The notes under the pieces were generated by a model, which worked only from the letters and a program-made list of their open reading frames with translations, was not told where the DNA came from and did not search any database. Position numbers and translations under genes: made by a program. Below are positions 1 through 64,000 of a stretch of 64,000 bases of DNA, one piece after another. Source of the stretch: Macrostomum lignano (taxonomy: Eukaryota); assembly GCA_002269645.1 (NCBI GenBank), contig NIVC01000114.1, positions 310,001 through 374,000 on the forward strand. Reading direction: 5' to 3'. Position 1 is the stretch's first letter. Each line of letters starts with the position of its first letter.

Positions 1-193
1 ATAATAGCTCGTAATTTAGCGACCCAAAGGTAAAATAAAATCTGTCCTTCATGTATAGCTGCACGCATCTGACCGCAAAACTCCGATCATTTTTAGAATA
101 AAGCAAGAACCCAAAATCAGAGGAACGAAAAAATCTTTGTCTCATATATCACCCTGCAATGTCACTTTCTTTTTCAATCTGGCACTGTATAGC

Positions 194-453
194 TCAAATA
201 TTGCCAACCGTAGAATAGGTGACAGCGGATGAGCTCTGCTGCTGGCGGGTGTTGTAACCACCCATCGACTGCGGCTGCTGCAGCTGACTGGTTGCCCCGC
301 CGCGTCTCAGAATTGTCGTCGTCTGTTGCTGCTCATAACCGCCGCCGGTGCTACCGCCACCTCCGTAGCCAAGCTGCTTGCCACCGCTGCCGCCTCCGCT
401 GCTGGCGCGAGACGCTGCGTGTTGGTTGGCGAGTGATAGCCCAGAATGACCGA
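194..453 (-). CDS. Possible extra 3' exon of the IF gene encoding a Gly/Ser/Gln-rich tail (VGHSGLSLANQHAASRASSGGGSGGKQLGYGGGGSTGGGYEQQQ...TYSTVGNI*)
   Basis: GC-rich, coding-like 86-codon open frame after an AAG acceptor at 454-456, phase 1. A strong AG|GTGAGT donor lies 11 nt past the annotated stop. Joining them in frame needs a 1-nt correction just before the stop. Confidence 0.4.
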
Positions 454-1059
454 CTTTGATTCAGTGTATCAAATGTAACTATTGTCAAGCATTATACTGT
501 TTTTTTACCTATTAGAATAAAAATTGACATTTGGTACAAAACATTCAACTGTTAGGATTGTCGTCTGCTAGACAGTAGCGTTCATCAGCTAGTCGTGAGA
601 TTAACTTACGTCTTAGACATTCTAAGTCCACTATAGTACGAATGAGTTTTCTAGGTAATCTATTTAGGTTTGGATTGATCTATTTCTAAACAAAAAACGT
701 TACTAATAAAATGCATGATTATCGTATTTGCTTACTATATGTCCAACGTGTGAGAGTAGTATCATGAGATTTCTAAAATCTATGACGACTCATGGTGTTT
801 TGTAAAATAATATTGACGATATGTTGGAGAAAGAACCTTACACCCTATCAATAATTCATGGGAATAGATCTTATATCGCGCATTAGCATAATATAGCACT
901 CACTCAACAGCCAAACCTTGCATTTGAATAATTATTTAGTAAACGCCCAAAACTCTGCGAGCGCTGCGGTACCGCTAGGAATTTTGAGATTATTATATAA
1001 CTAATTCTTCTCCCAGCCACTCTGCGAGAAGTACTCAGCTTGACTCACCTTCGTGCACC

Positions 1060-4000
1060 TCAGTGCTCCATGACCACACTGGGTTTTTCGGTGGTCCGGA
1101 AGCTGCCCTGTCGGCTGATGTTCTCCACCTTCTCCATGGCTACGCCCTCAGCGTCAAGCAGCTTTCGATACGCGGCAATCTCCAGCTCGAGACTGATCTT
1201 AGCGTCTAGAAGGGCCTGTAGTTCGTTCAGCACACGCCTAAGATCCGTCTCCGTATTGGTAAGCTCCTTGCCAAGACGCTCCTGCTCCTCACTGTGACGG
1301 CGACGCTCCACTTCGTGCTCGCGCTGCAGTTCTTCGATCATGCGTTCCAGGGAGTCATTCTAAAATCATGTTGCAATTTGAGTTTGATTTTGCATTCGGT
1401 TTTTTCCAGTACTTTTGCTGAGTAGTAGCAGTACAGCGGTAATGAGTCTGACTTTCAAGCCAAAGACCTGACTGCTTTAATTTGGTCCTTTGATTGGCCA
1501 GAATATTGGCCTAGGGACTACTCAATACTCGGGAAGGGACTCAACTACAAAAGTTGAAGGCCGGTCTATTAATAACTTAGTCCTAGAAAAGCCTTATTTA
1601 GATAGGTTTTACCTTGTAGCCAGTGAGTTTGCATTTGTGGTGGAAACCTATCCAAGTAATGCTTTTCGAGGACTAAGATCGACCTCCAACTTTTGTAGTT
1701 TCCCGTCCTTAGTTATTGAGTAGTCCCTGTATTGGCCTAGGCCACCCCAATGTCACAGAGTGCGTACATGTGAGAAAGGCAGGGCTGCTGTACACCCTGT
1801 GCGACTTTGTCTGCGTACGCATCCGTGTGCGTGCTTAGGTCTTGACGAAACTTGCCTCTTCGCTGCCAAACTGCACATTTTACATTTTGAAGTACAAGTA
1901 CCTTTCTGGCAACTTTGGGACAAGGGTTGACGCTTTGTCTCCGCCACATCAGATCACCGGTGCGGTAAGAATTGGCATCCAGGCCATAGCCATACATATA
2001 GACTGCAGGTGGACTGATAATTTGGCTCATAATTAACACTTGAAGCTTACCCTGGCCTGTTGATCGGCAATCTTCTTTCTCAGTTCGGCCATCATGTCTT
2101 TCATCTTCTTGTTTTCTTCTTTAAGATAGGTGGTCTCCGATGTGCCTTGATTGTTGTTCTTGGCCAGCTCTCGTAGCTAAAGCATTCGAAAAGGGGGTTA
2201 TCGTCCCTTTTGGTGAGATGGGTACTTTTTTAGGTTTCAAGAGGTTTAAGGGATTATGAGGACCCATTATTGGAATGTTGGTTCTCACTGAAGGACCGGT
2301 CAAGTGGTAGCTGCACGCACTGAGAGACCCGTTGAAGTGGTAGCTGCACTCACTGAGAGACCCATTGAAGTGGTAGCTGCACCCACTGAGAGACTCATTG
2401 AAGTGGTAGCTGCACCCACTGAGAGACTCATTGAAGTGGTAGCTGCACCACTGAGAGACCCATTGAAGTGGTAACTGCACCCACTGAAAGACCCATTAAA
2501 GTGGTAGCTGCACCCACCGAGAGACCCATGAAAGTGGTAGCTGAACCCACTGAGAGACCCATTGAAGTGGTAGCTGAACCCACCGAGAGACCCATGAAAG
2601 TGGTAGCTGCACCCACTGAGAGACCCATTGAAGTGGTAACTGCACCCACTGAAAGACCCATTAAAGTGGTAGCTGCACCCACCGAGAGACCCATGAAAGT
2701 GGTAGCTGAACCCACTGAGAGACCCATTGAAGTGGTAGCTGAACCCACTGAGAGACCCTTTGAAGTGGTAGCTGCACCCACCGAGAGACCCATGAAAGTG
2801 GTAGCTGCACCCACTGAGAGACCCATTGAAGTGGTAGCTGCACCCACTGAGAGACCCATTGAAGTGGTAGCTGCACCCACTGAGAGACCCATTGAAGTGG
2901 TAGCTGCACCCACCGAGAGACCCATGAAAGTGGTAGCTGCACCCACTGAGAGACCCATTGAAGTGGTAGCTGCACCCTCTGAAGGACTAAATTTAGATTA
3001 TTTTAAACTATAAAACATTGAATTTACGGTAAGCATTTAACCCCGACAAAAGTTAATTACAGCTATTTCAAAAACAGTGACATAAGAAAGCAGAAATTCT
3101 GTAAAAGAAGTTTCGGTGACGGAATATTGCGATATTTTGGGATTTATACTGCGGTGACAAAAGCTTGAGGCGTACTGGTACTGATGCTGTGAAGAATACG
3201 TTCGTGATTTTTCTATATGGGCTATAAATAAACTTGCTACGTGTTACGAATGGACGTTAGTCTTACGAGCGTAAAATTTAGGTAATGTGATGGTCTGTTA
3301 GTTGTTTACCTCATGGAACTGGAACACAATAGTGGGGTTGCATAAGTTGCGTGAGAATGTTGCTTTGGAGAGAAAATTTCTGTATGATATCGTCTGAAGC
3401 TTTTTACATACATAATACAGAGTACAGTACAGATTGGGGGAGTTGTGGGTACATTATATAGTATATGCACAGGATGGGAAATGGTGCGGGCTGCATCATG
3501 TGGGAGTCGGGTTCATTTTGGTTGAATTAAGTGTGTGTAGCGTTATTTTTCACCTTGTTCATGTAGACAGCCTCCAGTTCCACCCGCACGAGGTCCACCT
3601 TGTCGTCGTACTCCTTTTGAATCTCGTGGATAGCCTGTCCCAGCTCGGTCTTCCAGAATTCGCGACTCTCATCTTCGTCCTTCTTAACTAGCACGTAGAG
3701 CTCCTTGATTTCCTGATAAATATTTTTAACAGTCAAATTATTAGTAACTACCAATACCGCTTCATTATTTGATTTACGATTCTATATTCATGTGCTTAAA
3801 TCGCGACCCTCTACACACGCTATTAGAGTTAAAAAATTAGACATGGCATTTAAATAAATTACATCTTCAGCTACTGTCCAAAATTCGTGTACATGCGCCA
3901 GGTCGAAGGTTTGTACGAAAGCCAAAAGATTGCTTGAATAATAGGCTTTAAATTCAAGGCCTATTTTCTTGAAAGCAAATGCTGACCTGATCATGAACCC

Positions 4001-7000
4001 GTTTGAGGAACTCCAGCTCCTCCTTCAGTGTCTGATTCTCCGTCTGGGCACCAATTCTAGTGGCTGTCTCAGCGTCCAGGTCCGTGTGGAGACGGGCCAA
4101 ATCCTCCTTCATCTTGATCATCTGCTGCTTCACTCGCGTCTTCTCGCCCTCTAACTGGGCGAGCCGTCGCCGGAGCAAAGCAATTTCGCCGTCCCGATCG
4201 GATAGTTCGTGATTTTGACGGTCGATTTTCTCGTTGCAACTCTCGTTCTGGTTGTTGGACTCCGTCAGTCTGGTTTGGAGAGGTTTGAACATTTTTAAAT
4301 TGCAACATGACGCCGAACCACGACTTAATTACGCCCCTTAAAACACCACAAGAGCACCCTGAACAGCAGTTTGAACAAAATCTGTTACAGTACTTTTAAT
4401 TGTACCTACAATAGTTAGTACTCCATTAAAGTACAAGCATAAAAGTACCGAAATCTGTACCATAGCAACCATAACAGTAACCCACAATGGCAGAGTTAAG
4501 CAACCCTAAGCTACGACCGAGACAAATAATTTTGTTCCTGAATAGATTTTGAAGCCATAGTGAACTGAATAGTCTCAGAAATAGCTTATGCACCAGATAA
4601 CCCCCCCCCCCCCCTAGACTATATATTCTTGCATGTGTACCTAATGCGGTATAGACCGGATTTCAATTAAAGACTTCTACATGCGCCCCAAAGTCGAGAC
4701 TAAACAATGTTAGGATAATGCATAGAGACTTACAAAAATACAATAGCAAGCAAGCTTAATCTCTTGTCAACAGTAACTAGCTAACTAGCTAGGACTGCGA
4801 TAGAAATAGTGCACCCCAAGTTGGTGAATATAAAAATAAACCTAAATCGAAACCAGAAAGTGAAATATACTTTATAAGACCTGAGCACAGTCCGCCCAAA
4901 TGAAGTTGGTCCAATCAGTGCACATACCACCCCTGCAGTGCCGAAAAAAATAATTTTTTTTAGTTCTTCTACCCTTCAAGGTGAAGAAAAATTGCTTAGT
5001 GTGCTGCTAAAATCTGTCGCTAGCCATGCAGAGAGAAGTAGCCAACAGTTCCTTTGACCAAATGGAGGTGAAATGAGCGATCGCCCTTTTTTCGGGGCTA
5101 CTGCTGACTGCGTTTATTGCTGAGTCTAGTTGGGATTGCAACTGAGCTAAGTATATCAACAAATGGGAGCTAGCTACATGTAGGCTAAAAAAATCAATGA
5201 CTTAGAGTCCAGCCGAACTGACCAGACTGGTCGGGGTGCGGGTCGAATTTATTTGGTTGCTAAGTGCAAGCGGACGAGAACTAGCAGCTGTCTGGGTAAT
5301 GCAGTCGGCGTCTAACACTCGTATTGAATCTCCCATCAAGGATGGGCACTTATTTTCATCGCATAATGCTTTAACATGTAGCTATAATTAGCTTCAAATC
5401 GGGTTTCTTTCATCAAAGACAAAATCTTAGAACAATGAATTGTCTAACAAAGATTTAATTTAAGCACTGGAGTTGTTCTTTAACTAATTCAATAAGACAA
5501 AGTCAAGCAGCTATGCTCCTTCTGCCGACGTCTGAGCACTTGGACGCTCGCACAGTGTGTACATTTATCCCTAACTTTCTAATCGTCAGACATGTACACA
5601 AACTGTACCTTTTGGGTTGGCCCCATGGTCGTGAATTGGTGTACTACAGAAACTACAGAGCAGTGCAAGAGGGCAACTCACTGCTCCCGCATGTCCTTGT
5701 TGTAGGCATCAAGCGAAGCCAGTTTGGCGTCCTTCTCGCCCTTCATTCGCTCGGCATCGTCCAGCAGACGGCGGAGCTGCTTCAGCTCCACGTCGTACAT
5801 TTGACGGATTTTCTCGGTCTCCTTGCCCCAGCGCGCTTTCAAGCCGGCCAGCTCGTCCTTGAGCTTCTTGTTCTGAGCCTGCAGGTAGCGGGTCTGAAAA
5901 GGCGGGCAGGCAGCAGTTTCCAGGTGAGCATATTTAGGCTGATCTGATGCTCTTGTGCAGTCTGACCTCCCATGTAATTTGTAGTTATTGCAGTCTGACC
6001 TCCCATGTTTGTAGTTTTATTGTATTCTGACCTCCCATGTTTGTAGTTTTATTGTATTCTGACCTCCCATGTTTGTAGTTTGATTGTAGGCTGACCTCCC
6101 ATGTTTGTAGTTTCAGTGTAGTCTGACCTCCCATGTTTATAGTTTTAGTGTCGTCTGACCTCCCACGTTTGTAGTTTTAGTGTAGTCTGACCTCCCATGT
6201 TTGTAGTTTTATTGTAGTCTGACCTCCCATGTTTGTATTTTATTGTATTCTGACCTCCCATGTTTGTAGTTTTATTGTAGTCTGACCTCCCATGTTTGTA
6301 GTTTTATTGCAGTCTGACCTCCCATGTTTGTAGTTTTAGTGTAGTCTGACCTCCCATGTTTGTAGTTTTATTGTAGGCTGACCTCCCATGTTTGTAGTTT
6401 CAGTGTAGTCTGACTTCCCATGTTTATAGTTTTAGTGTTGTCTGACCTCCCACATCTGTAGTTTTAGTGTCGTCTGACCTCCCACGTTTGTAGTTTTAGT
6501 GTAGTCTGACCTCCCATGTTTGTAGTTTTATTGTAGTCTGACCTCCCATGTTTTTATTTTATTGTATTCTGACCTCCCATGTTTGTAGTTTTATTGTAGT
6601 CTGACCTCCCATGTTTGTAGTTTTATTGCAGTCTGACCTCCCATGTTTGTAGTTTTAGTGCAGTCTGACCTCCTATGTTTGTAGTTTTATTGTAGTCTGA
6701 CCTCCCATGTTTGTAGTTTTAGTGCAGTCTGACCTCCCATGTTTGTAGTTTTAGTGCAGACTGACCTCCCATGTTTGTAGTTTTAGTGTCGTCTGACCTC
6801 CCATGTTTATAGTTTTAGTGCAGTCTGACCTCCCACATCTGCAGTTTTAGTGTAGTCTGACCTCCCACATCTGTAGTTTTAGTGCAGACTGACCTCCCAC
6901 ATCTGTAGTTTTAGTGTAGCCTGACCTCCCATGTTTGTAGTTTTAGTGTCGTCTGACCTCCCACATCTGCAGTTTTAGTGTAGCCTGATTTCCCATGTTT

Positions 7001-9344
7001 GTAGTTTTATTGTAGTCTGACCTCCCATGTTTGTAGTTTTATTGTAGTCTGACCTCCCATGTTTGTAGTTTTATTGTAGTCTGACCTCCCATGTTTGTAG
7101 TTTTAGTGCAGTCTGACCTCCCACATCTGTAGTTTTAGTGCAGTCTGACCTCCCACATCTGTAGTTTTAGTGTAGTCTGACCACCCATGTCTGTAGTTTT
7201 AGTGCAGTCTGACCTCCCACATCTGTAGTTTTAGTGCAGTCTGACCTCCCACATCTGTAGTTTTAGTGTAGCCTGACCTCCCATGTTTGTAGTTTTATTG
7301 TAGTCTGACCTCCCATGTTTGTAGTTTTAGTGCAGTCTGACCTCCCACATCTGTAGTTTTAGTGTAGCCTGACCTCCCATGTTTGTAGTTTTAGTGCAGT
7401 CTGACCTCCCTCATCTGTAGTTTTAGTGTAGCCTGACCTCCCATGTTTGTAGTTTTAGTGTAGTCTGACCTCCCTCATCTGTAGTTATAGCGTGGTCTGA
7501 CCTCCCACATCTGCAGTTTTAGTGTAGCCTGATTTCCCATGTTTGTAGTTTTATTGTAGTCTGACCTCCCATGTTTGTAGTTTTATTGTAGTCTGACCTC
7601 CCATGTTTGTAGTTTTATTGTAGTCTGACCTCCCATGTTTGTAGTTTTAGTGCAGTCTGACCTCCCACATCTGTAGTTTTAGTGCAGTCTGACCTCCCAC
7701 ATCTGTAGTTTTAGTGTAGTCTGACCACCCATGTCTGTAGTTTTAGTGCAGTCTGACCTCCCACATCTGTAGTTTTAGTGCAGTCTGACCTCCCACATCT
7801 GTAGTTTTAGCGTAGCCTGACCTCCCATGTTTGTAGTTTTATTGTAGTCTGACCTCCCATGTTTGTAGTTTTAGTGCAGTCTGACCTCCCACATCTGTAG
7901 TTTCAGTGTAGCCTGACCTCCCATGTTTGTAGTTTTAGTGCAGTCTGACCTCCCTCATCTGTAGTTTTAGTGTAGCCTGACCTCCCATGTTTGTAGTTTT
8001 AGTGTAGTCTGACCTCCCTCATCTGTAGTTATAGCGTGGTCTGACCCTTTCCGATAGTTTTAGTGTAGTCTTACCGCCTCCGTGTGTGTTTATTTGTGTA
8101 CTCTGACTCTAAATAGCATCGTAATCAGAGTAGTGCTTCATCACACATTTTAGTGGACTCAATGACTCAGCGGTCAGCAAGGCGGACCCGATTTCTTGCA
8201 GCAGATTTCCCACGCCTGAGGCTGAGAGCGAACGACAGTCGGCATTTCGAGTGTGTGAAAATTTCTCCTAATTAAACTTATATTTATCGCCGTTGCATGT
8301 ATTTTCAGGCTTTTATGCCAAAATATGCGACTAAACTTAGCTTACAAAGGTGAGTTCCTTGATAGTAATAACTAGTCGTTTTATTTTCTAATTGCCTGTT
8401 AGACATTACGACGATGAAGTCATATATATCATATCGTATCAGCACTAATTTAAGAAATTATGCTGATTTTTTCGAATTTCCCCTTATATAAGACTCCGCA
8501 TCACTCCCCTCCTCACCCTCCTCTCCCCCCTCTCACCCTTCTCATCTCATCCTCTCACCGTCCTCATCGCAACCTTTCATACTCCTCATCTCACCCTCTC
8601 ACCTCATCTTACCCTCTCATCCTCATCTCACCATCTCATCCTCATCTCACCCCTCACCCTCCTCATCTCACCATCTCACCCTCCTCATCTCACCCTCCTC
8701 ATCTCACCCTCTTACCCTCCTTATCTCACCCCTCACCCTCCTCATCTCACCATCTCACCCTCCTCATCTCACCCTCTCACCCTCTTCATCTCCCCTTCTC
8801 ACCCTCCTCATCTCACCCCTCAACCTCCTCATCTCACCCTTTTACCCTCCTCATCTACCCCTCACCCTCCTCATCTCACTCTCTCAACCTTCACATCTCA
8901 TCCTTCACCCGCATCACCACATCCTCTTATCATTCTTATCTCACCCTCTCACCGTAGCATTTCCCCCTGTTTCTTTCTAACTTTTTTCTTACTCCCATCT
9001 TTTTTAAAACAAAGCTACCCAATCCCCAGTCAACCAACCTTCTCAATAAAGCCTCCCAGCCTCTCGTTCAGCTCCTGCATCTCCTTCTTGCTCCGTCCCC
9101 GAGCCTCTACCACGTGTTGAATATCCGGGATGTCGGCTTCGAGCGACGCGCGACGAGACCGAGAGGTCTTAGAGCTGTAGTGCACGCTGCTGGAGCCCTG
9201 GGTTCGCGACACCATGGCCTGTCTAGGGTTGGACACGGCTGTATAGTTGGATGCCACGTCTGTCATCTCCATCTTGCTGTGGCCGCCCAGCCTCTTGCCA
9301 TTGCCGGCCTGCTGTGTCTGATACAGCTGCACGTTCTGCTCCAT
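1060..9344 (-). CDS. Cytoplasmic intermediate filament protein, protostome type, 461 aa; exons 9344-9039, 5893-5682, 4269-3987, 3712-3554, 2176-2051, 1359-1060
   Basis: The six exons join in frame through GT-AG sites (phases 0,2,0,0,0). Coil 1a motif KKEMQELNERLGGFIEK|TRYLQAQN, coil 1b end LKEELEFLKRVHDQ|EIKEL and rod-end motif LQALLDAKISLELEIAAYRKLLDAEG are all present. Y(DVEL) to F(LKRVH) spans 125 aa, against 83 aa recalled for vimentin, i.e. the 42-aa lamin-like insertion typical of protostome IFs. Ser/Arg-rich head. Confidence 0.93.
1512..1729. mobile_element. Non-autonomous hAT-type MITE, 218 bp, in IF intron 5
   Basis: Ends TAGGGACTACTCAATA ... TATTGAGTAGTCCCTG, with imperfect inverted similarity over ~55 bp (ACTACAAAAGTTG). 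Perfect 8-bp target-site duplication TATTGGCC at 1504-1511 and 1730-1737. An 8-bp TSD and (C/T)AGGG ends are hAT hallmarks. Confidence 0.85.
2287..2984. repeat. 33-bp minisatellite in IF intron 4
   Basis: Unit GAAGTGGTAGCTGCACCCACTGAGAGACCCATT, about 20 copies; reads (EVVAAPTERPI)n on the plus strand. Confidence 0.95.
5957..8075. repeat. 32-bp minisatellite in IF intron 1
   Basis: Unit GTCTGACCTCCCATGTTTGTAGTTTTATTGTA and variants, about 65 copies. Confidence 0.95.
8505..8955. repeat. Degenerate CT-rich repeat (CTCACCCTCCTCAT-like) in IF intron 1
   Basis: Pyrimidine-rich imperfect tandem units. Confidence 0.85.
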
Positions 9345-9479
9345 ATCGCTGTTCGTCCGGTGTTTGCCGCCTCTGCATCGGTGGGTGCAGTTGGTGAGAT
9401 TACGTAATGGCTCCTTTAGACTGCTAAATTCAAATTGAAGTCAAATTTTGCTTATGTGATTCCTTATTCTCTTATGTCT

Positions 9480-10400
9480 GTCTTTGTCACCTCTCTCTTT
9501 TCTACCTCTTCCCTTTTCTCACCCCCTATCTCCTTGACTCACCCCTATCTTCACCCCTATATCCTTGTTCCACCCTTATCTCCTTGTCTCACCCCCTATC
9601 TCCTTGTCTCATCCCCTATCGCCTTGTCTCACCCCCTATTTCCTTGTCTCACCCCCTATCTCCTTGTCTCATCCCCATCTCCTTGTCTCACCCCTATCTC
9701 CTTTTCTCACCCCCTATCTCCTTGTCTCACCCCCTATCTCCTTGACTCACCCCTATCTTCACCCCTATATCCTTGTTCCACCCTTATCTCCTTGTCTCAC
9801 CCCCTATCTCCTTGTCTCACCCCCTATCTCCTTGTCTCACCCCCTATCTCCTTGTCTCACCCCCTATCTCCTTGTCTCACCCCCTATCTCCTTGTCTCAC
9901 CCCCTATCTCCTTGTCTCACCCCCTATCTCCTTGTCTCACCCCCTATCTCCTTGTCTCACCCCCTATCTCCTTGTCTCTCCCCTCTATCTCTTTGTCTCT
10001 CCGCTCTATCTCCTTCTCCGACCCCTATCTCCTTGTCTCACCCCTTTATCTCCTTGTCTCACCCCCTATCTCCTTGTCTCACCCCCTATATCCTTGTCTC
10101 ACCCCCTATCTCCTTGTCTCACCCCCTATATCCTTGTCTCACCCCCTATCTCCTTGTCTCACCCCCTATATCCTTGTCTCACCCCCTATCTCCTTGTCTC
10201 ACCCCTTTATCTCCCTATCTCACCTCTCTATCTCCTTGTCTCACCCCCTATCTCCTTGTCTCACCCCTTCTATCTCTGTCTCACCCCTCTATCTCCTTGT
10301 CTCACCCCTCTATCTCCTTGTCTCACCCCTCTATCTCATTGTATTATCCATCTATCTCCTTGTTCCACCCTAATCTCTCCTTGTCTCACCCTCTATCTAT
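9480..10400. repeat. 20-bp CT-rich minisatellite upstream of the IF start codon
   Basis: Unit CCCCCTATCTCCTTGTCTCA, about 45 copies. Confidence 0.95.
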
Positions 10401-11044
10401 TTGTCTTACTCCTCTATATATTTTGATTCCGCAGCCTAGCCCATTCTCAGCTCAGCTGCCGCCAACCCCGCCCGCTCAGTGGCTAGGTCAAGAACAGCCT
10501 CAGCTCTCCCGGATCCAATCAAGGCATTAAACATTTATCTGGTTGAGCAGCATTACTGAGCACCACGAGCTACTGTTACTTGGCTATGCAATATTGACGA
10601 CTAGGTTGACTTGGTTCAGGGCAACGGGTGCGGCGGGCTATTCCACCTGATCTCTAAGACGATTGCTCTCCGTTGCACTCTCTGATCGCTGACTCACTGT
10701 TGTATTGAGTGAGGATTTCTGGGAAGATTCTCTACGTATCCGGGGGAAGGGCGGCTACCCTGGCCGATCGGTTGAGAATTTTGTCTTTTGGTCGATCAAA
10801 TAATCGAGAATTTGGGGGCTCTGTCAGGCCGCCACTCGCCAGGCTGTTCTGTCTGATTCTGTCTGCCTGCCTGAGCTGCCTTCCACGGGGGGTAGAGAGA
10901 GAGGCAGAGGAGCAGACTGTTTCACTTCCTGCTTGGCTGAGGTAGCGGGTGTAGCCGTGAGTGAGCTCGGGGTCCGCGCTGGCCTGTACATGGACTCTGC
11001 GACTGACTCACCAACAATGGGACTCTATGGATAAACTGCCTGTA

Positions 11045-11650
<606 letters not shown>

Positions 11651-12261
11651 TAATCTCTCATAAAGTAATTTGCTTTTACGAACGCCAACTTACCCAAATT
11701 ATACCGAAAAAAGAATTAGTTACTCTAATGCTCAGCTGCAAAGCCAATCAGTCAGAAGCTCTCTATACTTTAGCGGCAGTGTTTTTCTGGGCGAGGGCAG
11801 CTTGACAGCAACACACCTTTGCCCCGCTATATAGCCCTCACCTTAGGGTGACCCCGGAACCTTCGGCCACCCCCCTAACACTGAGTCCTGCTCACCGCAT
11901 AGGCGAGGCCAAATCTCTCTGGAACAAAAGCCACTCCCAGCATAGGGGAGGGTGGTGTTCTAGCCCAGCCAATGAGGGACTCACTGAGCAAAACTACCGC
12001 TATTTATATATATTGTGTATTTGCTGTTCTGCTGACTGACCCCCTATGCCAGCCTGACAGGCAATCATAATGGGATTCCATTTCCAGATTAAACACGGAC
12101 ATGGGGTGAGGGATATAGCTAGGCTTTGCAGGAAGACGTGGGAAGACAACAACCAGAATTTGAGAAGGAATCCCATGTGGAGCCTCATGTTGAGCACACC
12201 GCCCCTCATTTCGGTTAAATATTCCTCATTCAAAACTAAAGCATATTGTTCCTGCGCTAAC

Positions 12262-12782
12262 ATGTGCTCATGATGCATGTACTGTGTCAGCTGTGTGCTC
12301 ATGATGCATATACTGTGTCAGCTATGTGCTCATGATGCATGTACTGTGTCAGCTGTGTGCTCATGATGCATATACTGTGTCAGCTGTGTGCTCATGATGC
12401 ATGTACTGTGTCAGCTGTGTGCTCATGATGCATATACTGTGTCAGCTGTGTGCTCATGATGCATATACTGTGTCAGCTGTGTGCTCATGATGCATATACT
12501 GTGTCAGCTGTGTGCTCATGATGCATATACTGTGTCAGCTGTGCTCATGATGCATATACTGTGTCAGCTGTGTGCTCATGATGCATATACTGTGTCAGCT
12601 GTGTGCTCATGATGCATACACTATGTCAGCTGTGCTCATGATGCATATACTGTGTGAGCTGTGTGCTCATGATGCATATACTGTGTCAGCTGTGCTCATG
12701 ATGCATATACTGTGTCAGCTGTGTACTCATGATGCATATACTGTGTCAGCTGTGTGCTCATGATGCATACACTGTGTCAGCT
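12262..12782. repeat. 30-32-bp minisatellite
   Basis: Unit TGTGCTCATGATGCATATACTGTGTCAGCTG(T), about 16 copies. Confidence 0.95.
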
Positions 12783-12872
12783 AGGTGCAGTGAGCACATA
12801 GATAAGAATTAAATCTTGCTTAAAGCTTTTGAAACTTTCCAGGATAAATAATTTCTGCACCGTGCTTTTATA

Positions 12873-12878
12873 TTTATT
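12873..12878 (-). terminator. Candidate polyadenylation signal (AATAAA) of the CCCH gene
   Basis: First AATAAA I found on the minus strand after the stop at 13309, in an AT-rich 3' region. Confidence 0.45.
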
Positions 12879-26443: not shown

Positions 26444-28268
26444 TGTCTGTCTATCGGTTCTGGGCCGCTGTCTGTCTGTCTATCAGTTCTGGGCCGCTGT
26501 CTGTCTGTCTATCAGTTCTGGGCCGCTGTCTGTCTGTCTATCAGTTCTGGGCCGCTGTCTGTCTGTCTATCAGTTCTGGGCCGCTGTCTGTCTGTCTATC
26601 AGTTCTGGGCCGCTGTCTGTCTGTCTATCAGTTCTGGGCCGCTGTCTGTCTGTCCATCAGTTCTGGGCCGCTGTCTGTCTGTCTATCAGTTCTGGGCCGC
26701 TGTCTGTCTGTCTATCAGTTCTGGGCCGCTGTCTGTCTGTCCATCAGTTCTGGGCCGCTGTCTGTCTGTCCATCCGTTCTGGGCCGCTGTCTGTCTGTCC
26801 ATCAGTTCTGGGCCGCTGTCTGTCTGTCCATCAGTTCTGGGCCGCTGTCTGTCTGTCTATCAGTTCTGGGCCGCTGTCTGTCTGTCTATCAGTTCTGGGC
26901 CGCTGTCTGTCTGTCTATCAGTTCTGGGCCGCTGTCTGTCTGTCTATCAGTTCTGAGCCGCTGTCTGTCTATCAGTTCTGGGCCGCTGTCTGTCTGTCCA
27001 TCAGTTCTGGGCCGCTGTCTGTCTGTCTATCAGTTCTGAGCCGCTGTCTGTCTATCAGTTCTGGGCCGCTGTCTGTCTGTCCATCCGTTCTGGGCCGCTG
27101 TCTGTCTGTCTATCAGTTCTGGGCCGCTGTCTGTCTGTCTATCAGTTCTGGGCCGCTGTCTGTCTGTCTATCAGTTCTGGGCCGCTGTCTGTCTGTCCAT
27201 CAGTTCTGGGCCGCTGTCTGTCTGTCTATCAGTTCTGAGCTGCTGTCTGTCTATCAGTTCTGGGCCGCTGTCTGTCTGTCTATCAGTTCTGGGCCGCTGT
27301 CTGTCTGTCCATCAGTTCTGGGCCGCTGTCTGTCTGTCCATCAGTTCTGGGCCGCTGTCTGTCTGTCCATCAGTTCTGGGCCGCTGTCTGTCTGTCCATC
27401 AGTTCTGGGCCGCTGTCTGTCTGTCCATCAGTTCTGGGCCGCTGTCTGTCTGTCCATCAGTTCTGGGCCGCTGTCTGTCTGTCCATCAGTTCTGGGCCGC
27501 TGTCTGTCTGTCCATCAGTTCTGGGCCGCTGTCTGTCTATCAGTTCTGAGCCGCTGTCTGTCTATCAGTTCTGGGCCGCTGTCTGTCTGTCCATCCGTTC
27601 TGGGCCGCTGTCTGTCTGTCTATCAGTTCTGGGCCGCTGTCTGTCTGTCCATCAGTTCTGGGCCGCTGTCTGTCTGTCCATCAGTTCTGGGCCGCTGTCT
27701 GTCTGTCCATCAGTTCTGGGCCGCTGTCTGTCTGTCCATCAGTTCTGGGCCGCTGTCTGTCTATCAGTTCTGAGCCGCTGTCTGTCTATCAGTTCTGGGC
27801 CGCTGTCTGTCTGTCCATCCGTTCTGGGCCGCTGTCTGTCTGTCTATCAGTTCTGGGCCGCTGTCTGTCTGTCTATCAGTTCTGAGCCGCTGTCTGTCTG
27901 TCTATCAGTTCTGGGCCGCTGTCTGTCTGTCCATCAGTTCTGGGCCGCTGTCTGTCTGTCTATCAGTTCTGAGCTGCTGTCTGTCTATCAGTTCTGGGCC
28001 ACTGACTGTCTGTCTGTCAGTTCTGGGCCGCTGACGGTCTGTCTATCAGTTCTGGGCCGCTGTCTGTCTGTCTATCAGTTCTGGGCCGCTGTCTGTCTGT
28101 CTATCAGTTCTGGGCCGCTGTCTGTCTGTCTATCAGTTCTGGGCCACTGACTGTCTGTCTATCAGTTCTGGGCCGCTGTCTGTCTGTCTATCAGTTCTGG
28201 GCCGCTGTCTGTCTGTCTATCAGTTCTGGGCCGCTGTCTGTCTGTCTATCAGTTCTGGGCCGCTGTCT
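26444..28268. repeat. 29-bp minisatellite
   Basis: Unit GCTGTCTGTCTGTCTATCAGTTCTGGGCC, about 63 copies, some 25-bp variants. Confidence 0.96.
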
Positions 28269-28654
28269 TTCAAGCTTCCAGGCAACTGCTACCGCAAAGT
28301 TTTAGAGTAAAATCTTCATCCTATCGACACCTAAAATCCCAGCTCTCTCATCAAGCTCAAAACATCTTTGAGGGGAAGCGCATTGAGATATGGCAGAAGC
28401 ACCCAGCTATAGAGAGGGGAAATAGTTGCTAGGGCCTTGCGTGAGGATTCACAACGGAAAGAAATTATCCTGAACAGCAAGCTTGAAAGACCAAGCGCTT
28501 ACAATCCGCAGAACCGGAATCATCGCACAGAAGCTGAAAATAAAAATATCTTTGTTTCCACTTCCGTTCTGCTTTCGTGTTGGCGAAATTCTTTGCGAAC
28601 TTGGAGACTGAGGATTTTGCGGCGGTCGGTTGGTGTGAGGTGCTGCGGTAAACG

Positions 28655-29582
28655 GGAAGTATTGAGGGAGAGATCAGGAAGAGAGAATGAGAGATTAGAG
28701 AGGGATAGAATGAGAGATCAGAGAGAGATAGAATGAGAGATCGGAGAGAGAGGGATATAATGACAGATCAGAGAGAAATAGAATGAGAGATCAGAGAGAG
28801 ATAGAATGAGAGATCAGGAGAGATAGAATGAGAGATCAGAGAGAGAGAAATAGAATGAGAGATCAGAGAGAGAGAAATAGAATGAGAGATCAGAGAGAGA
28901 TAGAATGAGAGATCAGAGAGAGATAGAATGAGAGATCAGAGAGAGATAGAATGAGAGATCAGAGAGAGATAGAATGAGAGATCAGAGAGAGATAGAATGA
29001 GAGATCAGAGAGAGATAGAATGAGAGATCAGAGAGAGATAGAATGAGAGATCAGAGAGAGATAGAATGAGAGATCAGAGAGAGATAGAATGAGAGACCAG
29101 GAGAGAGATAGAATGAGAGATCAGAGAGAGAGAGATAGAATGAGAGATCAGAGAGAGATAGAATGAGAGATCAGAGAGAGAGAGATAGAATGAGAGATCA
29201 GAGAGAGAGAAATAGAATGAGAGATCAGAGAGAGATAGAATGAGAGATCAGAGAGAGAGATAGAATGAGAGATCAGAGAGAGATAGAATGAGAGATCATA
29301 GAGAGAGATAGAATGAGAGATCAGAGAGAGATAGAATGAGAGATCAGAGAGAGAGAGAGATAAAATGAGAGATCAGAGAGAGATAGAATGAGAGATCAGA
29401 GAGAGATAGAATGAGAGATCAGAGAGAGATAGAATGAGAGATCAGAGAGAGATAGAATGAGAGATCAGGAGAGATAGAATGAGAGATCAGAGAGAGAGAT
29501 AGAATGAGAGATCAAAGAGAGAGAGAGAGAGAGAGATAGAATGAGAGATCAGAGAGAGAGAGAGAGAGAGATAGAATGAGAG

Positions 29583-29620
<38 letters not shown>

Positions 29621-29912
29621 ATGAGAGATCAGAGAGAGATAGAATGAGAGATCAGAGAGAGATAGAATGAGAGATCAGAGAGAGATAGAATGAGAGATCA
29701 GAGAGAGATAGAATGAGAGATCAGAGAGAGATAGAATGAGAGATCAGAGAGAGAGAGAGAGAGAGAGATAGAATGAGAGATCAGAGAGAGATAGAATGAG
29801 AGATCAGAGAGAGATAGAATGAGAGATCAGAGAGAGATAGAATGAGAGATCAGAGAGAGATAGAATGAGAGATCAGGAGAGATAGAATGAGAGATCAGGA
29901 GAGATAGAATGA
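28655..29912. repeat. ~23-bp GA-rich minisatellite
   Basis: Unit GAGAGAGATAGAATGAGAGATCA with variable (GA)n length. Confidence 0.95.
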
Positions 29913-30727
29913 GCCAGTCCAGAATTGAATGAGAGCACATGGGAATTCAGCTGAGTCTGAAACACACAAGGCGGAAGTGAAGGCATTGCTAAGTGAGATT
30001 AGTGACCAGCAAAGAGGTCTCAGGAGTGGATCGGGGCCATGACTCCGTTGTCCTTGGAGCAGCGCATCTCCTCCGCCCAGGAAATGCGAGTCAATCTCTC
30101 CATATTGGTGCTAATTTTCTCAACAATGGTTTTGAATTCTATGGAAGTACTTGAGGTCAATCTATTACACTTATTATTAGTATTATAGGGCTTGTTAAGT
30201 ATTGCTCACAAAGAATCAATTTCTTTCTCAATCCACTCCACCCAGGCCTGACAGATTCTCCTGTGCAGCTGGGCCTTCCTGTATTATGGCTCTCAAGTCA
30301 GCTATTGAGAACTTGTTTCCTTATTGGCACGGACTTGAAGCGATGGCAGTAGAGAAGGCAATTAGGTGAAGCCTGCATCCCCCTACTCAGCCTTCTCTTC
30401 ATCTCTACTCAAATCAAGGATGTCAACTGCAAGTCGCTCGGAAACTTTGACAACCCTTCCCCTCTCCCGTGCCACTAATAAGTCCTGTCCGTCAGGGTGT
30501 CAAGGACGAAGTGAAAACTGAAAATATGAAAGTCAAATCTGGGCAGAAGGAAAAAACCAAAATTAAAGTTTATGATGGCATCGGTGAAGCTTCAATCTGA
30601 TGCAGTTGTGCTGCTTTATTGCAACGCTTAACACTGACTGAGGCTTCTGTGCAAAGCATTTGGACTCACTGAGAGTACTGAAAATTTGACAAGTGACTTC
30701 TTAAGCTGCTACAAATATTTTTGGGCC

Positions 30728-30733
30728 TTTATT
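30728..30733 (-). terminator. Candidate polyadenylation signal (AATAAA) of Irx
   Basis: First AATAAA I found on the minus strand after the Irx stop at 31403; it lies just beyond the GACA array. Confidence 0.4.
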
Positions 30734-30771
30734 TCTGCCTATAAGGGCGTAGTTTCTGACCCCGTGCAGGG

Positions 30772-31200
<429 letters not shown>

Positions 31201-31402
31201 AAAGGGACAGACAGTTGCAAAGCTGTGTACGCTGACAGATTACAGGCTATTGCTAAACGTGAAACGGCACTACAATAAAAACACAAATATCGCATATGCC
31301 TGAAGTATAGAAATGGCATGCAGGACAGGAACATTCTCAGACATTGCAGCCGCGCACACAGCTGTCAGGGTTATAAACAGTAAATAAAAACTCTGCCAAG
31401 CA

Positions 31403-35236
<3,834 letters not shown>

Positions 35237-35420
35237 TGGAAAGATTTAACAGAAAAATCAATTCGCTTTGTTTGAAAACACAGTTTCTGTGTTTAAATGA
35301 AGATTTGTCAACTGCGATTAAAGATTTGACTTCTTTGAGGGCAAGGAATTTGTTAGATACGAGGAGAGAGGTTGGCGGTTCTTTTGGTGGGATCGGGGGA
35401 GAGTCACCGGGGGGGGGGCA

Positions 35421-35436
35421 GCTTCTCATTGGCTGC
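35421..35436 (-). promoter_or_regulatory. Candidate CCAAT box (NF-Y type) upstream of Irx
   Basis: GCAGCCAATGAGAAGC on the minus strand, about 190 nt upstream of ATG 35236. Confidence 0.35.
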
Positions 35437-35997
35437 GACTTGTCAATGGGGAGTCTGGAGCAATTGGATGAGGCCACTGCAGACCCAACCAGGAGTGCCC
35501 CTGTCTGTTGGAGGTGGGCGGGCTCTTTCTGAACTGGCAACAAGCAGCCTTCATATATCAGACCGACCTACTGGTTCTGAACTCTGAATTTTAATCCAAG
35601 ATAATAAAATTTAATAATTAATTATGAAACCAACTGCGCTTAAATTAAAAATTCAATTATCCCATTTCATATTCTCTATCTATCCTACACTAACTATTGA
35701 GTATTGAGTCATAGCAACAGCGGGTGATCTGTCATGGTTTTTTGTTGGTAAAGCGCGGTTATCTACTTTTACATTCTATCTGTGAATTGCCCCCCCGCAA
35801 TTGCTTTTTATCGATTCTTAATTAATGAGGGAACTTAAAGTCATTCGAAAAAATGCGATTAAGTATTAGAAATTTTCAATTATCATAAAACGGCAATCCA
35901 AAGAGAATACAGGTTGAAACGAAGAACTTCATTTAAAAAACGATTTTTTTTCTTTTACTGATGGAGTAAAGAAGTGTCGCTGATGACGGGACCCGAA

Positions 35998-37098
35998 AAA
36001 ATGGTGCCATTTACAGACACCCTTGAAATGGCGCCACTTACAGACACCGCCTGAAATGGCGCCACTTACAGACACCCTCGAAATGGCGCCACTTACAGAC
36101 ACCATCTGAAATGGCGCCACTTACAGACACCCCCTGAAATGGCGCCACTTGCAGACACCCCCTGAAATGGCGCCACTTACAGACACCCCTAAAATGGCAC
36201 CACTTACAGACACTTCTGAAATGGCACCACTTACAGACACCCCTCGAAATGGCGCCACTTGGAGACACCCCCTGAAATGGCGCCACTTACAGACCCCCCT
36301 GAAATGGCGCCACTTACAGACAACCCCTGAAATGGCGCCACTTACAAACACCCCCTGAAATGGCGCCACTTACAAACACTTCTGAAATGGCGCCACTTAC
36401 AGACACCCTCCTGAAATGGCGCCACTTACAGACAATGATGAAATGACACCACTTACAGACACCCTCCTGAAATGGCGCCACTTACAGACAATGATGAAAT
36501 GACACCACTTACAGACACCCTCGAAATGGCGCCACTTATAGACACCCTCCTGAAATGGTGCCACTTACAGACAATGATGAAATGACACCACTTACAGACA
36601 CCCTCCTGAAATGGCGCCACTTACAGACAATGATGAAATGACACCACTTACAGACACCCTCGAAATGGCGCCACTTATAGACACCCTCCTGAAATGGCGC
36701 CACTTACAGACAATGATGAAATTACACCACTTACAGACACCTTCGAAATGGCGCCACTTATAGACACCCTCGAAACGGCGCCACTTACAGACACCCCCTG
36801 AAATGGCGCCACTTACAGACACCCTCGAAATGGCGCCACTTATAGACACCCTCGAAATGGCGCCACTTACAGACACCCCCTGAAATGGCGCCACTTACAG
36901 ACACCCCTTGAATTGGCGCCACTTACAGACACCATCTGAAATGGCGTCACTTACAGACACTTATGAAATGGCGCCACTTATAGACACCCTCGAAATGGCG
37001 CCACTTACAGACACCCCTTGAATTGGCGCGACTTACAGACACCTTCGAAATGGCGCCACTTACAGACACCCCTTGAATTGGCGCAACTTACAGACACT
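35998..37098. repeat. ~27-30-bp minisatellite upstream of Irx
   Basis: Unit GAAATGGCGCCACTTACAGACACCC(CCT), roughly 38 copies. Confidence 0.95.
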
Positions 37099-37781
37099 TC
37101 TCATGTAAGATTACTCACAAGATTACCATGGTAACAATAATTTTTGAAATGAAGCATGTTCTGCTTGTTAATCCAAAGGACAATATAAATTATTTTTGTA
37201 TCCATGGAAACAGATCAACTGATTCAATCTCTTCCTTTACAAACTGCAGCGCTGACCTTGGAGTTTCGATTCTAAAATCTAAACCAATCACTGATTGCTA
37301 AATTCCATAACTCCCATATGTAAAATCTCAATATACAGGCATAACAGACAAAAGCACACTTGAAATTATACAAACCAAATCTAAAAATTGTCTTGATTCA
37401 AAGAGATTTACAAGATAAAAATCTTACATGAGTAGTTTTTGACCATTTTGTGCTTATTGTTTGTTTCCACTAACTAAACACTGTTTTCTCTTTGAGTGGT
37501 TCTCATAAATATTTAATGAAGCTATGATTCTAAATTCACTCTGTGAGGGAATGACATTGAGGGAGTGACAACAATGCTAGCAAAATATTGGAAGCCTCAA
37601 CACCATATCTCCACAGTTATTTAGTCGTCATGTTTGTTTATTTAAAGTTGATATGCTTTCTACACTCATAAAATTCATAATTGAAATAATCGCCAACGTA
37701 ACTAAAAATATTGTTTTTTTCGATTGTACTAAGGTACGTCTAAGTTGACGAAATCTATTGTCAGAGTCAGGCTTGGTGTTT

Positions 37782-38455
37782 AAGGCGCCATTGCTTGGAG
37801 TTTGAGGCGCCCTAGCTTGGAGTTTGAGGTGCCATTGCTTGGAGTTTGAGGTGCCATTGATTGGAGTTTGAGGCGCCATTGCTTGGAGTTTGAGGTGCCA
37901 TTGATTGGAGTTTGAGGCGCCATTGCTTGGAGTTTGAGGTGCCATTGATTGGAGTTTGAGGCGCCATTGCTTGGAGTTTGAGGCGCCATTGCTTGGAGTT
38001 TGAGGTGCCATTGATTGGAGTTTGAGGCGCCATTGCTTGGAGTTTGAGGTGCCATTGATTGGAGTTTGAGGTGCCATTGCTTGGAGTTTGAGGTGCCAGT
38101 GATTGGAGTTTGAGGTGCCATTGCTTGGAGTTTGAGGCACCAATGCTTGGAGTTTGAGGTGCCATTGATTGGAGTTTGAGGCACCAATGCTTGGAGTTTG
38201 AGGTGCCATTGATTGGAGTTTGAGGCGCCATTGCTTGGAGTTTGAGGTGCCATTGATTGGAGTTTGAGGCGCCATTGCTTGGAGTTTGAGGCGCCATTGC
38301 TTGGAGTTTGAGGGGCAATTGCTTGGAGTTTGAGGGGCAATTGCTTGGAGTTTGAGGCGCCATTGCTTGGAGTTTGAGGCGCCTTTGCTTGGAGTTTGAG
38401 GCGCCATTGCTTGGAGTTTGAGGGGCAATTGCTTGGAGTTTGAGGTGCCATTGCA
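37782..38455. repeat. 22-bp minisatellite
   Basis: Unit GAGG(T/C)GCCATTG(C/A)TTGGAGTTT, about 30 copies. Confidence 0.95.
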
Positions 38456-39099
38456 GGGTGTTTTTAACTTCTTTATAGTGCTTGACGTACTTTGAAGTAT
38501 CAACTTTATTTTGCCCCAAGTAAGCCCGTGTCATCTCCCAACCCAGCCCTGGGGAAGTCGTCCGATGCAACCTGAGGCTGAACAATCTCCCCTTGAAGAG
38601 AGATGCAGGCAAGAGCGTAGGGAGAAAAAATCAGGGAGGCTATGGAAGAGAAGGGTTTTGAGTCAAAGATCCCAGAGCCAGGTCCCCGAGACTCTCTCCC
38701 CACTCCAACCCCATCGCCCGCCCCTATGTCACAACTAACTTCGCTAAACTAAATGACAAGACACGGCTCCTGCTCAATGCCATGTTGTTAATCTGTGCAT
38801 GCCCCCCTATAGGGCGGCTCCCCTCCCTCCTCTTGTTCGGCGCCCCCCTCTTTGTCCAGCCCGCCATGTTTTGTTCGAAAATTTACAAGGAATCTTTCTA
38901 TCGAACACGGATGATATGGCGGCGCAGGACTCGAGACTCGGGGAGCCTCAGTTTCCGAAACTCAATCCTAACGACATGAAATTTGCGGACTGGGGGGGGT
39001 TCTTTTATCCCAGATCACTTCACCTGCCTTCACCGAGTCACTAATGAGCTGCTTGCCTGGATTGCTGACTGCTTTGAGCTGCTTCTGTGCAGTCTCCTA

Positions 39100-40295
39100 G
39101 TATCTCCCACTCTCTCCTTTCCCACTCTCTCCCCCCACTCTCTCCTCTCACTCTCTACTCTCCACTCTCTTCTCTCCACTCTCTCCCCCCACTCTCTCCT
39201 CTCACTCTCTACTCTCCACTCTCTTCTCTCCACTCTCTCCCCCCACTCTCTTCTCTCACTCTCTACTCTCCACTCTCTTCTCTTCACTCTCTCCTCTCCA
39301 CTCTCTCCTCTCACTCTCTCCTTTCCCACTCTCTCCCCCCACTCTCTCCTCTCAATCTCTACTCTCCACTCTCTCCTCTCCACTCTCTCCTCTCCACTCT
39401 CTCCTCTCCACTCTCTCCTCTCCACTCTCTCCTCTCCCACTCTCTCCTCTCCACTCTCTCCTCTCCACTCTCTCCTCTCCACTCTCTCCTCTCCACTCTC
39501 TCCTCTCCACTCTCTCCTCTCCACTCTCTCCTCTCCACTCTCTCCTCTCCACTCTCTCCTCTCCACTCTCTCCTCTCCACTCTCTCCTCCCCACTCTCTC
39601 CCCACTCTCTCCTCTCCACTCTCTCCTCTCCACTCTCTCCTCTCCACTCTCTTCTCTCCACTCTCTTCTCTCCACTCTCTTCTCTCCACTCTCTCCTCTC
39701 CACTCTCTCCTCTCCCACTCTCTCCTCTCCACTCTCTCCTCTCCACTCTCTTCTCTCCACTCTCTCCTCTCCACTCTCTCCTCTCCACTCTCTCCTCTCC
39801 ACTCTCTCCTCTCCACTCTCTCCTCCCCACTCTCTCCCCCACTCTCTCCTCTCCACTCTCTCCTCTCCACTCTCTCCTCTCCACTCTCTTCTCTCCACTC
39901 TCTTCTCTCCACTCTCTCCTCTCCACTCTCTCCTCTCCACTCTCTTCTCTCCACTCTCTCCTCTCCACTCTCTCCTCTCCACTCTCTGCTCTCCACTCTC
40001 TCCTCTCCACTCTCTCCTCTCCCACTCTCTCCTCTCCCACTCTCTCCTCTCTCCACTCTCTCCTCTCTCCACTCTCTCCTCTCTCCACTCTTTCCTCTCC
40101 ACTCTCTCCTCTCTCCACTCTCTGCTCTCCACTCTCTTCTCTCCATTCTCTCCTCTCCTATTCTCCCTCTCCACTTTCTCCTCTCCACTCTCCCCTCTCC
40201 CACTCTCTCCTCTCTCCACTCTCTCCTCTCTCCACTCTCTGCTCTCCACTCTCTCCTCTCCTATTCTCCCTCTGCACTCTCTCTTCTCAACCCTC
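39100..40295. repeat. 14-bp CT-rich minisatellite
   Basis: Unit CTCCACTCTCTCCT. Confidence 0.95.
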
Positions 40296-41221
40296 TCCTC
40301 TCCCACATTTTTACATTTTCTATTTTCTACCTTCAGTTTCAATTAAACAGAGGCAAAATAAGGAAAAATCATTTGAATCGGTTCCATATGAAACATTGCG
40401 CAATCCAATATGTAAACAGTAAACCCTACAATGAAGTGTGAATGAGTCTCCTTTGATACATTCAAGTTCTAAATTGCTTTTTCCACGAGCTGAGAATTTT
40501 ATTTCAATTTTGGCACGCAATAAACCTGGGGTTCGGTGGCTAAACAACCAAAACAATCCTTAAACTTTGTTCCTCCCAATGCTGGCTGTTGAGCAACTAG
40601 AGAGCTCAATGTGTTTTTTGGCCTTAGAAACTGCATGCAGGCCCTGGCAATTCCCCATATTTTAGATTCACGATCTGATGCAACAATTGGCAGCTCATAT
40701 AGAGTTTAGTTAGTTATGTATTAGTTTCCATGGAGAGCAGGTAATCCACTGGGTGAACTGCTTGTGCAACCCGAGCTCTACGTGAAAGCAACCTAATAGA
40801 AGTTGGACAATCGTCCATGAAACGTCTATAGTAACCATATTATATCGTCTCATCCATACACAATCGCCTTCAAGATTATTTTTGAGATAATGTAAAATCT
40901 GTATGGAGAATCTTACACTGACCTCTGGTTGCAAAACAGCTGTGTGTAACCGGCCAATGTGTTCAGTAAGTAATGGTCATTGATCATCCGGCTACTTAGA
41001 GAGAGACAGTTCAGTGACATTACACTGAGAGCGGCACAATGGGTTGTGCTGCAGGCAGGCAAAATATTCGAGTTTTGAATATATACTGATCTCTGTCAGT
41101 CAATCATTGAGAGGCCATATGGGTCAAGATTGCATATAGCTTTCATTTCATGACGGTATCTAGCTGTTTAACAATAGAGCTATAGGCTAAAGGAGTCAGG
41201 ATGCCCTCAAGAGAGAACCGT

Positions 41222-42643
41222 AGATTGAGAGGTCATGTAGTAGATTGAGGGGTCATGCAGTAGATTGAGGGGTCATTTAGTAGATTGAGGGGTCATGCAG
41301 TAGATTGAGGGGTCATGCAGTAGATTGAGAGGTCATGTAGTAGATTGAGGGGTCATGCAGTAGATTGAGAGGTCATTTAGTAGATTGAGGGGTCATGCAG
41401 TAGATTGAGGGGTCATTTAGTAGATTGAGGGGTCATGCAGTAGATTGAGGGGTCATGCAGTAGATTGAGGGGTCATGCAGTAGATTGAGAGGTCATGTAG
41501 TAGATTGAGGGGTCATGCAGTAGATTGAGGGGTCATTTAGTAGATTGAGGGGTCATGCAGTAGATTGAGGGGTCATTTAGTAGATTGAGGGGTCATGCAG
41601 TAGATTGAGGGGTCATGCAGTAGATTGAGAGGTCATGTAGTAGATTGAGGGGTCATGCAGTAGATTGAGAGGTCATGTAGTAGATTGAGGGGTCATGCAG
41701 TAGATTGAGGGGTCATTTAGTAGATTGAGGGGTCATGCAGTAGATTGAGGGGTCATTTAGTAGATTGAGGGGTCATTTAGTAGATTGAGGGGTCATGCAG
41801 TACATTGAGGGGTCATTTAGTAGATTGAGGGGGTCATTTAGTAGATTGAGGGGTCATTAGTAGATTGAGGGGTCAGTTAGTAGATTGAGGGGTCATTTAC
41901 TAACTAGATTGAGGGGTCATTTAGTAGATTGAGGGGTCATTTAGTAGATCGAGGGGTCATTTAGTAGGTTGAGAAGTCATTTAGTAGATTGAGGGGTCAT
42001 TTAGTACGTTGAGGGGTCATTTAGTAGGTTGAGGGGTCATTTAGTAGATTGAAGGGTAATTTAGTAGATTGAGGGGTCATTTACTAGACTGAGGGGTAAT
42101 TTAGTAGATTGAGAAGTCATTTAGTAGATTGAGGGGTCATGTAGTAGATTGAGGGGTAATTTAGTAGATTGAGGAGTCACTTAGTAGATTGAGGGGTCAT
42201 TTAGTAAATTGAGGGGTAATTTAGTAGATTGAGAGGTCATTTAGTAGGTTGAGGGGTCATTTACTAGACTGAGGGGTAATTTAGTAGATTGAGAGGTAAT
42301 TTAGTAGATTGAGGGGTCATTTAGTAAATTGAGGGGTCATTTAGTAGGTTGAGGGGTCATTTACTAGACTGAGGGGTAATTTAGTAGATTGAGGGGTCAT
42401 TTAGTAGATTGAGGGGTCAGTTGGTAGGTTGAGGGGTCATTTACTAGACTGAGGGGTAATTTAGTAGATTGAGGGGTCATTTAGTAGATTTTGGGGTCAT
42501 GAAGTAGAATGAGGGGTCATTCGGTAGAATGAGGGGCCATGCAGTAGATTGGGGGGGGTCATTCGGTAGAATGAGGGGTCATGCAGTCGATTGAGGAGTC
42601 ATTCGGTAGATTGAAGGGTCTTGCAGTAAATTGAGGGGTCATT
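41222..42643. repeat. 20-bp minisatellite
   Basis: Unit AGTAGATTGAGGGGTCAT(GC/TT), about 70 copies, degrading towards the 3' end. Confidence 0.95.
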
Positions 42644-43062
42644 GTTAAACAATTTATATTGTTGTAATTAAAAATGATTTTTTTCTCATAGCTACTGACT
42701 GGCTACTGCTACTACTACTTAAGTAGTAAAACTAGGACATTTTATCCGAACTTAAAAAGATTTTTTTCAACCTAAAACTAATCAGCGTATCGTGCTGTTA
42801 CTCGCACGAAAGAATCAAATTTAAGTACATTTGGAACAGCAAAAAGTTTCTTGAACTCTCTATCGACTGGGATTGCGATCGATAAATCAGACTTTTCCTG
42901 ACTTGCTTCACTTGCAATCAGAGTGTCCCCATAATTTGATTAGCCAGTCCAGTTGATAAGCTGACAAAAAACGGTGGCTGGGATTTCAAATCTTACCATT
43001 TGAACTCTTGATTTGTGTAAGTTGGCGAGCTCTTTCTGAATTCTTTAAACTGCTATTGTCGA

Positions 43063-43721
43063 AATTGGTGACGCTTCAGTCCAAATTGGTGATGCTACTG
43101 TCTAAATTGGTGACGCTATACTACCCAAATTGGTGACGCTACTGTATAAATTGGTGACGCTTCAGTCCAAATTGGTGACGCTACTGTCTAAATTGGTGAC
43201 GCTACTGTATAAATTGGTGACGCTATACTATCTAAATTGGTGACGCTACTGTCTAAATTGGTGACGCTACTGTCTAAATTGGTGACGCTATACTACCCAA
43301 ATTGGTGACGCTACTGTCTAAATTGGTGACGCTACTGTCTAAATTGGTAACGCTACTGTCTAAATTGGTGACGCTACTGTCTAATGTGGAGACGCTTTAC
43401 TGTCTAAATTATTGGTGACGCTATACTTTCTAAATCGGTGACGCTACTGTCTAAATTGGTGACGCTTTACTGTCTAAATTGGTGACGCTTTACTGTCTAA
43501 ATTGGTGACGTAGTTGATCATGACATTGGTGACGCTTTACTGTCTAAATTGGTGACGCTTTACTGTCTAAATTGGTGACGCTTTACTGTCTAAATTGGTG
43601 ACGCTTTACTGTCTAAATTGGTGACGCTTTACTGTCTAAATTGGTGACGTAGTTGATCATGACATTGGTGACGCTTTACTGTCTAAATTGGTGACGTAGT
43701 TGATCATGACATTGGTGACGC
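43063..43721. repeat. 21-23-bp minisatellite
   Basis: Unit AAATTGGTGACGCTACTGTCT. Confidence 0.93.
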
Positions 43722-44754
43722 GAAACCCTGTCGAACAGGTAATAAAATCTTTCACTTTAACAAATAAAGTTGACTAATTAAAGATAAATTGCGCATTATT
43801 TACTGATTAAGCTGTGAATTAGCACAGCCGCTATAATTATTTTATAACCCGTAGAAAATTATATTATGGCGTATAACAGGTGCAAATTAAATTCCAGCAA
43901 TATTGGAAAATTCCAGCCTCCGATAATGTCTATAATATTATGGGTTTTGTATAGCAAAGTTTGGATTTTTGTCTTGCCTTTTTACGCAGCAGGCAGATTG
44001 CATACAAATTATCGAGTGCATTGTACGCAAAGGTTAGATGCTTTGCAAAAGAGAATTAATACGATACAATACCATAACGAAGTACTTTTATCATACGTGC
44101 GTATAAATCAAAATAAAAATGCGCTACTCTCGTATACAGAGGATAAACAAAAAAACTATAAATCAATGGCGCAGCCAAACGCACACAGAAACGAGTTTAT
44201 ATCAAAATACGAACGAACATCGCAATTAAACAAAACATCAAAAATAGGCTTGTAGAACAGAATAAACTGCTGTTTTAGTTGATTTGCACTTTTTAACATC
44301 AATCAGATTTATTTACTTTACGCTACTAAGAGTCGAATAAATTATTCTGAATTTTTTATAGGTAATGATCGCAATTTATCAATTGGATTAAGAATTTATG
44401 ACATTCGAATGCTCTTTGCGTGCTGATTTCGATAATGTACTTTTAATAACGCGGATAGGATAATATATGAATTAATATATTTATAATTAGGTTTAGTGCG
44501 CATTATAGGATAGATATAATTTGAAATGACGAGTTTACATGGGCTTCGCCGTGGATTTTATTGGAGTACATTAGGTGTTGAGGTGTTGTCAGCGTTCATT
44601 TTGGCGCCCTGCCCTGAAGCAGAATTACTGATTTCCATAGCGGGTCATAGCTTTTACGGTGCCCCCCCCCATGGCGACGCCCCTCAGGGAGTATTTTTAA
44701 TAATTTATTTAATATTCGAGAAATACGTTATTCAAAACTTCATCTTGATTCATC

Positions 44755-45048
44755 TTAACCAATAATAATATCAAACTCTTTCAACAAGGTATCAGAGCCG
44801 TCCGATAGGCGCAAATAGACCAGCCAATAAATAATGTTAAATACACTGAAGCATAATGGAAATAGAATTCTGGAATACTTGTCAATAGATGAGGCGCCCT
44901 GTGTTGTTATGCACAAGCGCCGTCTGCATTGAACGCTGTGAAGCATGCCGCCAACTACAGCATCAGTTTCGCTGCCCTGCGCGGCTAAGACACTGTGCCG
45001 GCTAGGATTGCACATTACGCGACTGTCCGACAAGCCTGCAGCCGAGTC
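44755..45048 (-). CDS. Terminal exon of a Cys-loop ligand-gated anion channel subunit (GABA-A/glycine/GluCl-like): end of M3-M4 loop plus TM4; partial
   Basis: SSIDKYSRILFPLCFSVFNIIYWLVYL matches the IDxxSRxxFPxxFxxFNxxYWxxY TM4 signature; phase-0 acceptor TTTTTTGGCAG at 45049-45059. No upstream channel exons recognised in the window. Confidence 0.8.
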   Translation of the reverse strand, partial: DSAAGLSDSRVMCNPSRHSVLAAQGSETDAVVGGMLHSVQCRRRLCITTQGASSIDKYSRILFPLCFSVFNIIYWLVYLRLSDGSDTLLKEFDIIIG

Positions 45049-46639
45049 CTGCCAAAAAATCGATGATTGGAGTGAATTGAATTTGTTTGTGTTTGGCTTG
45101 GCGTACGTGAAGGAGAGGCCGTACAAAAGGTTGGGGTTAAGGCTTGTTTTTGTGACTCATCCACTGTCCGCGCGGGGCACGCGCTATCTTAATTGGGCCG
45201 GGGCTGGTTGGGGTTAATTGGATAGGAAGGTCATTCTGAGAGAGAGGGTAAGGCGAATCGATTAAATGGGTTGGCGCTGCCGGTCGTCTCTGATTGGCTG
45301 GCGGCAAAATCCAGCCCACGCGCCGGCCTTTACCACGGCGGAGGAGAGGAGGGTGCTTTCCGGCGGCTTTGGTACGGCTTTGGGGTGTGTTGGCGTGCTG
45401 ACCAATTTTAGTTTGGTTTTGTGGAGGCTTTAATTTCCCCACCTCCCCAGCTTTTAACACAGTGCCTTGGTCAGTCAAGCCTTCTATACTTTAACTTTGT
45501 GTAGTTTTGGACCTGCCGTATCGTCTCTGCCAAATAACACCAGCAGAGAAAATTACAATCACTCACAACAACACAGGCCTAGACTAGCTTGATAGCTACG
45601 AATTGCAAGGCCCAGCCTTTCGTCATTCGAGATTTAAGTACGACAAAAATTCTGCCAAAGTTAAAATTAAATTAATAACATAGAAGACACAACTAAGGTG
45701 AGTAAACTGCAGTAAACTGGTGAGTAAACTGCATTATGTATGAGAATTTAAGTTCCATGATAATTCGTATTCCATCCTATCATGGGCAGAGAGATCAGAT
45801 AGAACTTCTATTTCGTAAGGTTTTTTAAGCCCTGAATGGCCTGAAATTTTCGGAACTTGTCGGCGTCCACATTTCTTCGATTCACCAATATACCTATGAG
45901 TATAAAGTTCGCTTTGGTATAGAATAATATTAGTACGCTTGTGTGTTTGCCTTCCAAACATCTGCCAGTAATGAGCTGAGTGATAGAGAGACAGTAAGCC
46001 TTGTGTACACATGTATAATACACGGGATCAGACTTCAATCTCTTCTTTAATCCTCCTGGGTTCAAGATTCCGCAAAGAAGTCCGGATTAAATGGCTGCTG
46101 ATTGTTTGAGGAGAGGTGGAGTTTGGGACTTAAGAGAGAGGACATGAGCTGGCAGAGACAAAATCCCAACTTCTAAATAGTCTTCTGCATGGGACCTGGC
46201 TGACCTTGTAAAACGGAAGTACTGGTCTGGGATCGACTGTCAATCCGATCCATCTCTTATTCAACAACAATATTATAAGAATAAAATCGCCAATGTGTTC
46301 TTTTACGTTCACTATCGGCTTCCATACTACAAAAGCTGTAGATAGGACCAGGCCCAAAAAGCTTATTTTCTATATTTTCCGCGGAATTTTGTCATCTGTT
46401 TTGTTGAATGTAGACTTTTAAATCTAACCTTATAAATTATGCTATGCATGATCCCCCTTTGATCTCCTTTATCCTAAACCCACTTCCACTGACCCCTCTA
46501 TCTGACCCGTCCTGACCCCACTTTTCAGAGCTCTCTTTCCTAAAAATCTGTCCCATTAAATCTCATTAATTTCTTTATCATATGACTCATTTTTAGTCAT
46601 GGGCCCTCTCTTCTACAAATGTAATAGTCCCTACCTACT

Positions 46640-47350
46640 TCCCATGACCCTCTTCCATTGACCCCTCTTTCACTGACCGCCTTCCAATGACCCCTCTTCT
46701 AATGACCCCTCTTCTAACGACCCCCTTTCTAATGACCCCTCTTCCAATGACCCCTCTTCTAATGACCCATCTTCTAACGATCCTATTCCCATGACCCATC
46801 TTCTAATGACCCCTCTTCCCATGACCCCTCTTTCATGACCCTTCTTCCCATGGCATAACCTCTCTTCCTATGACCTTTTTATGACCCCCTCTTCCCATGA
46901 CTTCTCTTCTATATTTTTTCATATGACCCTCTTCCCATGACTTATTTTCCATGACCCCTCTTCCCATGACCCCTCAATGCTCTTCCAATGACCCCTCTTC
47001 CCATGACCCCTCTTCTAATGTTCTTCCAATGACCCGTCTGCCATGACCTCTCTCCCATGACCCCTCATCCCGTGACCTCTCTTCTAATGTTCTTCCAATG
47101 ACCCCTCTCCCATGGGCATGACCCCTCATCCCGTGACCCCTCTTCCTATGACCCCCTCTTCACATGACCCTCTTCCCATGACCCCTCTTCCAATGAGTCC
47201 CTCTTCCTACGAGTATGACCCCTCTTCCAACGAGCCTCTCCCTATGACCCATATTCTAATGTTCTTTCAATGACCCCTCTCCCAATAAGCCCCTCTTCTA
47301 ATGACCCCTCTCCCATGACCCCCTCTTCCCATGACCCCCGATGACCTCTC
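46640..47350. repeat. Degenerate 14-15-bp minisatellite
   Basis: Unit (A/C)ATGACCCCTCTTCC. Confidence 0.88.
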
Positions 47351-48002
47351 TCTCAAGATCCCCTGTTGCCATGAACCCTCTTCATAGTTCGCAGTTATAA
47401 AAGTCACAAAATTGTAACACAAGAACGGGGTAAAAAGCAAACAGAAAAATAACCCGCATGCCATCCTTATTGGAACCATGCTTCATGCTTTCTATCTAAA
47501 GTTCACTAGTACAAAATTACAAATCCACAACAGGCTATTAATACTTTAATAAATAAGTAATATTTTCTAAATAAAGCAAACTATGATTTTGAATGCAGCA
47601 CAATCAATCTCCTTATTATTTTAACCGTTTGACGATGCCAATATCGGTGAATTCTTCGCAGCTTTGGCTGTTTGTTAGCTAACCGAGCAGCTCTCAGTTC
47701 TGCATTGCACGGATACAGCTGTCGATAATAGTACATTGGCCGGATTTGTGGGCTGTGATCCTGTATAGGTTGTGGAGTGCATTAGATTGCAGATTTTGAA
47801 TTGATTGTTTTCTTCGCAACTTCATTTATCTTTATAGCTTGTATTATCCAAACTTTGTATTTGCATTGTACACACTAGTCATTTAGATTGGAACTTTCTA
47901 TTTTTGTACCGAGTGGATTTATATAATTGTTACTGTTTATTTTTATCAGTAGAGATAATATTTCAGATTGATTGTTTCAATTAGACTGCTCAATAATATT
48001 CT

Positions 48003-48628
48003 GTCAGTTGGGGTTGCAGCCTCTCTCCCTCTGGGCTTCAGTCAGTTGGGGTTGCAGCCTCCCCCCCTCTGGGCTTCAGTCAGTTGGGGTTGCAGCCTCT
48101 CCCCCTCTGGGCTTCAGTCAGTTGGGGTTGCAGCCTTTCCCCCTCTGGGCTTCAGTCAGTTGGGGTTGCAGCCTCTCCCCCTCTGGGCTTCAGTCAGTTG
48201 GGTTTGCAGCCTTTCCCCCTCTGGGCTTTAGTCAGTTTGGGTTGCAGCCTTTCCCCCTCTGGGCTTCAGTCAGTTGGGGTTGCAGCCTCCCCCCCTCTGG
48301 GCTTCAGTCAGTTGGGGTTGCAGCCTCTCCCCCTCTGGGCTTCAGTCAGTTGGGGTTGCAGCCTCTCCCCCTCTGGGCTTCAGTCAGTTGGGGTTGCAGC
48401 CTCTCCCTCTGGGCTTCAGTCAGTTGGGGTTGCAGCCTCTCCCTCTGGGCTTCAGTCAGTTGGGGTTGCAGCCTCTCTCCCTCTGTGGGCTTCAGTCAGT
48501 TGGAGTTGCAGCCTCTCTCCCTCTCTGGGCTTCAGTCAGTTGGGGTTGCAGCCTCTCCCTCTGGGCTTCAGTCAGTTGGGGTTGCAGCCTCTCTCCCCCT
48601 CTGGGCTTAGTCAGTTGGGGTTGCAGCT
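48003..48628. repeat. ~38-bp minisatellite immediately upstream of the giant membrane-protein gene
   Basis: Unit GGGCTTCAGTCAGTTGGGGTTGCAGCCTCTCCCCCTCT, about 16 copies. Confidence 0.95.
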
Positions 48629-48735
48629 ACCCTTTTCCTCAGTTCTTCAGTCTATTTAGTCAAATATATCTTGACTCCGTCACCCACCCTTCCCCAGATC
48701 ATCTACCGAGAGCGGACTCGTTGGGCAGCCAGAAC

Positions 48736-51700
48736 ATGCCCAATCATCTGGCCGACAGCCATCGTCTATGGCCAATCCTGATCGTCTTCCTGACCGGTGC
48801 TCCGGTCGGCCTGCTAGCGTCTGGAGTTTGCGAGCGACCACCGGATCCCAGCGTGGCCTATCCCATGTACAACCGCCTGTTGAACATCCGACTGCCGCTT
48901 CGCCAAGACCCGGAGACCAGAGGCTGGACAGCAGCCGCGCTGCGCTCCGGTCCCGACGGCCTCACAACTGCCGGCCTGTACGAGCTCCGCCACCTCCTAG
49001 CAACCGTCTTCCCCGGCAAGCTATGGGTGCACGACGCGTCATCTGCCTGGCTGGAAGCCAACGGCACCCAGTTGGGAATGCGAGATCTCATTGTTGAGCT
49101 GAACTCGCCAGCAGACTCCGACCACTGCAGCCACGTGTTCCAGCAGCACCTGTTTATGGCCGCAGAGACTCGCGCCGCTGATACGCACTTCAATCTCAGA
49201 CAGTTCTCCGACATTAGAGTCGAATATCACTACCTGTTTGGCGCCTGCCAGCCTTCAAAAGAGGAGACTGTGCACTTTTTCGGCGCCCTGAGGTTGGACA
49301 AATCCGAGAGCGCCTGTAGAAACTTGGCTAGCGCGCAGGATGCAGCAGCGACTGCGGCTGCTGGACTACCGGCGGATCTGCACCGCCTCACCGACCGGCT
49401 GTTCTTCATGCCGTCTAGCAGGTTCAACTCCACTGCACCTGCCAGCAATGCAACCAGCAGCGGCTTGATTGTCAGCGGCGGTGCACCTTTGCCAATCATC
49501 CTGCAGTCCAACTCTCGCCTGTTAGCCTTCATCATTGACTTTCGCCTTCGCGTAGACAATCCAACTACTGACTGGCTCATGTTGGACTCGGATATTGCTC
49601 AGCGCTATGCTCAACTGTCCCGTCACAGCGACGATTATGGCGTGCAGAGGCAGGGAGCGGCGCCCAGCTGTTTGAACTATCTGAACTTTGCCAGCCCACC
49701 GGCTACTCAACTGGCCGCCAGCTGCGTCGCCTGCTACGACATCTCAGCCTCCGTGTCTGTCAACATCAGCCTGAGCGAGTCTGCCGACATCCGGCCGCCT
49801 CAATGCGAAACCATCGCCTCGGTGCGCGCCGACAATAGCAGGCGCGTGATTGAAACTCGAGATATCTTGGCCTCCCTAGCTAGGAGCAACAGCACCGCTC
49901 ACCTGTTTGTGCCAGCCAATCATAGCAGCGCATACGTGCACATCCGGTCAGTGTCCTGCAGCGCCCAGCCCAAGCGTCTGGTTGTTGATCTGTCCATCAA
50001 ACTGAAAGCTCGCCACCCGGCACTGCTGCGCTATCCGCTGGTGCTGCAGTCCGGCCTGCAGCGCAACATCAATGCCTACCTGGTCAGGAAGCACCTGGGC
50101 TTGGCTAGTGTACGCCTGTCACAGCCTGTGTCCGCTTACAGCTCCGACTGCGGCAACGGCGGCAACGGCAAACCAGCGCCTGACAATGACCTGACCCTGC
50201 TAACCAGGCTCTGTGCAACAGCTAAGCTGGCCGGCTCTGTAAGCATCCTGAGACAGCAGTTCCAGCTCAGCTTAGACCGACAATCTCTTCTAGCACAGGT
50301 GCCAATAAGCCGGCCTGACCTGACCACCGGCCTAATTAGATTTTTTCTCATCGCTGCGGTATCTCAGATTGACAAGCCCGAGTACAGATCCTTGACTAGC
50401 AATCTGTCGCTGAGCGTGTCGCATCAGGTCGCTGGCAAAACTTCCAACGCTGCTGTTGCTGTCATCGACGTCAAAGTGTCGTACGCTGTTAACGACTCTT
50501 TCAAGAGCTCCGACGCCGCCGACTTCAACGCTCGATTTGTTCGTTCAATCCGTTTAATCAGCGGCGACTTTGGACCCCTGACTACTTTGAACTCCGCGGC
50601 CAATGTTGAGCGTCGCTCCTGCAACGCTGCCGCCACTGCCACGCCGGGGCCGGCGACAACGCCGAGTCCGACTCCAACGCCGAAAAAACCAGACGGCAGC
50701 ACCGCCGATCTCGATGCCAACCATGCACTTCGGCTGGTGTTCACCGTCAGCTCCAAGCTGCTGTACGGCGGCCGCATCGGTGACTACCTGCTGACTAGCG
50801 GCCTCAATGCTGCCCTGCGGCGCGCCGGTCTGCGTGATATTGAAGATGTCGATTTGACTGCCAAGGACTGTCGGGCTGGCGACACGTGTAGGGTGAGTTG
50901 TCTGACAGATTGTATTTTGTTGTTGCTTTCCTGATACTTAATGAGATTTTTACCTGACACCTGGTACTTAATGAGGTGCTTCGCGGACACTTAATGAGGC
51001 GCTCTTCTGACACTTAATGTTGTGTTTTCCTGACACTAAATGAGGTGCTCTCCTGACACTAAATGAGGTGCTCTCCTGACACTTAATGAGGTGCTCTCCT
51101 GACACTAAATGAGGTGCTCTCCTGACACTAAATGAGGTGCTCTCCTGACACTAAATGAGGTGCTCTCCTGACACTTAATGAGTTGCTCTCCTGACACTTA
51201 CTTGGGTGCTTCCCTGACACTAAATGAGGTGCTCTCCTGACACTAAATGAGGTGCTCTCCTGACACTTAATGAGGTGCTCTCCTGACACTTACTTGGGTG
51301 CTTCCCTGACACTTAATGAGGTGCTCTCCTGACACTAAATGAGGTGCTCTCCTGACACTTAATGAGTTGCTCTCCTGACACTTACTTGGGTGCTTCCCTG
51401 ACACTAAATGAGGTGCTCTCCTGACACTAAATGAGGTGCTCTCCTGACACTTAATGAGGTGCTCTCCTGACACTTACTTGGGTGCTTCCCTGACACTTAA
51501 TGAGGTGCTCTCCTGACACTAAATGAGGTGCTCTCCTGACACTAAATGAGGTTCTCTCCTGACACTAAATGAGGTGCTCTCCTGACACTTAATGAGGTGC
51601 TCTCCTGACACTTACTTGGGTGCTTCCCTGACACTAAATGAGGTGCTCTCCTGACACTAAATGAGGTGCTCTCCTGACACTTAATGAGGTGCTCTCCTGA

Positions 51701-54700
51701 CACTTACTTGGGTGCTTCCCTGACACTTAATGAGGTGCTCTCCTGACACTAAATGAGGTGCTCTCCTGACACTTAATGAGTTGCTCTCCTGACACTTACT
51801 TGGGTGCTTCCCTGACACTAAATGAGGTGCTCTCCTGACACTAAATGAGGTGCTCTCCTGACACTTAATGAGGTGCTCTCCTGACACTTACTTGGGTGCT
51901 TCCCTGACACTTAATGAGGTGCTCTCCTGACACTAAATGAGGTGCTCTCCTGACACTAAATGAGGTGCTCTCCTGACACTAAATGAGGTGCTCTCCTGAC
52001 ACTTAATGAGGTGCTCTCCTGACACTTACTTGGGTGCTTCCCTGACACTAAATGAGGTGCTCTCCTGACACTAAATGAGGTGCTCTCCTGACACTTAATG
52101 AGGTGCTCTCCTGACACTTACTTGGGTGCTTCCCTGACACTTAATGAGGTGCTCTCCTGACACTAAATGAGGTGCTCTCCTGACACTAAATGAGGTTCTC
52201 TCCTGACACTAAATGAGGTGCTCTCCTGACACTTAATGAGGTGCTCTCCTGACACTTACTTGGGTGCTTCCCTGACACTAAATGAGGTGCTCTCCTGACA
52301 CTAAATGAGGTGCTCTCCTGACACTTAATGAGGTGCTCTCCTGACACTTACTTGGGTGCTTCCCTGACACTTAATGAGGTGCTCTCCTGACACTAAATGA
52401 GGTGCTCTCCTGACACTTAATGAGTTGCTCTCCTGACACTTACTTGGGTGCTTCCCTGACACTAAATGAGGTGCTCTCCTGACACTAAATGAGGTGCTCT
52501 CCTGACACTTAATGAGGTGCTCTCCTGACACTTACTTGGGTGCTTCCCTGACACTTAATGAGGTGCTCTCCTGACACTAAATGAGGTGCTCTCCTGACAC
52601 TAAATGAGGTGCTCTCCTGACACTAAATGAGGTGCTCTCCTGACACTTAATGAGGTGCTCTCCTGACACTTACTTGGGTGCTTCCCTGACACTAAATGAG
52701 GTGCTCTCCTGACACTAAATGAGTTGCCTCCCTGATACTAAATGAGGTGCTCTCCTGACACTTACTTGGGTGCTTTCCTGACACAAAATAAGGTGCTCTC
52801 CTGACACTAAATGATGTGCTTTCCTGACACTGAATGAGGTGCACTCTTGATACTAAACGAGGTGCTCCGATCTCCGATCTCCTACTAAAGGAAGTGCTCT
52901 CCTGACACTTACTGGGGTGCTTCCCCGACACTTACTGAGGTTTTTCCCTGACACTTACTGAGGTTCTCCCTGACACTTACTGAGGTTTTTCGCTGACACT
53001 TACTGAGGTTCTCCCTGACACCTACTGAGATTCTCCCTGACACTTACTGAGGTTCTCCCTGACACTTACTGAGGTTCTCCCTGACACTTACTGAGGTTTT
53101 TCGCTGACACTTACTGAGGTTCTCCCTGACACCTACTGAGATTCTCCCTGACACTTACTGAGGTTTTCCCTGACGCTGCTTTTTGCAATATTTGAAACCA
53201 ATTTTTACACTAAAAAACTGTTAGCCACAATGACTATAATCCATTTCAAAACTACCTTATTATCGCTCGCAGATCACGGCCATGATATTGTGCAGCAACC
53301 ACAGCAGCAGCAGCAGCAATGCTACATCACCCGGTATGCACGACATCACCCTGACAGCTCTAACAGCCTCTCTATCCGGCGACTCCCTGCTTCAACCGGT
53401 GGACCTACGCGCCGACATTGTGCCCACTCTGCCGCCTCAACAGATCCCGGCCTCTTCAATAATCTATCGCTACGCAACGTCGAGTTATTTCAACCGACCA
53501 CCGCCAGTGATGGGGTCAACCAGCATCGCACCGGTCCGCCTGACCATCCTGTGGCGCTTGGTCTCCGTCAATGCATCCGCGCCGTTGGCCTATCGCAGCT
53601 GGCCAACTAATCCGCAATCTAGCGGCGCCAACCGGCTGCAATTCCTGCTCGAACAGATGCTAGTAGATCTGCTTGGAGGGCGGCTCGTGTCTTGGCCAGT
53701 GGCTGTCAGATACAAATCCGATTCTAAACTGGCTCGGCTAGACGCTCTGGTAGCTCTGGATGCCAAGTCGCCTCTGGCCAGACTGTCTGATGAGGCATCG
53801 GCTACTGCCGATAAAATGCCGCTATTTAGCTTTGTGAGACTGTCGGATCTTCGATTGTCGGGCCAGCCAACCGCTTCTGGACTGTTCAACAGCGCACTCA
53901 TGCTGCAGACCTACTTGTTGCGGAATTTTGTTAGCAATGCCACTCTGCAGGTGAGGCCTATTTTTCATAGTTATTTGATTTTCATTTATCATGAAGTTCA
54001 TTGAGTGGGTCATATAGTCTACCTAGTGGGTCATAGCGTCTATCGGGTGGGTCATTCGAGTCCATGGAAGTCATAGTCTATCTATTAGGTCATAATCTAT
54101 CGGGGGTTTATTGAGCGTCTATCTGGTGGTCATAGAGTATCGCGTGGGTCAGTCTATCGGGTGGGTCATAGTGTCTGTCGAATGAGTGAGTCATAGTGTC
54201 TGTCGAATGAGTGAATCATAGTGTCTGTCGAATGAGTGAGTCATAGTGTCTGTCGAATGAGTGAGTCATAGTCTATCGGGTGTTTCATAGTGTCTATCAG
54301 GTGGGTCAGAGTGTCTATCGGGTGGGTCATTGAGTGTATCTATCAGGTGGGTCAGAGTGTCTATCGGGTGGGTCATTGAGTGTCTATCAGGTGGGTCATT
54401 GAGTGTATATCAGGTGGGTCAGTGTATCTATCGGGTGGATCAGTGTATCTATCGGGTGGGTCATTGAGTGTCTATCAGGTGGGTCATTGAGTGTATATCA
54501 GGTGGGTCATTGAGTGTATATCAGGTGGGTCATTGAGTGTATATCAGGTGGGTCAGTGTATCTATCGGGTGGATCAGTGTATCTATCGGGTGGGTCATTG
54601 AGTGTCTATCAGGTGGGTCATTGAGTGTATATCAGGTGGGTCAGTGTATCTATCGGGTGGATCAGTGTATCTATCGGGTGGGTCATTGAGTGTCTATCAG

Positions 54701-57700
54701 GTGGGTCATTGAGTGTATATCAGGTGGGTCATAGTGTCTATCGGGTGGATCAGTGTGTCTATCGGGTGGGTCATTGAGTGTATATCAGGTGGGTCATTGA
54801 GTATATATCAGGTGGGTCATTGAGTGTATATCAGGTGGGTCATTGAGTGTATATCAGGTGGGTCATTGAGTGTATATCAGGTGGGTCATTGAGTGTATAT
54901 CAGGTGGGTCATTGAGTGTATATCAGGTGGGTCATAGTGTCTATCGGGTGGATCAGTGTGTCTATCGGGTGGGTCATTGAGTGTCTATCAGGTGGGTCAT
55001 TGAGTATATATCAGGTGGGTCATTGAGTGTATATCAAGTGGGTCATAGTATCTATCATATGGGTCATAGTGTCCATCAGATGGGTCATATTGTCTATCAG
55101 GTGGGTCATAGTGTATCAGATGGGTCATAATGTCTATCAGGTGGTTCATGGAGTCATGGAGGGGGTCATACACCCGAGAAGTGGTCATGCACCGGAAAGC
55201 ACATTATTAGAGCTTTGCGACTTTGTAGTTCAGAATTTCGCCTGCAGTTCAACCCAGTCCATCCCTAACACCCCCCTCTCCCAGGCCATGCCCGAGAGCG
55301 ACCTTCACCGCCTGCTCTCCGGCAAGCTGCGCTTCGTCCAGTCGGTCATTTTCTCCGGCCAGCAGGGCCGGCCCCAGCTGGTCAGCTTCGAGTACAGAGC
55401 CCGCCGTCAGCTCGATGCCAGCATTCGAATTGATGGCCTCAGCCGTATCGCCTGGCCGGCAAATAGAACTGCAGTCTCAGCAACTGGAGCTAATTTCGAT
55501 GAGACCTCGCTGAGCAAGCTGATCAACTCTGAGCTTGAGGCTCTTCAAGCCAATGTTAACGTGTTTCCACTGGTGTTTGACAATCAGAGCTCCACATTGC
55601 GCCTGCTGGACACTCGAACTGGCCTGACAGCTCCGCGCTGGTGCGACCTGCTGCTCCGGTTCCGTCCTTCGCCCGCCGACATTGCCGTAGCTGCCGCCGA
55701 CGCCTCCTGGCTGCCGGTAGCCAATCGCCTGTCGGCTTGGCTCGGTGCCAACGCCAGTCACGTGACCGTTCTGTCGCTGCCCACGGATCCGTCTGGCACC
55801 ATCGAGGCCTTGGCAGTGGTGCCGCAGGCTGGCGCCGCCGTCAGCTGCTCCCAGGTGGCTGTCCAACTGTTGAACTGGTCGGCCACGGCTACCAGCGACA
55901 AGCGACTGATCGCGGCCAGGTCTCTGTCTGACAATGTCCTCTCGACAAGTGACGGTCCGTCCACAGCGAACCTGACTGTCCTGGTGCGCCACTCCGCTCT
56001 GCAGCCGTTCAGCCGGCAGAGCAGCGACTCATCCGGCGAGTATTTCTGCTTCCTCATCACCTGGGCTCACGCTCTGTTCAATACCAATAGCGAAGGCGGA
56101 GTCTGCGTCTCTAATCTGGTTGAGCAGCATCGAATTCGACTCAATCCGCTGTCCAATGCCACCTCGGCTGCTCTGCAACTGTCAACCGTGTCAGCCTTCA
56201 CCAGCATGCCGCCAGACACCGTCATGCAGCGCTTCTGGGCCTTCAAGAACTTCTACCTGTCATCCAATGAGTCCTTCATCGATCTGGACCGGATGCGCCT
56301 GCAGCAGCTGGATCAGCAGCGGCCCAACTCCAGCGAGGACTCCTATGCTAGCCTCATCATCAGGCAGCTGCCTCCGGCTCCAGAGCATCGGGTTGTCAAT
56401 GTCAGCACAGTTGCTATGGAAACTACAACTGCGGCTACCGTTGTCCAGACTTCAGTGGCAACATCAGAAGCGACTACTGCAACAACTACTACTGCTGCTG
56501 CTACTGATGAGGCAAAAGCTACACCAGCTCCCGGAGGTCCTCTGCCAACAACCCAGCAGACTCTTAAAGGTGCTACAGCTGCAGCTACCACAACTCCAGC
56601 TCCGACATCTCCGCACCCGATGGGACCTGACTACATTCCTATCGATCGCATGGCAACTCTAAGCATCAACTTGAGCATGCCAGCTGATCCCTGGCTAGCT
56701 CGCTACTTCTTGGCAGCGGCGGCACCTCAAAGCGCCAATCAAACTTCTGCTGAAGAAGCCAAAGCCCTTAGCGACTATCTGCTCAAGTCAGCTCTTCAAC
56801 AGAGTCTGCAACGTTCCGCTTGGCAGATTGCTTCCGATGAGATTGGCGCAGTTAGAATCTCTGTGGACTCCAACAGCATGACCATCTACATCAGCGTTGA
56901 CTTGCTTCTGCCTGCCAGTAGAAACATTGCCGATTTAGAGTCGGTCCTGCGCACTGGCGTGGATCAGTCTATGCTGCTGAGCACAGTGTTCTCAAAGCGA
57001 GCCTACTCAGTGCTGATTGTCAATTTACCTACCAGACGCTACCTGTACCGGCCTCAGCCTGCCGTAGCAACACCTCAGCCGCCGCCTGCTTCAGCTCGCC
57101 TGTCCATCGACCAGACCATGCTGATTAGACTCGCGGACACCGCGCCAGACTACCTGCGACTGAGAACTGTAGGCGGCATGGACTCTAGCGCGAGGGAGGA
57201 CCTGCTGTTGGACTTCCTGTTCCAGCAGCTGGTCGCCGACGCCTGCGGCAGCCAGCAGTTGATTGGGCGGCCGCGACTCATTCGTTACAAAGCCGACAAG
57301 GAGCTGGCTCTGCTCCAGCTGAGATATGACATCAGCCAGGTGAATGCGAGCAGACTGAAGCTGTTCAGCTCCGACTTTGCCTCGGCCTGGCAGCGTCGGC
57401 AACCGTCAGCCAGCACTCTGCGCAGCATCCTGTACCTGGACTTCCGGTCTGGCCCGCCACCGCCTCATCGCGGCCTGCTGCTCTACCAGCGCCTCCGTCT
57501 GGAGAGCTACATCAACAAGAAGTCGCTCATGTCGCTGCCGTCAGACTACCTGGCATTGCTGTTGCGGCCCAAGATTCGATACGTCATGCAACAGGTGTTC
57601 CCCGGTGGCAGCGCCTCCGTGCCGCAGTTCCTCGACGTTGACGCCACCTACGCGAAGAAGGACGGCGCTCTGGAGATTGTCGCCCTGACTCGGGTGGCCA

Positions 57701-60700
57701 TTCCGTCCGGCTTCCGGCTGGCCAAACTTGAGCAGCGCCTGCAGCTGCACGTCATGCAGCGGCTCGAGCAGCTGGCGAACGACATCAACCTGGTGCCCAG
57801 CGTGTTCAGCGTCGGCAAAACCGACGTTCGAGTTGTCGACCTAAAGGAAGGCCTCAGCCAGCCGTTCTGGTGCGACTTAGTCTACTCATTCACCGTGGAA
57901 TCCGCTAGGCTGCCTGCTCAAGGATTCGAACTCGCGACCTATCTGAGTCAGCTGTTGGCGCCGAAACTGCAGCAGCCTACTCACCTGGAACGGCTGGCAG
58001 TGCTGCAGTGGGGCCCGGCAACCGGTTCCAGCTCCACACACCTGCTAGAAGTTCAAGCCCTGGTCACCATGAGCTCATCCCGCTCGCTGCCATTTGACCA
58101 AGCCACCAGCATCTTAATGAAGGCGGCCGCGGCTGTGGAGTCGCCAAGTCGCCTGACCACCCGTGCAGTTGCGGCACCGTTCCACGGCTCCAGCTCTGCC
58201 GCCAGCCTCGGCCCCGGCTCTTCAACTCGCTACCGACGCGTGAACCAGGCCGTGACCTTCATCAGCGGCAACTCCGCTGCTCTTGCAGACTCCGACAAGC
58301 TGGCCAAGTACGCCTGCCACCTGTACCAGAGCTCTCTCGAGTCCGCCCACTGGTTCGCTCTCTACGTGGTGCCGCACAGCTGCTCCGCCGCGGTGACCGC
58401 CGCCAACATTCGAGTCGCCGTCAGCCAGCAGCAGCCGCAGCTGTCGATCCCAGGCCTGCGCATGAACATCTCCGCCACGGTGGTGTCGCAGACCAAGTCA
58501 GTTGAAGTCGCTTCGACAGCTACTAGAGCATTCCAGAGTGCACTGGCTATTAAGAACTTCTACTTCAATTCCGGGGAGCTGGTGCTGTCCGAAGGAGTTC
58601 ACGTACAGGATGTCAGCGTGTACATCTCCGTGCAGCCTGATAGCGTCACCAAACCTGCGCAGCTGGTGACGAACTCCACCACAACCGGCACCTCTGCAGC
58701 CGCTGCAACCACCACTGACAGCACCGACACCACCGCCACCACCGCCATCACGGTCGCTACCACAACTAGCCCAGCATCCGTATCAACCATTGCAACAACT
58801 ACTAGGCCGAGAACTGTACTCTACTACAACTTGAAGCTGCAGTTCCCTCTGTCCAATGCTACCTGGGACTACCTGGCTGAACCGGACTCGCCCATGGCGC
58901 TATTGCTGGCCCGTTCTCTGCTCAACGACGCCCTTTTGGCTAACGCTAGCGTTTCAAAACTTGCTCAACACCTTATTGTCACCAACATCAGCCGGGACCT
59001 GTCGGACAATGCAACTACAGCCGAACTGGGACTCGGCCAGGCTCTGGCCAAATTTCAACCGCCATCGGCTGTAGATTCGCCCGACCACCTAAGACTGTCT
59101 GTTGCTCAAGCCGTCTCCAACTGGCCTCTGGCTGCTGCACTGTTCACTGATCGTCCCATTGTCACTGTGTGGCCAGAGTTCGAACCCCTGCCTACTCCGC
59201 CGCAGAACTCTACAGAGTCTGATACTCCAGCGCAACCGCCAGCTAGCAAGAGTCGTCGAAGGCGTTCAACAAGTTCTGCAGCGTCGTCCGAGTTTGTTGA
59301 GCACCGACTGCAGCTGTTTGCCAGCCCATCTCTGCCAGTTTTCTATCGCTACAGAGACATTCCACTGCGCCCAGACCCTCTGCTGTCCTTCCTCACCCAG
59401 CGGCTGCTCAACACCGCTATGCAGCGCTGGACCAATCAGACCAGCTCAGACTGGCCTAAACTGGCCTGGCTGCGATCTGACAATATCTCCGTGACTCTGT
59501 GCATCCGCTATCCGAAACCTGCCGGCCTCAGTCAGCGCCAAGTCATGGACGGCTTCTCTGCAGCCTGGGTGGCTGTTAATAATGAGCTGGCCAGCTGCTC
59601 GCTCTGTCTAGCTCGGCACCAGGAGCTGCGCCCGGTGGCAACCGCCGATGCCGCCAACGAGACAGTCGGCTTGTTGATCTACCAGCGACTGCAGTTTGAC
59701 GGCTTTGTCGGCTCAGACACGATGCGCAAACTCAGCCACGACGATCTCAACCAGCTGATGCGGCACCGGCTGCATTTCATCCTCGCCCAGCTGTACCCCG
59801 GCAACGGCACCAGCCTCGGCAATGTCAGCAGCCTCACCTTAGCCGGCTTCGATTTTGAGTGCTACGGTCGCAACTCCACCGTGATCGCCTTCTTGTTGGT
59901 CCGCCTGCTGGCTAGAGCAGACGTTTCCGAGGCTGACATCCGGGATCACGTGACCAAGCAGCTGCTGCGTCTGGCCACCAACGAGCACGTGCTGCCAGCC
60001 CAGCTGTCCAGCAGAGGCATCGACCTGCGGCTGCTGACCAGGCGCACCGGACTGCCCGCGGGCGTTGCTGACTGGTTCGACGTCCAGGCCACCTTCGACT
60101 ACGCCGAGGAGGGCCCGTCGCTGCACGGCTACGCTTTGGCAGCCGGGGCTCGACGCCATCTCGAAGGGCTTCTAAGCCGGTCGTCGGCTTCGTCCAACAG
60201 CATCAGAGTGGTGCAGCTCCGCCTGATGCGCTGGAAGCGTCTGGGATCTGGCGGTCCCGGCCGGCACCACCAGCTTGTCAGCGTGTTGGCCACGCTCGCC
60301 TCCACTGGCCCGCGCAATCCGGACTCCACGCCACGGCAGCTGCGAGCTCAGCTTGCCAACCTGACGGGTCTGACCGGCTCCAACCTCACTCTGCCTTTGC
60401 AGGTTTGTTTATTTGTTTGTTGCTTTGTTTGTCTGGCTGACTCGAGGCTTGCTGAGATGCTATGGCTCAATGGATGGGGAGTTGCTGAGATGCCAATTGG
60501 CTCAATGGGGAGTTGCTGAGATGCCAATTGGCTCAATGGGGAAGTTGCTGAGATGCTATAGCTCAGTGGGGGAGTTGCTGAGATGCGATGGCTCAGTGGG
60601 GGGTTGCTGAGATGCCATGGCTCACAGGGGGCTATCACAAAGATCACTACAAATGATCTTTACCAGCAGATTCCTCCCGCTTTCCTCCATGCAGGACTTC

Positions 60701-62116
60701 GACCACCAGCCGCAGCACTATGACCGGCACCACCTGCAGCTCATGCACTCCGGCGTGGCCGTGCAGCAGTCCGTGCACCTGGTGGACAGCGGCCCCGCTC
60801 AGCCAGACAGCCGCAACGACAGCAGCCTCACCAGCGACTTTATCTGCCTGCTAATCGCCTCAGCCTTCCGCCAGCGCGGCAGCGGTCGCCTCCGGTTTGT
60901 TGACGACCTGTGCGCCGCCCGGGTCACCCAGCGCGGCCTCCTCCGGCCGCATCCGCTGTCAGCTCGCCGCATCCCAGCAACTGCCGCAGCCGCCTACTTC
61001 ACCCTGCACAACTCCAGCCAGCCATTCAATCCTGACGAAGCCACTGACGCTATCAACCAGCTGGCCAGCTCGTTGAATGCCTACGCCGACATCGCTGGCA
61101 GGTCCTTGGCCTTGGGCGAGGTGACCCCGATCCAGCCGGTGCCGATCTACCAGCTGCTGCGCTTCGATTCCGCCGGATTTCCAGACGATCTGCGCAACTC
61201 TAGCTCGCTGCTGTACCTGGACACCACCGAGGCTATCAAGCGATCCCTGGCTGTCTACCTTCGCGGAGTTGCCAACCTGTTCTCCGGCCAGGTCACTGCA
61301 GTTCGGTACAGCCCCGGGTCCATCCTGGTCTCTGTCAGCTACCAGGTCTACCCTAGGCTGCTCGACACCGGCTCTGCTGCCAAGCATATCGAGCTTAACA
61401 CTGAGGCTCTGTTCACCTCTAGCAGTCCTTTCCACGGCCTGCAGCTCGACCGAGACGGCTCCTTCGTGTCCACCGCGCCTATCGCCGTCCATCGTCAGCC
61501 TAAGTTGGACAAAACCGATGAACAGTCTGTGCCAATCGCCATCTACTGCATCCTGGGCGTGGCCTGCCTCCTGCTGCTCATCCTGAGCACTCTACTCATT
61601 ATTCGACTGTACAGAATGCGCCGCAACAACTACGGCAGCAGGATCCGGCCGCAGCAGCCGTCCACTAACAGCCAGCGGCGAAGTCTGATGTTTGACAGTG
61701 ACGATAAGCCGCAGCAGCAGCAGCAGCAGCAGCAGAGAGACGCTGAGAAAGGCTTGACAGCACCTGCAACCACAGCACCAGCACCAGCACCCGCACCAGC
61801 CAGTGAGAACCCCGCAGCGTCAAGGCCTGATGCGCCCGAGAGCAGCAACAGGAGGAACAGCAACATCAACAACACCGGCAGAGCCGCCGATCCAACCCGC
61901 CTGCCCAGCACGGAGGTTCCGGCGCCCCCGCGGCTGCCTCAGCCGCCAGAAAGTCGACGGGCCTCAGCCGCTGCATCGAGTCGACGGGCTTCGGCTGCAA
62001 GTTGCAGTCGAACGGCAGGAACTGCGCCTAATGCTGGGTCTAATTTAGCGCCTAATGCGGCACCTAATGTGGCACCAAGCGCGTCGCCAAACGCTCATCC
62101 GGCAAGCCAAGTCTGA
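48736..62116 (+). CDS. Giant type I membrane protein, ~3124 aa, mucin/SEA-like with internal super-repeats; exons 48736-50892, 53273-53950, 55285-60402, 60695-62116
   Basis: Signal-peptide-like start MPNHLADSHRLWPILIVFLTGAPVGLLASG. All three introns are phase 0 GT-AG, and the exon 2/3 junction (FVSNATLQ|AMPESDLHRLL) restores similarity to the internal repeat FVGSDTMRKLSHDDLNQLM. Many NxS/T sequons, Thr-rich linkers, SEA-like segment with YSPGSILV, one TM (IAIYCILGVACLLLLILSTLLII) and a low-complexity cytoplasmic tail. Confidence 0.88.
50930..53175. repeat. 23-bp minisatellite with higher-order structure filling intron 1 of the giant gene
   Basis: Units GACACTAAATGAGGTGCTCTCCT / GACACTTACTTGGGTGCTTCCCT, about 95 copies. 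Confidence 0.96.
54005..55165. repeat. 23-bp minisatellite filling intron 2 of the giant gene
   Basis: Unit TATCAGGTGGGTCATTGAGTGTA. Confidence 0.94.
60445..60625. repeat. Short ~31-bp tandem repeat in intron 3 of the giant gene
   Basis: Unit GAGTTGCTGAGATGCCAATTGGCTCAATGGG, about 6 copies. Confidence 0.85.
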
Positions 62117-62604
62117 TTTAAAACGGCTTTTGAAAAGAACTGTGTGCTAGTCTGAGCAATATTTCTTGGGCCTGTTGTTGTTGATTAATTTGTTAGTTTT
62201 TAACCACCTTTGATAATGCATTTTTATGCTCCAATAGATTTTTGAAGTGTTTAAAATATTTTCTAACTTTTTATTGCCTGTTTATCTTTTGAAAACGCCG
62301 TCTTTCTCTTGCGCTTGAAGTTTGATTTCGGGTTTTTAGTTGCTCCGAATTATATTTTTAACTGCCCGCCTGTTGTTGCTTGTTATGTTTTTACCTTGCT
62401 CAAAAATATCGAGTAGAAATGATTACAGGTTTGTTTGATTCGTTTCGGCTGCAGATTCTCAATGTTTTTTTTGAGTTGCTCTACGTAAATTCTTAACAAA
62501 TATAAAATATTTTCTCTCTGGCATTTTTTAAATCGAGTTTTGCTTCAAAAAATCCTGTTTTGTTACTGATTATTGATTATGTTTATTGATTTTGAGCAGT
62601 GAGA

Positions 62605-64000
62605 AATGAAGTGCTAATCTATCTCTTCAATGTGAATGCAGGTATAGAATGGATTGCTAATCTATCTCTTCAATGTGAATTCAGGTATAGAATGGATTGC
62701 TAATCTATCTCTACAATATGAATTCAGGTATAGAATGGATTGCTAATCTATCTCTTCAATGTGAATGCAGGAATAGAATGGATTGCTAATCTATCTCTTC
62801 AATATGAATACAGGAACAGAATGGATTGCTAATCTATCTCTTCAATATGAATGCAGGAATAGAATGGATTGCTAATCTATCTCTTCAATGCGAATGCAGG
62901 AATAGAATGGATTGCTAATCTATCTCTCCAATATGAATGCAGGAATAGAATGGATTGCTAATCTATCTCTTCAATGTGAATGCAGGAATAGAATGGATTG
63001 CTAATCTATCTCTTCAATGCGAATGCAAGAATAGAATGGATTGCTAATCTATCTCTCCAATATGAATGCAGGAATAGAATGGATTGCTAATCTATCTCTT
63101 CAATATGAATGCAGGAATAGAATGGATTGCTAATCTATCTCTTCAATATGAATGCAGGAATAGAATGGATTGCTAATCTATCTCTCAATATGAATGCAGG
63201 AACAGAATGGATTGCTAATCTATCTCTTCAATGTGAATGCAGGAATAGAATGGATTGCTAATCTATCTTTTCAATATGAATGCAGGAATAGAATGGATTG
63301 CTAATCTATCTCTTCAATGTGAATGCAGGAATAGAATGGATTGCTAATCTATCTCTCCAATATGAATGCAGGAATAGAATGGATTGCTAATCTATCTCTT
63401 CAATATGAATACAGGAATAGAATGGATTGCTAATCTCTCTACAATATGAATTCAGGTATAGAATGGATTGCTAATCTATCTCTTCAATGTGAATGCAGGA
63501 ATAGAATGGATTGCTAATCTCTCTACAATATGAATTCAGGTATAGAATGGATTGCTAATCTATCTCTTCAATATGAATACAGGAACAGAATGGATTGCTA
63601 ATCTATCTCTTCAATATGAATGCAGGAATGGAATGGATTGCTAATCTATCTCTTCAATATGAATGCAGGAATAGAATGGATTGCTAATCTATCTCTTCAA
63701 TGTGAATGCAGGAATAGAATGGATTGCTAATCTATCTCTTCAATGCGAATGCAAGAATAGAATGGATTGCTAATCTATCTCTCCAATATGAATGCAGGAA
63801 TAGAATGGATTGCTAATCTATCTCTTCAATATGAATGCAGGAATAGAATGGATTGCTAATCTATCTCTCAATATGAATGCAGGAACAGAATGGATTGCTA
63901 ATCTATCTCTTCAATGTGAATGCAGGAATAGAATGGATTGCTAATCTATCTTTTCAATATGAATGCAGGAATAGAATGGATTGCTAATCTATCTCTTCAA
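62605..64000. repeat. 43-bp minisatellite/satellite running off the window end
   Basis: Unit GGATTGCTAATCTATCTCTTCAATATGAATGCAGGAATAGAAT, more than 30 copies. Confidence 0.96.

What the first reader, a model, noticed from the sequence alone, without database searches (positions are those of the whole stretch)
48736..62116. Giant surface protein built from ~730-770-aa super-repeats of several divergent modules
Seen: recurring motifs with a shared period. [WCDL/WCDL/WFDV] at 55639, 57868, 60073 (743 and 735 aa apart). KNFY at 56245 and 58552 (769 aa). LQFLLEQMLVD...VRYKSDSKLA (exon 2) versus LDFLFQQLVAD...IRYKADKELA (exon 3). LLLYQRL...KIRYVMQQVFPG versus LLIYQRL...RLHFILAQLYPG versus N-terminal MYNRL...LRHLLATVFPG. 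DYLLTSGLNAALRR versus DYLLKSALQQSLQR, each after a Thr-rich linker. Inference: about four tandem copies of a 5-6-module cassette (likely SEA/ferredoxin-like folds), mostly encoded in one 5.1-kb exon. I do not recognise this architecture from known mucins, IMPG, agrin or dystroglycan; it is a candidate novel glycocalyx, adhesion or mechanosensory protein.
Basis: partly seen in the sequence, partly recalled or inferred. Interest (0 to 1): 0.8.

Follow-up and report, generated by a model that had tools for sequence, protein, structure and literature searches.

The report
Giant modular ovary-expressed flatworm membrane glycoprotein
This is a real, four-exon gene of the flatworm Macrostomum lignano for a 3,124-residue membrane-anchored glycoprotein built from a ~740-residue five-module cassette repeated about three and a half times; it has no detectable relatives outside this species and published RNA-seq places it in the ovary/germline, so it is most likely a lineage-specific coat protein of the oocyte or egg surface rather than a body-surface mucin.

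Summary
Every quoted motif is at its stated coordinate. The four open stretches join through phase-0 GT-AG introns into a 3,124-aa protein. This protein is identical to GenBank PAA90302.1 (hypothetical protein Mlig000778.g1, M. lignano).

Self-comparison gives collinear matches at offsets of 732-770 and 1481-1502 aa. The best reaches 44.7 bits, against at most 28.1 bits in 20 composition-preserving shuffles. The eight strongest module pairs all join modules of the same type.

The architecture runs: signal peptide; a divergent Cys-richer head; cassettes of modules A-B-C, Thr-rich linker, D, linker, E; a truncated cassette; a juxtamembrane module; one TM helix; and a low-complexity tail.

No Pfam domain or PDB sequence match was found, and an exhaustive HMMER search of 1.84 billion proteins found no homologue. 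AlphaFold models are poor (pLDDT about 40). They do give β-α-β-β-α-β order in four module types. The juxtamembrane module holds the protein's only GS[VIL]3 motif, in the β2-β3 turn, as in SEA domains. SEA membership remains unproven.

Published tables class the gene as ovary-region, germline-enriched and higher in isolated worms. Two genomic copies differ with pN/pS about 0.09.

Verdict: a lineage-restricted variant of tethered modular surface glycoproteins, probably on the oocyte surface. Interest is moderate.

The parts
48736..50892 (+). Exon 1 (aa 1-719): signal peptide, divergent Cys-richer N-terminal head, first Thr/Pro linker, most of module 1D
   Evidence: ATG at 48736 and GTGAGT donor at 50893. 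The spliced product is identical to PAA90302.1.
48736..48831 (+). Signal peptide, aa 1-32 (MPNHLADSHRLWPILIVFLTGAPVGLLASGVC)
   Evidence: Read directly from the sequence: N-terminal hydrophobic core followed by small residues. No predictor was run.
53273..53950 (+). Exon 2 (aa 720-945): end of module 1D, linker, module 1E, and the first 17 residues of cassette 2
55285..60402 (+). Exon 3 (aa 946-2651, 5,118 bp): cassettes 2 and 3 and modules 4A-4B
   Evidence: Acceptor CTCTCCCAG|GCC and donor GTTTGT. The same join is used in both deposited proteins.
57475..59670 (+). Cassette 3 (aa 1676-2407), the reference copy: A 1676-1799, B 1800-1925, C 1926-2072, Thr-rich linker 2073-2120, D 2121-2247, linker 2248-2281, E 2282-2407
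50617..50694 (+). Thr/Pro/Ala-rich linker of cassette 1 (aa 628-653)
   Evidence: Low-complexity mask; 77% S/T/P/A. O-glycosylation is inferred.
56401..56628 (+). Thr-rich mucin-like linker of cassette 2 (aa 1318-1393)
   Evidence: 70% S/T/P/A.
58666..58809 (+). Thr-rich mucin-like linker of cassette 3 (aa 2073-2120)
   Evidence: 56% S/T, 79% S/T/P/A.
59254..59265 (+). Tetrabasic RRRR (aa 2269-2272) inside linker 2 of cassette 3; a possible proprotein-convertase site
   Evidence: The only [RK][RK][RK]R match in the protein. Cleavage is inferred, not tested.
60695..62116 (+). Exon 4 (aa 2652-3124 plus stop): module 4C, juxtamembrane module, TM helix, cytoplasmic tail
61136..61531 (+). Juxtamembrane A-like / SEA-like module (aa 2799-2930)
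61316..61330 (+). GSILV (aa 2859-2863), a candidate SEA-type autoproteolysis motif
   Evidence: The only GS[VIL]3 in 3,124 aa. It lies in the turn between predicted strands β2 and β3. It aligns in register with PGSVVV of the MUC1 SEA domain. The chance of such a motif in a 132-aa stretch of this composition is 1.3%.
61535..61603 (+). Single transmembrane helix (aa 2932-2954, IAIYCILGVACLLLLILSTLLII) followed by RLYRMRR
   Evidence: Highest Kyte-Doolittle 19-residue windows in the protein.
61604..62113 (+). Cytoplasmic tail (aa 2955-3124): poly-Q, Pro/Ala/Ser-rich, two RRAS sites
   Evidence: This is the least constrained region between the two genomic copies (3.6 differences per 100 aa).

Best explanation
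The locus encodes a lineage-restricted type I membrane glycoprotein, Mlig000778.g1. It is made mainly in the female germline (growing oocytes) of Macrostomum lignano and displayed on the oocyte/egg surface as a long, glycosylated, modular coat protein.

Shown:
- A signal peptide.
- A ~2,900-aa ectodomain with 42 N-glycosylation sequons.
- A divergent, Cys-richer N-terminal head.
- A cassette of five different ~115-145-aa modules (A-B-C, Thr-rich linker, D, linker, E), present twice in full, once truncated (A-B-C) and once partly recognisable.
- A last A-like module next to a single TM helix, and a 170-aa low-complexity tail.
- Purifying selection between the two genomic copies.
- Ovary-region and germline-enriched transcription.

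Inferred:
- The modules are independently folding α/β (β-α-β-β-α-β, SEA/ferredoxin-like) domains.
- Strung together with O-glycosylated spacers, they make an extended stalk with the divergent head at its tip.
- The juxtamembrane module may self-cleave at G2859/S2860 as SEA domains do. The ectodomain would then be held non-covalently and could be shed.
- The coat protects or lubricates the oocyte/egg surface, or mediates contact with sperm or the egg envelope.
For: - Gene model: identical to a deposited protein.
- Second copy: 98-99.2% identical in the exons but only ~87-92% in the flanks, with 52 synonymous against 14 non-synonymous codon differences, pN/pS 0.09.
- Internal repeats: significant and collinear.
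- Membrane features: TM helix, signal peptide, linkers and sequons read from the sequence.
- Fold hints: predicted β-α-β-β-α-β order in modules A, D, E and the juxtamembrane module. Weak Foldseek matches are almost all ferredoxin-like α/β domains and include MUC16 SEA and TMPRSS6.
- SEA hints: a unique GSILV in the β2-β3 turn of the membrane-proximal module, and SEA as the only relevant sub-threshold Pfam family there.
- Expression, from Brand et al. 2020 (PMC7336406), Tables S6, S8 and S9: class [+,+,0] 'Ovary 2'. Read counts are head 19, head+testis 194, +ovary 5,865, whole worm 9,425. The gene is flagged germline_FACS and OvI_down (log2FC -2.1, padj 2e-12). The g5 copy has the same profile.
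- Reliability of that class: in Arbore et al. 2015 (PMC4490696), 5 of 6 tested [+,+,0] transcripts were expressed in the ovaries, in the growth zone and often in developing eggs.
- No homologue beyond the species. This fits the fast evolution of reproduction-related genes reported for the genus (PMC7336406).
Against: - There is no in situ or protein localisation for this gene itself. Positional RNA-seq is regional, and the authors note a specialised gut epithelium in the gonad regions.
- Both structure models are of low confidence (pLDDT 40 and 42). No Foldseek match is significant. The profile-profile comparison with SEA domains is negative. BLASTP of module 2A against the TMPRSS11D SEA domain finds nothing.
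- Modules B and C are essentially unpredicted.
- Surface display, glycosylation, cleavage and any role in the egg coat or in sperm contact are all inferred.
- The two k-mer searches did not even recover the protein's own cluster, so that tool's negatives carry little weight.
- The exhaustive search covered only aa 1452-2651.
Confidence: 0.5

Rival explanations
1. Somatic surface protein: a glycocalyx, adhesion or mechanosensory protein of the epidermis, adhesive organs or gut.
For: The build (signal peptide, mucin-like linkers, single TM helix, membrane-proximal SEA-like module) is that of epithelial tethered mucins. M. lignano has a lectin-reactive glycocalyx whose proteins that paper does not name (PMC6410801). 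The authors of the positional data warn that a specialised gut epithelium lies in the gonad regions.
Against: The head fragment, which is rich in epidermis and includes pharynx and anterior gut, gives 19 reads against 5,865 once the ovary region is included. Adding the tail, with its adhesive organs, adds little (class [+,+,0]). The independent FACS/irradiation data set flags the gene as germline. ISH-validated ovary genes share the same Ovary 2 / germline_FACS / OvI_down signature.
Confidence: 0.1
2. Precursor of a released egg-envelope, eggshell-granule or yolk-granule component. The membrane anchor would serve only for sorting, and the ectodomain would be cut off (RRRR at 2269-2272, or G/S at 2859/2860) and built into extracellular or granular material.
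For: There is one tetrabasic site in an exposed linker and one SEA-type motif near the membrane. Macrostomum oocytes make their own yolk and eggshell granules (figure legend in PMC4490696). From general knowledge: zona pellucida proteins are made as TM precursors and released at a furin site.
Against: The RRRR site is 660 residues from the membrane, so it would release only part of the ectodomain. The protein has no similarity to known eggshell, vitelline or ZP families. The 170-aa cytoplasmic tail with RRxS sites is kept in both copies.
Confidence: 0.2
3. The modules are not SEA-like at all. They would be one or several new folds, and the GSILV motif and β-α-β-β-α-β order would be coincidence. 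The protein would then be an unrelated kind of modular receptor or coat protein.
For: No module reaches the Pfam SEA threshold. hhalign of the A/juxtamembrane profile against five PDB-verified SEA domains gives a probability of 0.4%. No Foldseek match has E <= 0.001. Modules within a cassette show no similarity to each other. A GS[VIL]3 motif occurs somewhere in 15% of shuffled proteins of this composition.
Against: The motif lies in the one module next to the membrane and in the predicted β2-β3 turn, where SEA domains cleave. Smith-Waterman alignment puts it in register with MUC1 PGSVVV. The juxtamembrane module takes three of the five best of 84 module-by-SEA comparisons. Module 2A aligns end to end with the TMPRSS11D SEA domain, with 2 of 5,000 shuffles reaching the score, about 0.03 after correction for the 84 comparisons. 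The weak Foldseek hits are dominated by ferredoxin-like domains.
Confidence: 0.3
4. Annotation artefact, pseudogene or translated repeat DNA.
For: The window is packed with minisatellites that give long spurious ORFs.
Against: The model has four long ORFs joined by phase-0 canonical introns and a coherent SP-ectodomain-TM-tail layout. A second copy has pN/pS 0.09. Thousands of RNA-seq reads map to a 9,375-nt transcript.
Confidence: 0.01

Closest known systems
MUC16 (CA125): tethered mucin with tandem SEA domains
   Same: Giant type I membrane glycoprotein. The ectodomain is a long series of ~120-aa α/β modules separated by O-glycosylated Ser/Thr/Pro spacers, ending in a module next to the TM helix. 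MUC16 SEA structures (8vm1, 7sa9, 8gkl) appear among the weak Foldseek matches of cassette 3.
   Different: MUC16 repeats one 156-aa unit (SEA plus linker) many times and carries a huge PTS domain. Here five mutually unrecognisable modules form a 740-aa cassette, and linkers make up only about 6% of the protein (185 aa). There is no sequence or profile similarity. Expression is in the germline, not the epithelium.
MUC1/MUC3/MUC12/MUC13/MUC17-type tethered mucins (SEA next to the membrane, cleaved at G|SVVV)
   Same: Signal peptide, a single TM helix, and a membrane-proximal module with PG-S-I-L-V in the β2-β3 turn about 70 residues before the TM helix. It aligns in register with MUC1 FRPG|SVVV, whose sequence was verified against PDB 2acm/6bsb.
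   Different: There is no long PTS tandem-repeat domain. The Pfam SEA match is far below threshold (12 bits against 26.4). Cleavage is untested, and the tail is unrelated.
Dystroglycan
   Same: From general knowledge: it combines α/β (S6-like and SEA-like) modules, a mucin-like stretch, a G|SIVV-type autoproteolytic site near the membrane, one TM helix and a Pro-rich tail.
   Different: No DAG1 or cadherin-like domains are detected. This protein is four times longer and has a cassette repeat and no PPxY motif. It is not an orthologue.
Giant repeat-built egg-surface sperm receptors (sea urchin EBR1, abalone VERL): analogy from general knowledge only
   Same: They are very large, fast-evolving, female-germline glycoproteins of the egg surface, made of many tandem copies of a domain or domain pair. 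This gene is ovary/germline-expressed, giant, repeat-built and without detectable relatives.
   Different: The domains differ entirely (TSP1/CUB or ZP-N against the unknown α/β modules here). No evidence for sperm binding exists for this protein. The comparison is functional, not one of homology.
IMPG1/IMPG2, agrin, perlecan, enteropeptidase (other SEA-containing matrix or surface proteins)
   Same: They combine SEA modules with mucin-like stretches.
   Different: Their EGF, laminin-G, LDLa, Kazal and protease domains are all absent here.

Membership tests
SEA domain (Pfam PF01390) | Match to the family profile at or above the curated threshold | tested here: not met
   Of 21 modules scanned, only the juxtamembrane module matches, at E 0.22-0.23 and 12.1 bits against a cut-off of 26.4. 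hhalign of the juxtamembrane plus A-module profile against five PDB-verified SEA domains gives a probability of 0.4%.
SEA domain (Pfam PF01390) | β-α-β-β-α-β α/β-sandwich fold | tested here: inconclusive
   AlphaFold2 gives this order of elements in modules A, D, E and the juxtamembrane module, but at pLDDT 40-42 overall and at best ~65-70 in module A. Foldseek finds no match with E <= 0.001. The weak matches are mostly ferredoxin-like folds and include MUC16 SEA.
SEA domain (Pfam PF01390) | G|S[VI]VV autoproteolysis motif in the β2-β3 turn (present in the cleaving subset of SEA domains) | tested here: met
   GSILV at aa 2859-2863 is unique in the protein and lies between predicted strands 60-68 and 71-80 of the juxtamembrane module. 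It is in register with MUC1. This holds at the sequence level only.
SEA domain (Pfam PF01390) | Actual self-cleavage leaving a non-covalent heterodimer | not testable with these tools
   This needs expression of aa ~2790-2931, SDS-PAGE or mass spectrometry, and an S2860A control.
Tethered (transmembrane) mucins | Type I topology: signal peptide, one TM helix, short cytoplasmic tail | tested here: met
   Hydropathy maximum at aa 2932-2954, an N-terminal hydrophobic leader and a 170-aa tail. No dedicated predictor was run.
Tethered (transmembrane) mucins | A long Pro/Thr/Ser tandem-repeat (PTS) domain that makes up most of the ectodomain | tested here: not met
   There are only four short S/T/P/A-rich linkers of 26-76 aa, together 185 aa or about 6% of the protein. 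They are not tandem repeats of one unit.
MUC16-type SEA arrays | Many tandem copies of one homologous SEA-plus-linker unit | tested here: not met
Dystroglycan / IMPG / agrin / ZP egg-coat proteins | Their signature domains (DAG1, EGF, laminin G, ZP and others) | tested here: not met
   No Pfam family at E <= 1 in exons 1-3, and only spurious weak hits over the TM region in exon 4.
Ovary-region / female-germline genes of M. lignano (expression class, not a protein family) | Positional class [+,+,0] or [0,+,0], germline_FACS, lower in octets than in isolated worms | tested here: met
   Tables S6, S8 and S9 of PMC7336406 for Mlig000778.g1 and .g5. Five of six genes of this class were ovary-expressed by ISH in PMC4490696. 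This gene itself has no ISH.

The most novel reading that the evidence does not exclude
A previously undescribed, Macrostomum-restricted family of giant oocyte-surface proteins. In it a five-domain cassette of highly diverged SEA-like modules has been duplicated as a unit, giving a MUC16-like stalk that arose independently. It would carry a fast-evolving Cys-rich head that acts in egg-sperm or egg-envelope interaction, and a self-cleaving juxtamembrane module that lets the coat be shed at fertilisation or egg laying.
Probability: 0.3. Interest if true: 0.65.

Novelty: new variant of a known kind. Interest (0 to 1): 0.45.

Why it matters
Nothing turned up in my literature searches on the proteins of the flatworm oocyte or egg surface. 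M. lignano is a leading model for sexual selection, sexual conflict and sex allocation in hermaphrodites, where molecules at the egg-sperm interface are wanted.

This gene is abundantly transcribed, ovary/germline-specific, socially responsive, under purifying selection within the species and undetectable outside it. That makes it an obvious candidate for RNAi and tagging, both established in this species.

For protein architecture it is a clean example of duplication at the level of a multi-domain cassette rather than a single domain. If the modules prove SEA-like, it would extend tandem-SEA stalks beyond vertebrate mucins. It also shows the limits of current tools: a protein of about 20 modules with no Pfam, PDB or confident AlphaFold assignment.

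Tried and rejected
1. Whole-protein k-mer search.
2. Two further k-mer searches: one with a linker-free cassette alignment, one with the exon-4 ectodomain. Both found nothing, not even the protein's own cluster. I treat these negatives as uninformative.
3. Exhaustive phmmer of aa 1452-2651 against 1.84 billion representatives. It returned only the protein's own cluster.
4. Pfam scans on exons and on 21 separate modules. No family reached threshold.
5. PDB sequence and profile searches. They gave only chance hits.
6. hhalign of the cassette profile against itself, to test whether modules A-E are diverged copies of one domain. No off-diagonal match appeared.
7. Choice of query for the exhaustive search. 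A test showed that a profile of cassettes 2-4 detects cassette 1 no better than single sequences do, so a single 1,200-aa query was used. A fragment-wise alignment (A3) was discarded as scattered.
8. AlphaFold2 of cassette 3 and of the juxtamembrane module, using internal repeats as the alignment. Confidence was low. Foldseek against the PDB was not significant.
9. BLASTP of module 2A against the TMPRSS11D SEA domain. It found nothing, so the Smith-Waterman result (p about 4e-4 before correction) stays a weak lead.
10. Literature and supplement searches for the gene identifiers. Only PMC7336406 lists the gene. Its orthogroup tables are truncated in the held copy, so presence in M. spirale, M. 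hystrix or M. pusillum could not be read.


Full report
WHAT IS THERE

The region 48736-62116 on the + strand holds four long open stretches in a G+C-rich island (52-62% G+C against 34-45% around it). They join through canonical GT-AG introns, all in phase 0. The exons are 48736-50892, 53273-53950, 55285-60402 and 60695-62116. The product is 3,124 aa.

It is identical, residue for residue, to GenBank PAA90302.1 / UniProt A0A267GYB9, 'hypothetical protein BOX15_Mlig000778g1' of the free-living flatworm Macrostomum lignano. A second genomic copy, PAA92588.1 (Mlig000778g5) on contig NIVC01000045.1, is 99% identical. The gene and its exon structure are therefore already in the databases, but only as an uncharacterised protein.

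IS IT A REAL, CONSTRAINED GENE?

The two copies are 98.0-99.2% identical in the exons, while the alignable flanking DNA is only about 87-92% identical. Over exons 1-3, 52 codons differ synonymously and 14 non-synonymously, giving pN/pS of about 0.09. Amino-acid differences are rare in the ectodomain (0.1-0.95 per 100 aa), absent from the signal peptide and TM helix, and most frequent in the cytoplasmic tail (3.6 per 100 aa plus a poly-Q length change). This is the signature of a functional gene.

CHECK OF THE OBSERVATION

- Self-comparison of 130-250-aa pieces gives a ladder of collinear matches at offsets of 732-770 aa (E down to 1e-9) and at twice that, 1481-1502 aa. A further match at about 392-404 aa links module 4A to the juxtamembrane module.
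- Twenty shuffles that preserve local composition never exceeded 28.1 bits and gave 0-1 hits of 27 bits or more. The real protein gave 44.7 bits and 13 such hits.

ANATOMY

In order along the protein:

- Signal peptide, aa 1-32.
- Head and cassette 1, aa 33-928.
- Cassette 2, aa 929-1675.
- Cassette 3, aa 1676-2407. It consists of A 1676-1799, B 1800-1925, C 1926-2072, a Thr-rich linker 2073-2120, D 2121-2247, a linker 2248-2281 containing the only tetrabasic site (RRRR, 2269-2272), and E 2282-2407.
- Truncated cassette 4, aa 2408-2798 (modules A, B, C).
- Juxtamembrane A-like module, aa 2799-2930.
- TM helix, aa 2932-2954, followed by RLYRMRR.
- A 170-aa Pro/Ala/Ser/Gln-rich tail with two RRAS sites.

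There are 42 N-x-S/T sequons in the ectodomain. The four S/T/P/A-rich linkers total 185 aa, about 6% of the protein.

Cassette boundaries do not coincide with introns. The exon 2/3 junction lies 17 residues into module 2A. A profile of the cassette compared with itself shows no similarity between the five module types, so 'several divergent modules' is accurate.

WHAT ARE THE MODULES?

Sequence methods give nothing significant:

- There is no Pfam family for any exon or for any of the 21 modules. The one exception is a sub-threshold SEA match of the juxtamembrane module (E 0.22, 12.1 bits against a cut-off of 26.4).
- No PDB chain matches by sequence or by profile.

AlphaFold2, given only the internal repeats as an alignment, produced low-confidence models: cassette 3 at mean pLDDT 40.0 and pTM 0.25, and the juxtamembrane module at pLDDT 42.2. 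The order of predicted elements is nevertheless β-α-β-β-α-β, or α-β-β-α-β where the first strand was not called. This holds in module A (the best part, pLDDT ~65-70), in D, in E and in the juxtamembrane module. Modules B and C are essentially unpredicted.

Foldseek against the PDB gave no match at E <= 0.001. The weak matches of cassette 3 are nearly all ferredoxin-like α/β domains: phage tail terminators, ACT domains, IS200-type transposases, dimeric α/β barrels and a designed ferredoxin fold. They include MUC16 SEA domains (8vm1, 7sa9, 8gkl) and TMPRSS6 at ranks 32-49. The juxtamembrane model matched EpsM/PulM and IS608 domains, which are also ferredoxin-like.

THE SEA QUESTION

I verified MUC1, human and mouse MUC16 and TMPRSS11D SEA sequences against PDB chains and aligned them (A7).

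Evidence against membership:
- The profile-profile comparison with the juxtamembrane plus A-module alignment was negative (probability 0.4%).

Evidence in favour:
- The motif GS[VIL][VIL][VIL] occurs once in 3,124 residues, at aa 2859. It lies in the juxtamembrane module, in the turn between its predicted β2 and β3. That is the place and sequence (PG|SILV against MUC1 PG|SVVV) at which SEA domains cleave themselves. The chance of such a motif in a 132-aa stretch of this composition is 1.3%, and anywhere in the protein 15%.
- Module 2A aligns end to end with the TMPRSS11D SEA domain. Two of 5,000 shuffles reach the score, about 0.03 after correction for 84 tests. BLASTP sees nothing for that pair.

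My reading is that an α/β, SEA/ferredoxin-like fold is plausible for several modules, perhaps 55%. Membership in the SEA family is not demonstrated.

DISTRIBUTION

An exhaustive phmmer search with aa 1452-2651 against 1.84 billion representative proteins returned only the protein's own cluster. The k-mer searches were uninformative, because two of them failed to recover even the self-cluster. At the sensitivity available, the protein is restricted to M. lignano or its close relatives. Congeners more than 50% identical would be hidden in the same cluster.

WHERE IS IT EXPRESSED?

The re-annotation tables of Brand et al. 2020 (BMC Genomics 21:462, PMC7336406) list both copies.

- Table S8 is the positional RNA-seq of Arbore et al. 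2015. Its fragments are A head, B head+testes, C head+testes+ovaries and D whole worm. For Mlig000778.g1 (length 9,375 nt, which equals the 3,124 codons plus the stop codon) the counts are 19, 194, 5,865 and 9,425. For g5 they are 7, 129, 3,395 and 6,666. Both fall in class [+,+,0], 'Ovaries 2'.
- Table S6 adds 'germline_FACS', from the FACS/irradiation data of Grudniewska et al. 2016, and 'OvI_down'.
- Table S9 gives log2FC -2.11 for octets against isolated worms (padj 2e-12).

ISH-validated ovary genes in the same table typically carry this same triple signature. [quoted passage not shown] The authors caution that positional classes are regional and that a specialised gut epithelium exists there. 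There is no ISH for this gene itself.

HOW IT MOST LIKELY WORKS

Shown: a secretory leader, a very long modular and sequon-rich ectodomain with short mucin-like spacers, one TM helix, a tail, purifying selection, and ovary/germline transcripts.

Inferred: growing oocytes insert the protein into the oolemma. About twenty compact α/β modules and O-glycosylated spacers form an extended stalk that presents the divergent Cys-richer head far from the membrane. The juxtamembrane module may self-cleave at G2859/S2860, leaving the ectodomain non-covalently attached and releasable. The coat would protect or lubricate the oocyte/egg surface, or take part in contact with sperm or with the forming egg envelope.

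I put about 0.9 on 'type I surface or secretory-pathway glycoprotein', about 0.75 on oocyte expression, about 0.55 on SEA/ferredoxin-like modules, about 0.35 on autoproteolysis, and about 0.3 on a specific role in the egg coat or in sperm interaction.

RIVALS

- A somatic glycocalyx, adhesion or mechanosensory protein is disfavoured by the 300-fold head-to-ovary-region difference and by the germline flag.
- A precursor released into the eggshell, envelope or granules remains open.
- Modules of a new fold also remain open.
- An artefact or pseudogene is excluded.

COMPARISON WITH KNOWN SYSTEMS

The protein works most like a tethered mucin of the MUC16 or MUC1 type: a stalk of α/β modules and glycosylated spacers with a cleavable module at the membrane. 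It fails the defining tests of those families. It has no PTS domain, no profile match and no single repeated unit. Dystroglycan shares the α/β-module, mucin-stretch, G|S-site, TM-helix and Pro-rich-tail logic, but none of its signature domains are present. From general knowledge only, the nearest functional analogues in setting are the giant, repeat-built, fast-evolving egg-surface receptors EBR1 (sea urchin) and VERL (abalone), which use unrelated domains.

VERDICT

The gene is known as a model but uncharacterised. It is best filed as a new, lineage-restricted variant of modular tethered surface glycoproteins, with a cassette-level repeat and a female-germline setting. Interest is moderate, 0.45. 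The protein is a good experimental candidate in a tractable model, but lineage-specific giant surface proteins are not in themselves surprising, and both the fold and the function remain inferred.

Noticed in passing
window 50966-53174, 54161-55150, 60449-60624: All three introns of the gene are almost entirely filled by minisatellite arrays with periods of 22-31 bp. Examples are 83 copies of a 23-bp unit in intron 1 and 38 copies of another 23-bp unit in intron 2. The splice sites sit at the edges of the arrays.
   Followed up: partly
window 47999-48627: A 38-bp tandem array (16.6 copies, 93% matches) ends about 110 bp upstream of the start codon, so it lies in the presumed promoter or 5'UTR. 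It also creates long spurious ORFs that run into exon 1.
   Followed up: no
window 61709-61732: The poly-Q run in the cytoplasmic tail differs in length between the two genomic copies (8 Q here, 5 Q in Mlig000778.g5). The tail is the least conserved part of the protein.
   Followed up: partly
window 13309-14055 (- strand): A 248-aa ORF has a poly-Q stretch and tandem CCCH zinc fingers (Pfam zf_CCCH_4 at E 5e-9 and zf-CCCH at E 8e-8). It looks like an exon of a tristetraprolin-like RNA-binding protein gene.
   Followed up: partly
window 16190-17455 (+ strand): A 421-aa ORF with several hydrophobic stretches and no Pfam match. It may be another unannotated or orphan membrane-protein exon.
   Followed up: no
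window 62605-64000, and many stretches of 2400-40400: The rest of the window is dominated by long tandem arrays. They include a 43-bp unit in 32.6 copies just downstream of the gene, and TCTA/CTGT-type arrays that give 'SIYL' or 'CLSV' ORFs of up to 615 aa. There are also strong strand-composition swings, with GC skew down to -0.53.
   Followed up: no
L001 (NIVC01000045.1 288454-320880): Brand et al.'s tables list a third locus of the same cluster, Mlig000778.g8. Its transcript is only 1,209 nt, it is essentially unexpressed (counts 9, 9, 4, 4) and it is classed Non-Specific. It may be a fragmentary or decayed copy.
   Followed up: no
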